DNA from: an uncultured Candidatus Peribacteria bacterium
GTDB lineage: Bacteria > Patescibacteriota > Gracilibacteria > UBA1369 > UBA12463
Direction of reading: 5' to 3'
Length of the DNA: 64,000 bases
Assembly: GCA_964356305.1 (NCBI GenBank)
Contig: CAYHGS010000001.1
Coordinates: 16,130 to 80,129, forward strand
Positions 1-64,000 of this stretch are shown in pieces; positions within the stretch are counted from its first letter, which is position 1, and every line of letters begins with the position of its first letter. The notes under the pieces were generated by a model. That model saw nothing but the letters and a program-made list of their open reading frames with translations, was not told the origin of the DNA and searched no databases. A program made the translations under genes and the position numbers.

Positions 1-347
1 CTCTACGGATGCCAAATGCTCTTTGAGACGCGTAAAATCGGACTCTGAGTCGTACTGGCCCGAAACGTAGGAAACATTTTTCAATACTTTTGCGAGAATT
101 TTCTCGTCGGTCATGTCTTTGAATTTTGCTCGTACTGATTTAGAGAACTCTTCATGAAAATCTTTTTCACTCATTTCTGTTCGCGCATATCCGACAATGC
201 GAAAGTCAACCGGTAAGCGTTTTTCGAGTTGTAGCTGATAGAGTGATGGGAATATTTTTAATTTTGCGAGCGAGCCGGATGCTCCAAAAATTATCAACGT
301 GAAGTCGTGTTGTGCTTGCTGGAAAGATGTGTCGGTTGGTGTGCTCA
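1..347 (-). CDS. zwf: glucose-6-phosphate dehydrogenase, N-terminal part (gene runs off the window start)
   Basis: Not in the ORF track because it is open at the edge. My translation of the minus strand from ATG 347-345 gives MSTPTDTSFQQAQHDFTLIIFGASGSLAKLKIFPSLYQLQLEKRLPVDFRIVGYARTEMSEKDF... The GASGxLA NADP-binding motif and IVGYAR are G6PD hallmarks. It lies directly downstream of gnd on the same strand. Confidence 0.85.
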
Positions 348-373
348 TATATTTCTTTATTTCTTACAGTATA

Positions 374-1765
374 CTATTCCCATTCCGTATGAAATGAGCC
401 CTTCTTATCCATACGTTGATAAGTATGTGCCCCAAAAATATCCCGTAATCCCTGAATCAAATTCGATGGGAGCTGCGCTGAAGTCATGCTGTAAAAACCG
501 TTTAGTGCTGCGGAATATGCTGCTACTGGCTTCTCGGTGATGACCCCAGTCATAGTAATATTTTTCAGTGATTCCATGCATGAAATTATTTCCTTGAAAT
601 ACTTCTTATCCACAAGGAGCATTCCTGATTTTCTAGAGAGTGCCTTCATGATGTCTTTCAATACTTTTGCTCGAATGATACATCCACCTTGCCATATTCT
701 CGCTATTTCTCGAAAATCGAGATTAAACTTGTAGGCAACATTCGCTCGATCCAGCATCATAAATCCCTCGGCATATGCGAGAAGAAAGGCTCCATAGAGC
801 GCACCCTCAAGCATTTCTAAAAATACCGTAAGTGGAGGCAAGTCCTCTGATTTTTTCTTATCTATCCTCTTTCCAAGCACTAGCCGAAGATTCTTTTCCG
901 AAGAGATGTACCGAGCAAAAAGAGATTCCGTGATAATCGGCAGAGCTATCCCTAACTCCAAAGCTTCCTGCGTTGTCCACTTTCCCGTCCCTTTATTGCC
1001 GGAAACATCCATAATCACATCAACTAAATTCCTCTTCCCCTCTTTTTTTTGGCATACGGTTTGGGAAATTTCAAGAAGATATGATCCAAGTCGACTATCG
1101 TTAAAAGACTCAAACACGGTCGCAATATTATCGTTTGAGATTCCGTAAAGGTCCCTCAGTAGACCATAACTTTCTGCGATAAGTTGCATGAGTGCGTATT
1201 CAATACCATTGTGGACCATTTTTACATAATGGCCTGCGCCAGGCGCACCTATGTTCACTACGCAAGGTTTTTTGGAAAAATCTTTTGCGGCAATTTTTTC
1301 TAATAGTGGTTTGAGGGATTTCCAAACTGCTTTTGATGTTCCCGGCATGATGCATGGGCCCTCTAGCGCGCCCTTTTCCCCGCCGGAAATTCCCATTCCT
1401 ACGAAGTGTATATTTTTTTTGTTCAACTCGTCTGTTCGTCGCAATGTGTCGCGGAAAAATGAGTTTCCACCGTCAATAATTATGTCACCTTTTGAGAGAA
1501 GTGGCCTGAGATTTTTGATCGTTTCATCCACAGGATCGCCAGCCGGAACCATGAGAATTATTTTTCTAGGAACCTCGAGTGATGCGACAAATTTTTTAAG
1601 AATATCATGTCCGACGATATAGGGAGAGTTCGCTTTTTTCACTAATGCATCAACCTTGTCCTTGTGGTGATTGTAGGCGCTCACCTGAATTTTTTTATTC
1701 GCAAAATTCTGCGCGAGACTCGCACCCATGACTCCGAGACCGATAATACCAATAGTGCTTTTCAT
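374..1765 (-). CDS. gnd: 6-phosphogluconate dehydrogenase, decarboxylating (463 aa)
   Basis: N-terminal Rossmann motif IGIIGLGVMGASLAQN, full-length Gnd-like sequence (GISGGEKGA, GAGHYVKMVHNGIEYA). A -10-like TATACT lies 8 nt upstream of the ATG. Confidence 0.9.
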   Translation of the reverse strand: MKSTIGIIGLGVMGASLAQNFANKKIQVSAYNHHKDKVDALVKKANSPYIVGHDILKKFVASLEVPRKIILMVPAGDPVDETIKNLRPLLSKGDIIIDGGNSFFRDTLRRTDELNKKNIHFVGMGISGGEKGALEGPCIMPGTSKAVWKSLKPLLEKIAAKDFSKKPCVVNIGAPGAGHYVKMVHNGIEYALMQLIAESYGLLRDLYGISNDNIATVFESFNDSRLGSYLLEISQTVCQKKEGKRNLVDVIMDVSGNKGTGKWTTQEALELGIALPIITESLFARYISSEKNLRLVLGKRIDKKKSEDLPPLTVFLEMLEGALYGAFLLAYAEGFMMLDRANVAYKFNLDFREIARIWQGGCIIRAKVLKDIMKALSRKSGMLLVDKKYFKEIISCMESLKNITMTGVITEKPVAAYSAALNGFYSMTSAQLPSNLIQGLRDIFGAHTYQRMDKKGSFHTEWE

Positions 1766-1889
1766 ATGCGTTAAGTATACCCCCTGAAGTATCCATTCTC
1801 AAAGCTAAATTACCTCAAGTGCCTACATATCATTGTTATTACTATACTATGGGTATATTAGTATATCTTATATTCTTTACGAAATTATC

Positions 1890-2627
1890 ATGAATGAGCT
1901 CTCGGAACTCCGCGACCAATATGCAACAAATGAGGACTATTTTAAAAGCTACGAGCGAATGGAAGATGATTCGAGGAAAGAGAGTATAGATTTTCCAACG
2001 GAGTTCAATGGGCCGATTCGCAAAGGAACAAAACCTTTTGCCGATCTCCGCAAGCTCCAGGGTCGTGCCGAAAAAGCAAATCGTACCCAGGCCGTAAAAT
2101 GGCTAGCTGGTATAAAAAAATTAGATGCATCCGGCCCACCATACCAAGAGCGGATGAAAATACGGGACGAAATTCATGCGCAAATTATCACCCTTCTTTC
2201 CAATGATCAAAAGTTCGTTACGCGCGATGATCTCATGCAGGCTCTTGGGGGTAAAGATGCGTTAGCCAATCTCGAGTCGAGTTCCAGTTGGAATACGGAA
2301 GTGAACGTTCATATTCAATTCGAAGAAAGTTCTCCGGGACAGCGTGATCCAAATATTATTTGCGACCTAGATAAGCTGATGCCCATCACTGCGGCATGGG
2401 ACGACGAAACATTGCAAAAATTTCTCTCCTCATCGGCTTACAATATCAACCTTTATGGTGGGCGTGGAGGTCATGGCGGAGACTCTTTCTATGAAACGGT
2501 TACGCCATCTATGTTTTTCTATTACCTCAGAAATCATTTCAGAAGTCATATCACTGAGGACCTCTACAGGCGTGCCGAGACGGTACGACGAAAGACGTTT
2601 GGTCGAGTATCCACTGAGGCAGCCTAA
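1890..2627 (+). CDS. hypothetical protein (start taken at MNELSEL, internal to ORF 1833..2627)
   Basis: Long ORF with protein-like composition and no motif I recognise. The first 19 codons of the tracked ORF are AT-rich Y/I/L noise. Confidence 0.5.
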   Translation: MNELSELRDQYATNEDYFKSYERMEDDSRKESIDFPTEFNGPIRKGTKPFADLRKLQGRAEKANRTQAVKWLAGIKKLDASGPPYQERMKIRDEIHAQIITLLSNDQKFVTRDDLMQALGGKDALANLESSSSWNTEVNVHIQFEESSPGQRDPNIICDLDKLMPITAAWDDETLQKFLSSSAYNINLYGGRGGHGGDSFYETVTPSMFFYYLRNHFRSHITEDLYRRAETVRRKTFGRVSTEAA

Positions 2628-3595
2628 AGGCCGGTATATTTATTGAGTTTCAACACCTCGATTACCTGAAAAACGGAATCCATTTGTGCAAGAAATGTAT
2701 GAATATCCCCCGTATCGAGGCAGGATTTTTCAATGGGACCAGCCTCAAATAAATCTCGGCTCGTAGCCAATGTAATAAAAAGATAATCATTATTAAATTC
2801 ACACTGAATTGTCCCCTTGAAAATATCACGTAGGGCAATAAGGCGCTCCATGAAGGCCGTCGTGAGCAGATAGCGCGCCTCGACCTGATCACTTCCGTAC
2901 ACTTCAAAAATATCTTCGAATTTTGGATCTTCCAATTTGACTCTCTCCAGTTTACCAAACATTCCGCCCAAGGCATTTCCAAACATTCCTTTGTCGGTCT
3001 TTACTAATGTCTTGCCTGTAAATGTTTTTTTTAATTTAATGTGGAACATTTCACCGCGAAAAACGGTAAATTCCCTATTTTTGTTGCCCTTTTGCTTCAG
3101 CTCTACTTCACACATCTCCATATCAACCCCGTCGTAATTTCCGCTCAGGTCATCGCCCCCGTTGTAGCTCGTAAAACCCGGAACGATTCCGCTGCCCTCC
3201 AAGATCCCCTCACTAATCTTTTTTGACTCAGAGAATGAAAGTGTGCCGAAAAACTTTACTAATTCGGCGATAATTCCTTCCTTCACATTGGAGCGATACT
3301 TTCGAACCGGCCCCTGAATCCACTGATACAGAAGCGCCCCAAGTCCAATTCCTGCGAATATTCCAAACTGGGGATCCAGATAGATGGCGACAATTCCCGC
3401 CAAAAGAATAATGGGGATAAATATCGGGTAGCCAACCGTTTTGCGGTGGCTGTATTCTTTCTGAAGCTCCAAGCGCCCATCTTCCGCCTTCTGAAGTCGA
3501 TCTTTGAGATTTTTCTCGAAGAATTCGGCAAAGCCTTTCTCGTACGGGGCACCTTCAATAAAAACAGATGACGCTTGTGTTGCAGAATTTTCCAT
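2624..3595 (-). CDS. membrane protein resembling DUF3137, the usual LemA partner
   Basis: 323 aa. Two adjacent TM helices near residues 55-95 are followed by a soluble domain. It sits immediately downstream of lemA, the arrangement I recall for the DUF3137 family. Confidence 0.55.
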   Translation of the reverse strand: MENSATQASSVFIEGAPYEKGFAEFFEKNLKDRLQKAEDGRLELQKEYSHRKTVGYPIFIPIILLAGIVAIYLDPQFGIFAGIGLGALLYQWIQGPVRKYRSNVKEGIIAELVKFFGTLSFSESKKISEGILEGSGIVPGFTSYNGGDDLSGNYDGVDMEMCEVELKQKGNKNREFTVFRGEMFHIKLKKTFTGKTLVKTDKGMFGNALGGMFGKLERVKLEDPKFEDIFEVYGSDQVEARYLLTTAFMERLIALRDIFKGTIQCEFNNDYLFITLATSRDLFEAGPIEKSCLDTGDIHTFLAQMDSVFQVIEVLKLNKYTGL

Positions 3596-3610
3596 TGTAG
3601 ATATGTTCTA

Positions 3611-4177
3611 TTATTTGAGAATATCGGCAGCGTTTACTTCTTTTCTGTCTGCCTCTGTTGCCTCGAAATATGGCATTTCTTTGATGGAGAGCATGCCGGC
3701 GACAATACTTCCTGGGAAGACTTTTACCGCATTATTAAGCTCCGTTACGGCAGAGTTGTAGAATCTTCGTGCAGCAGAAATGTGTTCCTCAACTTCATTG
3801 TATGTCTGCTGAGCCTGAACCATAACGGTGTCAGACTTGAGTGTTGGATAGTTCTCTACTGCTACAAAGAGTGACTTCATCTTGTTATCGAGCTGAGCCT
3901 CGGCGGCAAACTTCTGCTTGAGGGCGTCTGCATCAGCAGGATTGATCGGACTTTCTGCTTTTGTTCTGAGGGCGGTAATTTCTGTAAGCAGTGACTTCTC
4001 GTGATCCATAAATTTCTGCGCGATCGTAAGTACATTTGGAATAAGATCATGTCGTTTCTTGAGCTGAACATCAATACCGGAAAAAGACTCCTTGGCGGCG
4101 TTTTGCTTGTGAATAAGCCCAACGTAAAGAACATAAAAAACTGCGGCGACGATAACGAGAAGTATGAGAAGTTCCAT
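3611..4177 (-). CDS. lemA: LemA family protein
   Basis: N-terminal TM helix, then the typical LemA sequence (IDVQLKKRHDLIPN..., ENYPTLKSD..., RRFYN). Confidence 0.9.
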   Translation of the reverse strand: MELLILLVIVAAVFYVLYVGLIHKQNAAKESFSGIDVQLKKRHDLIPNVLTIAQKFMDHEKSLLTEITALRTKAESPINPADADALKQKFAAEAQLDNKMKSLFVAVENYPTLKSDTVMVQAQQTYNEVEEHISAARRFYNSAVTELNNAVKVFPGSIVAGMLSIKEMPYFEATEADRKEVNAADILK

Positions 4178-4329
4178 GGGGAAGATTTAAGAATAATACT
4201 GTGGGGATTATCCCCCGTTACTGCGTGCTATTCAAGAGTATCGCGTAAAAAGATCCTCTGGCCGTAATGACTCCCCGTGAGGGTGTATCCAAATGTATAG
4301 CAAAAAGATAGCAAAACGGATACAGGTCT

Positions 4330-5472
4330 TTATACGATAGCACTACCCGCGAATGAAGCTTTCGCATCTGTGATAACGCCTGATCCGAGACAAATATCAT
4401 CATGGTAAAAAACGGCAAACTGACCGGGGGCGATACCTTGATCGGAGATGTCGATATGGACTTGGGCATGAGTGTCGTCTGTTGATTCGAGCGTGGCACG
4501 ATAGGTTCTCTCGCCATGGCGCATTTTCACACCGAGGCCATCTTCGAAGGTTTTTGCGGTCGGAGTGCGACTATCAAACCAGTTGAAGTCGGTAATTACG
4601 AACGTATCACGAGCTTTCCCCCCAAGGGATGCTTCGGCTTCGCCAATGGGCTCATAATATGCTTTGGAGATGTATATCGTATTCGTATCCGTATCTTTCT
4701 TCACCACGAACCAAGGGCCACCGGAAAGCATTATTCCGCTGCGCTGTCCTATAGTAAAATACCAAAAACCATTATGCTCGCCGAGTTTTTTGTTCGTTTC
4801 GAACTCGATGAGGTTGCCTTTTTTCTCACCAAGATAGTGATTCAGGAATTCGTTATATTTAAATTTTCCGAGGAAGCAGATCCCCTGACTGTCTTTGCGG
4901 TCTTTGTTTGGAAGATCATATTTTTGTGCTAATTCACGAACCTCGGATTTATGAAGATGTCCAATGGGGAATATAATTCTAGAGAGCTGTTTTTGCGAGA
5001 GACGTGCAAGAAAGTAGGTCTGATCCTTGATAGGATCGGGCGAGCGTCGGAGGTAGTATGTACTATTTTTTTGTACAACTTGTGCGTAGTGGCCGGAGGC
5101 AACTTTATCAAAATGGTCGGGGCCAAATTGATTCTGAATTTTATCCAGGAAAAGTCCAAACTTCACCTGATTGTTGCACATGATGTCCGGGTTTGGGGTA
5201 CGGCCATGTTTTACCTCGTCGATGGTATACGAGACGACTTTTTCAAAATACTCCTTTTGCATAGAAAGAATCTCGAGCGGCGTGCCGGCCTGTTCGCAAA
5301 CGGCGCGAGCGTAACGAAGGTCCTCTTCCCACGGGCACTCACCCAAGAAAGCGAGCTCGTCCTCAAGCCAAATTTTGAGGTAAAAAGCCGTGACGGTGTG
5401 GCCCTGCTCCTGCAGCAGGCGCAACGCAACGGAGCTATCCACTCCACCGGAAAGAAGAAGGGCGATGTTCAT
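4330..5472 (-). CDS. mnmA: tRNA 2-thiouridine(34) synthase MnmA
   Basis: PP-loop motif LLSGGVDSSV at the N terminus and full-length MnmA-like sequence. A -10-like TAGAGT lies 6 nt upstream of the ATG. Confidence 0.92.
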   Translation of the reverse strand: MNIALLLSGGVDSSVALRLLQEQGHTVTAFYLKIWLEDELAFLGECPWEEDLRYARAVCEQAGTPLEILSMQKEYFEKVVSYTIDEVKHGRTPNPDIMCNNQVKFGLFLDKIQNQFGPDHFDKVASGHYAQVVQKNSTYYLRRSPDPIKDQTYFLARLSQKQLSRIIFPIGHLHKSEVRELAQKYDLPNKDRKDSQGICFLGKFKYNEFLNHYLGEKKGNLIEFETNKKLGEHNGFWYFTIGQRSGIMLSGGPWFVVKKDTDTNTIYISKAYYEPIGEAEASLGGKARDTFVITDFNWFDSRTPTAKTFEDGLGVKMRHGERTYRATLESTDDTHAQVHIDISDQGIAPGQFAVFYHDDICLGSGVITDAKASFAGSAIV

Positions 5473-5637
5473 ATTCGTACTCTACTGGTAGAGTCAGGAA
5501 TTATTCAAGAAGAATTCAGGGAAATGTTAGATTGGCATGCTATTATTCACCGCATGACTAAAGACTTTTTCACTTGACACAAACAAAAATCCCTCATACA
5601 AGGCAAACCTGACTGCGTATTCTTTCACGAACGAGAG

Positions 5638-5967
5638 GTGTGGTGGTGTAATCTTGGCTTGAATATAGGTTTTGAGCAGGACGGAAAAGGGGAAAAGTTT
5701 GCCCGTCCCGTACTTGTATTGAGGAAGTTTAGTCACCAAGTGTTTTGGGGTATTCCGCTTACCAAAAGCAAAAAGTCTGGCAAATATTATGTACCACTTC
5801 TTATCGGCTCCATCGATATTGGATTTGCCATTATTTCACAGTTACGACTTATAGATGCCAAGCGACTTTACCAAAAACTCGGAGACATTACTCATGAGAA
5901 TCATGAAAAAATTGCCAAAATGGTATCTACTCTTTGCCTTGAGCCATTTAAAAATAGTAAGGGGTGA
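5638..5967 (+). CDS. PemK/MazF-family toxin-like protein, possibly the truncated remainder of an interrupted gene (see finding)
   Basis: EVWWCNLGLNIGFEQDGKGEKFARPVLVLRKF...GIPLT...ISQLRLIDAKRL matches the PemK-like pattern (EIWW..G.NIG.E..GK...RPVLV). The tracked ORF starts at a GTG. In the same frame, an ATG at 5524 is separated from it only by a TGA at 5575-5577. Confidence 0.6.
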   Translation: MWWCNLGLNIGFEQDGKGEKFARPVLVLRKFSHQVFWGIPLTKSKKSGKYYVPLLIGSIDIGFAIISQLRLIDAKRLYQKLGDITHENHEKIAKMVSTLCLEPFKNSKG

Positions 5968-6036
5968 TATTTCTATCACCCCGGGGCCGAAGCCATTTGT
6001 ACTTTGATTATACTGGATAATGTATATTATATCAAT

Positions 6037-6432
6037 ATGCAAATCCCCCTCTCCCACTTCGAAAAAATGGTTCACGATACGATCTCGGCGGTACCCGAGG
6101 AGTTCCGTGCCTCAATTGCCAATGTGTCATTTGTCATCGAAGAGATGGCGAGGCCGGGCGGCACTGGCGAGGTAGAAATTAAACGAGGCGAGGTACTTCT
6201 GGGCCTCTATCAGGGAGTTCCCAAAACAGCATGGGGAGTAGGCGATACTTCGACCCCGCCGGATAAAATCTCGATTTTCAAGCAATCAATTGAGGATCTA
6301 GCGCATGACATAACAGGATTAAAAGATTTAGTGCGCGACGTTGTATGGCATGAGATTGGGCATTGTCTAGGATATGGAGAGGAGGAACTTCGGTTGATGG
6401 AAGAAGAACATCATAGGAAGAATCACACATGA
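6037..6432 (+). CDS. zincin-like metallopeptidase family protein (DUF1025-type)
   Basis: About 130 aa, with a C-terminal HEIGHCLG zinc-binding motif and LLGLYQGVP in the middle. The stop overlaps the hemW start (ATGA). Confidence 0.7.
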   Translation: MQIPLSHFEKMVHDTISAVPEEFRASIANVSFVIEEMARPGGTGEVEIKRGEVLLGLYQGVPKTAWGVGDTSTPPDKISIFKQSIEDLAHDITGLKDLVRDVVWHEIGHCLGYGEEELRLMEEEHHRKNHT

Positions 6433-7535
6433 AAGATCTGTCTCTCTATATTCATATCCCCTTCTGCAAGACGATTTGCCTGTATTGCAATTTTCTGACG
6501 TTTGCAAATAAGCAGAAGAAAATTCCGGAATATGTGGATGCATTGATGCAGGAGATTTCTCTGCGCGCGCAGAAATACGATGGCGCATCCGATTATGCTA
6601 TTCAAACTATCTATTTCGGCGGAGGAACTCCCAGTCTGATTGATCCACTGTTGATCAAAAAAATAGTACAAGAAATCAGAAAAGCGTTTCTGGTGAAACG
6701 TGGCTGTGAGATAACGATCGAGTGCAATCCCGAGAGTGTGGATAGCGAGCGTGTGCGCACATGGAGAGGTGCTGGCGTGACGCGATTTTCTCTTGGCGTA
6801 CAAAGTCTCAATAAGAAAACATTATGGAGAATCGCACGGCCACATGATGAAAAGATGATTTTCCGTGCGCTGGAAGTTTTTAAAAAAGCGCGCGTGAAAC
6901 ATTTTGGCGTGGATTTCATTATGGGTTTGCCCGGGCAGACTTTAGATTCATTTAAAGAAGAAGTTGAAACTATTTTGACGTACAAACCAACTCACGCGTC
7001 ATTTTATTTCTTATCATACGATACAAAGAAAATTGATTTGTTCGCGAAGGAATGTCCTGGAGAGGAAGAGCAGATCGCGATGTATGAGTGGCTCTGCGAG
7101 CGGCTAAATCAGGCTGGATTTTCTCATTATGAAGTTTCCAATTGGGCACTGAAGGACGAAGAATGCGAGCATAATCGTCGGTACTGGGAGCAAAAAGATT
7201 ATCTGGGATTGGGACTTGGTGCGCATTCTATTGTTCATGGGAACATGTGGGAAAATGGGAGTGATTTTGATGCATATCTGAAAGATCCCCTGCTCATTAC
7301 CAATGTGATGAATATCGATCAAGATTTGAAACGAATGGAATATATTATGCTACGATTGCGCACGGATAAAGGGATCAATTTGAGGGAGTATGGAAAGATG
7401 GGAGATATAAAAGAACTTTCTGCACGCGCAGAAGAATTCATTGTATCGGGACATTTGCGAAAAATCGGTAGCTCATTGAAGGCCACCGAGAAGGGATTTT
7501 TGCTATTGGAGATGATAACAAAGAAACTTATTTAG
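6429..7535 (+). CDS. hemW: radical SAM heme chaperone HemW / oxygen-independent coproporphyrinogen-III oxidase-like protein
   Basis: YIHIPFCKTICLYCNF radical-SAM CxxxCxxC motif at the N terminus. Length and GGGTPS motif are typical of HemW/HemN-like proteins. Confidence 0.85.
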   Translation: MKDLSLYIHIPFCKTICLYCNFLTFANKQKKIPEYVDALMQEISLRAQKYDGASDYAIQTIYFGGGTPSLIDPLLIKKIVQEIRKAFLVKRGCEITIECNPESVDSERVRTWRGAGVTRFSLGVQSLNKKTLWRIARPHDEKMIFRALEVFKKARVKHFGVDFIMGLPGQTLDSFKEEVETILTYKPTHASFYFLSYDTKKIDLFAKECPGEEEQIAMYEWLCERLNQAGFSHYEVSNWALKDEECEHNRRYWEQKDYLGLGLGAHSIVHGNMWENGSDFDAYLKDPLLITNVMNIDQDLKRMEYIMLRLRTDKGINLREYGKMGDIKELSARAEEFIVSGHLRKIGSSLKATEKGFLLLEMITKKLI

Positions 7536-7863
7536 TTTTCCCATGGCCATATTTCTCGCTCCATGCGGCCATTTTTTTGAGTATTGGCAATAAATCTTTT
7601 CCCATCTTCGTTAGGGCATATTCGGTGTGAGGTGGAATTTCTTGATAGATAACTTTTGAAATAATTCTCATTTCTTCTAAATCAATGAGGCGTTTGGAAA
7701 GCGTTCGAGGATTCACGCCTCCGGCTTCTTGCTGAAGCGCGCAAAATCGAACCGGCCCACCGGCAAGCGCGAAAAGTACACGTGGCGTCCACTTGTCTCC
7801 CAAAACGGTTGTAGCAAAAGCCACACATCCCTTATTTTTTACTTTCGTTGTTTTCTTTCTCAT
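7528..7863 (-). CDS. HxlR-family winged-helix transcriptional regulator
   Basis: LGDKWTPRVLFAL...RFCALQQE...NPRTLSKRLIDLEE...PPHTEYALTKMG is the HxlR signature. It is divergent from a nitroreductase gene. Confidence 0.85.
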   Translation of the reverse strand: MRKKTTKVKNKGCVAFATTVLGDKWTPRVLFALAGGPVRFCALQQEAGGVNPRTLSKRLIDLEEMRIISKVIYQEIPPHTEYALTKMGKDLLPILKKMAAWSEKYGHGKTK

Positions 7864-7955
7864 TATGCTTGACGTTTATATCTTCATGCTATACTTTGTA
7901 TAGTGATTATACCAAGTATAATTCATTACTTCAATATTATTAATCCAATCCCAAT

Positions 7956-8585
7956 ATGTCTACACTCGACAATCTCAACTGGAGATATGCTACGAAGCAC
8001 TATGATACTGCAAAAAAACTTTCTCCTGAACAGGTAGAGATTATCAAAGAAGCGCTACGTCTTGCGCCTTCTTCCTTTGGACTTCAGGCATGGAAGTTCG
8101 TTCACGTCACGAATCCTGAACTTAGACAAAAATTACAGGAAGCCGCATGGAACCAACCACAGCTCACCGAGGCGTCTGATCTTTTTGTTCTAGCTACGAA
8201 TACATCTATCGATGAGACTTTCATTGATCGATACATCAAATCCATTGCCGATACGCGAGGAATTCCAGTAGATGTCTTGAAAGGATTTGGGGACATGATG
8301 GTAGGATCCGTCTCCGGTAGAACCCCTGAGCAGCTCGAAACATGGCTCTCGCGACAAGTTTATATTGCGCTTGGTGTTGCCGTCGCGGTCGCCGCCGAGA
8401 ATCATATCGACTCCTCACCTATGGAAGGCTTTGATACCGTCAAATTCGACGGGCTTCTCGGGCTCGACGCTCTTGGGCTCAAGTCACGCGCTATCCTCGC
8501 TGTCGGTTTCCGTTCCCCCGAAGATACTGATCAAAACAGCAAGAAGGTTCGATTCTCAAAAGAGGAAGTGTTTATCGAGCTTTAG
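7956..8585 (+). CDS. NAD(P)H nitroreductase family protein
   Basis: N terminus RYATKHYD...LAPSSFGLQAW.F and C-terminal SPMEGF are typical nitroreductase-fold motifs. Confidence 0.85.
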   Translation: MSTLDNLNWRYATKHYDTAKKLSPEQVEIIKEALRLAPSSFGLQAWKFVHVTNPELRQKLQEAAWNQPQLTEASDLFVLATNTSIDETFIDRYIKSIADTRGIPVDVLKGFGDMMVGSVSGRTPEQLETWLSRQVYIALGVAVAVAAENHIDSSPMEGFDTVKFDGLLGLDALGLKSRAILAVGFRSPEDTDQNSKKVRFSKEEVFIEL

Positions 8586-8610
8586 GCTTGGCGTTAATAT
8601 TCAATCCTGG

Positions 8611-9483
8611 CTACATGCCAATCTTCCATACTGCCCTTTCTCGAAAGGCCGGTATGGTTTGACGTCGGGCAGCGTTGAGAATTGCCGGAAATGATTGTTT
8701 CTTTTTCTTGGCATATTCCGCAAGCGTTACGATCTTCTTCCCCTTGAGATAGGCCATACGCTTATGAAATGATTCCGTAAGAGCCCGAGTTATTACCTTC
8801 TCCATCTCTTTTGTGCTTTTTGTCCTGCCATAGTCCTGAAACGCCTGGTAATAGTATTTTTTTTCCTTGTTTCTTATGGTAATCAGCGGAAAGCCAGCCT
8901 GGCACAGTTGCCAATTCATGAGCATTCTTCCCATTCGACCATTCCCATCATTAAACGGGTGTGTCGTTTCAAAATCAAGATGAAATTTGGCTATGCGATC
9001 AATCAAACATAAAATTATACTGCCGTTATACGCGCTCAATGCCTCCGTGATCTGTGACTCTATGTGCTCCGGCGCCGGAGCTATATGCGTTCCTACGCGC
9101 ACATACTCACCTTTTATCCTAAATCTTCCCGCTATATCATCATCAATTCCCCCGATAAGCATTTGATGCAAAAACTTCATGAGATCAATAGTCACAAGCG
9201 AAGACGTACATTTTTTCTCCATATACTCCATTATGCGTGCCAGATTTTTCGCCTCATATACCTCACGCAAAGGAAGATTTTTTGAAACTTCCATTTCCAG
9301 CAGAATTTTTTCTGTGTCCTGCAGTGTTAATGTTGAGTTCTCGATCGCATTTGAATTATAAATACTCTCCGGCATCTCCGCCTCATCGATCATACGAATA
9401 AGTGACTCTTTTCCTTTTTTAAGCTTATCATAATCCTTCTTGAGTTCCTGAATTTTGCGCTGAGTCAGTAATGATGTAGCCAT
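8611..9483 (-). CDS. Fic family protein (AMPylase-type) with an N-terminal inhibitory-helix motif
   Basis: Fic motif HPFNDGNGRMGR. The upstream SNAIEN fits the (S/T)xxxE(G/N) autoinhibition motif. I take ATG 9483 (MATSLL) as the start rather than the tracked TTG at 9516. TATAAT lies 10 nt upstream. Confidence 0.88.
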   Translation of the reverse strand: MATSLLTQRKIQELKKDYDKLKKGKESLIRMIDEAEMPESIYNSNAIENSTLTLQDTEKILLEMEVSKNLPLREVYEAKNLARIMEYMEKKCTSSLVTIDLMKFLHQMLIGGIDDDIAGRFRIKGEYVRVGTHIAPAPEHIESQITEALSAYNGSIILCLIDRIAKFHLDFETTHPFNDGNGRMGRMLMNWQLCQAGFPLITIRNKEKKYYYQAFQDYGRTKSTKEMEKVITRALTESFHKRMAYLKGKKIVTLAEYAKKKKQSFPAILNAARRQTIPAFRERAVWKIGM

Positions 9484-9633
9484 ATTTTTCGTTATTATAT
9501 GCCTATATTGTATCAAATTAACGATATATTGTCAATAATACGTTAATATAGTACTGATTTAGTATATATTCACTGTTTTTGTAGATTTTAGCTTGGTTCA
9601 TATTATACATGCCGCTTATTTCATATTGAATTT

Positions 9634-10578
9634 ATGGCTTCTTTTAGGTATATTCATTTCTTAATACTTCATCCTTTACCTATAAGAGCCTCTGTTATTG
9701 AGATTAATTATCCACACGATTCTCAGACTCCCCAGTGTCTGATTACTGTTCCCCATGCGAGTCATGGCGGAGATTTTTTTGACAATTTTCCTCAAATTTT
9801 TCAGGCATTTTCGGCGAGAAAGGAGCTCTTGGAGCGTTTTTTACGTCTTGAATGTGATGTGGGAAGCCAAAATCTCGCCCATACGGTTGGACAATACCTT
9901 GACCTCGACCACAAGATTTCCACTCGAGTGCTTTTTTATCATCACATACATCGCGGTATCGTCGATCCCAACCGGCTACCTGAACATGCCGTACGTCCGG
10001 TAATGAATTACGACCTGTATCCAGGCCTTCGCTCGACTCTCGAAGTTGAACACCTAGAGATGATTCGACAAGTTCGCGAATGTTTAGCTCGTATTCCTAA
10101 TCTTTCCCGGATAGTCGCCCTCGATATGCACACGATGGCACCCTATACTCCTGCTGTTGACGCCAGCTCCACTACCGAAGCCGCTACCCTCAATCCTGAT
10201 AATATGGAGGCCTATATTCGAGCATTCACGGATCCACAGTTTCGAGGTGCGCGTCGACCTATCGATATTTTGACCGCTGTTCCTGGAGTCGCACCTGTTG
10301 GTGATCCGACACTTATCCGTAAGCTACAAGAGTCTCTCTCATCTGGTGGTTTTGCTTCCGATGTTAATAATCCCTACCCACTCTCTCCTGTCCTCATGTC
10401 TACCGAGATTGTCCGCCAAACGCGTGGTGTCGCCCTAGATGTTCCAAAACCGTTACTTACGCAAACAACCTCCAACGGAGAGGCCGACCTCACTAATCTT
10501 GAAATTGATATCACAAAGGTTGGCGTCCTTGGACGGCTGATTGCCGCGGCAATTGCCGAGACGATTCAAGAGAGGTAG
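9634..10578 (+). CDS. hypothetical protein, possibly N-formylglutamate amidohydrolase-like
   Basis: VPHASHGG..., HRGIVDPNR and ALDMHTM resemble the three conserved FGase-family segments (pHxG / D.NR / HS-M). The assignment is tentative. Confidence 0.4.
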   Translation: MASFRYIHFLILHPLPIRASVIEINYPHDSQTPQCLITVPHASHGGDFFDNFPQIFQAFSARKELLERFLRLECDVGSQNLAHTVGQYLDLDHKISTRVLFYHHIHRGIVDPNRLPEHAVRPVMNYDLYPGLRSTLEVEHLEMIRQVRECLARIPNLSRIVALDMHTMAPYTPAVDASSTTEAATLNPDNMEAYIRAFTDPQFRGARRPIDILTAVPGVAPVGDPTLIRKLQESLSSGGFASDVNNPYPLSPVLMSTEIVRQTRGVALDVPKPLLTQTTSNGEADLTNLEIDITKVGVLGRLIAAAIAETIQER

Positions 10579-11015
10579 TGGTGGCTAAAATAATTGCTAT
10601 GCCATCTTTTTCCAATCCGGTTAATTTCTCCCTTGCCTGCAATCGTTCCCACTGGCTAATTCGCTCCTCAATAAGCTCCTGTTTCCTCGACTGCGCCGCA
10701 AAATATTTCATAGTAAATGCAGTTTCTTCTTTTCAATCGATTTGTTGACGTCAGCAAAATGATCCATTGGCTTATGCACGCTATTTTTGCATGCCAACAT
10801 GGCTTTTTCCATCACCATTTTAAAATTTCTCAATTTCTTATATCTCAAAAGTCCCTACAATTCTCTCGCCAGCTAATACTCCATCCCGTTTTCATAGATT
10901 CAAGGCTTAAGGATTATTTTAGCTTCAGTATTGGTGCGTACTTACTCGCTGTTAATGAAATACTACGATTCAATAATCTTTACATTAATAAGCCTTAAAT
11001 GTACCTTTTTGATAC

Positions 11016-11486
11016 ATGAAAAGAGGCTCAACCATATTTCTTCAGGTAGTCATTGTCCTCATTGGCATCAGTGCTCTTGCCTTTATGCTTTGGGAACCCA
11101 GTATTGAGGGAAGAAATGCGCATGCCACACTCTATCAGATTTACTTCAATGATCCATTCTTGGCGTATGCGTATATCACGTCCACTGCGTTTTTCGTGGG
11201 ATTATATCAAGCGTTCAAGCTGTTGGGGTACATAGGGCGAAATGAAGTATTTTCGGAACATTCCGTGAGAGCTTTGCGGACTATAAAATTCTGTGCGATA
11301 ACTCTTATTAGTTTCATTGTGGCGCCAGTAGCCTACTTATTTATCGTTCGACCAGGTGATGACATTGCGGGCGGTGTTGCTATGGGTCTTATAATGATTT
11401 TTATCTCTATCATAGTCGCCACTGTGGCGGCTGTTCTTGAGAGACGCTTGCAACATGCCGTCAATAAAAAGTCCGTGAGCAACTAA
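11016..11486 (+). CDS. small multi-pass membrane protein, DUF2975-like
   Basis: N terminus MKRGSTIFLQVVIVLIGISALAFMLW and 4 predicted TM helices in 156 aa, as I recall for DUF2975. Confidence 0.5.
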   Translation: MKRGSTIFLQVVIVLIGISALAFMLWEPSIEGRNAHATLYQIYFNDPFLAYAYITSTAFFVGLYQAFKLLGYIGRNEVFSEHSVRALRTIKFCAITLISFIVAPVAYLFIVRPGDDIAGGVAMGLIMIFISIIVATVAAVLERRLQHAVNKKSVSN

Positions 11487-11549
11487 AGCGTTTTAGTGCC
11501 GCGGCAATAATTATTACCATCGACGTCATGTTGGCGACGCGGAAGGTGA

Positions 11550-11625
11550 TGGTGGGCCCGCCTGGACTTGAACCAGGGACCAATCCGTTATGAGCGGACT
11601 GCTCTAACCACTGAGCTACGGGCCC
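11550..11625 (-). tRNA. tRNA-Met (anticodon CAT; elongator-type, could also be tRNA-Ile2)
   Basis: The reverse complement folds as a 76-nt cloverleaf: GGGCCCG-TA-GCTC-AGTGGTTA-GAGC-A-GTCCG-CTCATAA-CGGAT-TGGTC-CCTGG-TTCAAGT-CCAGG-CGGGCCC-A-CCA. G1-C72 pairs and there is no GGG/CCC in the anticodon stem, so it is not an initiator. Confidence 0.9.
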
Positions 11626-11748
11626 GTGAGATGTGTTGTTGAGATCGATAGGCGCGGATATATTACCAGTTTGATGATAATGTTCAACTGGTTCGGGTGG
11701 AATGGATGCGGACTTGACATAATTTTCCGACCCGGGTCGGAGTAAATC

Positions 11749-11783
11749 GCTTATTAAGCTTATCAATAAGCCGTTTTATTTTT
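11749..11783 (+). terminator. intrinsic-terminator-like hairpin
   Basis: GCTTATT (11749-55), a 9-nt loop, AATAAGC (11765-71), then CGTTTTATTTTT. It also insulates the thyX-like promoter. Which transcript it ends is unclear. Confidence 0.3.
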
Positions 11784-11843
11784 CGTTCTTGCGGGTTGCT
11801 CGTCACTTGCCTTGGAAGAGTTTCGTGGATAGAATGCGAGCGC

Positions 11844-13526
11844 ATGGAAAAGAATACCAATGAGAAGTTTTCGGGAAAGCATGTTGCGGTGGTTAGCCCT
11901 GCGGCGAAGGTTGAGTTGTTGGCGTATACCGGCCATCCTTTCGATATCGCTATGGCGACGGCGAGGACGTGCTATTCGTCTGATTTAATTTACGTAAAAG
12001 ATATTACTCCGGGACAGCGAGACCGTATTGGTAAGAGTATTTATGAGGCGGGGCATCATACCCCTTTTCAGCATCCGACCTTTGTTTTTGGATTACAAAA
12101 TATTTCGAGACATGTGGTGTGGAGTTTCTTCCATGCGCATCCTTTTTATAATTCCGAGCAGCAGTCACAGCGGTATGTGGTGATGGATGATGCGGCGGTG
12201 TATGTACCACCTCTCGAGGGTGAGGCGTTGAAGCTCTATGAAGATGCGGTTATGAAAAGTTGGGAGGCTTATAACAAAATTTCACAATTATTGATTGGAG
12301 ATAATTACGGGCTAATGGAGAAGATTGGCAAGCTCAAGGGTCAAAACGAGAAGCAGATCATTACGGATAGTGAGAAAAAGGCGATTGAAAATGCTCGATA
12401 TGTGTTACCGTTGGGTGCGCATACGACGATGTATCACACGATTTCCGGTATTGTACTGAAGAGATATGTTCGCATGGCTGCGACGAGCGACTGCCCTACT
12501 GAGGCGAAATTGATTGTCGATATGATGGTTGATGAGGTGAGAAAAATCGATCCGGATTTCATTGAACGAATCGGAGATGAGGCTTTTCTTGAGAAAGATT
12601 TAGTTGAACAAAAATTGTATACAGAATTGGTTGGACGTGGCTTAACGCAGGATAAAATGTATGAGGCAAATGAACAGTTCCGTGAAAGTTTTGATACAGA
12701 ATTGGGAGACAGGTGGTCGAAGTTGGTCATGTTTGATCCGCGGGCGGAGGAGGTGGTTGCCGATAGTGTTCGTGAGGTGATGGGTGTGGGAGCGAGCGTG
12801 CTTGGTGATAGCGAGGCGATCGACTGGGTTGTGAATCCGGCGAAGAATTCATACATGAATGATGCGTTGAATTCGTGGAATATGTCCCCTCTTATGCGGA
12901 CGTTGAATCATGCGCAGTACACATTTAAGAAAAGAATGACCCATACGGGAGATAGTCAGGAGCAGAGACATCGCATGACACCGGGGTCGAAGCCCTTGTT
13001 ACGATTAACGCATACATTGAAACCGGATTATATGACGCCGCCGGTGTTTGAGAAAAACGAAGAGGCTATGAAGGTGTATACTGACGTGATGAACGAGATG
13101 TGGAGCGCGAAAAATGCATTGATTGCATTAGGCGTGCCGGCGGAGTTTGCCTGTTACATTTTGCCGAATGCGGTGATGCTTCGATACACGCAAAGTGGCT
13201 CGCTGCTGCATTTTATGCACAAGTGGAGACTACGAAGTTGTTTCTTGGCGCAGTTGGAAATTTATAACTGCTCGGTGGATGAGTTGATGCAGGTGAAGGA
13301 AGTACATCCTCTCTTGGGAAAATATTTAGGACCGCCATGTTTCACTCGGTATCAAGGAGGGGTTGGTCATGTGAGTCCGGATCGCATGAAGGTCATTATG
13401 GGCGACAGTGCCAATACGCATAAAAGTTTGGATCTCGCCACTATAGAGGGTCCATGTCCTGAGGGGCCGAGATGGTGCGGAATTAATGTGTGGATGAATT
13501 TTCCGAAGACGAAGAGGCCGTTTTAA
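11844..13526 (+). CDS. tandem (two-domain) ThyX-like flavin-dependent thymidylate synthase homolog with a Cys-rich C-terminal tail
   Basis: First half: GHHTPFQHPTFVFGLQNISRHV...HAHPFYNSEQQSQRYV...ARYVLPLG. Second half: YTFKKRMTHTGDSQEQRHRM...CYILPNA...RLRSCFLAQLEIYN. Both halves follow the ThyX fold pattern. The start is taken at MEKNTNE, with TAGAAT 8 nt upstream. Confidence 0.7.
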   Translation: MEKNTNEKFSGKHVAVVSPAAKVELLAYTGHPFDIAMATARTCYSSDLIYVKDITPGQRDRIGKSIYEAGHHTPFQHPTFVFGLQNISRHVVWSFFHAHPFYNSEQQSQRYVVMDDAAVYVPPLEGEALKLYEDAVMKSWEAYNKISQLLIGDNYGLMEKIGKLKGQNEKQIITDSEKKAIENARYVLPLGAHTTMYHTISGIVLKRYVRMAATSDCPTEAKLIVDMMVDEVRKIDPDFIERIGDEAFLEKDLVEQKLYTELVGRGLTQDKMYEANEQFRESFDTELGDRWSKLVMFDPRAEEVVADSVREVMGVGASVLGDSEAIDWVVNPAKNSYMNDALNSWNMSPLMRTLNHAQYTFKKRMTHTGDSQEQRHRMTPGSKPLLRLTHTLKPDYMTPPVFEKNEEAMKVYTDVMNEMWSAKNALIALGVPAEFACYILPNAVMLRYTQSGSLLHFMHKWRLRSCFLAQLEIYNCSVDELMQVKEVHPLLGKYLGPPCFTRYQGGVGHVSPDRMKVIMGDSANTHKSLDLATIEGPCPEGPRWCGINVWMNFPKTKRPF

Positions 13527-13537
13527 TATTTTTTTTC

Positions 13538-14413
13538 ATGAACAAGGAGCTACAAAAACGAATGGATCGCGCATTGGAGCAGCAATACGTGGCGTGCATG
13601 TTTGATTATGATGGCACACTTGTCGAAAGAGGCTACCATATGCCGTTGCCCCAGTATATTCCGTCAGTGCTACAGGACACTTCGAGAAAGGCGTATATGG
13701 CGATTTGTACGGCACGACCTTTTGAAGGGGCATTTCGCGATGCACATCATATGCTTGGAAAACATTTTGATGACCTGAGGTCGAAGTGGGTATGGATCTG
13801 TGAAAATGGCGGCGCGGGGTATTTGTACGATGAGGTGTCCGATTCGTACAAAGAATTCTATCGAGTTGCATGGCCGGCAAACATTATGAGTAAGGAAAAG
13901 TTTGTGGCGCTTGTGCATACGACATTTGACGATCTAGTCGCGGAGGTTGATGTAAACGAGAGCGTGATTATTTTGCGGCCACAACAGGTTAATGTACCGG
14001 CTGAGGATATCGCTATTGCCTGTGAAAAAATACAAAATATTGGACTGAAGATGCTCAAGGATCATGGATTAGAGGATGAAATTCGATTGGGAAATTCAAG
14101 TCTTGGAGTGATTCTTTATGGAGTTGATAGTGATAAGAATCGGGGCGTTGCGGAGTTTGGAAAATTGCTCGCGTCGAGAGGAGTTCCGTTACGTGATGAC
14201 TTGCGAGAGATTATTTTATTTGGGGATCGGCCTGTTCGTTATGGCAATGATGCGTATTTTTTGAATGGAAAACTTGGAAGGCCGGTGAGCGTGGGAGAAG
14301 ATATTCCGGAGCGTGGAGATTTAATTTCTGTCATTGATGAGCATGGCGAGAGATTAATGGGACCAGGAGCCACGACGTATTTGCTGAGAAAGCTTTCGTT
14401 CAAAACATTGTAA
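13538..14413 (+). CDS. HAD-superfamily hydrolase (IIB/Cof-like phosphatase)
   Basis: Motif I FDYDGTL near the N terminus and motif IV GDRPVRYGNDAYF near the C terminus. Start taken at MNKELQ. Confidence 0.7.
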   Translation: MNKELQKRMDRALEQQYVACMFDYDGTLVERGYHMPLPQYIPSVLQDTSRKAYMAICTARPFEGAFRDAHHMLGKHFDDLRSKWVWICENGGAGYLYDEVSDSYKEFYRVAWPANIMSKEKFVALVHTTFDDLVAEVDVNESVIILRPQQVNVPAEDIAIACEKIQNIGLKMLKDHGLEDEIRLGNSSLGVILYGVDSDKNRGVAEFGKLLASRGVPLRDDLREIILFGDRPVRYGNDAYFLNGKLGRPVSVGEDIPERGDLISVIDEHGERLMGPGATTYLLRKLSFKTL

Positions 14414-14474
14414 TATTTTTTTATAGATTTGTATATTGTGCACATGTGGCATGTTGATTTATAATGGGAGAAGT

Positions 14475-14939
14475 ATGCAACCCTCACTTACTATCATTTC
14501 GTCACAAAAGTTTTTTTCACTGGAAAGAGCGAAGAGTTCTTTAGTTTTGGTGAGACCTATCGTGAAAGAACTCCTGGAGCGCCATAGGGAGTTGATTATC
14601 CTTCAGAATGACATTGCGAGAATGGAAGGAAAAATAGAAGAAGATGGATCTCTCGAGGTGATTATTGATTCAAATTACGAGGCTATGAATATGGTTCTCG
14701 ATCGCATCGCACACAACATCGAGGAGCTCCATACGATTGGCTGCATTTTCAAAGATTTTCAAGTCGGAATTGTCGACTTCCCTACTCATTTTGAATCGAG
14801 GGATGTATATTTGTGCTGGCAGTTTGGCGAGAATACGATTGGCCATTGGCACGAGATGGAGGGAGGATTCAAAGGAAGAAACCTCATTACTGATTCATTC
14901 CAATTGAACTCAAGCGGTGCCGGAACTATCCTTGCATAA
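14475..14939 (+). CDS. DUF2203-like protein
   Basis: FSLERAKSSLVLVRPIVKEL...GCIFKDFQVGIVDFP...VYLCWQFGENTIGHWHEMEGGFKGR matches my recollection of the DUF2203 family. Start taken at MQPSL. Confidence 0.65.
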   Translation: MQPSLTIISSQKFFSLERAKSSLVLVRPIVKELLERHRELIILQNDIARMEGKIEEDGSLEVIIDSNYEAMNMVLDRIAHNIEELHTIGCIFKDFQVGIVDFPTHFESRDVYLCWQFGENTIGHWHEMEGGFKGRNLITDSFQLNSSGAGTILA

Positions 14940-14967
14940 TTGCCGCCTATTCCTTCATCTACATCAA

Positions 14968-15876
14968 ATGGAAACGAGTGATATGCTCATTATTGGAGGC
15001 GGTTGCGCCGGTCTTTCTTCTGGAATGTATGCGGCCAGATTGGGCTTGAAGACGACACTTTTCGCGGAATTACCGGGGGGACTTATTACCACGACTCACG
15101 TGGTGGAGAACTGGCCGGGCATTATTTCTATTTCGGGACCTGATCTGGGAATGAATTTATGGGAACATGCGAAAGCGAGTGGTGTAAGTATCAAAAGTGA
15201 GGTGATTCAAAGTGTAGAAAAACAAGGAGATATATTTGTGGCAAAGAGTAGGAGAAATGAGTATAGCGCGAAAACGGTAGTTTTCGCGACAGGTAGTAAA
15301 CACAAACACCTTGGCGCCCCGGGCGAAGAAGAATTTGCTAACCGTGGTGTATCCTATTGCGCGCTTTGTGACGGTGCTTTTTACAAGGAAAAAATCGTCT
15401 GTATCGTAGGCGGAGGAGATTCCGCCGCGAAAGAGGCATTATTTCTCGCTCAACATGCCTCAAAAGTATATTTGATTGTCCGAAAAGACGTGTTGCGGGC
15501 TGAGCCAGCTAATTTGAAACTTATTGAACAAGAGCCAAAAATCGAGATTCTCTTCAAAGAAGAGGTCGCGGAAATTATGGGTAGCCAAAATGTTGAAAAA
15601 ATTAGACTGAAGTCAGGAAAAGAATTGGAAATGCACGGTGTATTTGTGGCTATCGGGCAGATTCCTTTGACGGATTTAGCCGTTCCGCTTGGCGTGGAAT
15701 TAAATACAAAAGGCGAAATAAAAATTAATCGCCATAGTGAAACGAATGTAGGGGGCGTATATGCGTGCGGCGATTGCACTGATACCGAATTTAAACAGGC
15801 TATCACCGGTTCGGCCGAAGGTGTTACCGCGGCGTATTTTGGATTCTCTTTCGTAAAAGGAGGAGGCGGTTTTTAG
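14968..15876 (+). CDS. trxB: thioredoxin-disulfide reductase
   Basis: DMLIIGGGCAGLS FAD motif, redox-active CALCDG, second dinucleotide motif IVGGGDSAAKEA, and C-terminal GDC.D. Confidence 0.9.
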   Translation: METSDMLIIGGGCAGLSSGMYAARLGLKTTLFAELPGGLITTTHVVENWPGIISISGPDLGMNLWEHAKASGVSIKSEVIQSVEKQGDIFVAKSRRNEYSAKTVVFATGSKHKHLGAPGEEEFANRGVSYCALCDGAFYKEKIVCIVGGGDSAAKEALFLAQHASKVYLIVRKDVLRAEPANLKLIEQEPKIEILFKEEVAEIMGSQNVEKIRLKSGKELEMHGVFVAIGQIPLTDLAVPLGVELNTKGEIKINRHSETNVGGVYACGDCTDTEFKQAITGSAEGVTAAYFGFSFVKGGGGF

Positions 15877-15896
15877 TCGCCACCTCCTTCTTTGTT
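15859..15896. terminator. hairpin at the convergent trxB / SLH-gene junction
   Basis: GGAGGAGGCG (15859-68) pairs with CGCCACCTCC (15878-87), 10 bp with one mismatch, followed by TTCTTTGTTG. It overlaps the last trxB codons. Confidence 0.4.
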
Positions 15897-15918
15897 GTAT
15901 ATATTAGACCTCTGCTTT

Positions 15919-16881
15919 CTACTTCTTTTTTTTCGGTGTGGCTTCCGGCGATACCGGTTTTGACGCCTCGCCTGACATTACAATACCCTCCTGCTGATAC
16001 AGCTGAGGAATAAGGCTTGGATTGTACTTCTCCACTTTGATTGTATCGACTAACATACCGCTAAAGATAATTAAAATTACATCTTTTCTCGTAAGAAGCA
16101 TGGCGGGGTCAAGATTGTCATTCTTATAATAATATAAAAGAAATTTCGAGAAAGCTACTTTTAAATACGGAATGTACCATGCCGTTTTCACAATATTCTT
16201 GCTTGTTGGCAGGGACATATCTTTCGTGTTTGTAATATCCCACTGCTGAGCAGTTACGATAATCTTGATAGCTTCGGCGAGACTGATCTGGTTTCCAGGA
16301 AGAATCTTTCCATCAGCAAATCCCCCTACCCAACCCGCGTCCTTTGCGTAACAAATATACTGTGCGAACCATTCTGAGCCCTTTATATCTTTAAAACAAG
16401 GCTTGGCAAAACCGTTTACATCGGCCTTCAGTGCGATAGTAAGCATCTTGATAAATTCGGCACGATTGACCGGATTATTTGGCTTCAATGTATTGTCACC
16501 ATATCCGAGAATTACACCTTTGCTTACTAAAAATTTCAGAGCAGCCATAAAATCATTATTCTTCTTATCCTCCGGGCTAATATCTTTAAAATCCGGCATT
16601 GGTATTGCGTCCATGGCGGATGTCAGCAGTTCTCTCCCCGATGGTTTTACCTTGTACTGATACATCAAAACTCCGATTGTCAGAATAATAACAAACGCAA
16701 AAAGCAAAAAGCTAATCCTCATGGATCTATGCGCTACTGCAGCATTAACGTGTATTGCGGATTTTGCCGAAGACTTTTTTATTGTTTTTTTAACAGTCTT
16801 CGACGGTTTTGCTTTTGCCATAAATTTGTGAGTAAGGGAAATTGTCATTATTGTACGATGGTAGAGATGGAATAGCAACAA
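15919..16881 (-). CDS. SLH-domain surface protein with an N-terminal membrane anchor
   Basis: Two SLH-like repeats (FKDISPEDKKNNDFMAALKFLVSKGVILGYGDNTLKPNNPVNRAEFIKML; FKDIKGSEWFAQYICYAKDAGWVGGFADGKILPGNQISLAEAIKII) follow a TM helix. The true start may be an internal Met (16848 or 16821). Confidence 0.75.
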   Translation of the reverse strand: MLLFHLYHRTIMTISLTHKFMAKAKPSKTVKKTIKKSSAKSAIHVNAAVAHRSMRISFLLFAFVIILTIGVLMYQYKVKPSGRELLTSAMDAIPMPDFKDISPEDKKNNDFMAALKFLVSKGVILGYGDNTLKPNNPVNRAEFIKMLTIALKADVNGFAKPCFKDIKGSEWFAQYICYAKDAGWVGGFADGKILPGNQISLAEAIKIIVTAQQWDITNTKDMSLPTSKNIVKTAWYIPYLKVAFSKFLLYYYKNDNLDPAMLLTRKDVILIIFSGMLVDTIKVEKYNPSLIPQLYQQEGIVMSGEASKPVSPEATPKKKK

Positions 16882-16929
16882 ACGAATTTGTTGGGTATAC
16901 TTGCGTCAGTATTATTTTATAGGACTTTT

Positions 16930-17616
16930 ATGGCGAAGATTCGTGCACTCATCTTTGATCTCGATGGAACTATCACACTAACGCAACGGTTTCATTATCA
17001 GGCTTTTTCGCAGGTGTTCGCGAAATATGGCATTACCTATACGGAAGATGATGATCTCTACAAATATGCCGGCATGGGTTCAGGCGTTATCTTCCCAACC
17101 GTATTTGCCGATCATGGCCTTACGCTCACCCCTGAACAGATTAAGAAATATTCTGATGAAAAAAAGGAGATTTATGATCGTATTATTCATTCTGAAACAA
17201 TCGTGCCTGTTACCGGGATTGAGGACTTTCTGAGACGAATGCAGGATCGTGGATATCGCATGTGTGTCGCCTCGGGAAACAAATTAGAGTCTATCGAGTA
17301 TCTCCTTGATGCGATTCATGTCCGTACGTTTTTTGAGTTTATCGTGACGAATAAGGATGTAGACAAGCCAAAACCTGCTCCTGACATTTTTATAGTAGCG
17401 GCAGAAAAGTTTGGATATAGGCCTGGTGAGTGTGTCGTTTTCGAAGATGCCGTAAATGGAATTACCGCCGCAGAATCGGCTGGCATGACAAGCGTCGGCG
17501 TCGCTACTCGCATTCCGGAAATGGATCTGCGAAACGCCGGTGCGGATATCGTTGTAAAAGATTACAACGAATTAAGCGATGTAATGATTGATGAAACTCT
17601 TGCAGGTGGTATATAG
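16930..17616 (+). CDS. HAD-IA hydrolase, beta-phosphoglucomutase-like
   Basis: LIFDLDGTIT motif I, SGN motif II, K...KPAPDIF motif III, FEDAVNGI motif IV. Start taken at MAKIRA. Confidence 0.75.
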   Translation: MAKIRALIFDLDGTITLTQRFHYQAFSQVFAKYGITYTEDDDLYKYAGMGSGVIFPTVFADHGLTLTPEQIKKYSDEKKEIYDRIIHSETIVPVTGIEDFLRRMQDRGYRMCVASGNKLESIEYLLDAIHVRTFFEFIVTNKDVDKPKPAPDIFIVAAEKFGYRPGECVVFEDAVNGITAAESAGMTSVGVATRIPEMDLRNAGADIVVKDYNELSDVMIDETLAGGI

Positions 17617-17649
17617 TATCTCCGTAAATACTCTCAAACACCCTCACTC

Positions 17650-20034
17650 ATGTTTGAACGAAGCAAGGCCCTGAAATGGCTCGATCTCTATCTGCGCTAC
17701 GTGAATTATCTCGGAGCTGCTCAGTTATACCTAAAAGATAATTGTCTTCTCCGGCAGGAATTACAACAAAATAATCTCAAGGATCGCATTCTTGGACATT
17801 GGGGAACCGTTCCCGGTCTGAATTTTATTTATGCGCATTTGAATTATCTTGTTCAGAAATATGATCTGAATATGATGTTTATTGCGGGTCCGGGTCATGG
17901 TGCGCCCGCCGTCATTGCAAATTTATTTGCCGAGGCGAGTTTGCATGAGTACTATCCCGATTTGAAACTCGACGAAAAAGGAACGTCCGCATTGATCAAA
18001 ATGTTTAGCTGGCCGGGCGGATTTCCGAGTCATACGAACCCTGGAACTCCGGGGGCAATTTTGGAAGGAGGAGAGCTGGGATATTGCCTTTCTACGGCCT
18101 TCGGAGCGGTGTTGGATAATCCGGATTTAATCGTGGCGTGCGTGGTGGGTGATGGCGAGGCCGAGAGCGGACCACTGGCTGCCTCATGGCACAGCAATAA
18201 GTTCCTGAATCCGGCCGAGTCAGGTGCCGTGCTTCCTATTCTCCATATCAATGGCTACAAAATCACCGGACCCACGATTTATGGGACGATGAGTGATGAG
18301 GAGCTGGATCAATATTTTTCCGGACTTGGATACTTCCCTCTTCTCGTAGATGTCACCGATTTGAGCAAAAAGAATTATCACGAAAAAATGATGAATGCTC
18401 TTGAAAAGGCGTACGGCATGATTCGAAAAATCCAGAAAAAAGCACGAAGCAGCAAAGAGCCTTATCTCAAACCTAAATGGCCGATGATCTTATTCCGCTC
18501 TGTAAAAGGATGGAGTGGCATCAAGGAACTTCATGGCAAAAAAGTTGAGGGTACGTATCACGCTCACGGTATTCCTGCCGGCCATCCAAAAACCGATCCC
18601 GAGGAGTTCAAGAAGGTGAGAGATTGGCTCATGAGTTATAAATTTACTGAGCTTGTAGATGAAAAAGGTCGCCCTAAGCACGAGGTTATGCGTTTTGTGC
18701 CTCAGGGGAAAATTCGCATGGGCATGAACAAGCATGCACTCGGTGGCAATATGAGAAAACCACTTAAACTTCCCGTGCTTTCTAAGTATGAAGTAAAGTG
18801 TTCGAAGGAGTATTGCGAAATTGATGTGAGCAATACTTCCATTGGTGCAAAATACATGAGAGATATCTTCAAACTCAATGCCAGGAATAAAAACTTCCGA
18901 TTTATGTGTCCGGACGAAACTGAATCAAATAAATTAACGGCGTTGTTCGAGGCAACACAGCGTGCCTATATGTGGCCCGTGAAGTCTTATGATGAGAATC
19001 TCTCCCCTAGCGGACGCGTGATGGAAATCCTCAATGAACATTCGTTACAGGGCTGGCTCGAGGGATATTTACTCACCGGTCGGCATGGTATGTTTGCCAC
19101 GTACGAGGCATTTGCCACGATTATTGCGAGCATGGTTGATCAATACGCGAAGTTTCTTAAACAATCATCTCACGTAAAATGGAGAAAGCCGATTTCTTCT
19201 TTAAATTATTTACTGACCAGTGTCGGATGGAGGCAGGAGCATAATGGATACTCCCATCAGAATCCATCGTTTATCAGCAATCTCGTGGAGAAGCACGGCG
19301 GTTTCTGTAGCGTCTACTTCCCTGTTGATGCCAATAGTATGCTTGTGATTCTGGAAGATTGCTTTAAGCGAACAGACTCAATTAATGTTATTGTTTCGGG
19401 AAAGCAGCCAATGCCCCAATGGCTTACTATTGCCGAAGCTCGAGCTGAGCTAAAGGCGGGAGTTGGACGATGGGATTGGATCAATCCTTCACATGCCGCA
19501 AATCCTGATATCGTCATGGCAGCTGCAGGTGATGTGCCCGTGCAGGAATCTATGGCCGCTATTTGGTGGCTGAGAAAATTATGCCCGGAGTTAAAAATTC
19601 GATTCGTAAATGTTTCTGAAATTTCTGCGTTAGGAATTGGCGACGAACGTCATCCGCTTGCGCTTGAGGATAAGCACTTCCATCACTATTTCACGACTGA
19701 CAAACATGTGATCTTCAACTTCCACGGTTATCCAAGCGTCATCCAGAAACTTATGTTCGGACATGGTGCGCTTGCTCGATTCTGTATTCGCGGTTATATC
19801 GAAGAAGGTACGACAACGACGCCATTCGATATGGTTGTACGAAATAGAACAAGCCGATTCCATCTCGCCATTCAGGCCATCAAGCATGCCTCCGAGGTCA
19901 ATCCTGTTGTCGCGAAAAAGGCGGATAAGTTGATCAAATTTTTTGAACAACAATTGAAAGATCATTCAAAATATATTCTGATTCACGGCACAGATATGCC
20001 GGAAATCGAGAAGTGGAAGTGGGAGATGGTGTAG
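17650..20034 (+). CDS. xfp: xylulose-5-phosphate/fructose-6-phosphate phosphoketolase (794 aa)
   Basis: Length and conserved segments (LRYVNYLGAAQLYL, HWGTVPGLNF, GPGHGAPA, EGGELGY, GDGEAE) are typical of phosphoketolase. Confidence 0.92.
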   Translation: MFERSKALKWLDLYLRYVNYLGAAQLYLKDNCLLRQELQQNNLKDRILGHWGTVPGLNFIYAHLNYLVQKYDLNMMFIAGPGHGAPAVIANLFAEASLHEYYPDLKLDEKGTSALIKMFSWPGGFPSHTNPGTPGAILEGGELGYCLSTAFGAVLDNPDLIVACVVGDGEAESGPLAASWHSNKFLNPAESGAVLPILHINGYKITGPTIYGTMSDEELDQYFSGLGYFPLLVDVTDLSKKNYHEKMMNALEKAYGMIRKIQKKARSSKEPYLKPKWPMILFRSVKGWSGIKELHGKKVEGTYHAHGIPAGHPKTDPEEFKKVRDWLMSYKFTELVDEKGRPKHEVMRFVPQGKIRMGMNKHALGGNMRKPLKLPVLSKYEVKCSKEYCEIDVSNTSIGAKYMRDIFKLNARNKNFRFMCPDETESNKLTALFEATQRAYMWPVKSYDENLSPSGRVMEILNEHSLQGWLEGYLLTGRHGMFATYEAFATIIASMVDQYAKFLKQSSHVKWRKPISSLNYLLTSVGWRQEHNGYSHQNPSFISNLVEKHGGFCSVYFPVDANSMLVILEDCFKRTDSINVIVSGKQPMPQWLTIAEARAELKAGVGRWDWINPSHAANPDIVMAAAGDVPVQESMAAIWWLRKLCPELKIRFVNVSEISALGIGDERHPLALEDKHFHHYFTTDKHVIFNFHGYPSVIQKLMFGHGALARFCIRGYIEEGTTTTPFDMVVRNRTSRFHLAIQAIKHASEVNPVVAKKADKLIKFFEQQLKDHSKYILIHGTDMPEIEKWKWEMV

Positions 20035-20036
20035 AC

Positions 20037-21296
20037 CTAATATATGCTGCCGCTTGAATTGAATGAGAAAGAATTCAATACTTTTTCGAAGTCACACGGA
20101 GCGTGCCAGTCGAGGGAGAAAATGTGAATGAATGTATTTCCGTTCTTGATAATGCGGCCGTGGGATGTGAGCATACGGTCGTCATTTAAGAGTTGGGAAG
20201 AGTAGTTAACTGATGTAATATTTCCCCAAGGGACGCTCCCGCTGGAGTGCCAATCGGATGCGTCATAATAATCATAGTGACGCTTGCGAAGTTCCATATT
20301 TTCGTCGTTCATCTCGATGGCGTTTGCGAAGTCCTGGAGCGGAAGATTTTCGTCCCTCACCGTGTAAGCCATTACCGTGAAGCTTGGTGTGACGAGCGCG
20401 CCGCTTTGGCTTTTTATCTGAAATTTAACCTCCCTCCTTGAGGTAATATGTACCGGCGTATTGTAATTCCACTCGAATTTTTCACCGTGCGAAATTTCGT
20501 AGGTTGCAAACGGTGCGCGAATGGAGAAGCCAAGATTTGTGTCGTTGTAGGTCTGCCATACGTAGTCTTCCGGCTCGTAACAGGCGGCATAGTTTTGCTT
20601 CATGGATAGGACGCGGTAGAGAATCTCTGCGACGTTTTCCCGCGTAAGGGTTGTCCACGGATACATGATTTGATTTACGCGATCCATAAAGGTCACACCA
20701 ATATCATTGAGCTCCGGTGTGGCAAAAATCTTTTTCTCAATTGCCGTGAAGAGAAACTGATTATACCAGTTCGGATATTTTTGAATAAGATATCTCGTTG
20801 TGTCCATATCCGGCTGAACATCATTGAATTTGAGGATCATCTTGAGCGCCTCAGCCATATTTACATTCTGATTTGGCTTGAAGGTCTTGTCCGGGTAACC
20901 CTGAATCCAATCGTGATCGTAGGCATACACAATATACTTCGCGTACCACTGGCTCGTCGGGACGTCCTTGAACTGGGCGTATTTGTAGTTCTTTGAAAGG
21001 TAATTTTCGTAGAGATTTGCGTTGAGTTCATCGATAGAAACGCCCGGCTGAGATGCCACGAGCATTTTGATAATTTCCGCACGGGAAATAAGTTTCGTCG
21101 GTTTGAATGTCCCATCGCCATAGCCACTAATAACGCTTGCATTAACGAGATATTGTATCGCCTTGTCACGTGGACTTCCGTCGGTTACATCTCGGAATGA
21201 TGCGGCTGATGTGATATTTGAAGTGATGAGCGTGAGAGCGAGTGCGAGCGTCAATGTCGTGATGCGGCTCGTGAATTTGGTGTGCTGGATACTCAT
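20037..21296 (-). CDS. secreted SLH-domain protein
   Basis: A signal peptide, then two SLH repeats (FRDVTDGSPRDKAIQYLVNASVISGYGDGTFKPTKLISRAEIIKML; FKDVPTSQWYAKYIVYAYDHDWIQGYPDKTFKPNQNVNMAEALKMI), followed by an unknown C-terminal domain. Confidence 0.8.
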   Translation of the reverse strand: MSIQHTKFTSRITTLTLALALTLITSNITSAASFRDVTDGSPRDKAIQYLVNASVISGYGDGTFKPTKLISRAEIIKMLVASQPGVSIDELNANLYENYLSKNYKYAQFKDVPTSQWYAKYIVYAYDHDWIQGYPDKTFKPNQNVNMAEALKMILKFNDVQPDMDTTRYLIQKYPNWYNQFLFTAIEKKIFATPELNDIGVTFMDRVNQIMYPWTTLTRENVAEILYRVLSMKQNYAACYEPEDYVWQTYNDTNLGFSIRAPFATYEISHGEKFEWNYNTPVHITSRREVKFQIKSQSGALVTPSFTVMAYTVRDENLPLQDFANAIEMNDENMELRKRHYDYYDASDWHSSGSVPWGNITSVNYSSQLLNDDRMLTSHGRIIKNGNTFIHIFSLDWHAPCDFEKVLNSFSFNSSGSIY

Positions 21297-21324
21297 TTCT
21301 TATTTATATATAGGTTGGTCGACT

Positions 21325-21352
21325 ATTGTAGTTCTTTTTTATTTTTTGTCAA
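21325..21352 (-). promoter_or_regulatory. sigma70-type promoter of the SLH gene 20037..21296
   Basis: On the minus strand: TTGACA (21352-21347), a 16-nt spacer, then TACAAT (21330-21325), 28 nt upstream of the ATG. Confidence 0.5.
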
Positions 21353-21367
21353 TGCATTCCGCTCAAC

Positions 21368-21602
21368 AGGCACCAGTTTTTCCGACATCAAAATAGTGGC
21401 TTGCAGAAGGCATCATAAGTACAAGGTCGTTTGACTTATTTAACCATTGTTTTTTAGACGAGTAATTTCCACCCAAGGTAAACTCTTGCTAGAGCTCCCG
21501 GGGAAATTTTCAGCTTTAAAATGGCTTATTTTTTGAGAATAAGATGATTTAAAACTTATATTGTAAAAGGTCTAGGTGCCAATTTCATATAAACTGGTGC
21601 CT
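21368..21602. repeat. perfect 12-bp inverted repeat bracketing 211 nt, plus a local hairpin
   Basis: AGGCACCAGTTT (21368-79) is the exact reverse complement of AAACTGGTGCCT (21591-602). A third related copy, AGGTGCCAATTT (21574-85), forms a 12-bp hairpin with the last one (2 G:U pairs and 1 mismatch on the plus strand). Confidence 0.7.
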
Positions 21603-21747
21603 ATTTAGATTCCGTTTTTGCTGCTAAGCTGGGCAAAGCTAAAAAATGAGATCAGGGAGAGGTCTCTTCTTCTCTCTTAGGATATATATTCCTTATATAT
21701 TCATATATCTTATCGGAATTCATATTAAAACAGGGCTATGCGCACTG

Positions 21748-22110
21748 CTATGTCTTTGGGATAAACTTCATCGACAGGGAGTTTACGCAGTGGCGGGTAT
21801 CCTTGGCGGTGAGGTGCTCGCCGGTGAAGACGTGGCCGAGATGGGCATTGCAGGTATTGCAGATAATCTCGGTACGCTGGCCGTCTCTATCTGGGATGCG
21901 GCGAACAGCCCCGGGGATTTCGGAGTCGAAACTTGGCCAGCCACAACCGGCGTCGAACTTGTCCTCGGATTTATAGAGGGGCGTGTTGCAACGACGGCAG
22001 ATGTACGTACCGTTTGCGAAGTAGCTATCATACTCGCCCGTGAACGGCGCCTCTGTCCCCTTGTTCACGATTATCCGCTCCTCTTCGGGAGTAAGTTCGT
22101 TGTAGTCCAT
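21748..22110 (-). CDS. msrB: peptide-methionine (R)-S-oxide reductase
   Basis: Two CxxC zinc motifs ([18 protein letters not shown]) and GCGWPSF. Confidence 0.92.
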
Positions 22111-22131
22111 TATCGTTCGTTATGCGCGTAA

Positions 22132-23622
22132 TTATGCCTGTTGTTCTAGCGCCTCCAAATAGGAAGAGACCAGGCGGACACCAAAACCTGTTCCGAGAAT
22201 TGACTCGTACTTCTTTGGGTCGTGCGTGTAGGCGGTTCCGGCGATGTCGAGGTGAATCCATGGCGTTTTGCCGACGAAGAATTTGAGGAAGGCGGCTGCC
22301 TTTGAGGCGCCGGCGTAGTAGCCTTCTTCGGTATTCTTGATATCGGCGATCTTGCTCTTCATCTTCTCCTCAAAATCCGGATGAATTGGAAGTGGCCAGA
22401 CGAGGTCGTCGGTGGAGCGTCCCATTTTTCGCATGAGTGACATACCCTTCTTGTCCGTACCCATCATGCCGGCGTAGCGATCGCCGAGGGCGACACAGCA
22501 AGCGCCCGTGAGCGTTGCCAGGTCAATAATCTGTTTCACTTTGTACTGCTTGATGGCGTAACTAATTGCATCACAAAGCACTACGCGACCCTCTGCGTCG
22601 GTATTGGTAATCTCGATCGTCTTTCCAGAATACGATGTAATAATTTCTGATGACTTGTATGCTTTTGGACCTACGAGGTTGGCGGTAATTGCCGCAACAC
22701 CGATGACGTTTCGCTTGATGCCAAGCTTTTTTAATAAGCTCATAACTCCCATCACTACGGCGGCACCTGTCATGTCGGTCTGCATATCACCCATATGTTT
22801 CGATGGCTTAAGATCGTATCCACCGGTATCGAAAATAATTCCCTTTCCGATGAGAGCAATAGGCTTCTCATTTTTATTTGGAAGATGCTCGATTACGACA
22901 AGTCGTGCGTCGTCTTCTTCGGAGTCGCTGGCGCGATTTACGGCTAGGAGAGCGCCCATTTTCATTTTTACCAATTCTTTCTTTTCAATAATAATACATT
23001 TGAGACCGGCATCTTTTGAAATGGTGCGTGCGTGCTCGGCAAGTGCGCGAGCTGACAAAATATTTGGCGGATCATTAATAAGGCTTCGTGTTGTGTTCAC
23101 CACGGCGCCCACCTGCATTCCTTTTCTCAACTCCGTTTCAATCGCAGCCTTGTGCGGCGTTACGAGCGTCATCGCTGCAATAATTTTCTTCTTTTCTATC
23201 TCTAAACTCTTTCCTGTTTTGTATCTCGCAACCAAATAATTCGCCATCAAAAGTACCTCACCGACTACGCGACTGTACGAATTTAATTCCTCAGCGTAAT
23301 ACAGCGCAACTTGCTTCTTCGACTTGGCACGACCCATTTTGATACCAGTTGCTACGGCATTTCGTACGGTAGATTTCTTCAATTTATTCACATCCCCCAA
23401 ACTCACGAGAATAATATCTTTGGGTAGTCGTGGGGCGTACACTTGCATATCGAAGCTACTTTCCGCCTTTTCTAGGAGTTGCTTGTTTTTCAGAGCAGAC
23501 TTGATGAGTTCTTGAAGTGCCTTCGGATACTTGGAAATCTCAGGATGTTTTTTATCAAAAAGAACAGGACAGATAAGAACTTCTAATCCTGCTGGTAGTG
23601 AAGGTGAAAATGAAATTTGCAT
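22132..23622 (-). CDS. pepA: leucyl aminopeptidase (M17)
   Basis: NTDAEGRVVLCDA signature, GKGIIFDTGGYDLKP, and about 496 aa. Confidence 0.9.
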   Translation of the reverse strand: MQISFSPSLPAGLEVLICPVLFDKKHPEISKYPKALQELIKSALKNKQLLEKAESSFDMQVYAPRLPKDIILVSLGDVNKLKKSTVRNAVATGIKMGRAKSKKQVALYYAEELNSYSRVVGEVLLMANYLVARYKTGKSLEIEKKKIIAAMTLVTPHKAAIETELRKGMQVGAVVNTTRSLINDPPNILSARALAEHARTISKDAGLKCIIIEKKELVKMKMGALLAVNRASDSEEDDARLVVIEHLPNKNEKPIALIGKGIIFDTGGYDLKPSKHMGDMQTDMTGAAVVMGVMSLLKKLGIKRNVIGVAAITANLVGPKAYKSSEIITSYSGKTIEITNTDAEGRVVLCDAISYAIKQYKVKQIIDLATLTGACCVALGDRYAGMMGTDKKGMSLMRKMGRSTDDLVWPLPIHPDFEEKMKSKIADIKNTEEGYYAGASKAAAFLKFFVGKTPWIHLDIAGTAYTHDPKKYESILGTGFGVRLVSSYLEALEQQA

Positions 23623-23669
23623 ACCGTTTCGTGTGTAATGAAGTAGATTTTTTACACGGACACGATAGC

Positions 23670-24173
23670 CTACTTATCCTCTTTTCGCAAAAAGTTTTCC
23701 GCCTTTTTGAGAAGTTTCTGCGCGTTATCGAACGTAAGCTCCTTCATCGCCTCCTCATAAGGAAGCCACGTAGAGCCCTGATGTTCATGGGAAATTTTCA
23801 CTTTTTCTTCTGATGTTTTTCCAATAAAGAAAATCACATCTTTGTGGTAAAGCCTTCGCTCTCGACGATAGTAGTAATCAACTTTGTACCGGAAATCTTT
23901 CTTGAGGACGATTTTTGAAATTCCTGTCTCCTCCTTCATCTCGCGAAGTGCCGTCTCGATTTCGTTTTCATCTTTCTCTACGTGACCCTTTCCGAAGTCC
24001 CAGTGACCTCCCGGATAGTGCAATAATAAATAATATCTCTCACCTTTCTCAATACGAAACAGTACTACGCCGCACGATTTCTCATAAATAGCATTTTTTG
24101 GCGGCGTCTTCATGTGCGCAACCGGAGTCGTTACGTATGGCTTTTTCTTAACTGGGGTTTGTATTTTGTTCAT
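23670..24173 (-). CDS. NUDIX hydrolase
   Basis: Nudix box GHVEKDENEIETALREMKEETGI. Confidence 0.85.
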   Translation of the reverse strand: MNKIQTPVKKKPYVTTPVAHMKTPPKNAIYEKSCGVVLFRIEKGERYYLLLHYPGGHWDFGKGHVEKDENEIETALREMKEETGISKIVLKKDFRYKVDYYYRRERRLYHKDVIFFIGKTSEEKVKISHEHQGSTWLPYEEAMKELTFDNAQKLLKKAENFLRKEDK

Positions 24174-24228
24174 CTGGCTGTAATATTACCGCCGCAGGTT
24201 CAATTTAGCCAGCATTAAAAACAGACAT

Positions 24229-24314
24229 GCGGGTGTGGCGAAATGGCAGACGCGCTACGTTCAGGTCGTAGTGGGGGCAACCCCATGGAGGTTCAAGTCC
24301 TCTCATCCGCACCA
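24229..24314 (+). tRNA. tRNA-Leu (anticodon CAG)
   Basis: 86-nt class II cloverleaf: GCGGGTG acceptor, anticodon arm CTACG-TTCAGGT-CGTAG, long variable arm GGGGGCAACCCC, T arm GGAGG-TTCAAGT-CCTCT, CATCCGC-A-CCA. Confidence 0.92.
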
Positions 24315-24320
24315 TATTTT

Positions 24321-24827
24321 TTATACAACCCGGAGGAGTGGCCTAACTCTTGCTCTAAAATCCTCAATTGCCCGTTCGAGCGACAAAGGGTCTATATTTG
24401 GACATGCCCTCAGTATATCAGCCCGAAAAATCGTAATTGACTCATCGATTACAAGACCGCTCGGTACCTTGGCTCCTCTCTCTGAGTACGATTGACATTT
24501 TGAGACAAAATCCAGAAACAGAGCTAGATCTTGAGCTTCTAGCCCAAGCGCATTTCCCAACTTCGTATATCGAGGATCGTACGTTGCATGCCCATGGCCG
24601 TCCCTCACTGTTCGATATTTTCCATTGCGCATATCCATCACGAAATTTCTATGAAGTTTTGCGCTATCAGAAAATCGCACGGTATTTCCACTAAATTTCT
24701 CATTTATCACCGTGACAACGAGCCCTGCGATGGACGTGCTCGGCGTGGCAACTCCACAGGCAATGTCGAGTCGTCTGAGAATATCCGTGTGCTGGACTTC
24801 GCTTTGGCCTCGTAATTCTGGGCTCAT
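24321..24827 (-). CDS. hypothetical protein
   Basis: 168-aa ORF with no recognisable motif. Its stop codon lies 7 nt from the tRNA-Leu 3' end. Confidence 0.5.
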   Translation of the reverse strand: MSPELRGQSEVQHTDILRRLDIACGVATPSTSIAGLVVTVINEKFSGNTVRFSDSAKLHRNFVMDMRNGKYRTVRDGHGHATYDPRYTKLGNALGLEAQDLALFLDFVSKCQSYSERGAKVPSGLVIDESITIFRADILRACPNIDPLSLERAIEDFRARVRPLLRVV

Positions 24828-24983
24828 TTCATTATTTGTAATGGATGTGCAGCATAGATAGAATAAGTATTTTTGTCAAATGTGTGCGGTAATGGTCTCC
24901 TCAAGGCACGTCAAATGCCAGCTCTTCTAGGCGAGTACAGAGCACGAGGCTTCGACAGAATCGTACCGTTAAAGCGAACTTTT

Positions 24984-25457
24984 TTATAGCCTTCCCAATA
25001 CCGCCCTCAGCTCATCTCCCGTGTTCTGCGCTACTCTTGTTACTGGAGTTGCCATTTTTTTCTTCAAGGCATCGATTTTATCAAAAAGATCAATTACTAA
25101 AGGCAAATCATCACTCGTATCCGTTAAGACTTGCCCATTTATGGACACCTTGGCAGATGGAGCAAGCGTATGAAGTGAAAGATCTGTGAATCTATCTCCG
25201 TCCTTGGTACTGCGAATAACTGTAATCTCAATTCTCTCCAGCTCCCTCCTCGCCTCAGGGTCATTGCGTGGGCCTTTTATAGTTTCCCATTTTATCTTTA
25301 CTCCATCTCCCGTCACTGTTCCGTCTACTTCACATAATGCCTTCATACGTGGACCGATAATATTTGTTGCACGGAGGGCAGATGCCTCGAGTTCCGCCTG
25401 CGGTAGATGCGCTTGAACTTCATCTGAGCGGTTATGAGGAGTAGAAGGGTTTGACAT
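24984..25457 (-). CDS. hypothetical protein
   Basis: 157-aa ORF with protein-like composition and no recognisable motif. Confidence 0.5.
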   Translation of the reverse strand: MSNPSTPHNRSDEVQAHLPQAELEASALRATNIIGPRMKALCEVDGTVTGDGVKIKWETIKGPRNDPEARRELERIEITVIRSTKDGDRFTDLSLHTLAPSAKVSINGQVLTDTSDDLPLVIDLFDKIDALKKKMATPVTRVAQNTGDELRAVLGRL

Positions 25458-25515
25458 AGAGTATTGAAGTTATATTTTTCTTATTGTACCATATATAGTA
25501 TAATTTAGCAATCTA

Positions 25516-25524
25516 TGATATAAT
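25516..25524 (+). promoter_or_regulatory. extended -10 element TGATATAAT, 6 nt from the ATG (leaderless-type)
   Basis: TGATATAAT at 25516-25524, then TCCTCC, then ATG at 25531. Confidence 0.5.
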
Positions 25525-25530
25525 TCCTCC

Positions 25531-26304
25531 ATGAGGAAAGAATCAGTACCGTTGCATACGTCGACTACACCTGCGGCTTCTCGACCAAAGTTTTCTGGTA
25601 AAATTGCCAGTAGTTTAGCGGCGGTGAATCTGATGGTAGCGGGCATCACCGGATGCGCTACGGATGATATGCAGCCTGCAGCAGTTGCGGCTGATGCCTC
25701 GTCTGCGGGTATAGATGTCGACCTCAATGCGCTCCAAAGTGAGATTCCTTGGGGAAAAGTAATGTGGGATGGGTATGGCAAAGTCGGTTGGAATCCAAAA
25801 CTCCAAGAGCTCGTCATGCTACCAAAAGCTCCCGTGGGTCCGGATGAAGAACACTCTGCGCTGGTAGTGAGTAATCAAATTTTTAAGCAGCCGTTCCGCA
25901 TGAGTTTCACGATGAATACGATGGCACAGCTGCGAACTGGAGCCGAGCCGAATCAGTGGGAGGTGGGATGGGCGGTTTTGGGATTCAAGGAAAACGGTAA
26001 ATTTAAGTATGTGACACTCAAGACTAATGGCTTGGAAATTGGGGAGTCGCTGCTAGGCGATGCGCAAGTTTTTCCCTATACTGCTCCGTTTTCTCCTGGG
26101 ATTTATCCGATCGGTGCTGATTATCATCAGGCTATCGAGGTGCGAGATAATATCATTTCTATTATGGTCAACGGCGAGAAAATCAAAGAATATACCATGT
26201 TCACTCCGGGATCTGCGGATACACTTAACCCCGACGGTCGAGTAGGATTCTATTCTGAAGATGCGGCGGTGAAGGTTTCCAATATCGTTCTGGAACAGTT
26301 GTGA
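25531..26304 (+). CDS. lipoprotein with a concanavalin/LamG-like (DUF1080-like) domain
   Basis: Lipobox-like MVAGITGC. The C-terminal part (EVGWAVLGF...YHQAIEVRDNIISIMVNGEKI...GRVGFYSEDAAVKVSNIVL) looks like jelly-roll lectin/glucanase-type domains. Tentative. Confidence 0.5.
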   Translation: MRKESVPLHTSTTPAASRPKFSGKIASSLAAVNLMVAGITGCATDDMQPAAVAADASSAGIDVDLNALQSEIPWGKVMWDGYGKVGWNPKLQELVMLPKAPVGPDEEHSALVVSNQIFKQPFRMSFTMNTMAQLRTGAEPNQWEVGWAVLGFKENGKFKYVTLKTNGLEIGESLLGDAQVFPYTAPFSPGIYPIGADYHQAIEVRDNIISIMVNGEKIKEYTMFTPGSADTLNPDGRVGFYSEDAAVKVSNIVLEQL

Positions 26305-26305
26305 T

Positions 26306-27001
26306 TTATGCCTTGTCCCAACCCTGAGCTTTTACGGCTTCGGTAGCGGCATTTTCTTCGGCTTTTTGTTTGCTGGCGCCGTGGCCTTTTGCTATTAGCT
26401 CTTCGCCAATGTATGCACCCATGGTGAAGACTTTGTTGTGGTCAGGACCGGTTTCGCTGATGAGGATGTAGTGCGGAGTTGTGTTTACTTTTCCTTGGGC
26501 CATTTCTTGAAAGAGTGATTTTCCATCGATATGGAGGCCTTTTTCAATAATTACATCGAGCTTCGTCAGAATATAATCGTCGATGAATTTTCTGGCTACT
26601 CGGTAACCACGGTCGATAAATATGGCTCCGATAAGCGCTTCGAGAACATTGGCGAGTATGTGCGGTTTTTCGCGGCCGCCCGAGTGCTCCTCGCCGCGGC
26701 TGAGATTCAGATATTTTCCGAGATTGAGTTCGCGTGAAACTTCCGCTAAGTGATTTCCCTTCACGAGGGCGGAGCGCCAGTTCGTAAGTTCTCCTTCCTG
26801 CTTGAGAGGATAGTTTTTGAATAAATATTCTGTCGTCACAAGTTCCAGGACAGCGTCACCAAGAAATTCAAGACGCTCGTTATGCTCTTTGAGTCCGCGC
26901 TGCTCGTTTACAAATGACTTATGAATGAAGGCTAATTTGAGAAGATCTTCGTTTTTGATCTGGACGCCGATTTCTTCGAGAAGTTTTGTGTAGTCGTGCA
27001 T
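26306..27001 (-). CDS. rnc: ribonuclease III
   Basis: ERLEFLGDAVLELV catalytic signature and a C-terminal dsRBD (GPDHNKVF...GHGASKQKAEENAA). Confidence 0.92.
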   Translation of the reverse strand: MHDYTKLLEEIGVQIKNEDLLKLAFIHKSFVNEQRGLKEHNERLEFLGDAVLELVTTEYLFKNYPLKQEGELTNWRSALVKGNHLAEVSRELNLGKYLNLSRGEEHSGGREKPHILANVLEALIGAIFIDRGYRVARKFIDDYILTKLDVIIEKGLHIDGKSLFQEMAQGKVNTTPHYILISETGPDHNKVFTMGAYIGEELIAKGHGASKQKAEENAATEAVKAQGWDKA

Positions 27002-27026
27002 GAGAATACTTTACCTTACTTTATAC

Positions 27027-27473
27027 TTATTTTACTACCGGATTGCCCGTTTTGTGATCGCGATGTACGCAGTATTTTTCCAATATTTTACTTAATACAC
27101 CATTAATAAATTTCGGAGCGTTGACGTCGGCGTAATCTTTTGCAACTTCTATGGCCTCATTAATGGCTACGATAGGCGGAACTTCTGTAGAAAACATAAT
27201 CTCATACGTTCCAATCTCGAGAATGCCTCGATCGACCGGGGCAATTTTTTCTAATGGCCACTCAACGGCAAATTCCTTGATTAATGGCAGAATCTCTTCG
27301 CGATACTTCAAAATCCCCTCGAGCGTTGCTGAGGCGAAGGTAATAACATCAGGTCCTGCCGGATACTCATTAATTATATACTGCAAAATATCCTGCGGCA
27401 CGCCACCGTGGGTCTCATAGGCAAAGAGCGTCTGCATAACCGCTATTCGAGCTGCGCGACGTGGGCTTGGCAT
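27027..27473 (-). CDS. nusB: transcription antitermination factor NusB
   Basis: RRAARIAVMQTLFAYE N terminus. Size and the INGVL motif are typical of NusB. Confidence 0.88.
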   Translation of the reverse strand: MPSPRRAARIAVMQTLFAYETHGGVPQDILQYIINEYPAGPDVITFASATLEGILKYREEILPLIKEFAVEWPLEKIAPVDRGILEIGTYEIMFSTEVPPIVAINEAIEVAKDYADVNAPKFINGVLSKILEKYCVHRDHKTGNPVVK

Positions 27474-27530
27474 CGTGAAAAGCTTAAAGTTTATGTAAAA
27501 GGATTCAGTTTCTCCCGGGGGAGAAGCCGA

Positions 27531-27770
27531 CTAAGCCTTAATCTTTGTTACTTTATCGAGGGGGCTAGCTTTGTTGACAACCTTCTTTCCTCGGTAATAA
27601 CCACAAGTTGGGCAGATACGGTGATTAACCTTTGGCTGCTTGCACTGGGTACAAGTAACAATTGGAGCTGAATCTGTTAGCTTTCTTCGTGCATTCGTGG
27701 CGAATGTAGTATAGCGGGATCTAACACGTGAACGTGATAGTTTTTGCTTGGTGGTAGGATGTTTTGCCAT
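27531..27770 (-). CDS. rpmF: 50S ribosomal protein L32
   Basis: [19 protein letters not shown]...[20 protein letters not shown], a zinc-ribbon L32. It lies downstream of yceD, the conserved arrangement. Confidence 0.9.
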
Positions 27771-27836
27771 GTTATTAGGGGAAAAATAATGTGAATTTAG
27801 AGATAAAAACGGGATCTAGGACACCTGCGGTGTCTG

Positions 27837-28544
27837 TTATTTTTTACGATGAATCATGTCTTTCAGGCCTTGAAACGGCTTTACCGACTCCTCCTGGCCG
27901 TGCGGGTTGTCGACTTGTTCGACGAGTTCATGACCACACTTAGCTTTGTTCTGATCTTTGCCGCAGACGGGACAAATCCCTCTACACGAAGGAGAGCATA
28001 CTGGAAAAGCATCAAAATGCAAGAGAATTTCTTGACGAAACATGCTCCGAAGGTCCACCTCCATCCGCTTCAAATCGGTCGTATAGACGTCCTCGACGTC
28101 CGCAATATCCTTTGGCCGGAGAAAAAGAAACTCACGCTGCGCCTGCTCAATAACCACTTCCTTCATAAAAGTCTTAAGACATCTGCAGCAGGTTTCACGA
28201 ATAGTATAGGTGAAATTCTCTAGTAAAACGGATATTCCATTCTCGGTTTTCATGAAAATAACGTCGGTTGCGATGTCGGATTTGAGGATGAAATCATTCG
28301 GGTCGAAATCCTCTGATACTTCGAGGTGAAACTCACGACTCTGACCTGCGTCAGCCCGAATAAGATCCGATATATCGAATGTAAGATTTTTGTCGGCCTC
28401 TTTTATATCGCTTGTCTCCGCCAATTTACTTGACACGTGTTTTGCGATCTTTTTCTTTGTCGGTTCTCGGTGAAGCTTCTTTGGTGCTGTTTCCAGGAGC
28501 TTCTTGGTTGTCTTGTTTTTCGTCTTTTTCGATAGTTCCTTCAT
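27837..28544 (-). CDS. yceD: YceD/DUF177 family protein
   Basis: C-terminal CSPSCRGICPVCGKDQN cysteine cluster and position directly upstream of rpmF. Confidence 0.8.
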   Translation of the reverse strand: MKELSKKTKNKTTKKLLETAPKKLHREPTKKKIAKHVSSKLAETSDIKEADKNLTFDISDLIRADAGQSREFHLEVSEDFDPNDFILKSDIATDVIFMKTENGISVLLENFTYTIRETCCRCLKTFMKEVVIEQAQREFLFLRPKDIADVEDVYTTDLKRMEVDLRSMFRQEILLHFDAFPVCSPSCRGICPVCGKDQNKAKCGHELVEQVDNPHGQEESVKPFQGLKDMIHRKK

Positions 28545-28586
28545 GACAATAATAGTAATAATTTGTGATGATATTGATGTGGCGAC

Positions 28587-29336
28587 TTAGCGATCGCGGG
28601 AGGTGAAGCGGAGAATATAGAGGAAGAGATTGAAAATGTCCAGGTAGAGCTGCAGCGCGAGGTCCATTTCGTTCTGAGCCATCGCATATTTCACGCGCTG
28701 CATATCGAACATAACAAAGCCGGTGAATATCATGATGCCGAAGAAGCTATAGACGCCCTCCATAGCTGAACTGAACGGGAAAAAGACCCCGAGGAGCCCT
28801 ACGACGATGAGGCCGATTACTCCGAAAAATAGGAGGCCCTGGAAGCGAAACATATTGATATTCGTCTTCCAAGCGACAAGGCCGGCGGCGGTGAAGGTGA
28901 GCATGGTCGCGGTAAGCGCGCGGAAAACTATCTCGCCGCCGCCGCTTTGTGTCATATACATATATATAATTGGAGCCAACGTTACGCCGCTTATAAAAGC
29001 GAAGACCGAGAAAAGTATGTAGTTAAGCGGTTTAATTTTCTGCCACATTCGTGAGGTAAAGATAAGTGCAATTTCAGCGATGAAGATTCCCCACATGTAG
29101 CCTGGATTTGCAATCATGAGGTCGAGCCCTTGGTTGAAGCCGATATAGGTACCAAGCGCGGAAACTCCAAGTGCGAGCCCAAAAAGCATCATCACGCGCC
29201 CAAAAAATGTCGTCGAAATTTGAGAGGAACCTGATTGTACGTGTGTGATTTCCATGTGAGCATTGGTAAGAGTAGTAGTTCTACAGGCCGACATTCTAGC
29301 AGAGTTGGCAAGAAGTTTCCAGTTTTTCAGATACAT
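28587..29336 (-). CDS. Bax inhibitor-1/YccA family membrane protein
   Basis: Seven hydrophobic segments and the C-terminal LQLYLDIFNLFLYILR motif typical of BI-1. The true start may be an internal Met. Confidence 0.85.
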   Translation of the reverse strand: MYLKNWKLLANSARMSACRTTTLTNAHMEITHVQSGSSQISTTFFGRVMMLFGLALGVSALGTYIGFNQGLDLMIANPGYMWGIFIAEIALIFTSRMWQKIKPLNYILFSVFAFISGVTLAPIIYMYMTQSGGGEIVFRALTATMLTFTAAGLVAWKTNINMFRFQGLLFFGVIGLIVVGLLGVFFPFSSAMEGVYSFFGIMIFTGFVMFDMQRVKYAMAQNEMDLALQLYLDIFNLFLYILRFTSRDR

Positions 29337-29417
29337 GGGTCACCATCATCATGAAGCACACGAACAACTATAGGTATTATCCTTACCGGTACGCCGCTCC
29401 TATGTCACAGTCCTGCT

Positions 29418-30320
29418 CTATTCCTTTTGCCGATATCTCTGCACCAACCGGTCAATCTGATATTTCGGATCGTTCCTATTCGCCTCTTTTGTCACTTTCC
29501 ACTGCGCCGGTAAGATATGTTCATCCTCTATAAGTCCCAGATGTACCATCCGTTCATGCGGCTTACACAAGGCCACAATTCTACTTGGGTCATGCGTTTT
29601 CTCTAATGCAAATCGTTGGATGTGATGGAGAATTTCATACTTCTTCTCGCATGCCCGGAACTCACACACACCTCTCGCCCTCTCCACCACAAATCTCTCA
29701 ATATTCGCCGGAATATGCCTCGACTCGGTCACTTTTTCTTCAGGTTTTTCTTGTACCAACATTTTTTCTCGCATTGCGAGGAGTTCTTTCATAAGGGTGT
29801 TCCAATCTCCATCTTTTCCTTTTAATTTTTCCAACTTACTCGCCACCTCCGGATCAAGTTCAAGCATAAGTGTCGTTTTCTCGATGGCTTGCTGCTCAGG
29901 AAATTCGACATTATTTCCCGTACCGGTACGGGATTCACGCCGCTCCTTGATGTAGAGTTCAAGCGTATGTTTACTCATTTCCATAGCCTTTGCCGCCCAG
30001 AATAATTCCGTTTCCGGCGTAGCAACCGCCACAATAGGTCTCACCGCATTGAGACCTTTTATCTCAACAACTTTTTGTAATTCGGGCATATTTTCTATGC
30101 TATGCAAAATACGAAGTGCATCATCAACAGCATTACGCCCCATTCCCGCCAACCTCCCCGCATACTCATACACCGATCCAAACCCTTTCTTCTCCCACAC
30201 CCTTTCTCGCACAATCTCCGGGAGCAACAATGCGCACTTGCGTGTCCACTCACGAGCATTGCGACCATGCATCTGGAATCTAACATGCAAATTTTGTACT
30301 TTTTCTGATATTTTTTGCAT
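29418..30320 (-). CDS. HNH endonuclease-domain protein (paralog of 52606..53493)
   Basis: C-terminal CEFRACEKKYEILHHIQRFALEKTHDPSRIVALCKPHERMVH HNH motif. The start is taken at MQKISEKV to match the paralog's N terminus. Confidence 0.75.
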   Translation of the reverse strand: MQKISEKVQNLHVRFQMHGRNAREWTRKCALLLPEIVRERVWEKKGFGSVYEYAGRLAGMGRNAVDDALRILHSIENMPELQKVVEIKGLNAVRPIVAVATPETELFWAAKAMEMSKHTLELYIKERRESRTGTGNNVEFPEQQAIEKTTLMLELDPEVASKLEKLKGKDGDWNTLMKELLAMREKMLVQEKPEEKVTESRHIPANIERFVVERARGVCEFRACEKKYEILHHIQRFALEKTHDPSRIVALCKPHERMVHLGLIEDEHILPAQWKVTKEANRNDPKYQIDRLVQRYRQKE

Positions 30321-30490
30321 AAGAAATTGATAAAGGAATATAGAAAATAGTAGCAGAATAAAGCCATAAATTCCATACAACTCACAAATTCTCCCAAGAC
30401 AAAATGCAGCAACATTTTATGGGTGAGAGTTTACTCACCATCCTTGCGCCACACACCAATGTACAATCAAAACTGAAGTGCAACAAAGGG

Positions 30491-30499
30491 TGGTATAAT
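30491..30499 (+). promoter_or_regulatory. extended -10 element TGGTATAAT, 6 nt from the alr ATG (leaderless-type)
   Basis: TGGTATAAT at 30491-30499, then GTTGGT, then ATG at 30506. Confidence 0.5.
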
Positions 30500-30505
30500 G
30501 TTGGT

Positions 30506-31684
30506 ATGAATGAGCAAATGCATCATCACATTGACCAACAGATCAGCGCCTCGGCCGATAATCTCCTTTCGTGGGTCGAAATTGATGGAAAGGCGCTTGC
30601 CTCGAATGCGAGAACTCTCAAAAATAAAACTAGCCCGGGTGTCATATTTTGCAGTGTGCTCAAGGCCAACGCATATGGACACGGCCTGGAACTTTGTGCA
30701 AAAATTCTCCAGCAAGAAAAAGCCACGGATTGGATTGCCGTAAATGCCCTATGGGAGGCGAAAAAACTTCGCGCCCACGGAATTACCCTTCCTATTTATA
30801 TTATGGGATATATTCCTCTCTCGGAACTTGAACATGTTTTCACCTACGATGTTAGCATCGTTGTTTATAATCGGGAGACCGTTTTACGGCTTGAAGAAAT
30901 TGGGAAAAGAATACATAAAATAGCGCTAGTGCATCTAAAAGTAGAAACTGGTAATCATCGTCAGGGCATATACGAACATGAGATTCCGTCGTGGATTGAA
31001 CTTTTACAGAAGTGTCCTCATGTTTCGCTAGAGGGCTTATCCACTCACTTCGCCAACATTGAAGATACGAATGATCGCTCGTATGCGCAGGAACAAATGA
31101 AACGTTTTGATGGATATGTTTCACTTTTTTCTGATGCGGGAATATCTATTCCATTCCTCCACTGCGCCAATAGTGCCGCAACGATTTTATTTCCAAAAAC
31201 TCATGGAACTCTCGTGAGGACCGGAATTGCACTCTATGGTTTATGGCCATCGGATCAAGTAAAACAAGAATCGGAAATATCTTCGCTATTTCCGGTATTG
31301 AGTTGGAAAACGCGTATCGCACAAATTAAATCCATTTCAAAAGGATCGTCCGTTGGATATGGATGCTCCTATCGTGCAGAAAAAGATATGGTCATCGCCA
31401 TTCTTCCGGTGGGATATTATGACGGATACGATCGAAGACTTTCCAATTGTGGTGAAGTGTTGATACATGGAAAAAGAGCGAAACTATGTGGACGCGTTTG
31501 TATGAATATGATTATGGTGGATATTACGGATATCAAAAACGTACAGGTTGAAGACGTAGTGACACTCATTGGTCGCGATGGTGATGAGGAAATTACGGCT
31601 GACGAAATGGCGACAAATATCGGAACCATTCATTACGAAGTCGTGACGAGAATACGCGAAGGTATCGTAAGGGTTGAAGTTTAG
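30506..31684 (+). CDS. alr: alanine racemase
   Basis: PLP-lysine motif VLKANAYGHG and full-length Alr-like sequence. Start taken at MNEQMHH. Confidence 0.9.
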   Translation: MNEQMHHHIDQQISASADNLLSWVEIDGKALASNARTLKNKTSPGVIFCSVLKANAYGHGLELCAKILQQEKATDWIAVNALWEAKKLRAHGITLPIYIMGYIPLSELEHVFTYDVSIVVYNRETVLRLEEIGKRIHKIALVHLKVETGNHRQGIYEHEIPSWIELLQKCPHVSLEGLSTHFANIEDTNDRSYAQEQMKRFDGYVSLFSDAGISIPFLHCANSAATILFPKTHGTLVRTGIALYGLWPSDQVKQESEISSLFPVLSWKTRIAQIKSISKGSSVGYGCSYRAEKDMVIAILPVGYYDGYDRRLSNCGEVLIHGKRAKLCGRVCMNMIMVDITDIKNVQVEDVVTLIGRDGDEEITADEMATNIGTIHYEVVTRIREGIVRVEV

Positions 31685-31706
31685 TATCAATGCGATATTT
31701 TTAAAA

Positions 31707-31729
31707 CCCCTCCTTTTTTACGGGAGGGG
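31707..31729. terminator. bidirectional hairpin between convergent alr and the giant surface-protein gene
   Basis: CCCCTCC (31707-13), a 9-nt loop, GGAGGGG (31723-29), with an A-run before and a T-rich tract after. Confidence 0.5.
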
Positions 31730-31756
31730 CTTGTTCTTCTCTTTTGAGAAAAAATA

Positions 31757-34700
31757 TTACTGCTGTGTCGCTCCTGTCGTCGTGTTATCAAGCAATCGGT
31801 TGAAAAGCGTGATACCCTCAGCCTTCAAGAGTACATCCGTCGGAGCGATGAATGTTTCACCATTCGCCTGTTTCTTTCCGGTAAGAATACCGTCTGCATT
31901 GAGAGCGGCAATAGCCGTCTGTTCTGCTGTAGAAAGAGTTGCAAGTTTGGCGCTATCCGCAACACCCTTTACTGTCGTTCCTGCTGCGGGAATTTCATCT
32001 CCCTTGATAGCGTAGATAAACTCAGCCGCATCTTTTCGAGCTACCGTGGCAGCGAGTGAGCCATTGAGAGCGTTATTCATTCCATTAACATTTGCTCCTG
32101 AGTCCTTCAGTGCGTTATAGCACTGATTAGCCCATGCTGGACCGGTAACACCTGAAATAGCTGTTGTCGGAGCGGCTGCGACAATACTGGCACCAAGTAC
32201 TGCCCTGGCGGCCATACAAGTCATTTCAGCACCATTCATCTGCTTTTCCGGCGTTACCGTTCTGTCCGGATTGCCCGTGACAAATTTATGCTCGCCCTCC
32301 ATGGCTGCTACGATAGGCGCAAAATACCACACCTTCATATCCGTTACATCTGTCGTAGGAGCGATACCATCCTTAACACGATCCGCAGGTGTAATACCAT
32401 CAACTACCCTTCCTGCATTTGTGATAAATGATTTTACTTCTGTTTCGAGTGCTTTCTTTTCGGTTGCGTTTGCCGTGTCTGTTGTATTGGCAAATGCCAC
32501 AACCTTATCGAGCTCCTCTACGATGGATGTCTGTGCATCATCAGTAAGACCAGATGCCATTACCTTGTTCACCAACGCATCAAACTGGGCCTTGGTTCCT
32601 GACGAGAGCTGTGCCTCATCAAAGAGAACGGTTGAGGCATCGCCTGCCGCTGCAAGAACCGGTTCGATGTTATCAATAATCTTCGTCTGTGCAGCACCTG
32701 AAAGCTGTGCAATAGTTGTAAATACCGTCTGGGTATCAACTGTTGGCGCGGCCGTCAACGCAAAGTTTGTTGCAAAGTCTGCAATCTTTCCGCTCAAGAG
32801 CGCAATCTGCTGATTCGCCTGTGAAAGTTGCGCTGTGAGATCATCGAGACGAGCCGTAAGTGCCGCAAGTTGTTTTGCCGTGAGGTCACCAGCTAATTTC
32901 TCTGTCTGATCTTTTGAAAACTGCTTCGTGTCGTAACTCACGAGATTATTATCACCGCTATCGCCAAGGCGGAAGAGTTGCTCGAGATTATCTCGTGCTG
33001 TATCTGTGTCGCCTGCATCACATGCATCAATGGATGCATTAATAAGTTCCTGAGCAAATGCATACTCCTCTTCGGAAATTGAATCTTGGAAACTTGGCAA
33101 CATCGTGCTTGCCTCTGTGACCTTATCACAAATTTTACCCTCTTCGCCTGCATGCATAGCCTCCTGTCGAAGATCATCAAATTCCATACGATTGTCCTGC
33201 ATGTTCATCATGATATCCTGCATCGGATCTTCTCCCTGTTGTGCATCTGCGAAGTTGACCTTTGAGATATCACTATCTGCCCTCACCTTCGTCTCTAATG
33301 CTACAAATTTTGCGAGCAAGTTTGCGTCCTTGGTCTGCTTTGCTACGGATTTTATTTCCTTCACAAAACGTTCTGTCTCTCTCTGTGATTGGACAATACC
33401 CTCGCACATAAATAACTGACCGTGTGCCTGTTGAAACTTCATCCACAGCGTTTCGTCCTGATTAAAGTCCTGTGAGTTCGTATCTTGAAAAGCCTGCGCT
33501 ACAAAATAATTTTCTGAAGATTGTGGGCTAAACGATGGCTGGCCGAAGCCACCTCCGAAGCCACCCTGTGGGCCACCGAAGCCTTGGTTGCCGCCTCCGA
33601 AGCCGCCCTGTTGGCCACCTTGCATCATCGGACCTTGTCCTCCCATGCCGCCTCCGAAGCCAAGTTGTTTCTCTGCGCTTAGTGCTTCGGTAACATTATC
33701 TTCCGTAACATTCTTCATCAACTCTCCAACAGCTTTTACTGAAGCAATAGCTGCCTGAGCAGTAGCAATTGGTGGACATGTTGTAAGTCCGCCTGCTCGC
33801 TTGATAGATCTCTCTTCTTCTTTTTGCATACGAGTTACCTCGCTAAGAATTTTGGCACCAAGATTTTTAAGTCTTTTTACTTCATTCTTTGCATTTATCT
33901 TTCCAGCATCATAGTTCTGGTCGAGATTGACCTTGAACTGATCCATGGCATTATTGTAATCAAAGTTCTTAAAAGGACCTTGATCCTGATACATTTTATT
34001 ATAATCTACCTCTTGTGCCTGTTGACCCATCTGATTAAACGGCTGAAAAGGCACAAATGGCTGGAAATTCATCGGTCCACAAGGAGCTGTCGTCGTAGCA
34101 CCACCAGGTGTTGTATATGTTGGACATGGAGTAGCCCCGGGGAATTGTTGATTCATATTTACACTTGGCTTCGATGTCGAACATTCTGCTGCAGTTGCCA
34201 TTCTGTTAAGATTCTGGCACCAGAACGTCTGTGTTGTTGTTGCGGAAGCTAGGCAAGGATTTGCTGCTGTAGGAAATACTCCCGCAGGACAAGGCTGCAT
34301 GTTCTGATTTGATGTTGATTGGATACATCGGCTGTTGGCCGCATCCCAGCCCATACCCATATTGGAACAACTTTGCATTGTTGGTACCGTACTTGTTTGC
34401 GTGACGGGCATCTTGCATTGAGGCATAGCGGACATTCCCATCCACTGACCCTTTGCAGCGACGCAACCTGCCTGCATATCAGCTTCGCTCATAGTGCCCG
34501 ATTGCGTACAAGACGTTCCATTTGGAATCTGAACACCATTACACATATATGTTCCTGTATTTGTCGTTGAAGGACATACGTATCCTACCGGATGCATTGG
34601 GCTTGTTTCACCCGGACATTGTACGGAATTTGTTGTGCTCGTCTGAACTACCGGGGCTACACAGTTTGGATATACGCCTGTTGCAGGTGGTTGACATACC

Positions 34701-35131
34701 TGAGCTGCCGGAGCCATACAATTTGGAGGGGTGCCGGTCGTGCCTGTAGGGCAGACTGCTGGTTGTGGACATTGAGAACCTTGTGGAACCTGCGAACCGT
34801 CGGGACATGATGTCATCTGTACGGGACACTGAGAACCCTGTGGAACCTGCTGTCCGTTTGGACATGTCGTCATCTGCTGTTGCTGCTGTTGCTGCTGTTG
34901 CTGCTGTTGGGCACCACTACAATTTGGAGGCGTACCGGTTTCGCCGGCAGGACAAGTTCCCATATCCTGGGCAACTAATACTGATGCCTTGAGAAAGGCG
35001 CCGACGGGAACGGAGGCGACTAAGGCTACTAAAATTCCTGCTGCAACCATGAGGTGCGGCAGATGCCACTGACTGACTTTGCGAGCCTTCGAGGCTCCCT
35101 TCCGTGGGACGGAAGATCGTTGCTTACCCAT
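31757..35131 (-). CDS. giant (1124 aa) low-complexity surface protein with C-terminal SLH-like repeats
   Basis: N-terminal anchor or signal (HLMVAAGILVALVASVPVGAF), Q12 run, repeated CP.G..GTPPNC and CP(D/N)G(S/Q)QVPQGSQCP motifs, a Gly/Gln-rich GGFGGG block, a coiled-coil-like middle, and three SLH-like repeats in the last 250 aa or so. Confidence 0.8.
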   Translation of the reverse strand: MGKQRSSVPRKGASKARKVSQWHLPHLMVAAGILVALVASVPVGAFLKASVLVAQDMGTCPAGETGTPPNCSGAQQQQQQQQQQQQMTTCPNGQQVPQGSQCPVQMTSCPDGSQVPQGSQCPQPAVCPTGTTGTPPNCMAPAAQVCQPPATGVYPNCVAPVVQTSTTNSVQCPGETSPMHPVGYVCPSTTNTGTYMCNGVQIPNGTSCTQSGTMSEADMQAGCVAAKGQWMGMSAMPQCKMPVTQTSTVPTMQSCSNMGMGWDAANSRCIQSTSNQNMQPCPAGVFPTAANPCLASATTTQTFWCQNLNRMATAAECSTSKPSVNMNQQFPGATPCPTYTTPGGATTTAPCGPMNFQPFVPFQPFNQMGQQAQEVDYNKMYQDQGPFKNFDYNNAMDQFKVNLDQNYDAGKINAKNEVKRLKNLGAKILSEVTRMQKEEERSIKRAGGLTTCPPIATAQAAIASVKAVGELMKNVTEDNVTEALSAEKQLGFGGGMGGQGPMMQGGQQGGFGGGNQGFGGPQGGFGGGFGQPSFSPQSSENYFVAQAFQDTNSQDFNQDETLWMKFQQAHGQLFMCEGIVQSQRETERFVKEIKSVAKQTKDANLLAKFVALETKVRADSDISKVNFADAQQGEDPMQDIMMNMQDNRMEFDDLRQEAMHAGEEGKICDKVTEASTMLPSFQDSISEEEYAFAQELINASIDACDAGDTDTARDNLEQLFRLGDSGDNNLVSYDTKQFSKDQTEKLAGDLTAKQLAALTARLDDLTAQLSQANQQIALLSGKIADFATNFALTAAPTVDTQTVFTTIAQLSGAAQTKIIDNIEPVLAAAGDASTVLFDEAQLSSGTKAQFDALVNKVMASGLTDDAQTSIVEELDKVVAFANTTDTANATEKKALETEVKSFITNAGRVVDGITPADRVKDGIAPTTDVTDMKVWYFAPIVAAMEGEHKFVTGNPDRTVTPEKQMNGAEMTCMAARAVLGASIVAAAPTTAISGVTGPAWANQCYNALKDSGANVNGMNNALNGSLAATVARKDAAEFIYAIKGDEIPAAGTTVKGVADSAKLATLSTAEQTAIAALNADGILTGKKQANGETFIAPTDVLLKAEGITLFNRLLDNTTTGATQQ
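34767..34880. repeat. 57-nt tandem duplication inside the giant surface-protein gene
   Basis: GGACATTGAGAACCTTGTGGAACCTGCGAACCGTCGGGACATGATGTCATCTG is repeated 57 nt later with about 10 substitutions. The units encode QMTSCPDGSQVPQGSQCP and QMTTCPNGQQVPQGSQCP. Confidence 0.8.
34874..34909. repeat. (CTGCTGTTG)x4 perfect tandem repeat encoding Q12
   Basis: Four exact 9-nt units at 34874-34909, read on the minus strand as (CAA CAG CAG)x4. Confidence 0.9.
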
Positions 35132-35335
35132 ATGAAAATGGATTAAAAAATATTTATTTTTGTTTTACAAGTAGTGCGATAGCACCAATTGCAATACTGT
35201 ATTGTATCCTATTTTTATGTATTTGTAAAGTTATAACTAAAAAAGAAGAGGAAAGAATAGAAGACCTACATTGAGTTTCAAAGCAAGGTGTGCTTTACTA
35301 TTTGTGACCATTTTTACTTCATTTTTTTATTTCTT

Positions 35336-36586
35336 GTGGGCTTTTTTTCCCGCCGCATTCGACGAAGAGGCAATTTTTACCTCGCCCTTGATATAGGAAC
35401 CGATGTGGTGAAGGCTCTTATTTGCTCTGCAGAAGGCGCAAAAGGTAAGGTCATAGGCGTTGGACGCAAGTCCCAGCGCGTTGGCGATATGCATAGTGGT
35501 GTCGTTACGGATATCGCGAGCGTGATTCGCAATTGCCAAGATGCTATTCGAGATGCCGAAAAAATTGCAGGTGTTCATCCTGAACAGATGGTCATTGGTA
35601 TTGCAGGCGAGCTCGTAAAGGGTGCGACTATTACGACGAGCTACACAAGACGGGATCCTGATACAAAAATAGATCTATCGGAGTTAAAAAATATTGTTCA
35701 CAAGGTTCAGTGGAAAGCTTTTGAGCAGGTGCGCTCCCAGCTCTCTGAAGAAACGGGATACAATGAAATTGATGTGAAGCTCGTAAATGCGGCGATTGTT
35801 GATGTGCGCATTGATGGCTACAAGGTCAGCAATCCTATCGGTTTTCAGGGACGTGAAGTGGTGATGAGCATCTTCAATGCCTTCGCGCCGCTCGTCCATT
35901 ATGGAGCGCTTCAGACGATTGCTTCAGAGTTAGATATAGAGCTACTTTCTGTCATTGCCGAGCCCTACGCGGTCAGCAGATGTCTACGAGAAGAAGATGG
36001 TGGCGGAAATGTGAATGCCATTTTTATTGATGTCGGTGGTGGGACGACGGATGTTGCCCTGGTGCAAAACGGTCGCGTGGAAGGAACAAAAATGTTTACG
36101 CTCGGAGGAAGAACATTTACGAAACGACTCAGTCACAGTCTCAATATTTCCTACGAAGAAGCAGAGACCATTAAACTCACCTATAGCGATGATAAGTTAG
36201 AAAAACATTCCCAGAAAATTGTTCGTGAGGCGATGAAGAGCGATTGTGACGTGTGGCTTAGCGGTATTATTTTGACGTTAAGTGAGTATGCAACTGAGAG
36301 CCTCCCGACGAAGATTTATCTGTGCGGAGGAGGATCTCGATTGCCGGAAATTTTTGAAGTTCTCGATTCGCGTGAATGGATTAAAACGCTTCCCTTTGCC
36401 AAAAAACCACAAGTTAGCTTCTTGAATCCAAAAATGGTTGCCAATATGTTTGACGAAACGAAAATGCTTAAAGATATTCAAGATGTCACCCCGATGGCTC
36501 TGGCTAATATGGCTCTCGATTTTGCCGGAGAAGAACACATCCTCTCAACGCTTCTCAAAAAAGTTGTTCGCCTGATGCAAATATAA
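35336..36586 (+). CDS. ftsA: cell division protein FtsA (actin-like ATPase)
   Basis: LALDIGTDVVKAL phosphate-1 motif, IFIDVGGGTTDVAL, LCGGGSRLPEI, and a C-terminal amphipathic tail LLKKVVRLMQI. I prefer the in-frame GTG at 35336 to the tracked GTG at 35288. Confidence 0.8.
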   Translation: MGFFSRRIRRRGNFYLALDIGTDVVKALICSAEGAKGKVIGVGRKSQRVGDMHSGVVTDIASVIRNCQDAIRDAEKIAGVHPEQMVIGIAGELVKGATITTSYTRRDPDTKIDLSELKNIVHKVQWKAFEQVRSQLSEETGYNEIDVKLVNAAIVDVRIDGYKVSNPIGFQGREVVMSIFNAFAPLVHYGALQTIASELDIELLSVIAEPYAVSRCLREEDGGGNVNAIFIDVGGGTTDVALVQNGRVEGTKMFTLGGRTFTKRLSHSLNISYEEAETIKLTYSDDKLEKHSQKIVREAMKSDCDVWLSGIILTLSEYATESLPTKIYLCGGGSRLPEIFEVLDSREWIKTLPFAKKPQVSFLNPKMVANMFDETKMLKDIQDVTPMALANMALDFAGEEHILSTLLKKVVRLMQI

Positions 36587-36608
36587 TTCTTCATTCTCTC
36601 CTTTACTC

Positions 36609-38387
36609 ATGGCTGAAAAAAAAGATACCAACAAGGAAAAAATTATCGACTCAACCAAAACCGTCTCATCTCGCAAGATTTTTTATTGCGACATCGACGA
36701 TGAGGTGACGATGATTTTTGATCGAGTAAAAGGTACGAAATTAAAGGATGTATATCTCGTAATTCCTCGGCAGGCTACGATGTTTCAGAGCCTGGTAAAT
36801 TTAAAAATTCTTAAAAGAAAAGTAGAAGAGGCGGGGAAAAAACTGCATATTATTACGGATGATGTAAATGGTGTCCACCTCACGCATCAGGCCGGAATCC
36901 CTGTCTATGAACGGCTGGAGACACAGGGAGGCTATGTGCCAAAACCAGAGGATGAGAAGATGAGAATCACCCCACTGAAGGCTACGGTAAATGCGTTAGA
37001 AGACGATACCCCAACCAGACTTTCCGAAAAAAAGCTCTCTATATCCGAACTTCTCGGCAGAGGTCGTAAGCGCAAAATTCCATTTGTAAGCAGTGCCCTT
37101 CATTTTATTACATCCAAAGAGAAGAAGGAAAAGGATATGAAATTTGTTGTTGTTTCCCCTAATAGACAAGCGCTTATCGCTCTTGTGACCATCAGCGTGC
37201 TCCTCGTACTCATTATCTTCTATATCGCCCTTCCCGGATCTACGCTCTACCTCACCCCTAAATCAAATGTGATTGATCACTCCGTCAATTTGGTTTTTGC
37301 GGATTACGAGTCGAATAAAGCGGAACTCGATAATCATCCTCCAAAAGTTCTCGGCTCCCACAAGATCACTACGACCATTCATCGGACTATCCTCCAGGGA
37401 TCTACCGGGAAGATATTCCAGGGGCAGAATGCTCGCGGACGTCTCACGGTCTACAACACCCAGCCAAAACCATGGCCCCTGATCCCGAATACCCGCTTCC
37501 AGACTACTGAAGGAGTTGTCTTCCGTATTCAGCAGTTCGTCACCGTTCCGCCAAATCGTGGCGGAGTAAATGGATCAATTGATGTGGATGTGACGGCCGA
37601 TGGACTTGATGCCTATAATCAGCCGGCTGGTGATCGTGGTAATATTCAGCCAACAAAACTTTTTCTTCCGGGTCTTAACGCGGATAATCAGAAAAAGATT
37701 TTTGCGGAATCAAAAATTGCTTTTGTAGGTGGTTCGACCTCCGTGAAGAAAAAAGTTTCTCCTGAGGACATCGTTGCCGCCACGAACAAACTCAAGAAGG
37801 ATCTCGAGGACTCCGTAGAGACCGAGCTTGACCGCGTTATTCAAGAAAAAAATAATAATTTAGCTGATCGTTCTAACTTTGCCCTTCTCAAAGGGAAACT
37901 CGCATACACGCTCTCGGAGCCACGAATCTCTATCGCTTCCGATGCTGTTGGTAAAGAACTGGACCAATTCGAAGCAGTCGGCGAGATGGATGTAACCGGT
38001 GTGTATTTCAATCTCCAAGAAGTTCTCGCCATCATGAAGGCGGAGTTGAAAATCCGAAAAAGTCCGGATAAGCGAATCGTAAAAATCGATGAATCAACTA
38101 TCACCTACCGTATTTTTGATGTCGATCCTGCGACGAAGAAAATCAAAGTAACCGCCACACTCAAGGGACTTGAAGAATATGACATCAATCCTTCACGAGA
38201 AAATGGCGAAAGACTTATTCAGAAAATCAAAGACCACATTGTCGGTCGCAAGACGCAGGACGCCAAGGAATATATCCTCAGCCTCCCCGAAATTGCCACC
38301 GTCGAGATTAAGAACTGGCCTATCTGGGCCCCTACTATTCCCGGCATCCCGGATAATATCAGTGTCGAGCTTGTTTCCTCTCCGTAG
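36609..38387 (+). CDS. single-pass membrane protein of unknown function (592 aa)
   Basis: Cytoplasmic N-terminal domain of about 170 aa, one TM helix (ALIALVTISVLLVLIIFYIAL), and a large extracytoplasmic part. The segment GRLTVYNTQPKPWPLIPNTRFQTTEGVVFRI...VDVTADG is faintly reminiscent of baseplate-J-like proteins. Confidence 0.55.
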   Translation: MAEKKDTNKEKIIDSTKTVSSRKIFYCDIDDEVTMIFDRVKGTKLKDVYLVIPRQATMFQSLVNLKILKRKVEEAGKKLHIITDDVNGVHLTHQAGIPVYERLETQGGYVPKPEDEKMRITPLKATVNALEDDTPTRLSEKKLSISELLGRGRKRKIPFVSSALHFITSKEKKEKDMKFVVVSPNRQALIALVTISVLLVLIIFYIALPGSTLYLTPKSNVIDHSVNLVFADYESNKAELDNHPPKVLGSHKITTTIHRTILQGSTGKIFQGQNARGRLTVYNTQPKPWPLIPNTRFQTTEGVVFRIQQFVTVPPNRGGVNGSIDVDVTADGLDAYNQPAGDRGNIQPTKLFLPGLNADNQKKIFAESKIAFVGGSTSVKKKVSPEDIVAATNKLKKDLEDSVETELDRVIQEKNNNLADRSNFALLKGKLAYTLSEPRISIASDAVGKELDQFEAVGEMDVTGVYFNLQEVLAIMKAELKIRKSPDKRIVKIDESTITYRIFDVDPATKKIKVTATLKGLEEYDINPSRENGERLIQKIKDHIVGRKTQDAKEYILSLPEIATVEIKNWPIWAPTIPGIPDNISVELVSSP

Positions 38388-38479
38388 TCCCATATTCCGA
38401 GGTTATTAACCCCCTATTTTACCATCTGGACAAATGTGTCTAAATCATGGTATAATAGTAAAAAAATAACCAAACAAAT

Positions 38480-39655
38480 ATGAAATTCTACCAGGACTCA
38501 GGCTTCAAGTGGACCGTCGCATCAACATTCGTCCTTGCTTCAATCTTTGCCGTAACGAGTTTTAGCGCCAGTGCAGGCGCGCCAATAGCTAATCCACCTG
38601 GCGGAAATATTTCTCCTACATTTACTAATCTCACCACGGCTACCGACGTGATCGTCGGAAAGAATCTCCGTGTCGGAGACTCAATTGTCCCCAATAGTGG
38701 AAAAAGCTTTGCATTGGCTGCTGATAAGGTGAATTTCACGAAGGATATTGAAGTTGCGGGAGATGGAATCATCAACAAGGTCTTGCGTGTCGTAGGCTCT
38801 ATCACGGGAAAAGATCCTCTTACTCCTCTTCTGTTAGACGGTAACACAAATGTAAAAGGAAATCTGAATATCAGCGATGGGCTTGCGGCTGGAATTACTA
38901 TCAATTCCAATACGATTCTTCAGAAACAACCCGGTGAATGGATTCACCTAGGGGATAATCTCGGAAAAGTAGATATTCCTGGTAATTTCAATGCCTCGGG
39001 TAAGGTAAATCTTGGTACCATCGATGCCGCTAGCCTTAAGCTTTCTAGTTTTCTCAGTGTCACGGGACTAACGAAATTTGTGAATATTTGGAGCTCCGGT
39101 GATGTTATGGCAAATAAATACACTGTGGCAAAAGTTACCGCCGGTGGCCTTGAGGGCAATTTTGGTGGTCTCTCAATTGACGAAGCTGGAAAATCTATTC
39201 AACTGTACTCCAATAAACCCAATTCTAATCATGTCCGCATTGAGGGGCTAGACTTTTCTTCAACCATACTTCCATACTCTGCGACTATTACTTACAAGGC
39301 CCCAGGTGCTCCTCCCTTGAAAATCGACGCCCCCCTGAATGTGACCGGACATTTCAAAGCAGCAACTATTGGAGGATTTAATCAACTTAGCTTACTTGGC
39401 AATAATGGCGGTAATTCCGTTCTCGTTACCCCTGGAAAAGTTGGAGCCGTATCATCCGTGAACTGTCCGTCAAAAACCCAAGAAATGATAAGCTGTTCTA
39501 TGTTTTCATACCAAACTACATTAACGGCATCGGCAATCATAAGCTCTAATGCGGGTTGGGGTTCTGACTGGAACTGCAGTGTCACTGCCCAAAACAATGG
39601 AACGAAAAATGCAGTATATAGCGCACAGGCCGTGTGCTTTGACCCAAATGAGTAA
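38480..39655 (+). CDS. secreted protein, probable beta-helical repeats with a Cys-containing C-terminal domain
   Basis: Signal peptide (VLASIFAVTSFSASAGA), repetitive G/N/V/I-rich segments, and a C-terminal 80 aa or so with 5 Cys. An extended -10 TGGTATAAT (38446-38454) ends 25 nt upstream of the ATG. Confidence 0.55.
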   Translation: MKFYQDSGFKWTVASTFVLASIFAVTSFSASAGAPIANPPGGNISPTFTNLTTATDVIVGKNLRVGDSIVPNSGKSFALAADKVNFTKDIEVAGDGIINKVLRVVGSITGKDPLTPLLLDGNTNVKGNLNISDGLAAGITINSNTILQKQPGEWIHLGDNLGKVDIPGNFNASGKVNLGTIDAASLKLSSFLSVTGLTKFVNIWSSGDVMANKYTVAKVTAGGLEGNFGGLSIDEAGKSIQLYSNKPNSNHVRIEGLDFSSTILPYSATITYKAPGAPPLKIDAPLNVTGHFKAATIGGFNQLSLLGNNGGNSVLVTPGKVGAVSSVNCPSKTQEMISCSMFSYQTTLTASAIISSNAGWGSDWNCSVTAQNNGTKNAVYSAQAVCFDPNE

Positions 39656-39660
39656 ATTCC

Positions 39661-40185
39661 TTATTGTACATCTACACCAAGCGATGCTTGGCACATTTTT
39701 CGTGCACTCTCCCTCTTAATCTGTAAACATATTTTTTCATCTTTTTGCTCATAAGCCATTTTGGATAATATGGCTATTTGGCATTGATCTTTCGCCTGAT
39801 CATTTTTCAACTCATCGCAAGCTACAAGCGAAGTTCCATTTTGAGCCTTCTGAAGCTTATCGTTTTCTTCTTTTGCACTTTGCTGCTCACGTGCCTTGGA
39901 AGTCGTGGCAAGTTCACAAGCTTTTTTATACTGAGGATCTACAACAAACTCACATGCGTTGAGATCACCAGAAGCTAAGGCAATATCAGTTTGCATTGAA
40001 TCGGCCACAGTACCTATGCATGACATACGTTCGGCTGAATCCTGGAGACTTTCGCAGATTATCTTATCTTTCAAGGAGACCGCTTTTTTTGTAATGTCTT
40101 CCGCTATTGCGTTTGGCGCATACCAAGAACAACCGGCCAAAAGAAGTAAGCCAAGGGTAAGCGCAGTGAGAGAGGTTTTTTTCAT
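39661..40185 (-). CDS. Cys-rich lipoprotein, unknown function
   Basis: Lipobox LLLLAGCSW and repeated C-x-n-C spacing in a charged helical protein. Confidence 0.6.
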   Translation of the reverse strand: MKKTSLTALTLGLLLLAGCSWYAPNAIAEDITKKAVSLKDKIICESLQDSAERMSCIGTVADSMQTDIALASGDLNACEFVVDPQYKKACELATTSKAREQQSAKEENDKLQKAQNGTSLVACDELKNDQAKDQCQIAILSKMAYEQKDEKICLQIKRESARKMCQASLGVDVQ

Positions 40186-40236
40186 AATGTGAGGTGAGGT
40201 TTATGAGGTTTGCCGAATTGTACGTGTAGTTTTTTT

Positions 40237-41148
40237 TTAGAGACCGAGCTGTTTTCTAATCTCCTCGGCTTTTTTGGCATCTTCATCGGCCTTTCCCTGT
40301 TGTTCAAACTCGCCCTCGAGGTCCATCCATTCTTCGTAGTGTTTCTGAGCAAGCTTTTCGAGCTGCTCGATGTGTTTCTTGGAGAGTTGGGCAAATTTTT
40401 CACGTTCTTCTTCGAAGATACGGATTAATTCGTCGATTTGAGATTGTTTGAGTTTTGGGACGGACTCGACGATTTTCTTCTTCTCATCCTTCGTGAGGGA
40501 GATTGATCCGGCAAGCATGTGGAGGAAATACTGCTCATCAAATGAGAGCTCATGTGGCGGAATCTTCACTCGCAGTACGGCAGGAAGCTTGTCCCCTACC
40601 TTGAAATTTGCTGGGGTTTCGTCTTCGGGAGGTGGTGGTGGAGGAGGAGGCATAGGTGTTCCGCCATATCCGCCCTGCATACCCTGTTGTCCTTGCTGTC
40701 CGCCATAGGGATCCATTGGCATTCCGCCGCCCGGAGGCATCATACCACCCTGCTGTGGCATTCCCATTCCTGGCTGTTGCATATATCCACCCTGATATTG
40801 TGGTACTTGTTGTGGCATACCCTGCATCGGCTGCTGAGGGTAGGGAGCATATCCCTGTTGAGGATATCCGCCTGGCTGCTGCTGCGGCGGTAGTGGTGGT
40901 TGCTGTTGAAAATCACCGTAGTATCCCTGTGGCGGCATCGGTGGCTGAGCCATCGGCTGCTGTTGAGGTGGCATCTGATAATACGGCTGCGGTGGTTGCT
41001 GTACGGGAAATGGTGGAGGCGGAAGTGGCTGTCCTGCGCCAGCAGTAGCGGCAGCACCCGAGGTATCATCCTGAGGTGGAGGTGTTGGCTGAGAGCCGCC
41101 TTGCTGGCCTGCTGTTCCCTGGTTTTGTGGATCTTGGTTGTCTGACAT
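40237..41148 (-). CDS. Pro/Gln/Gly-rich low-complexity protein with a conserved C-terminal helical domain (paralogous to the C terminus of 55904..56458)
   Basis: About 190 aa of P/Q/G/M repeats, then ...[44 protein letters not shown]... Start taken at ATG 41148 (MSDNQD), which lies 7 nt after a TAAAAT -10 box. Confidence 0.65.
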
Positions 41149-41155
41149 CGTGGGT

Positions 41156-41184
41156 ATTTTACGGGTCTCGTGCCTGCGTTGCAA
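41156..41184 (-). promoter_or_regulatory. sigma70-type promoter, leaderless geometry
   Basis: On the minus strand: TTGCAA (41184-41179), a 17-nt spacer, TAAAAT (41161-41156), then 7 nt to ATG 41148. Confidence 0.5.
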
Positions 41185-41211
41185 GCTGATTCACAGCTTT
41201 AATTCGACTTC

Positions 41212-41982
41212 CTACTTCTTCTTCGTAACTGGCTTAGGAGTGACTAATGCTGGAGCAGCAGGTGCTGTGACGACCGGAGGTGTGACTTGTTTGGTGAAAT
41301 AAGGTGCCATCATTGCAGGATAAGGATACTGATACTGACCCTGATTTTGCGCTCCCCACTGTTGCATCATGCGAGGGCCTCCGAATGAATATTTAAATTT
41401 ACCATCAAAGCCCCTTGAAGACATGGATGCGAAGAAAGCGAAGTGAATGGCGCAAACTACGCTCATCATTATAATAACAATAGCTATCAATGAAGTAATG
41501 ATATCTGTTTTATAGAGCGTGGCGAGAGCCTTCAGCGAGACTGATATTGTGATGAGCATACCTAGCATAAGTACGATGGCGGCAAGTCCAAAACCTACCA
41601 TTGGAATAGCCGCGACGATGACGGCTAGAAGAAGATATACTGACATCAGAAAGCAGTTGACGGTTGAGACTTTGAATGCATCTAACAGCGTGCCCTTTTC
41701 CGAGAAAATTCTCATAACAAGATGAATAAGTGCTGCTCTGACTGTATTGATGATATAAATTCCTACGAGAAGGACGATAAAATATCGTGCATAATTCCAT
41801 GATGACCATTGGAAGCCTTTCATCATGTCTTTTGCCCATATTGATGAGGCGCAGAAAAACGCCAACATTACGGCAAGAGATGAGAGGGCTGACGCTGCGA
41901 GCATCATCAAGACGAAGGCACGTTCAGAGCCCTTCTTAACCATATCGACAGCCTCGAAAGGCTTGAAAAACATCTTGTACAT
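41212..41982 (-). CDS. multi-pass membrane protein (Yip1-like topology) with a Pro-rich C-terminal tail
   Basis: 5 hydrophobic helices after a short cytoplasmic N terminus. The family call is tentative. Confidence 0.5.
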   Translation of the reverse strand: MYKMFFKPFEAVDMVKKGSERAFVLMMLAASALSSLAVMLAFFCASSIWAKDMMKGFQWSSWNYARYFIVLLVGIYIINTVRAALIHLVMRIFSEKGTLLDAFKVSTVNCFLMSVYLLLAVIVAAIPMVGFGLAAIVLMLGMLITISVSLKALATLYKTDIITSLIAIVIIMMSVVCAIHFAFFASMSSRGFDGKFKYSFGGPRMMQQWGAQNQGQYQYPYPAMMAPYFTKQVTPPVVTAPAAPALVTPKPVTKKK

Positions 41983-42015
41983 GAGAGAGGTGAGTGAGGA
42001 AATAATGAGGGTGGC

Positions 42016-42432
42016 CTAATAAAGGCCAAAAATAATATTGTCGAGGGCGATCTTGCCGGCACCGAGTATAAAAATAGCTACACAAGCGGCGAGTATCACG
42101 AGATCAAGCTCCCATCCCGTCTTGTCGTGTGCCGTAAACTTCACATTCCATTTGAATGCCTTGAGATAGATTGCTCCTATCATAATAGTCGCTAGTCCCG
42201 CTGCGGCTATCTGCGTGAGAAAACCTGAGAGAAGCCCAAGAGAACCAAAAAATTCCGCTACTCCAAGTCCCGTGAAAAACCATCCGCTACCCGGCATCTC
42301 CATGCTGGCAGCCATCTGTTTACCATTTTCTATTTTCCATATTCCGTGAACCATGAAGACTGCGGCAATCCCCACTCTCAGTATAAAGAGTGCTATATCG
42401 CCGAACTGATGAAATTGTGCGAGCTGTTCCAT
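42016..42432 (-). CDS. DoxX family membrane protein
   Basis: LFILRVGIAAVFMVHGIWKI N terminus and 4 TM helices in 138 aa. Confidence 0.85.
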   Translation of the reverse strand: MEQLAQFHQFGDIALFILRVGIAAVFMVHGIWKIENGKQMAASMEMPGSGWFFTGLGVAEFFGSLGLLSGFLTQIAAAGLATIMIGAIYLKAFKWNVKFTAHDKTGWELDLVILAACVAIFILGAGKIALDNIIFGLY

Positions 42433-42474
42433 ATAATTGCTATGTTTATACCATTATTTATCGTTGCGTGCAAT

Positions 42475-43116
42475 TTATTTCTTGCTCTCAACTGTGACTG
42501 TTTCCATGATATCCCCTACTTGAATCTTCTTCACAACGTCCATGCCTGATGTGACTTTTCCGAAGATTGTATAAAGTTTCGGAAGCGGTACGTTGTCTAA
42601 CATGATGAAGAATTGTGAGCCATTCGTATTTGGGCCTGAGTTTGCCATTGCGACGATACCCTGATCGTAGCTCCTGACGACTTTTTCATCCGCAAATTTA
42701 TAACCCGGACCCCCAGTTCCATTTCCTGTTGGATCTCCTCCCTGAATTACAAAATTAGATACTACTCGGTGAAAGGTTAGGTTGTCATAATATTGCTGCT
42801 CAGCGAGATAGACGAAGTTACTCACGGTCTTTGGGGCCTCTTGCTCAAACATTTCGAAGGTAATGTCTCCTTTCTTTGTCTTGATGGTTACTTTTTTGTT
42901 GGCAATTCTGTCCGCGGGAAGGACTCCTGGGAAGGTATATGTTACAGGAGTCTTGGCGGCTTTTTGAGCATCATTTTTCGCGGCTGATTCGTCTGCTGAT
43001 GACTTCTTCATATCGGTTGGGTTAGTAGGTGAATAATTTTTATAGATAAGAATGCCGGCAGTAACTATTACAACTGCGGCGAGGACTATGTACCAGACTT
43101 TTCGTGAGCTTTCCAT
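42475..43116 (-). CDS. membrane-anchored cyclophilin-type peptidyl-prolyl isomerase
   Basis: FHRVVSNFVIQGGDPTGNGTGGPGYKFADE and GIVAMANSGPNTNGSQFFI, preceded by an N-terminal TM helix. Confidence 0.9.
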   Translation of the reverse strand: MESSRKVWYIVLAAVVIVTAGILIYKNYSPTNPTDMKKSSADESAAKNDAQKAAKTPVTYTFPGVLPADRIANKKVTIKTKKGDITFEMFEQEAPKTVSNFVYLAEQQYYDNLTFHRVVSNFVIQGGDPTGNGTGGPGYKFADEKVVRSYDQGIVAMANSGPNTNGSQFFIMLDNVPLPKLYTIFGKVTSGMDVVKKIQVGDIMETVTVESKK

Positions 43117-43264
43117 GGTTTTGTGGAGATTAATTAATAAGATTCTATTTGTTCGTGTTGGATTTTAGCGTATTTTCGGACAATTCCAAAGCGGGAATAG
43201 GTTAATATTGTTGACCAACAGTGGGGTTCATGCTAATTTTTCATAGCAAAAAAGTGGATTATTT

Positions 43265-43340
43265 GGACGATTAGCTCAGTTGGTAGAGCGTCTCGTTGAC
43301 GTCGAGAAGGTCAGTGGTTCGAACCCACTATCGTCCACCA
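43265..43340 (+). tRNA. tRNA-Val (anticodon GAC)
   Basis: 76-nt cloverleaf: GGACGAT-TA-GCTC-AGTTGGTA-GAGC-G-TCTCG-TTGACGT-CGAGA-AGGTC-AGTGG-TTCGAAC-CCACT-ATCGTCC-A-CCA. Confidence 0.92.
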
Positions 43341-43343
43341 GAT

Positions 43344-43368
43344 AATTGCATTCAGGAATTGCATTCAG
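43344..43368 (+). repeat. tandem direct repeat AATTGCATTCAG x2 just after tRNA-Val
   Basis: The 12-mer occurs at 43344-55 and 43357-68 (13-nt period). The second copy forms a short hairpin with TGCAAAT (43369-75). Confidence 0.6.
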
Positions 43369-43436
43369 TGCAAATTTGATCTGTATGTTTACGAATCTCA
43401 TTTTTGCTGTATAATGACACCTTTTTAAGGTAATTT

Positions 43437-44384
43437 ATGCGTGAATTTTTGCCAGTTAGTCGCGGGGAAATCGTGGAAAATATCCAAAATCAGTTCACTT
43501 ACGTCAGAGGTAAAACAGGGTACCACTGGAATGACAGCTATTGGGATCACGTGTGGAAGGAGCTCCTAGGGCGTCCACGCCCTGAGTCAGTACGTGACTC
43601 TATTCGTGGCGCAATCGAAAATGCCATACATCGCGACGGTGATATTCTGATAATGGATCAAGGGTGTGGGCATGGTAATGCGCTTCTTGGAATCACTCAG
43701 TCGCTGGCACAACAGAAAAATAATGGCGGCCGTATCATTGGGTATGGCGTGAGTGGTATGGCTGATGATGCTCATTTTGGCAGGGAGCTTACGAAATATG
43801 GAGATGAGAAGGATCATTTTACTGAACTTCAAGCAGAGTTTCCTGGTGATCGTTTTTTTCACGAAATGGGCTCGCGTAATCCCATTCTCATTGCCCTTGA
43901 GCGCGATATTCACAGTGTCACTAATACGGTTCAAATGAAATTTGATCTTATTTTCTCCGATCATGCTTATATGCATCTTCGCTATCCGGCTCGCGCCCTC
44001 TCTCAGGCGATAAATGGATTAAAAATCGGAGGAGTCGCCGTAATTGGTAGGCCCAATCTTGACCTCGCGCTTTACTCTCAATTTCGAGATCTTAACAAAA
44101 TTACTACGATGTGGCAGTGGTTTATGCCCAAACTTCGCAATATGAATCCCGGCTATACCTTTTTACATTCAGGAGATCCATTCTCTATTCGCCGCGACAG
44201 TGATGCGCCGTTCAGAACTGATCTCTCCCATGTCGCAACCGTCTCTAGAGTGGAGAATGGCGAGGACCGCTCCTATGAAACTATGACGTATATCGCCGAT
44301 CCCGCGGAACGATCCCATTTTGTATCGGTCGATCAGTCCCTAGATGTCCCGCTAAATCCATATAGACCCTCAAGATTATACTGA
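43437..44384 (+). CDS. class I SAM-dependent methyltransferase-like protein
   Basis: ILIMDQGCGHGNALL resembles SAM-binding motif I. The rest is unassigned. Confidence 0.5.
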   Translation: MREFLPVSRGEIVENIQNQFTYVRGKTGYHWNDSYWDHVWKELLGRPRPESVRDSIRGAIENAIHRDGDILIMDQGCGHGNALLGITQSLAQQKNNGGRIIGYGVSGMADDAHFGRELTKYGDEKDHFTELQAEFPGDRFFHEMGSRNPILIALERDIHSVTNTVQMKFDLIFSDHAYMHLRYPARALSQAINGLKIGGVAVIGRPNLDLALYSQFRDLNKITTMWQWFMPKLRNMNPGYTFLHSGDPFSIRRDSDAPFRTDLSHVATVSRVENGEDRSYETMTYIADPAERSHFVSVDQSLDVPLNPYRPSRLY

Positions 44385-44426
44385 GCTGTCAGGTTTTTGT
44401 TAGTATGATGGGGTAGGATTTGAAGT

Positions 44427-45098
44427 ATGAGTTACTCCATCCTTCATGTCATTCGAAGAGCGTGGTCTTTCGGAATAAATTTACTATTTCCGCAGAAGTG
44501 CGCGGGATGCGGGATGATAGTCGGATCATTGTGTGAGAAATGTAGAGATGAGTTAGAAGAATTATTTTCATGCAGAGAGATAGTGGTTGACGAATTTCAT
44601 GTGTTTATTTCGTCTGGTCATGGAAATATTTTGAAAAAAGTTTTGCATCGGTTTAAGTATATTTCGGATACATATTTAGCAGAAGCATTGAGCGAATTAT
44701 TAATTAAGAGGTTACATTTGCTTAGGCTCAATTCTGATTGTGATGAAATTATTATTGTGCCCATTCCTTTACATGCGCGAAGAGAAAGAGAGCGCGGGTT
44801 TAATCAAAGTGAAATTTTGGCCGAATTAATGGTGAAAATTTTAAGAGGACGGGTGATGAATTTACTCGAGAGGAAGAGGGAAACCGAACCACAGGCAAGG
44901 TTATCGCGGAACGAGAGAATAATGAACGTGAAGGGAGCGTTTCGAATCCGGGAAAAATTTTCCGATAAAATTCCTGAATCGGTTTTTGTGCTCGATGATG
45001 TCATCACTACGGGCTCAACGTTCGTGGAATGTGCGAGAGTTCTGAAAGCTGCGGGAGTGAAGCAGGTGTATGGTATTATGCTGGCGCATGGGTTATAG
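44427..45098 (+). CDS. comF: ComF family protein (phosphoribosyltransferase domain)
   Basis: N-terminal zinc-finger CxxC pairs (CAGCG...CEKC) and a C-terminal PRTase motif VFVLDDVITTGST. Confidence 0.8.
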   Translation: MSYSILHVIRRAWSFGINLLFPQKCAGCGMIVGSLCEKCRDELEELFSCREIVVDEFHVFISSGHGNILKKVLHRFKYISDTYLAEALSELLIKRLHLLRLNSDCDEIIIVPIPLHARRERERGFNQSEILAELMVKILRGRVMNLLERKRETEPQARLSRNERIMNVKGAFRIREKFSDKIPESVFVLDDVITTGSTFVECARVLKAAGVKQVYGIMLAHGL

Positions 45099-45125
45099 TT
45101 TTTATCGATTTTTTACTTCTTTGGT

Positions 45126-46250
45126 ATGGTACTTGGCATAGATGCATCGCGGTGTGGAGCGAGTAATGGCACGGGAGTTGAGGCCTATTCTACGGCTATC
45201 GTGCGGGCGATTTTGAAAGAGTTATCCGTGAGTACACATCCGAAATTCGATCAGGTGGTTTTGTATACGCCGCATCATCTGCCGAACGAGATACTTGGTG
45301 GACGGTATTCGTTTGTACGAGAACGCGTCATCCCCTTTCCGCGACTATGGACCCAGGTGAGACTTTCGGCCGAGATGGTTCATGAAGAGCCTGACGTTTT
45401 ATTTATTCCATCCCATGTCTTGCCGCTTATACATGCCGATAAAAGTGTGGTGACTATCCATGATACGGCATTTGTACATTTCCCAAAATCATATTCGTTT
45501 TTTCAAAGGAAGTATTTAACGTTTACGACGTGGTTGACGGTGCGGGAGGCGAAGAAAATTGTTGTACCGAGCGAGGCGACCAAGCGCGATCTCATGGAGA
45601 CTTTTACCTGTCCCGAGAATAAAATTTCAGTCGTATTGCATGGATTTGAAGGTAGTCCTCATGTTGAGAGCAAAAAGGATATGGAATTACTCCAAGAGTT
45701 TGGGTTAGATATGGATTCAAAATATATTTTCTATATAGGCAGATTAGAGGAGAAGAAAAATTTAGTGAGGCTCGTGAGAGCTTTTATGAAGTTCAAAAAA
45801 AAGTTTCCTGAGTGGCGATTAGTTCTGGCAGGAAATAGAGGTTTTGGATTTGAAAAACTTTTTCAGGAGGTTGAGAAAAATGATCTTTGGGATAGCGTGA
45901 TGATGCCGGGATACATAACGGACGAGGAACGAAGTGTACTTTATCGGCACTGTCAGTTTGTGGCTTTCGTATCCCTTGCGGAAGGTTTTGGTTTTCCGGT
46001 GTTGGAGGCGGCGAGTTTCGGAAAGAGTGTGTTAGCTAGCGATATTGCGGCGCTGCGTGAGGTTGGCGGAAGTGCGTTAACATACTGCAATCCCCTCGAT
46101 GAAAATAAAATTTTTGAGGGATTAGTCGCGATGGCACATCGTGATAATTCCAGTGGAGATTCGGAAAATATATTAGGAAAATTGGTGAAAAAATATTCTT
46201 GGGAAAAGGCGGGAAAAGAAACGCTGCGTGTTTTGGAGAGCGTGATATAA
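45126..46250 (+). CDS. glycosyltransferase family 4 (GT-B)
   Basis: C-terminal EGFGFPVLEAASFGKSVLASD motif and GT4-type length. Confidence 0.85.
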   Translation: MVLGIDASRCGASNGTGVEAYSTAIVRAILKELSVSTHPKFDQVVLYTPHHLPNEILGGRYSFVRERVIPFPRLWTQVRLSAEMVHEEPDVLFIPSHVLPLIHADKSVVTIHDTAFVHFPKSYSFFQRKYLTFTTWLTVREAKKIVVPSEATKRDLMETFTCPENKISVVLHGFEGSPHVESKKDMELLQEFGLDMDSKYIFYIGRLEEKKNLVRLVRAFMKFKKKFPEWRLVLAGNRGFGFEKLFQEVEKNDLWDSVMMPGYITDEERSVLYRHCQFVAFVSLAEGFGFPVLEAASFGKSVLASDIAALREVGGSALTYCNPLDENKIFEGLVAMAHRDNSSGDSENILGKLVKKYSWEKAGKETLRVLESVI

Positions 46251-46251
46251 T
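46243..46251 (+). promoter_or_regulatory. extended -10 element TGATATAAT, 6 nt from the polX ATG (leaderless-type)
   Basis: TGATATAAT at 46243-46251 overlaps the upstream stop codon. AGCGGC follows, then ATG at 46258. Confidence 0.5.
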
Positions 46252-46257
46252 AGCGGC

Positions 46258-48015
46258 ATGGATAATCAGCGCATCGCCGAAATTTTTGGAGAGATTGCCG
46301 ACATGATGGATATCAAAGGTGAGGATTTTTTTCGTGTGAATGCCTATAGGCATGCCGCGCGAGTTATTAGTAATACCCCCTATGATATTGCGGATGCGTA
46401 TACGAAACAAAAAAAGATCGGCAAGATTCCGGGAGTTGGAAAAGCGCTAGAGGAGAAAATTATTGAGATGATTAACACGGGAAAGTGCACCTTTCATGAT
46501 GAGCTCATTAAGGGCTTCCCGAAGGGGCTACTAGATATGCTTCGCGTGCGAGGTATCGGCCCAAAGAAGGTAAAATTATTTTTTAGTGAGTTGCAAATTC
46601 ATACTTTGGCACAGTTAAAAAAAGCTGCCGAAGATGGCCTCCTGCAAAAATTACCAAAAATGGGAAAGAAGAGTGAGGCTGACATCCTCAGGGCTATTCA
46701 GGATTACGAAGCAATGCCGCACGAGAGAAAGTTGCTTCATGAAGGGCTATTGGAGGCGCAAAAGATTATTAATTATTTGCGTAAGGCACCGGGCGTAGTA
46801 CGTATTCAGTATGCCGGCAGTTTACGGCGCGGCGTTGAGACGATTGGCGATATCGATATTTTATCTTCCGTGAAAAATGCAGAAAAAAATGCGAAGTTAA
46901 TTAGTGATATAATGGGACATTATGCAAAATATCCCGAGGTGGCTCAGATCATCAATCAGGGAGAAACAAAATCATCGGTGCTGCTCAAGTCCGGTCTACA
47001 GGTGGATTTGCGAGTTGTGGATGATTCTATTTTTGGCGCAGCCCTCCATTATTTTACCGGATCAAAAACACATAATATTCACATTCGCGAACGAGCGAAA
47101 AAGATGGGACTCAAGGTGAGTGAGTATGGCGTTTTCAAAATTAGCGGCAAAAAAGAAGTTCTCGTAGCAGGAAAGACCGAGGAGGAACTTTTTGCCAAAC
47201 TCGGACTCCCCTATATCATCCCGGAAATGCGCGAGGATCAGGGTGAAATTGAGTATGGATTGAAGCATAAAAAAATGCCAATCGCGATTGAGTTTGATGA
47301 TTTGAAAGCCGATTTGCATACGCACTCAAAATGGAGTGACGGGTCGGAGGATATTGATGTCTTAGCGGCACAGTACAAGAAGGCAGGATTTGAGTATATG
47401 GCGCTTACAGATCACTCAAAAGCCGTGGGCGTTGCAGGAGGAATGGATGAGAGTAAAGTGATGAAGCAGTGGAAAGAAATCGATAAAGTTACTAAAAGTT
47501 TTGGTGGAAAATTTCGCATACTGAAGGGCAGCGAGGTCGATATCCTGAAAGATGGCTCTCTGGATTTTAGCGATACGGTTTTGAAAAAATTAGAAGTCAT
47601 AAATGCCTCTGCGCACCTCCATCATCAGCTCGATGAAAAAGCTCAAACGAAACGATTATTGCGCGCAATTGAGTCCGGCTATGTGAAAATTTTATCTCAC
47701 CCTACAGGAAGACTCATCAATCAACGTAAACCTATTTCTTTCGACGTAGAGGCTGTATTCAAGGCGTGTGCTGATCACCGCGTTGCGTTGGAAATCAATT
47801 CTTCTCCGGATCGCATGGATCTCAAGGATACCCATGTCCGCATGGCAAAAGAACTGGGTTGTAAATTCGCTATCAACTCGGATAGTCATCATTCTTCGCA
47901 AATGGGGTTTCTGCAATATGGCATCACGATTGCACGGCGCGCATGGCTTACGAAAGATGATGTCATTAATACGATGACGTTGAAGGAATTATTGCAGTAT
48001 TGGAAAATTGCATAA
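46258..48015 (+). CDS. polX: family X DNA polymerase with a C-terminal PHP domain
   Basis: N-terminal IAEIFGEIADMMDIKGEDFFRVNAYRHAAR (8-kDa/HhH domain), GSLRRGVETIGDIDIL catalytic aspartates, and PHP motifs DLHTHSKWSDG... Confidence 0.9.
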   Translation: MDNQRIAEIFGEIADMMDIKGEDFFRVNAYRHAARVISNTPYDIADAYTKQKKIGKIPGVGKALEEKIIEMINTGKCTFHDELIKGFPKGLLDMLRVRGIGPKKVKLFFSELQIHTLAQLKKAAEDGLLQKLPKMGKKSEADILRAIQDYEAMPHERKLLHEGLLEAQKIINYLRKAPGVVRIQYAGSLRRGVETIGDIDILSSVKNAEKNAKLISDIMGHYAKYPEVAQIINQGETKSSVLLKSGLQVDLRVVDDSIFGAALHYFTGSKTHNIHIRERAKKMGLKVSEYGVFKISGKKEVLVAGKTEEELFAKLGLPYIIPEMREDQGEIEYGLKHKKMPIAIEFDDLKADLHTHSKWSDGSEDIDVLAAQYKKAGFEYMALTDHSKAVGVAGGMDESKVMKQWKEIDKVTKSFGGKFRILKGSEVDILKDGSLDFSDTVLKKLEVINASAHLHHQLDEKAQTKRLLRAIESGYVKILSHPTGRLINQRKPISFDVEAVFKACADHRVALEINSSPDRMDLKDTHVRMAKELGCKFAINSDSHHSSQMGFLQYGITIARRAWLTKDDVINTMTLKELLQYWKIA

Positions 48016-48026
48016 AGACGGCACAA

Positions 48027-49319
48027 CTATGCCATCCTACGGGTCTCGGCATTTTGGAAAAATGTTCTCGCCTCAGCGGCTCTATTTACTGAGACGACAG
48101 CGCGATTTTTTGGTACCTCCATCGTAAAGCAGAATACCTTGGTCAGCTCCGCGATTGAGCCTCCTTCTGCGTCTTTTGCCCGAAGTCTCGTTCCTCGAGG
48201 ACCCTTTACGTTCTCTATCATTCTTGCGATATTTTTTTCGGGATCTTTTCGCTCTGCTACTGACATACCGCTCCCCACTCCCGGCCGGCGTAACTGAAAA
48301 ATTCCAATACTTGCTCCACCGTCACCAGTCGCCCAAGGGTGTAATTTTGATTCATACCATGCGTTGATTATTGCCGCGGATGCTAATTCTTTCGAAAGCC
48401 CTGCTTCTGTAAATCGAAGCATGATTAGGTTTGCTATTGCAATCTGTCTCACATCGAGCTTTCTTGATGGAAGAATTTCTGCAACCACTGATTTATTTTC
48501 ACTTGGTGCGGCTCTTGGTTCCTCCGTCTTTCCCTGAACTGGCTCCTGTGCTGCAACTTGAGGTTTTTCATCCTTATCTTTTGGGGATGAAAGAGGCATA
48601 ACTCCCGATTCTGCTGATTTCGCAGGCTGAGCTGACTTTGCTTTTTCAAATTCTTCTGCGGTCAGCATCTTGCCTACGCTCCAAGTATCGCCATCAAAAA
48701 TTCGTAAGTATCCATCGTCATTGTAAAAATCTCCATCCTCACGCTTCGTACTTTTTCGTTCGAAAAGAATAATTCTTGGTGGAGTTTCCTGATAAGCAGC
48801 TAGCGCCTCCTCTGCCTTTTGATTATTTTTAAGAAGTTCCTGATTTCCACCCTTGGAAAGATTTTTTGGATGAATGTAGAGTGTGATTTCCGATACATTC
48901 TCGTCAACCAAATCCTTGAGACCTTTCTGCCACTCAATGCCGCTATTATTATGTGCCGTAAATGTTTCCTTCTTATCTTTTTGAATTTTTTTAAATAACA
49001 TTTTTGTCATTCCCGGCTCTTTTGCTTCGGCTGCGGCTAATTCATCAATCGTAAGTGACACGAGGGCTCTTGGCTCTAAATCCTTACCGAAAGCATTCTT
49101 GTATCTACCCTTTTCCTCGTCATTGAAATCATATATATCCCCCCTGAGCTCTTCTCGTTTTGCGGCAGCGGCGACTTCAGTTTGGTCTGCGGCGAGAGCT
49201 CCTCTTTCTGTCTTTGCTTCACCTTTAACCTCACCTACTGCAGCAGCTTGAGGTGGAGTCTGTTCGACTCCTACTGGCGGTGCGTCTTTTTTTGGTGAAG
49301 TTACTTCTGGTGGTGACAT
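48027..49319 (-). CDS. hypothetical protein with a C-terminal lysozyme/transglycosylase-like domain (phage-tail-lysozyme-like)
   Basis: The C-terminal ...AAIINAWYESKLHPWATGDGGASIGIFQLRRPG... resembles the ES...G.G(I/L)FQ(W/L) core of phage-tail-type lysozymes. The N terminus is P/A/E-rich, with no signal peptide. Confidence 0.45.
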   Translation of the reverse strand: MSPPEVTSPKKDAPPVGVEQTPPQAAAVGEVKGEAKTERGALAADQTEVAAAAKREELRGDIYDFNDEEKGRYKNAFGKDLEPRALVSLTIDELAAAEAKEPGMTKMLFKKIQKDKKETFTAHNNSGIEWQKGLKDLVDENVSEITLYIHPKNLSKGGNQELLKNNQKAEEALAAYQETPPRIILFERKSTKREDGDFYNDDGYLRIFDGDTWSVGKMLTAEEFEKAKSAQPAKSAESGVMPLSSPKDKDEKPQVAAQEPVQGKTEEPRAAPSENKSVVAEILPSRKLDVRQIAIANLIMLRFTEAGLSKELASAAIINAWYESKLHPWATGDGGASIGIFQLRRPGVGSGMSVAERKDPEKNIARMIENVKGPRGTRLRAKDAEGGSIAELTKVFCFTMEVPKNRAVVSVNRAAEARTFFQNAETRRMA

Positions 49320-49420
49320 ATTTTTTATAATTATTTCTTTTCATTATAGCACAGATTTCAGCTTTAGTCTATCTATTGGCTTCTTGTGTTTCTATGAAAG
49401 TTCTGCCTATACTTGCCTCA

Positions 49421-50511
49421 TGAAAATAGCTTTGGTTCATGATTTTTTGCTTCGATATGGGGGTGCCGAGCGGGTGCTGAAGGTTTTTAGTGAAATGTAT
49501 CCCGATGCCCCGATATATACGCTGATGTATAACGAAAATGTCATGAGTTCGCACTTTCCGAAGGAGAGAATCATCACTTCTTCCATGCAAAAATGGGCGC
49601 GGTGGCCGGGAAGACTGTATCGTTTTTTCTTTGCGAAGATGCCGAGAGCGATCGAGGAGTTTGATTTTTCCGGGTTTGATATTGTCCTGAGTTCGAGCCA
49701 GTCGTATGCCCATGGTGTCCTGACTCCCGTTACAACGAAACACATTTCCTACTGCCACTCACCTACTCGATATTTATGGGATTATACGCATCAGTATATG
49801 GAGGATAATGCGTACCGAGGACTGAAAGGATTATATATTTTGAAAAAAATGCAGTATGTGCGCGAGTGGGATTTTTTGGCTAGTGATAGGCCAGACTACT
49901 ACTTGGCGAATTCTGTTAATATACAAAAACGTATTCGAAAATATTACGGGAAAGAAAGCGATGTTATTTATCCACCAGTTGATGTCGATAGATTCGAGGT
50001 GAGTCACGAGAGCGAAGATTATTTCCTCATTGTCTCACAATTAAGCCCCTATAAACGTGTAGATTTGGCCGTACAATTATTTAATAAATTAGAAAAAAGA
50101 TTAGTTATTATTGGCTCTGGTCCACAGGAGGCATATTTGAGAGGCATTGCGGGACCTTCGGTAGAGATTCTTGGGTCGAAGAGCGATGCGGAGGTTGCGA
50201 CCTATATGAAGTACTGTCGAGCGGTGATTTTTCCAGGCGAGGATGACTTTGGAATTGTACCTGTTGAGGCTATGGCATGTGGAAAACCGGTGTTGGCTTA
50301 TGGAAGCGGTGGGGCGGTGGAAACTGTTGTGTCCGGAGTTACCGGGGAGCTGTTTCGTGAGGCGACCGTTGACGGACTTGAGGCTGGATTGGCAAGATTA
50401 TTGCTGAATATGACCGTGTATCGACCAAAGAGAATACGAGAACATGCGGAGAAGTTTAGTAGAAAAGTTTTTGAAAAGAAAGTGAGAGAGGTGGTGAGGG
50501 GAAGTTATTAG
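49421..50511 (+). CDS. glycosyltransferase family 4 (GT-B)
   Basis: MKIALVHDFLLRYGGAERV N terminus and EDDFGIVPVEAMACGKPVLAYGSGG motif. Start taken at MKIALV. Confidence 0.85.
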
Positions 50512-50666
50512 AGAAGTATTGTTCTGCTATATTTTATCAAATTTGCGAGTAATTTTTTTCGTTATTTTTGGCGTATATAAGCCATTTCAGAAATTTGTTA
50601 TCTCAATGTCAGAGGTTTGTTAGAAGTGCTTGCTATGCTTGTCTTGTCAGATTTGGTATGGCAAGT

Positions 50667-50737
50667 GGGGACGTTCATGGTGAAATTCCGCAATTGCCAT
50701 TTCGGATAGGCGGGTTCGATTCCCGTCGTCTCCACCA
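50667..50737 (+). ncRNA. tmRNA-like tRNA-like domain RNA (alanine-type acceptor, T arm, CCA; no anticodon arm, no tag ORF)
   Basis: GGGGACG pairs with CGTCTCC (G3:U70), followed by A73 and CCA. T arm GCGGG-TTCGATT-CCCGT. The interior is a 14-nt GG-containing linker plus the hairpin CCGCAAT-TGCC-ATTTCGG. A strong terminator follows. Confidence 0.6.
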
Positions 50738-50751
50738 GTCTGACAACGAAC

Positions 50752-50785
50752 AAAAAGAGCAGTCCAGGTTGGACTGCTCTTTTTG
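50752..50785 (+). terminator. strong intrinsic terminator after the tRNA-like RNA
   Basis: AGAGCAGTCCA (50756-66), loop GGT, TGGACTGCTCT (50770-80): a perfect 11-bp stem flanked by AAAA and TTTT. Confidence 0.75.
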
Positions 50786-50934
50786 GGAATCCGAAATTGC
50801 CATTTCGAAAGATATTGTAGCAGAAATTTAACTTTACCTCAAGGTCTCAACGTCTTTTTGCCAAATTCCAGCTTTAAATAATTATAAATTTTACATATTC
50901 GTTCTCGCAAATTTTTATGCTAGCATGGTGGCCT

Positions 50935-52512
50935 ATGAGTGAAATCTCCCTTTATCGAAAGTATCGTCCGCAGACCTTTGGCCATTTGGTCGGTCAGGAT
51001 CATGTTCGCATTACCCTGATGAATGCGGTGCGAACGGATAAGCTGGCGCATGCGTATTTGTTTACCGGACCGCGTGGGACGGGGAAAACTTCGACGGCGA
51101 GGTTGTTTGCGAAGGCGATTAATTGTGAAGATATCAGCGAGGCCGGAGAACCATGCGAGAAGTGTGATATTTGTATCGACATTACTTCAGGAAGATTGAT
51201 TGATGTTATTGAAATTGATGCCGCGTCCCATACGGGCGTTGATGATGTGCGCGAGCTGATTGATAAATTGCACTTTGCGCCGACGCGTGCACGGAATAAG
51301 GTCTATATCGTAGATGAAGTCCATATGCTCTCTAAGGGCGCTTTTAATGCGTTCCTGAAGACTTTGGAGGAGCCACCGGCGAATGTATATTTTATTTTGG
51401 CGACAACGGAGGCGCACAAAGTTCCGGAGACAATTATTTCTCGATGTCAGCGATTTGATTTTAAGAGGATTGACGTAAAGACAGTGATGGCACGATTGGC
51501 TTATATCGCCCAGAGTGAAAATATTGTCGCCGAAGAAGAAGCTCTCGAGATGATTGCACACCATGTAGATGGCGGTTTACGCGATGCTATTGGTTTATTT
51601 GAACAACTTATTGTTGATGGAAAATTAGCAGCTGCGCATGTACGAACGATTCTCGGCGTGGCGGGAAGTAGTGCTGTTGAAAAGTTTTATAGCTTATTAA
51701 TGAGTAAAGATTCTGTTGAGACGCTGCGGTTTATTCAGGAATTATATGGAGAAGGTGTCGATTTTGGACAGTTTACGAAAGAGCTATTAGAAAAAATGAG
51801 ATTGGAAATGCTGAGGGCTATTGATACGAAAAAGGTTGATGAGGCGAAAGAGTGCGTACGTATGATTGAGTGCTTCCAGAAGGCATTTGATCAGTTGAGA
51901 AATTCGTTGATTGTGCAGTTACCACTCGAGATGGCGGTGGTGAGATTTTTACATGGAGAGATTGCTGTGGCTCCGGTTGTGATGGCTGTTGCGCCTGTGA
52001 TTCAAGCAGTTGCACCTCCTCAATATACCATGCCTAGTATTTCCACTCCTACTGTTGAACAAAAAATTAGTTCATATAAGATGCCAACTGCAGCGCCCGT
52101 TTCTACTGATGCAGCTCCTGAAAAAGTGATGTCGGGAAAAACTATTACCCAGGATGAGCTTACAAAAAACTGGCCACGGGTTATCGAGAGAATCAAGACG
52201 CCAAAACTACGGATTTCATTGAAAGATGTAAAACATTTCAACGTGGAAGGATATGTCATTACTCTATCGTTTTCTGCCAAATTTCATCAGGACACGGTGA
52301 TGGATAGTGCTATTCGCAGCGAGTTAGAGAAATTGATCGAAGAGGTTTTTGGCACGTCGGTTCGAGTTGAATCACGTATCGAACGAATCGAACTTCATAC
52401 GTCTATCGAGCGCCACGAAGAAACCGTAAGTCGCAGTCAGGCTGTCAGTAGCGATACTACCGATTTTGCCGATGACGTTGCGGCGATGTTTGGAGGAGAG
52501 GTGGTGGAATAA
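50935..52512 (+). CDS. dnaX: DNA polymerase III subunit gamma/tau
   Basis: LYRKYRPQTF, Walker A GPRGTGKTS, the zinc module CEKCDIC, and the DEVHML box. TGCTAGCAT lies 8 nt upstream of ATG 50935. Confidence 0.9.
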   Translation: MSEISLYRKYRPQTFGHLVGQDHVRITLMNAVRTDKLAHAYLFTGPRGTGKTSTARLFAKAINCEDISEAGEPCEKCDICIDITSGRLIDVIEIDAASHTGVDDVRELIDKLHFAPTRARNKVYIVDEVHMLSKGAFNAFLKTLEEPPANVYFILATTEAHKVPETIISRCQRFDFKRIDVKTVMARLAYIAQSENIVAEEEALEMIAHHVDGGLRDAIGLFEQLIVDGKLAAAHVRTILGVAGSSAVEKFYSLLMSKDSVETLRFIQELYGEGVDFGQFTKELLEKMRLEMLRAIDTKKVDEAKECVRMIECFQKAFDQLRNSLIVQLPLEMAVVRFLHGEIAVAPVVMAVAPVIQAVAPPQYTMPSISTPTVEQKISSYKMPTAAPVSTDAAPEKVMSGKTITQDELTKNWPRVIERIKTPKLRISLKDVKHFNVEGYVITLSFSAKFHQDTVMDSAIRSELEKLIEEVFGTSVRVESRIERIELHTSIERHEETVSRSQAVSSDTTDFADDVAAMFGGEVVE

Positions 52513-52605
52513 GTACGTCGGAGCTGTTGAGGTAAATTATATCATTTGAAAATGAAAGTTTTGGTGACCGTTATTCGATCATATGTCGTGTTGATCTCCA
52601 GGTGT

Positions 52606-53493
52606 CTATGTTTTTTTTCTATATTTCATAACCATCCGATCGATGGGAAATTTTTTACTGACTGTGTCGGCATGTTCGCGAATTTTCCAATATTCCGTCC
52701 TGTCATCTTCGTGATCAATCAGACTCATGTGCGCAAGGCGTTCATGGGTGGTACAAAGTGCCACAATAAGATCCGGATCGTGTAATGCTTCTAGGGCAAA
52801 TCTTTGCGTATGATGAAGTATATGATATTTTTTATTGCATCGCGGGAATTCACATCGACCTTTTGATCGTTGAATAACGTGTCTTTGAATCTCCATAGGA
52901 ATATGCCTGGAAGTCGCCTCGACCGCCTGTGGTTTTTGTAATTCTATGAGCTGCTTTCTTGCATCGAGAAGCTCTTTCATAAGCGCACTCCAATCTCCGC
53001 CTGAGTTGAGCTTTTCCAGTTCGTCGGCAATCTCTGGATTGAGTTCCATGGGAATCAGCTTTGTTAGCTTCGTACTAGTACGAAGCTGCTCAGCTTCAAT
53101 GCGCTGCGTGCGAATTTCATGCACATATACTTCGAGTGCCCTTTTACCCATGGTCGCCGCTTTTTCTGCCCAGAATTCTGCCGTCTCGGATGTGGCGATT
53201 GTCGCAACAGGACGAACAGCGTTCACTCCATATTCTTCCACAACCTTCATCAGTTCGGGCTTATCCTCAACGGCATGAATAATTCTCAGTGCATCATCGA
53301 CGCACGAGTGACTGATACCCGCAAGCCTTGATGCATATTCATGAATACTTCCAAACCCTTTCTGTTCCCAGACGCGCTCCTTCTCGATTTCCGGCAACAT
53401 AAGAATACATTTTCGCTTCCAGTGAAGGGCGTTACTACCGTAGTATCGAAATTTTTGATGCAGTTCATTGGCAATTCTTGCTTTTTGTAGCAT
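52606..53493 (-). CDS. HNH endonuclease-domain protein (paralog of 29418..30320)
   Basis: CEFPRCNKKYHILHHTQRFALEALHDPDLIVALCTTHERLAH. It aligns with the other copy along its whole length (WEQKGFGSIHEYASRLAG..., NAVRPVATIATSE...). Confidence 0.75.
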   Translation of the reverse strand: MLQKARIANELHQKFRYYGSNALHWKRKCILMLPEIEKERVWEQKGFGSIHEYASRLAGISHSCVDDALRIIHAVEDKPELMKVVEEYGVNAVRPVATIATSETAEFWAEKAATMGKRALEVYVHEIRTQRIEAEQLRTSTKLTKLIPMELNPEIADELEKLNSGGDWSALMKELLDARKQLIELQKPQAVEATSRHIPMEIQRHVIQRSKGRCEFPRCNKKYHILHHTQRFALEALHDPDLIVALCTTHERLAHMSLIDHEDDRTEYWKIREHADTVSKKFPIDRMVMKYRKKT

Positions 53494-53663
53494 GAGCTTA
53501 TGTGATGATGGAATAAGAAACTTCCCCCTGAAGTATCTAGAATATTATCAAATAATATCGCTTTTTTCCATAGAAATAAGCCATTTTATCGTGACATTTG
53601 CGATATATATTTTATGGTGAGTATTTGCTTACCCCGCGTGACGCAAAAAACTTTATAAAAATA

Positions 53664-55850
<2,187 letters not shown>

Positions 55851-55903
55851 TTATTCACGTCGAAAGTATTGGATATGATATTTTTATCATGTAACATGTC
55901 GAC

Positions 55904-56458
55904 ATGAGCGATGATCAGACTATTCCAACTGGAGGACAGCCGCAGCCACCGGCAGCAACTGCGCCAATACCTGTAGCAACGACGTCCGTAGCGTTACCCC
56001 CCATTGATCCAAAAATTCTTCAGGATTTTGGTCTTACTGCTGAGCAAATCATTGAGGCAGAGACAAAACATGCTGTTCCGACTTCCGTGAGGGAGCACTT
56101 CCCCGACCTCGTTGCTCTCTTGATTAAAACAGAGTCAATGAATACAGAGGAACGTGATTATTGGTTCCAGGTGCTACCGATTATGAATGACGATCAGATC
56201 GTAAAACTTCGCACTATTCTCGTGAATGAACGTGATCAGTTAAAAAAAATTGATTCCGAATATACTTCGGAAATTGGAAAAATTAATCAAGAACATAAAA
56301 ATGAGTGGAATGCCTTCGAGGCCCAGGAAAAGAAAAAAATTCGCCAGGAGACAGAAAAAAAATCAGAGGTAGAAGAAAGCGGAGCAGAAGAAGCCCTCCT
56401 CCAAAAGCTTGGCCAGGTTCACGATCAGCCCGAAGTTCCACCGCAAGAAGCGCCCTAG
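55904..56458 (+). CDS. hypothetical protein with a Pro-rich N terminus and a conserved helical domain shared with 40237..41148
   Basis: ...LIKTESMNTEERDYWFQVLPIMNDDQIVKLRTILVNERDQLKKI... aligns with the C terminus of the P/Q-rich protein. Confidence 0.6.
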   Translation: MSDDQTIPTGGQPQPPAATAPIPVATTSVALPPIDPKILQDFGLTAEQIIEAETKHAVPTSVREHFPDLVALLIKTESMNTEERDYWFQVLPIMNDDQIVKLRTILVNERDQLKKIDSEYTSEIGKINQEHKNEWNAFEAQEKKKIRQETEKKSEVEESGAEEALLQKLGQVHDQPEVPPQEAP

Positions 56459-56491
56459 TTTTGTAGGCCATGGTATCCTTTCTTCCTATTA

Positions 56492-57382
56492 CTACGATTG
56501 AATTTTAATAAGTTTCGCCTCAACGACGAGTCGTTTTAGATTTGTTCCAACTGGTGTGCATGTAATGAGTGTCAATTTATTTTCAATTGAGGGCCTGAGA
56601 ACCTCCAGCTCGGATGGCCAGACTTTTTTAATACTAGTCACTTCGTACATATATTGTTGTTGATTGTAATAGAGAAGAATCTTATCGCCTTGCTGTAGAT
56701 CATGAAGTACCGCGAACACATCCTTGAAACGTCCTGGATCCCACGGAAAATAAGAGCTATGGCCCGTGATGACAACGTTCCCCTGTTGGCCGGGGCGAGC
56801 GGTTCCCGGATAATGGATTACCCCAAAGCGGAGTGCCTCCTGCATCTCTGTCTCAAGTTTTTCCCAGTCTTTCTTGATAAGGCTCTCAGTAGTTACATTC
56901 ATCACCGGAACGTTGCGATTGATTCTCGGAATAATTAATCGCGTATCGGGCGGTGCTACGGCCATACCCAAACTCGGTATCTGCGCATTTGACTGCACAG
57001 TTGTTTTTACGAGCGGAAGCGGTTCTTGAGTGACTGGCTTTTTCTCTTCCACTAGCGTGTAAAGTGGATTTGACTGATCAGTCTGGTCTGTGAACTTTGA
57101 AATTTCCCACGAAATATTCTGCATAATCGCGCCCCAGTTCATCACGACAAAAAATGCAGCAAAAATGAGTACCGTTACTATCGCTTGTTGAACATATTCC
57201 ATAACCTTCCCCCGGACAGGACTATGCATTTTTTTGGGCATCACGTCAGGATATACCTGCATGAGCTTCATGACAGCGACATGTTCAGGCTTTTTGTTAG
57301 CTGAATCGCCGAGGGGTCTGAGGCTGGAATAAATATAGTCAGATTGAGACATTTGTATATTTTGTTTTAGGCTTCGATGCAT
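56492..57382 (-). CDS. sortase family transpeptidase
   Basis: VVITGHSSY (catalytic His region), LTLITCTP (TLxTC catalytic Cys) and an N-terminal TM anchor. The alternative start ATG 57352 (MSQSDY) is more compatible with the promoter at 57381-57409. Confidence 0.8.
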   Translation of the reverse strand: MHRSLKQNIQMSQSDYIYSSLRPLGDSANKKPEHVAVMKLMQVYPDVMPKKMHSPVRGKVMEYVQQAIVTVLIFAAFFVVMNWGAIMQNISWEISKFTDQTDQSNPLYTLVEEKKPVTQEPLPLVKTTVQSNAQIPSLGMAVAPPDTRLIIPRINRNVPVMNVTTESLIKKDWEKLETEMQEALRFGVIHYPGTARPGQQGNVVITGHSSYFPWDPGRFKDVFAVLHDLQQGDKILLYYNQQQYMYEVTSIKKVWPSELEVLRPSIENKLTLITCTPVGTNLKRLVVEAKLIKIQS

Positions 57383-57409
57383 TCTATCATATTTTCAGCT
57401 TTAAAACAA
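57381..57409 (-). promoter_or_regulatory. sigma70-type promoter of the sortase gene, with the CAGCTTTA motif in the spacer
   Basis: On the minus strand: TTGTTT (57409-04), the 17-nt spacer TAAAGCTGAAAATATGA, then TAGAAT (57386-81). Confidence 0.4.
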
Positions 57410-57449
57410 GCCTAGCCCCTATCTCTTCTTGAAGTTGGCAAAAAAGCAT

Positions 57450-57478
57450 TTGACGAATTCAGCTTTAAGTGGCATTAT
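57450..57478 (+). promoter_or_regulatory. sigma70-type promoter of the relA/spoT-like gene, with the CAGCTTTA motif in the spacer
   Basis: TTGACG (57450-55), the 17-nt spacer AATTCAGCTTTAAGTGG, then CATTAT (57473-78). Confidence 0.45.
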
Positions 57479-57513
57479 TATCATACTTTTATATCACTTG
57501 TCACGTCATACCT

Positions 57514-59835
57514 ATGGCCATGGATGCCCTCCTCGCTGAAGTACATGACATTGCTAAGCAGGCGAAGCAGCAGCTTCCCGGCTTTGATGTGAAGAAATTT
57601 ATCTCGGTATATGAGTTTGCTAAAGAGGCCCATGAGGGTCAGCTTCGCAAGGACGGAAGCCCCTATATTATTCATCCTGTTGCTACGGCACGAATACTTT
57701 CCACACTCAAAGTCGACGAAGATACCCTGATTGCGGCGCTCCTTCATGATGTCCCTGAGGACACCTCGCGCACCGTCCAGGAGATTGGAGTATTATTTGG
57801 TGAACGAATAGCCTTCCTGGTTGAGGGTATTACGAAGCTTTCCAAGGTTCACTATCAAAACGATATGGAGGGACGCCAAATTGAATCACTCAAAAAACTT
57901 CTTATCCATACCGCAAAAGATCCTCGTGTGATTCTGATCAAGTTGGCCGATAGACTTCATAATATGCGAACTCTTCATTTTCACACAAAACCCGAAAAAC
58001 AGATTCGAATTTCCCGTGAAACGCTGGAGGTATACGTTCCTATGGCAAGCTTGCTCGGTATTCAGGGTATCAAATCTGAACTGCAAGATTTGTGTTTTAA
58101 GTATCTTTATCCTGTCGAGTATGAACATTTTTTTCATAAAATCTCTGAAGCTGATGCGCGTCTCATGCCAAAAACAGAAGAATCCATGAAGCGAGTTTCC
58201 GATGTACTACAAGGCCATCATATAGACGCTCGCGTCTTCATTCGCAATAAAACTATTTATAGTATATTTACTAAAATGCACGCCGATCGCAAAACGTTCG
58301 ATGATGTTCATGATTTAATTACCCTTCGTGTTCTGGTGCCTACCATCGAGGACGCTTACCGCGCACTTGGTATCATTCATGTTATGTTTAAGCCAAAAAG
58401 TGGATCATTTAAGGACTATATCGCTGTCCCTAAAATCAATGGGTATCGCAGTCTCCATACGACTGTTTTTGGAATAGACGGAACACTTACCGAGTTTCAG
58501 ATTCGCACCTACGAGATGGATAACGAAGCGGAATATGGCATTACGACGCATTATTTTTTGGGATCAAAAAGGAACGGAAAAAATGGAAAGAAGATAGTGG
58601 ATCCTGAGTGGCGAACGCAGTGGATGACAGATATTCTCGATTTAGAGCAACAAGAGCTCACGAGCAGAAGTTTCGTTGAGAAAGTAAAGTCCGACCTTTT
58701 TGAGGATAAAATTTTTGCCTTCACTCCAAAGGGCGATGCCATTCATCTACCAAAAGAGGCTTCTGCTATTGATTTTGCCTATGCTATTCATAGCGACGTA
58801 GGAAATCAGGCCGTTAGCGCGGAAATTAATGGACAAAAGAAGTCAATCTTCACGACGTTAAAAAGTGGAGACACCGTTCGTATTATCACTTCACCCCAGA
58901 GCTGCGGCCCACAACGAGATTGGCTCGATTTTGCCCGTACCAATATTTCCAAAAATAAAATTCGTTACTTTCTTAACAAGGAAGATGCTGATACGAAAGT
59001 ACGTATCGGCAAACAGCTCCTCCAGAAGGCGTTCACTCGGCTGGGTATCGGACTTATCGATGAACTCCCTTATCACAAAGTTCAAAACGCTCTCATATCG
59101 GCCCACTTCTCAAACTACCCAACTCTCAAGGCTCTTCTTTCGGCCATTGGGGATGGAACGCTTGATGCGTCCGATGTTATCCATAGCCTCTATCCCAAGC
59201 AGCAATTGAGCTCTATCTCCAGGGGCAGTGAGCATATTGAGCTGCGAATTTCCGTGCAAAATCGTGAAGATATGGTTTCCGATATCCTCCAGGTACTCTC
59301 TCGTTTTCATATAAATATCATCGACCTCAGTGCTCACGCTAAAAGTTTTTTCTCGAAGCATGGCGAAGTAAGAGTAACGCTTCATCTTGAGCGATACGAT
59401 ACGCTGCAGTCCATATTCACTCAGCTGGAACAGATTGACGGGGTTGAAAATGTTTCTCGTATATTTAGAGTGCAGGAAATTGGCTTCACGATTTTTGCGC
59501 TTATCACCGTATGCTTTTGGCTTTTACATCCACTCTATATAGAATATTTCACGCGATCGTCCAATAACCGCTTGGTGTATGTCGGCCTTTTTTTACTCCT
59601 GGTTCTTGCCTTTTCGATGCGTCATTTTACTCCGCGATATGTTACCAAATTCCAAGAAAGGCGACCAATGCTCATTGCCACCGGCTTCATTACGCTTTTT
59701 GTTCTTGCGACCCTCGTATGGGAGATTATAACATACCATCTCACCGCTGATTGGGGTGTGGTGACTATCATCTTCTTGGCGGTTTTTTATCTTGGCCTTG
59801 AATACCGGAACTACAAAAAGAAGAAACTCTATTAG
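57514..59835 (+). CDS. bifunctional (p)ppGpp synthetase/hydrolase (long RSH) with a C-terminal 4-TM membrane domain
   Basis: HD motif LLHDVPEDT, synthetase core GYRSLHTTV, TGS (FTPKGDAIHLPKEASAIDFAYAIHSD) and an ACT-like region, then about 130 aa with four hydrophobic helices. Start taken at MAMDALL. Confidence 0.88.
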   Translation: MAMDALLAEVHDIAKQAKQQLPGFDVKKFISVYEFAKEAHEGQLRKDGSPYIIHPVATARILSTLKVDEDTLIAALLHDVPEDTSRTVQEIGVLFGERIAFLVEGITKLSKVHYQNDMEGRQIESLKKLLIHTAKDPRVILIKLADRLHNMRTLHFHTKPEKQIRISRETLEVYVPMASLLGIQGIKSELQDLCFKYLYPVEYEHFFHKISEADARLMPKTEESMKRVSDVLQGHHIDARVFIRNKTIYSIFTKMHADRKTFDDVHDLITLRVLVPTIEDAYRALGIIHVMFKPKSGSFKDYIAVPKINGYRSLHTTVFGIDGTLTEFQIRTYEMDNEAEYGITTHYFLGSKRNGKNGKKIVDPEWRTQWMTDILDLEQQELTSRSFVEKVKSDLFEDKIFAFTPKGDAIHLPKEASAIDFAYAIHSDVGNQAVSAEINGQKKSIFTTLKSGDTVRIITSPQSCGPQRDWLDFARTNISKNKIRYFLNKEDADTKVRIGKQLLQKAFTRLGIGLIDELPYHKVQNALISAHFSNYPTLKALLSAIGDGTLDASDVIHSLYPKQQLSSISRGSEHIELRISVQNREDMVSDILQVLSRFHINIIDLSAHAKSFFSKHGEVRVTLHLERYDTLQSIFTQLEQIDGVENVSRIFRVQEIGFTIFALITVCFWLLHPLYIEYFTRSSNNRLVYVGLFLLLVLAFSMRHFTPRYVTKFQERRPMLIATGFITLFVLATLVWEIITYHLTADWGVVTIIFLAVFYLGLEYRNYKKKKLY

Positions 59836-59884
59836 TTCGCACCCAAGGTACACTCCCCGAGTGACAACTCGGCTGAGCTGCTTA

Positions 59885-60979
59885 CTAGTTCGCGAATCTA
59901 AAATGCATCACGTCTCCATCCTGGACGACATAATCTTTTCCTTCGAGGCGCATCTTGCCTTTTTCTTTGGCTCCCGCCTCACCCCCGCACTGGATGTAGT
60001 CGCTGTAGGCTATTACTTCAGCACGAATAAATCCTTTCTCGAAGTCGGTATGAATAACACCTGCGGCCTGTGGTGCCATCGTATTTCTTTTGATTGTCCA
60101 TGCGTGAATTTCCTTTGGACCTGCGGTGAAGTAGGTGATCAAGTTGAGAATTTCATAAGCCTTCTTAATCATCATATTAATTCCTGAGTCTTGAATACCA
60201 AGGTCATCAAGAAATACCTGTGTATCTTCCGGCGAAAGATCAATCAACTCTTCTTCAATTTTTGCACAAATAGGAATAATAATGGCATCAGGCGTAAGCC
60301 CCCAATCTGCTTTTGCTTTTTGCGTGTCGAATGTTTTGAGATCCTTTTCGTGCACATTCGCAACAAAAAGTATTGGCTTGGCCGTAAGGAGAAAGAGATC
60401 TTGGATAACCAAAAGCTCTTCGGCTGTCAGCGCAACATCTTTCACAAGGGTTCCCATCCCAATGGCGTCCGACACCCTCTGAAGTACGTCGAGCTGTTTT
60501 GCCGCCCCCGGTTTTCCTGATTTCACGTCGTTGTTCGCTTTCCCTAAACGTTTCTCCATGGTCTGAGAGTCGGCGATCAGGAGCTCTGCGTGAATCACCT
60601 CGATGTCGTTTTTTGGGTCGATCCCTCCATGAACGTGGATAACATTGTCGTCGGTGAAGGCGCGCACAACGTGCGCGATGGCATCACACTCGCGAATATG
60701 GGAAAGAAACTTATTCCCCAATCCTTCCCCGGTAGATGCACCCTTCACGAGGCCGGCAATATCATGAAACTCAACGACTGCCGGAAGTATTTTTTCAGAA
60801 TTTTCAATCTCTTTCAGCTTCCGTACGCGCTCGTCAGGAACCTCGACAATGCCCACGTTTGGATCAACCGTAGCAAAAGGATAGTTTGCCGCGAGCGCGG
60901 CCCTGTTTTTGATCAGGGCGTTGAAGAGCGTAGACTTGCCTACGTTTGGGAGACCGACGATGCCGATGCTTAGACTCAT
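59885..60979 (-). CDS. ychF: redox-regulated ribosome-binding ATPase YchF
   Basis: [19 protein letters not shown]1 motif, the full YchF/OLA1 pattern and the C-terminal TGS-like end ...[13 protein letters not shown]. Confidence 0.92.
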
Positions 60980-60988
60980 AGTAGCGGA

Positions 60989-61017
60989 ACTTTAGCCTAC
61001 TTCAATACTTTTTTCAA
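60989..61017 (-). promoter_or_regulatory. sigma70-type promoter of ychF, near-leaderless
   Basis: On the minus strand: TTGAAA (61017-12), a 17-nt spacer, TAAAGT (60994-89), then 9 nt to ATG 60979. Confidence 0.45.
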
Positions 61018-61042
61018 TCGAAAAACCGTGTATACTCTACTC

Positions 61043-61297
61043 ATGTCGCATATCACCATTTATACATCTCCGACCTGCCTCTTTTGTCGACAGCTACGCG
61101 ATCTTTTGACTGCGAATACCCATCCATTTACGGAATATAATATTATTGATGAGCCGGAACGACTCACTGAGATGCGCAGCCTGACTCGCGGCGTTTCTGC
61201 CGTTCCTGTTATCGTCCTCAACAAAGGCACCTCCGATCAGAGAGTGCTCATAGGCTTTGAATCCACCTCGCTTGAGGCCATGCTCTCAAAAGCCTGA
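61043..61297 (+). CDS. glutaredoxin/NrdH-like redoxin
   Basis: ITIYTSPTCLFCRQLRDLL, a CxxC in a thioredoxin-fold context, plus SAVPVIVL. TATACT lies 6 nt upstream of ATG 61043. Confidence 0.8.
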   Translation: MSHITIYTSPTCLFCRQLRDLLTANTHPFTEYNIIDEPERLTEMRSLTRGVSAVPVIVLNKGTSDQRVLIGFESTSLEAMLSKA

Positions 61298-61686
61298 TCG
61301 TCGTCGGATATTGCTCGATGCGCTCGTTCATCACCCAGCTCTTTTATCCCTCGCTTCAGTGTTGAGTTTGATTTTCCTTTATTTCTTAGCTGGTCCTCAT
61401 GTTTCTTCATTTGGTTCACGAGACGATCTTTCGAGAGGTCTACTGCTTTTTCAATCGTATGGCTATCTTCATTTCCTACTAACACTTTACCGGGAATCTC
61501 CAAAACAAGCTCAACTCGGTACGCATTATTCTTCTCAAATCTCTCCGCGCGTACCGTGAGGCTCACCGTATCATCCTGAAAATGAGACAAGAGCTTCTCT
61601 AGTCTCGTAATCTTGCTCTCCATGTATTCCTTCATGTGCTTCTCCTCCCAAACATCCATACTCTTCATGGAATATTGTATTTTCAT
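61237..61686 (-). CDS. hpf: ribosome hibernation promoting factor / RaiA family
   Basis: MKIQYSMKSMDVWEEKHMKEYMESKITRLEKLL...AYRVELVLEIPGKVLVGNEDSHTIEKAVDLSKDRLVNQMKKH follows the sigma-54-modulation/HPF pattern. Confidence 0.85.
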   Translation of the reverse strand: MKIQYSMKSMDVWEEKHMKEYMESKITRLEKLLSHFQDDTVSLTVRAERFEKNNAYRVELVLEIPGKVLVGNEDSHTIEKAVDLSKDRLVNQMKKHEDQLRNKGKSNSTLKRGIKELGDERAHRAISDDDQAFESMASSEVDSKPMSTL

Positions 61687-61782
61687 AGAAAATTGGGTTA
61701 AGGGAATTATAAAGAGACTGATTTGTAGGTTTTATTGTATTCTTTTTTGTATTTTTCATCAATCTGAATTATCCTGTTTCTC

Positions 61783-62292
61783 GTGAAAGACCTCGCATCA
61801 TTCCAGAAATATTATGAAGAGTTCATGCCGAAGATCTTTCGCTATGTGTATAGCAAAGTCAGTGACCGTGAATTAGCTGAAGATTTAGTTTCGGAGATTT
61901 CGTTAAAAGCGTTCGAGCACTTTGAGTCCTATAATGAGCAGTACTCGTTCGGGGGCTGGTTTTATGGCATCGCCCGTAATCACCTGATTGATCATTACAA
62001 AAAATTCGCCAAGCAAAAACATACCTCCCTGGATGAGATTGAAAATCTGGTGCCGGATTCAAGTAGCCCGGTTGCCGATACTATTCAGGCTATGAAATAT
62101 GATGAACTCAAAGCTGCTTTAATGAAATTGCATGATGACGAGAAAGAACTTGTAACCTTGCACTACCTTTCCGGGTATTCTTATAAAGAGATGGGTGAAA
62201 TGTTTCGTAAAGAGGAAAATACGATTAAAGTTGCCACCCATCGTGCCATCGTGAAGTTACAAAAAATACTCCCCTCCCATGTCGCCGACTAA
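61783..62292 (+). CDS. ECF-type RNA polymerase sigma factor
   Basis: Region 2 (IFRYVYSKVSDRELAEDLVSEISLKAFEHF, WFYGIARNHLIDHYK) and region 4 (LVTLHYLSGYSYKEMGEMF...VATHRAIVKL). GTG start. Confidence 0.85.
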   Translation: MKDLASFQKYYEEFMPKIFRYVYSKVSDRELAEDLVSEISLKAFEHFESYNEQYSFGGWFYGIARNHLIDHYKKFAKQKHTSLDEIENLVPDSSSPVADTIQAMKYDELKAALMKLHDDEKELVTLHYLSGYSYKEMGEMFRKEENTIKVATHRAIVKLQKILPSHVAD

Positions 62293-63244
62293 CCCTCATT
62301 CTATGCACGATATTGACGACGAATTAGAAGAATTTGAAAAAACACTTACCTCCTTTCAGAAGGAGCTCTCGCCCACACCTGAGTTCAAGGTGCGGATGGC
62401 TAAGCGTTTACAACGTCACGATGTGTTATTGAAGGAAGCGAATCATGAGCAAGGACGTGGGTTTTGGTTCTTCCTTGGCACGCGCGCCTATGCGACGGCG
62501 ACGGCTTTTATTTTTGTTCTCTTCACTGGTGGTGTTTCTACTTTTGCTTACACGAACGATAATGTGACGAATGGCAATCCCCTCTATCCCGTAAAACGTG
62601 GCTTAGAAAAAATCGAAGAAACGTTCGTAGGTTCCCCTGAATCACATGCAGAGTTCCAGGTAAAAATGCTTGGCCGAAGACTTGCCGAGTCACGAAATTT
62701 GACCCTGAACGGCATTGTCGACGAATCGACGTCGAATGAGGTTTCTACTGTAGTAGATAACGGTATTCAGGCTATTGCCGCCGTTGAAAAAAGTGATTAT
62801 CGAGACCAGCTCCTGGATCGCGTAACTACCATGCTCAAAGATGAAGAGAAAAGAATTTATGAAACAGCGGGAGTTCCGTATCCCGAAAAGGCAGCTGCTC
62901 CTGTAGTAACTATTCCAGCCGTGACGATTCCTGCAATAGCTACACCTGTAATGAAAATTCCAGCAGTAATACTTCCGACTCTACTTCCACCCGAAGATGA
63001 TGAAGTCGAAGACAGAAGAGCAGACGATGCAACCGTTCGAGTTGAGCCGCGAGAACAATCTTCAAGAAGCGAGACGACTATGCCGACGAATACCTCGGCC
63101 GCTTCTGCCGCCAATACCCCTCGGCTCGAAGATAATACACCTACCTCTCTTGGGGCACCTACCGAGATCATGAACGCCCTCGAAAAACATTCCCAAAACT
63201 TACGACAGATTGAGTTGAGGGTGACGCAGGTTAGGAGGAGATAG
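62279..63244 (+). CDS. putative anti-sigma factor / DUF5667-like membrane protein with a Pro-rich tail
   Basis: Overlaps the sigma gene by 14 nt. It has one TM helix (YATATAFIFVLFTGGVSTFAY). The LYPVKRGLEKIEE segment matches my recollection of DUF5667. The C-terminal region carries IPAV-type repeats. Confidence 0.55.
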   Translation: MSPTNPHSMHDIDDELEEFEKTLTSFQKELSPTPEFKVRMAKRLQRHDVLLKEANHEQGRGFWFFLGTRAYATATAFIFVLFTGGVSTFAYTNDNVTNGNPLYPVKRGLEKIEETFVGSPESHAEFQVKMLGRRLAESRNLTLNGIVDESTSNEVSTVVDNGIQAIAAVEKSDYRDQLLDRVTTMLKDEEKRIYETAGVPYPEKAAAPVVTIPAVTIPAIATPVMKIPAVILPTLLPPEDDEVEDRRADDATVRVEPREQSSRSETTMPTNTSAASAANTPRLEDNTPTSLGAPTEIMNALEKHSQNLRQIELRVTQVRRR

Positions 63245-63351
63245 CATGAGTATTCCAGTAAAACCAATGTTTATGATTGTAGCTTTATTTTTCTACAAGC
63301 ATTGCGATTTTTTAATTTTTATGCTATAATATTTTTATACATAAAAATAAA

Positions 63352-64000
63352 ATGTCAGAAACCCCCCATCAGCAACGACAGGAGAAATTGAATGCCTCGG
63401 TGCCCAAACCTTTCGATACATCCGATAAGGGATTTAAAATGCTTGCGGATGGAATGTGGAATGATTTTAATGATAAAAAAGTTCTGCTTCCTGAACGCTT
63501 TAAGCAAATGAGTTCGTTGCAGGCGGAGGTTGAAAAAAGGTATAGAAAGGGTGATAAACTTCTTGATAAGAAGGGGACGGTTTGGGTTTGGAAGACGAGA
63601 GATGGCTCTCAGCGAGGAGAGGTAATACCTTTATTTCTGAAGCAACCGAAAGAAAATTTTTCTCTGGCAATTCAAAAAGAAATTGAGAATTATTCTAAAG
63701 ATCAACAGCTCATTGCACAGAAAAAAGATCAGCGCGAGACGATACGCAACATCGAAGGTTCTAAAGGTAATTTGTACAACTCAATTGTGAAAGATTTTCC
63801 CGAAGTTGCAAATATCGCCGAATACGCATCTTTTTGGAGCCAGGTTTATTCTGCAATTGATGACGGTTGTTATACATATCAATTTGCGAAAGAATTCTCA
63901 CAAAATGCAAAAATTAAAAATCCAACATTGCGGAAGCAAGTCAGAGAGATGGGTTTTGTATTAATTAATCCGAGAACGAAGGTATTCGTGTGGTTTACAG
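63352..64000 (+). CDS. hypothetical protein, N-terminal part (runs off the window end)
   Basis: Not in the ORF track because it is open at the edge. My translation from ATG 63352 gives MSETPHQQRQEKLNASVPKPFDTSDKGFKMLADGMWNDF... with no stop up to 64000. TATAAT at 63325-30. Confidence 0.5.
   Translation, partial: MSETPHQQRQEKLNASVPKPFDTSDKGFKMLADGMWNDFNDKKVLLPERFKQMSSLQAEVEKRYRKGDKLLDKKGTVWVWKTRDGSQRGEVIPLFLKQPKENFSLAIQKEIENYSKDQQLIAQKKDQRETIRNIEGSKGNLYNSIVKDFPEVANIAEYASFWSQVYSAIDDGCYTYQFAKEFSQNAKIKNPTLRKQVREMGFVLINPRTKVFVWFT

Follow-up and report, generated by a model that had tools for sequence, protein, structure and literature searches.

The RNA1 gene

At the locus examined here, which lies within a 64,000-nt stretch of DNA (the window), the plus strand carries at positions 50667-50737 a 71-nt tRNA-like RNA of alanine identity, RNA1, as judged from its sequence, the aligned ends of the tmRNA model RF00023, a family model and covariation. 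A re-reading of the window sequence returned GGGGACG...CGTCTCC-A-CCA for this segment, as had been given in a preliminary description of the locus. The parts of RNA1, all on the plus strand, are the acceptor 5' strand (50667-50673), a mini D hairpin (50674-50684), a long stem-loop (50686-50708), the T arm (50710-50726), the acceptor 3' strand (50727-50733) and A73 plus CCA (50734-50737). The sequence bears out both the acceptor stem (7 bp, including G3:U70), with A73 and an encoded CCA after it, and the canonical T arm (GCGGG/UUCGAUU/CCCGU). The ordinary tRNAs of the window also have an encoded CCA (3/3).

ARAGORN called neither a tRNA nor a tmRNA at 50667-50737, and RNA1 reached the gathering score of no Rfam family, the tRNA model included. 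Only the ends of RF00023 aligned to RNA1, exactly at 50667-50737, with 36.7 bits against a gathering score of 47, the alignment skipping 326 model positions against 25 nt. The tmRNA-like ends that had been remarked upon are therefore real, in that the resemblance is enough for RF00023 to align both. An identical copy of the module was found in two separate assemblies (L001 and L002), and therefore the locus is not the product of an assembly collapse, an artifact which the preliminary description had considered.

A putative extended -10 promoter of RNA1, TGtTAGAAG, was assigned from motifs only to positions 50618-50626 of the plus strand, and a TGnTAnnnT element occurs at the equivalent place in L011, L018, L043, L037, L012, L027, L023, L031, and L035. 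Between this element and the gene lies a 5' leader strand, TGTCAGA (50645-50651, plus strand), which is complementary to a 3' trailer strand, TCTGACA (50739-50745, plus strand); the leader-trailer duplex at the window locus has an energy of -11.5 kcal/mol and a shuffle fraction of 0.013. Leader-trailer helices of locus-specific sequence were found with shuffle fractions of ≤0.02 in 12 of the 15 loci of the convergent type. The preliminary description was right to see a genuine alanine-type tRNA-like RNA at this position, one that has its own predicted promoter and terminator and that no tRNA finder accepts as a decoder.

Fold and covariation of RNA1

The window RNA scored 53.7 bits (E 1e-11) on the RNA1 family model (R1) and is the sole member of the family in the window. 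Covariation was assessed in an alignment of 29 sequences, 28 of which are distinct. Compensatory changes were present at 19 of the 24 pairs, with support for all four helices, and included every pair of the D hairpin (4/4) and of the long stem (8/8). Across the 29 sequences 93.3% of the cells were paired, vs. 63% in shuffles and 52-59% in slid controls, and the covariation score was 0.743, compared with 0.08-0.17 in the controls.

The fold that emerged differs from the one first drawn. The 14-nt stretch previously called single-stranded, with the conclusion that there is no D arm, contains a hairpin of 4 bp closed by a UGG loop (in the window, UUCA-UGG-UGAA), all four pairs of which show compensatory changes among the 28 distinct relatives. 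Likewise, what had been drawn as a 7-bp hairpin capped by a UGCC tetraloop represents the lower portion of a stem of 8 bp, all eight pairs of which covary, with a loop of 8-9 nt, and the claim that there is no anticodon arm did not survive alignment to the covariance model, which puts the loop of this long stem on the anticodon loop of genuine tRNA-Ala. The comparative data support RNA1 being a compact cloverleaf, with a mini D hairpin of 4 bp and, aligning with the anticodon arm of tRNA-Ala, a long stem-loop; its four arms have covariation support, the D arm being minimal and the connectors nearly absent. The cloverleaf is visible in the comparative model only, as folding the 71-mer alone (MAFFT/RNAfold) gave a minimum free energy that was not significant (z = -1.2) and did not produce the cloverleaf.

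The loop of the long stem is not a canonical anticodon loop, having 8-9 nt and C at the equivalent of position 37. The U33-like and G35-like positions are conserved in the family, with UUGC kept in the window, as is the loop motif YUYGNCA, a conservation that may stem in part from constraints on the start site of the partner RNA described below and not from the function of RNA1. The AlaRS identity set, G3:U70 plus A73, was present in 28 of 28 RNA1 sequences, most of which were retrieved with a pattern requiring it. G3:U70, A73, and CCA were also kept in L042:4994-5064, a member which the model recovered and the search pattern had missed, and in each family-like match listed from a metagenome scan in which positions 70 and 73 were free; at least 2-4 of the matches listed in that scan, which were mostly phage tRNAs, are new family members. 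RNA1 retains everything that tRNA-Ala needs at its acceptor end (G3:U70, A73, encoded CCA, canonical T arm, and a GG-containing D loop) and has lost the canonical anticodon loop; it would seem to have no working anticodon.

RNA2, a predicted antisense partner

What is most informative about the locus had previously gone unnoticed. The RNA1 hairpin sequence is repeated at 50790-50807, a block overlooked in the preliminary description (p < 0.005 vs. shuffles), and this repeat is part of a predicted antisense small RNA of ~60 nt, RNA2, which would run on the minus strand from about 50807 to 50747 (predicted ends). The first 18 nt of RNA2, CGAAAUGGCAAUUUCGGA (50807 down to 50790, minus strand), are complementary to nt 21-38 of RNA1. 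A promoter scan placed a predicted minus-strand promoter at 50814-50842, consisting of a -35 box TTGAGG (50842-50837), a 17-nt spacer and an extended-TG -10 box TACAAT (50819-50814), the last of which ends 6 nt ahead of the first complementary base. RNA1 and RNA2 have in common a bidirectional intrinsic terminator at 50751-50785 (inverted repeat I2, 100% complementary), which is flanked by runs of A and of T on opposite sides and received a terminator score in the minus-strand direction. The preliminary description had noted a terminator after the CCA, correctly as to its presence; its length, put at 11 bp, is in fact that of a perfect 16-bp hairpin. A hairpin occupies the position of the shared terminator in every convergent-type locus.

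The RNA1-RNA2 duplex of the window has an energy of about -29 to -30 kcal/mol, and the two RNAs cofolded are ~10 kcal/mol more stable than both folded apart. A locus-specific block of 11-19 nt matching the RNA1 arm was found within ~100 nt in 21 of 33 genome hits (p ≤ 0.01), and in about 20 loci RNA1 is adjoined by a partner small RNA gene that has a promoter and a terminator of its own. The block occurs in four arrangements of strand and position, always such that transcription from the neighboring promoter would yield an RNA complementary to RNA1, and a -10 box lies 5-7 nt before it in 17 of 23 loci, vs. ~1.4 expected by chance. No partner block was found beside ten canonical tRNAs, three compact tRNA-Ala genes or the tRNA-like-domain-only (TLD-only) tmRNA of mycobacteriophage DS6A.

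Pairing between the two RNAs is specific to each locus. Cognate duplexes averaged -33.1 kcal/mol, vs. -16.2 ± 4.1 kcal/mol for non-cognate combinations, and the best partner was the cognate one in 15 of 15 cases, in both directions and with paralogues from the same genome included. The repeat also co-evolves with RNA1 between orthologues, as seen when the window is compared with L011 and L016 with L039. We consider the existence of both genes, the RNA1 fold and the cognate-specific co-evolution of RNA1-RNA2 pairing to be established by comparative sequence analysis. The association of the two genes has exceptions. For the RNA1 genes of L030 and L160 no partner was detectable within 400 nt, which is awkward for a reading of RNA1 as a toxin. 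Conversely, in L009, which shows an insertion at the 3' end of the gene, RNA1 is destroyed and the promoter, seed and terminator of RNA2 survive; this is the one documented locus with an orphan RNA2, L042 holding one further possible case.

Distribution and genomic setting

RNAs of the RNA1 family, 70-77 nt in length, were found in Peregrinibacteria, Peribacteria, Gracilibacteria, and other Patescibacteria, and the two-RNA module appears to occur in many bacteria of the candidate phyla radiation (CPR). Several MAGs have at least two copies. Both the window and L011, whose DnaX is 83% identical, have the module, and L010 (DnaX 93% identical) cleanly lacks it; the spacer varies among relatives.

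All-against-all BLAST of flanking ORFs (≥80 aa within 4 kb, and 25-120 aa within 1.5 kb) identified no conserved protein neighbor, the matches being limited to the synteny of the window with L011 and to translation artifacts of the RNA itself. With such artifacts set aside, there is no conserved ORF of ≥25 aa in the module loci. SmpB was not found in the 64-kb window or in the CPR loci searched, using a query that was not from CPR. A phage origin of the module was considered and rejected, as viral contigs hold no partnered members: the stricter pattern gave 0 matches on them, and the 92 loci matching the relaxed pattern are compact tRNA-Ala and other tRNAs. BLAST of RNA1 against GenBank phages gave only matches at the level of the T arm. 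Being multi-copy and patchy, with no conserved neighbor and with a remnant in L009, the module would seem to behave as a selfish or dispensable element.

Relation to tRNA-Ala and tmRNA

The tRNA arrays of phages and prophages contain compact tRNA-Ala(UGC) genes (e.g., L022:6779-6851, L026:1909-1982, and L092:901-975) that resemble RNA1 in length (71-75 nt), G3:U70, A73, encoded CCA, extended anticodon stem, and T loop. As in RNA1, position 7 is followed directly by a mini D hairpin of 4 bp, whose 4-nt loop includes UGG, and on the RNA1 family model these genes score 47-54 bits compared with 53.7 bits for the window RNA. They differ from RNA1 in having a canonical 7-nt CUUGCAA loop, in being called tRNA-Ala by ARAGORN, in their location in tRNA arrays and in the lack of a partner block. 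Judged by sequence and predicted structure, the closest structural and evolutionary relatives of RNA1 are compact tRNA-Ala(UGC) genes rather than ssrA or the DS6A TLD-only tmRNA.

Canonical tmRNA (RF00023) has in common with RNA1 the GGGG...CUCCACCA ends, G3:U70, and the T arm. Unlike tmRNA, RNA1 has no mRNA-like domain, pseudoknots or tag (only 36 nt separate its acceptor 5' strand from the T arm, and ARAGORN finds no tmRNA), is multi-copy in several MAGs and scores below the gathering threshold. With the same tools, real tmRNAs of ~350 nt were readily found in L014 and L019 (~211 bits, ANENYALAA-type tags, adjoining smpB). The statement in the preliminary description that no bacterial TLD-only form was known needs qualifying, as nine tmRNA sequences are cataloged as "Standard, no CDS," three of them counted in Patescibacteria genomes (PMC11915505), and a TLD-only form has been described from DS6A (PMC4131195). 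Like RNA1, these short RNAs lack a tag reading frame and have both tmRNA-like ends and the alanine identity set, and on RF00023 both the DS6A RNA (43.2 bits) and RNA1 (36.7 bits) fall below the gathering score. However, DS6A keeps an unpaired D-loop analog and the helix-2a signature, has no partner block and, on the RNA1 family model, reaches 35.8 bits with the D hairpin and long stem unmatched. The passage of PMC4131195 that cites Mao et al. (2009) states that tmRNA is strongly inhibited by a TLD-only molecule, whether or not it can be charged, perhaps through titration of SmpB. By analogy with the DS6A RNA, it is possible that RNA1 is an inhibitor of, or a participant in, trans-translation.

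We also considered a tag ORF in the downstream repeat, i.e., a split two-piece tmRNA, and rejected it, as the ORFs that begin at the GWC triplet of the repeat differ from locus to locus. They read AISKDIVAEI* in the window and elsewhere have two codons (L023), 16 codons or no stop (L018); in L012 and L018 another gene ends ~15 nt further on.

Proposed function

We favor, with a probability of roughly 0.5, a reading in which the locus is a self-contained two-gene RNA module made up of the tRNA-like RNA1 and the antisense RNA2. That RNA1 functions as an antisense-controlled alanine tRNA mimic, the two RNAs acting in the manner of a toxin-antitoxin pair, is our best guess, held with low confidence. 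RNA1 would be processed like a tRNA and charged by AlaRS, and free RNA1, in the way of artificial TLD-only RNAs, could compete for factors of translation or ribosome rescue, be it EF-Tu, SmpB or the ribosomal A site. RNA2, a predicted convergent antisense RNA with a sigma-70-type promoter and the terminator common with RNA1, would pair through its 5' end with the loop and 5' strand of the former anticodon arm of RNA1 and may neutralize RNA1 by opening and masking this arm, possibly with cleavage by RNase III. The pair may then constitute an RNA-RNA toxin-antitoxin or addiction-type element, the toxicity of RNA1 being purely conjectural. More tentative still is the suggestion of a new all-RNA toxin-antitoxin, defense or addiction class, in which an alanine-accepting mimic might jam translation or ribosome rescue, or might mistranslate Ser, Thr or Pro codons as Ala, a short labile cognate antisense RNA would act as antitoxin by masking the former anticodon arm, and orthogonal pairs would diversify within one genome.

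Modules controlled by antisense RNA include the type I toxin-antitoxin systems hok/sok and txpA/ratA, RNA-IN/RNA-OUT of IS10 and CopA/CopT of plasmids. As with RNA1 and RNA2, their genes are small and adjacent, often convergent with a common terminator, the 5' end or loop of the antisense RNA meets the loop of a target hairpin and then invades the stem, the pairs are cognate-specific, and the distribution is patchy and multi-copy. Like a type I system, the module has an adjacent antisense gene with specific complementarity. It differs from these modules in that the target is not an mRNA and has no conserved ORF, so that the small toxic peptide of type I systems has no counterpart among ORFs of ≥25 aa, and in that the complementarity is of the trans type, maintained outside the overlapping terminator.

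Other explanations of RNA1 take it for a functional tRNA or a tmRNA. It is rather improbable that RNA1 is a decoding tRNA, i.e., that it is charged with alanine and reads codons through the loop of its long stem (UGC in the window and UGA, UGU, CGU or CGA in relatives), either as a tRNA-Ala isoacceptor or as a regulated mistranslator, with RNA2 masking the anticodon. Its loop aligns with the anticodon loop of tRNA-Ala, with conserved U33-like and G35-like positions and UUGC in the window, compact tRNA-Ala(UGC) genes that likewise have the mini D hairpin are called tRNA-Ala in arrays, and masking of the anticodon by an antisense RNA would make sense as an off-switch. Yet the loops, of 8-9 nt, carry C at position 37, a purine in tRNAs, and U33 is not found throughout (exceptions are L018 and L027). 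Moreover, ARAGORN called none of the partnered members, L023 alone reached the Rfam tRNA gathering score (29.2 bits), and canonical tRNA-Ala genes are present on the same contigs (L029, L224). Also unlikely, in our estimation, is the suggestion of the preliminary description that RNA1 is a TLD-only mini-tmRNA, a reduced or second ssrA of the lineage which, charged with alanine and together with SmpB, frees stalled ribosomes without tagging. The exact alignment of both ends by RF00023, the presence of G3:U70, A73, and CCA, the catalogued CDS-less tmRNAs of Patescibacteria and the similarly sub-threshold score of the DS6A RNA are in keeping with it. Against it, the covarying D hairpin and anticodon-like arm are features of tRNAs and not of TLDs, the helix-2a UCGAC/GGAC signature of tmRNA is absent from RNA1 and present in DS6A, and the family, with several copies per genome and a patchy presence among close relatives, does not look like a core rescue gene. 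In addition, about 78% of Patescibacteria genomes have a standard tmRNA, and a mini-tmRNA would leave the cognate antisense RNA without a role.

Two further explanations concern the repeat and the direction of control. The locus could be a decayed ssrA, as the preliminary description had also proposed, or a recombination (att) scar, the repeats having been left behind by integration or deletion events in what was once a tmRNA or tRNA gene. Integration sites are commonly tRNA and tmRNA genes, the L009 insertion is at the 3' end of the gene, and the spacer differs among relatives; nevertheless, we regard this explanation as scarcely credible and, on comparative grounds, as already contradicted by the covariation, arrangement, cognate pairing, and promoters. 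RNA1 belongs to a family that is conserved and covaries very strongly, with all four helices supported, and the repeat has co-evolved with RNA1 between orthologues (window/L011 and L016/L039). An att-site or target-duplication origin of the repeat was rejected because the repeat lies 50-60 nt from the gene, spans the 5' strand of the arm plus the loop and not the 3' end of the gene, and is found in four orientations, in every one of which promoter and terminator are in the right place; the module loci have neither an integrase nor any other conserved neighbor. Reversed polarity, with RNA2 as a regulator of other targets and RNA1 as a stable tRNA-shaped sponge or decoy that titrates it, fits the comparative pairing evidence equally well, and a tRNA scaffold would confer stability. 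E. coli has sRNA sponges derived from tRNA precursors. Against this, the seeds of RNA2 are locus-specific, the seed of the window is matched elsewhere in the 64 kb once, with three mismatches and at chance level, and a pure sponge would not need the AlaRS identity set, CCA or T loop. We judge reversed polarity to be improbable.

If the module is expressed as predicted, it would represent a new kind of small-RNA system in bacteria with almost no experimentally studied non-coding RNAs, namely a tRNA-shaped RNA that has the marks of alanine charging, does not decode and is restrained by a dedicated antisense RNA. An antisense-controlled mimic of this kind would offer a natural test of what follows the release of a chargeable tRNA mimic, in the form of competition for AlaRS, EF-Tu, SmpB, and the ribosomal A site. 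The module also illustrates how RNA-RNA specificity diversifies into orthogonal pairs, and such pairs could become compact regulatory parts. For annotation, genes of this type are missed by tRNA finders, and tmRNA pipelines may record them as "CDS-less tmRNA."

RNA1 in the Window and Its Recognition by RNA Finders

RNA1 (50667-50737 on the forward strand, GGGGACGTTCATGGTGAAATTCCGCAATTGCCATTTCGGATAGGCGGGTTCGATTCCCGTCGTCTCCACCA) is flanked by a GT4 glycosyltransferase gene and by dnaX (50917-52512), whose product places the contig in Candidatus Peregrinibacteria (Patescibacteria/candidate phyla radiation, CPR). As the preliminary description had it, the acceptor stem is of 7 bp with G3:U70, followed by A73 and an encoded CCA, and the T arm reads GCGGG/UUCGAUU/CCCGU. 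All three ordinary tRNAs of the window also encode CCA, so RNA1 conforms to the style of its host's tRNA genes. The perfect terminator hairpin reported behind RNA1 is present at 50751-50785, with 16 bp rather than 11.

ARAGORN returned only the three ordinary tRNAs from the whole window and none at RNA1, and no family reached its gathering score in an Rfam scan of the locus. In a permissive scan, both ends of the Rfam tmRNA model RF00023 fitted exactly at 50667-50737, with 326 model positions skipped against 25 nt and a score of 36.7 bits (gathering score 47). The initial wording of "tmRNA ends without a middle" is therefore fair at the sequence level. At two unrelated loci serving as positive controls, these tools recovered full-length tmRNAs of ~350 nt adjoining smpB, with ANENYALAA-type tags and scores of ~211 bits. 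The locus does not stem from a full-length ssrA that collapsed in assembly, since the module is base-for-base identical in two separate assemblies (L001, L002).

The RNA1 Family Has a Compact Cloverleaf Fold

One genome per species was scanned for a pattern of GGGG, a D-region GG, a T loop and UCCACCA, all within 56-86 nt. This produced 32 loci, more than half of them from Peregrinibacteria, Peribacteria, Gracilibacteria and other Patescibacteria, and several MAGs had two RNA1 copies. A covariance model (family model) was built on seven gapless 72-nt members and used to align 29 sequences, in which 93.3% of the paired cells held standard pairs (63% in shuffles, 52-59% in slid controls) and the covariation score was 0.743 (0.17 in shuffles, ~0.1 in slid controls). 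Changes on both sides were found in 19 of the 24 pairs, including 4/4 of a mini D hairpin directly after position 7 (UUCA-UGG-UGAA in the window) and 8/8 of the RNA1 long stem. The long-stem loop, which bears a YUYGNCA motif (AUUGCCAU in the window), is matched by the family model to the anticodon loop of a genuine tRNA-Ala. The covarying D hairpin and long stem and the alignment of the loop on tRNA-Ala therefore replace the single strand of 14 nt and UGCC-tetraloop hairpin first proposed with a compact four-arm cloverleaf. Single-sequence folding of RNA1 fails to show this cloverleaf (z = -1.2).

RNA1 is the sole member that the family model finds in the whole window. The member at L042:4994-5064 (GGGCCGG...CCGGUCCACCA), which the model picked up without help from the pattern, retains G3:U70, A73 and CCA, as does every family-like match listed from a scan in which positions 70 and 73 were left free. 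Two partnered members (in L032, from a Caulobacterales-labelled MAG, and L036, labelled Gammaproteobacteria) and one member without a partner (L030, Chitinophaga-labelled) are on contigs binned outside the CPR, which could be a truly wider distribution or mis-binning.

Relation to Compact tRNA-Ala and to tmRNA

The matches listed from the scans with positions 70 and 73 free were mostly RNAs of 71-75 nt with a canonical CUUGCAA loop. These compact tRNA-Ala(UGC) share with the RNA1 family the mini D hairpin, G3:U70, A73 and CCA, but differ in their loop, in being called tRNA-Ala(UGC) by ARAGORN and in their seat in phage-type tRNA arrays. They reach 47-54 bits on the family model, and RNA1 of the window is equally high at 53.7. 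By contrast, the tRNA-like domain (TLD)-only RNA of mycobacteriophage DS6A (L256:28478-28560) still has the helix-2a signature of tmRNA. RF00023 gives it 43.2 bits, but the family model gives it only 35.8 and leaves its middle unmatched. Because of this difference in scores, the RNA1 family looks, from sequence, to be derived from compact tRNA-Ala rather than, as had been suggested, from ssrA. ARAGORN accepted none of the partnered family members as a tRNA.

The phage-borne compact tRNA-Ala(UGC) form a large class of at least 63 different sequences of 75 nt, along with forms of 71-74 nt (L044-L135 from IMG/VR and numerous loci in L136-L255; L092:901-975, L078, and L065 are examples). They have a D stem of 4 bp, a D loop of merely 4 nt (GUAAUGGGUUAC) and an extended anticodon stem, and are the sole tRNA-Ala in those phage arrays checked. 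A separate compact tRNA-like class of ~72 nt (metagenome and viral loci L163, L200, L149, L210, L098, and L102) carries the anticodon CAU in a CUCAUAA loop and has a G at position 70, and its acceptor stems pair poorly in the register applied.

TLD-only or CDS-less tmRNA-like RNAs have been recorded in DS6A, two Mallomonadaceae plastid sequences and Nasuia, with three CDS-less entries counted in Patescibacteria genomes, most of which have a standard tmRNA (5252 in 6765 genomes) (PMC11915505). Consequently the initial remark that no described bacterial case was known needs qualification, and to call RNA1 the first bacterial TLD-only tmRNA would not be right.

RNA2, a Predicted Cognate Antisense Partner

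The hairpin sequence of RNA1 is repeated at 50790-50807. In 21 of 33 genome matches a locus-specific block of 11-19 nt matches the long stem and loop at a distance of up to ~100 nt (p ≤ 0.01 vs. shuffles); L224 is a further, gapped case. In 15 loci, the window among them, the block is downstream on the opposite strand. Same-strand blocks are downstream in L036, L038, and L040/L042 and upstream in L013 and L028, and the block is upstream on the opposite strand in L020a, L020b, L032, and L224. In all four arrangements the strand that gives complementarity to RNA1 has a sigma-70-type promoter just 5′ of the block and a terminator after it. In 17 of the 23 loci a -10 hexamer ends 5-7 nt ahead of where complementarity begins (~1.4 loci expected by chance); for 14 of them the distance is exactly 6 nt. 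On the reverse strand of the window, the promoter scan places TTGAGG-17-TGnTACAAT at 50842-50814, and the predicted start at ~50807 and the terminator hairpin common to RNA1 give a predicted RNA2 of ~60 nt. A helix of locus-specific sequence between 5′ leader and 3′ trailer surrounds RNA1 in 12 of 15 convergent-type loci. The members of L030 and L160 have no detectable partner within 400 nt.

Two other readings of the repeat were rejected: its geometry does not fit an integrase att site, and nothing that follows it is consistent between loci as a tag ORF.

From sequence, the pairing is cognate-specific. Computed duplex energies averaged -33.1 kcal/mol for cognate vs. -16.2 ± 4.1 kcal/mol for non-cognate pairs, and the best partner was the cognate in 15/15 rows and 15/15 columns, including paralogs inside one MAG. 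Cofolding the window pair gives a complex computed to be ~10 kcal/mol more stable than the separate folds. In orthologous modules (the window vs. L011; L016 vs. L039) RNA1 and RNA2 have changed at matching positions, and the block is absent from ten canonical tRNAs, three compact tRNA-Ala genes and the DS6A TLD. We consider this anatomy of two genes, the RNA1 fold and specific pairing to be correct with a probability of roughly 85%.

Two loci have further partner sequences. A Peribacteria MAG (CAYFOO01, L020:1927-2600) has two tandem modules ~500 bp apart, whose partner RNAs have extra blocks complementary to the RNA1 D region and T-arm 5′ half in permuted order, which suggests that these partners arose as rearranged inverted RNA1 copies. 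In L042 (5199-5290) a second RNA2-like gene directly follows the first (promoter-like TTATAAT, then TGTCAAGATGAGG..., then a terminator), and may be an orphan partner, as there is no cognate RNA1 within the 8 kb of the locus.

Gain and Loss Among Relatives

Among the relatives that share the synteny of the window, L011 (DnaX 83% identical) has an orthologous copy of the RNA, L010 (93%) lacks it and has a GT4-dnaX spacer of just 14 nt, L009, an NCBI Peregrinibacteria MAG, has only a remnant, and the more distant ones (DnaX 64-71% identical) have other genes or a 25-nt spacer at this place; judged by these sequences, the element is thus gained and lost over short evolutionary times. In L009 (2027-3420; GCA_026395555.1, JAPLYO010000026.1) RNA1 is cut down, at the orthologous GT4-dnaX spacer, to its last 16 nt (...CCCGTCaTCTCCACCA), followed by a foreign insert of ~1.3 kb that contains two small ORFs and then by ACCAGTCTGG, beyond which the terminator, RNA2 promoter and seed are all intact. 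That assembly has two intact modules elsewhere (L018, L043). As its GT4 and dnaX are each broken into two ORFs, these may be pseudogenes or reflect frameshift errors.

Putative Function

RNA1 retains the tRNA half seen by RNase P, AlaRS, EF-Tu and the T-loop/D-loop elbow; its decoding loop is altered, and RNA2 complementarity covers exactly this arm. No conserved protein-coding neighbors, large or small, were found among the ORFs flanking the loci, and pattern scans found no partnered members in viral contigs. The module is self-contained, multi-copy and patchy in close relatives, with mutually orthogonal copies. These habits, with the loss of RNA1 and retention of the RNA2 promoter, seed and terminator in L009, are by analogy those of toxin-antitoxin-like elements with an antisense antitoxin. 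There is precedent for inhibition: a passage in PMC4131195, citing Mao et al. (2009), has a TLD-only molecule, whether chargeable or not, strongly inhibiting tmRNA, perhaps via SmpB titration, and the DS6A form is stated to have inhibited the endogenous tmRNA in E. coli (PMC11915505). On these two grounds we tentatively favor, at well below even odds, that RNA1 would be an alanine tRNA mimic that, when free, disturbs translation or the rescue of ribosomes, with RNA2 as its cognate antisense neutralizer.

Alternatively, RNA1 may be a real SmpB-dependent mini-tmRNA, a regulated decoding or mistranslating tRNA, or a sponge for RNA2. The module combines known kinds, tRNA-like RNAs and antisense-controlled modules; neither Rfam 15 nor the searchable literature yielded a family of tRNA-like RNAs that has its own co-evolving antisense RNA gene, and the mimic and its neutralizer could represent a new class of toxin-antitoxin system made of RNA alone.

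Other Features of the Window and Related Loci

A match with three mismatches to the hairpin motif occurs at 24362-24379, 48 nt 3′ of tRNA-Leu; it is probably due to chance, as ~0.4 such matches are expected in the window and the tRNA-Leu has no partner block (p = 0.85). Three loci (L031, L034, and L039) have a canonical tRNA gene (Ser, Gln, Arg) within ~150-250 nt of the module. Directly 3′ of dnaX, two relatives with DnaX ~70% identical have an AbiEii-family (nucleotidyltransferase toxin) gene (L003:7604-8623, L005:7636-8652), and the window has an unannotated ORF of 295 aa (52606-53493) at that position.
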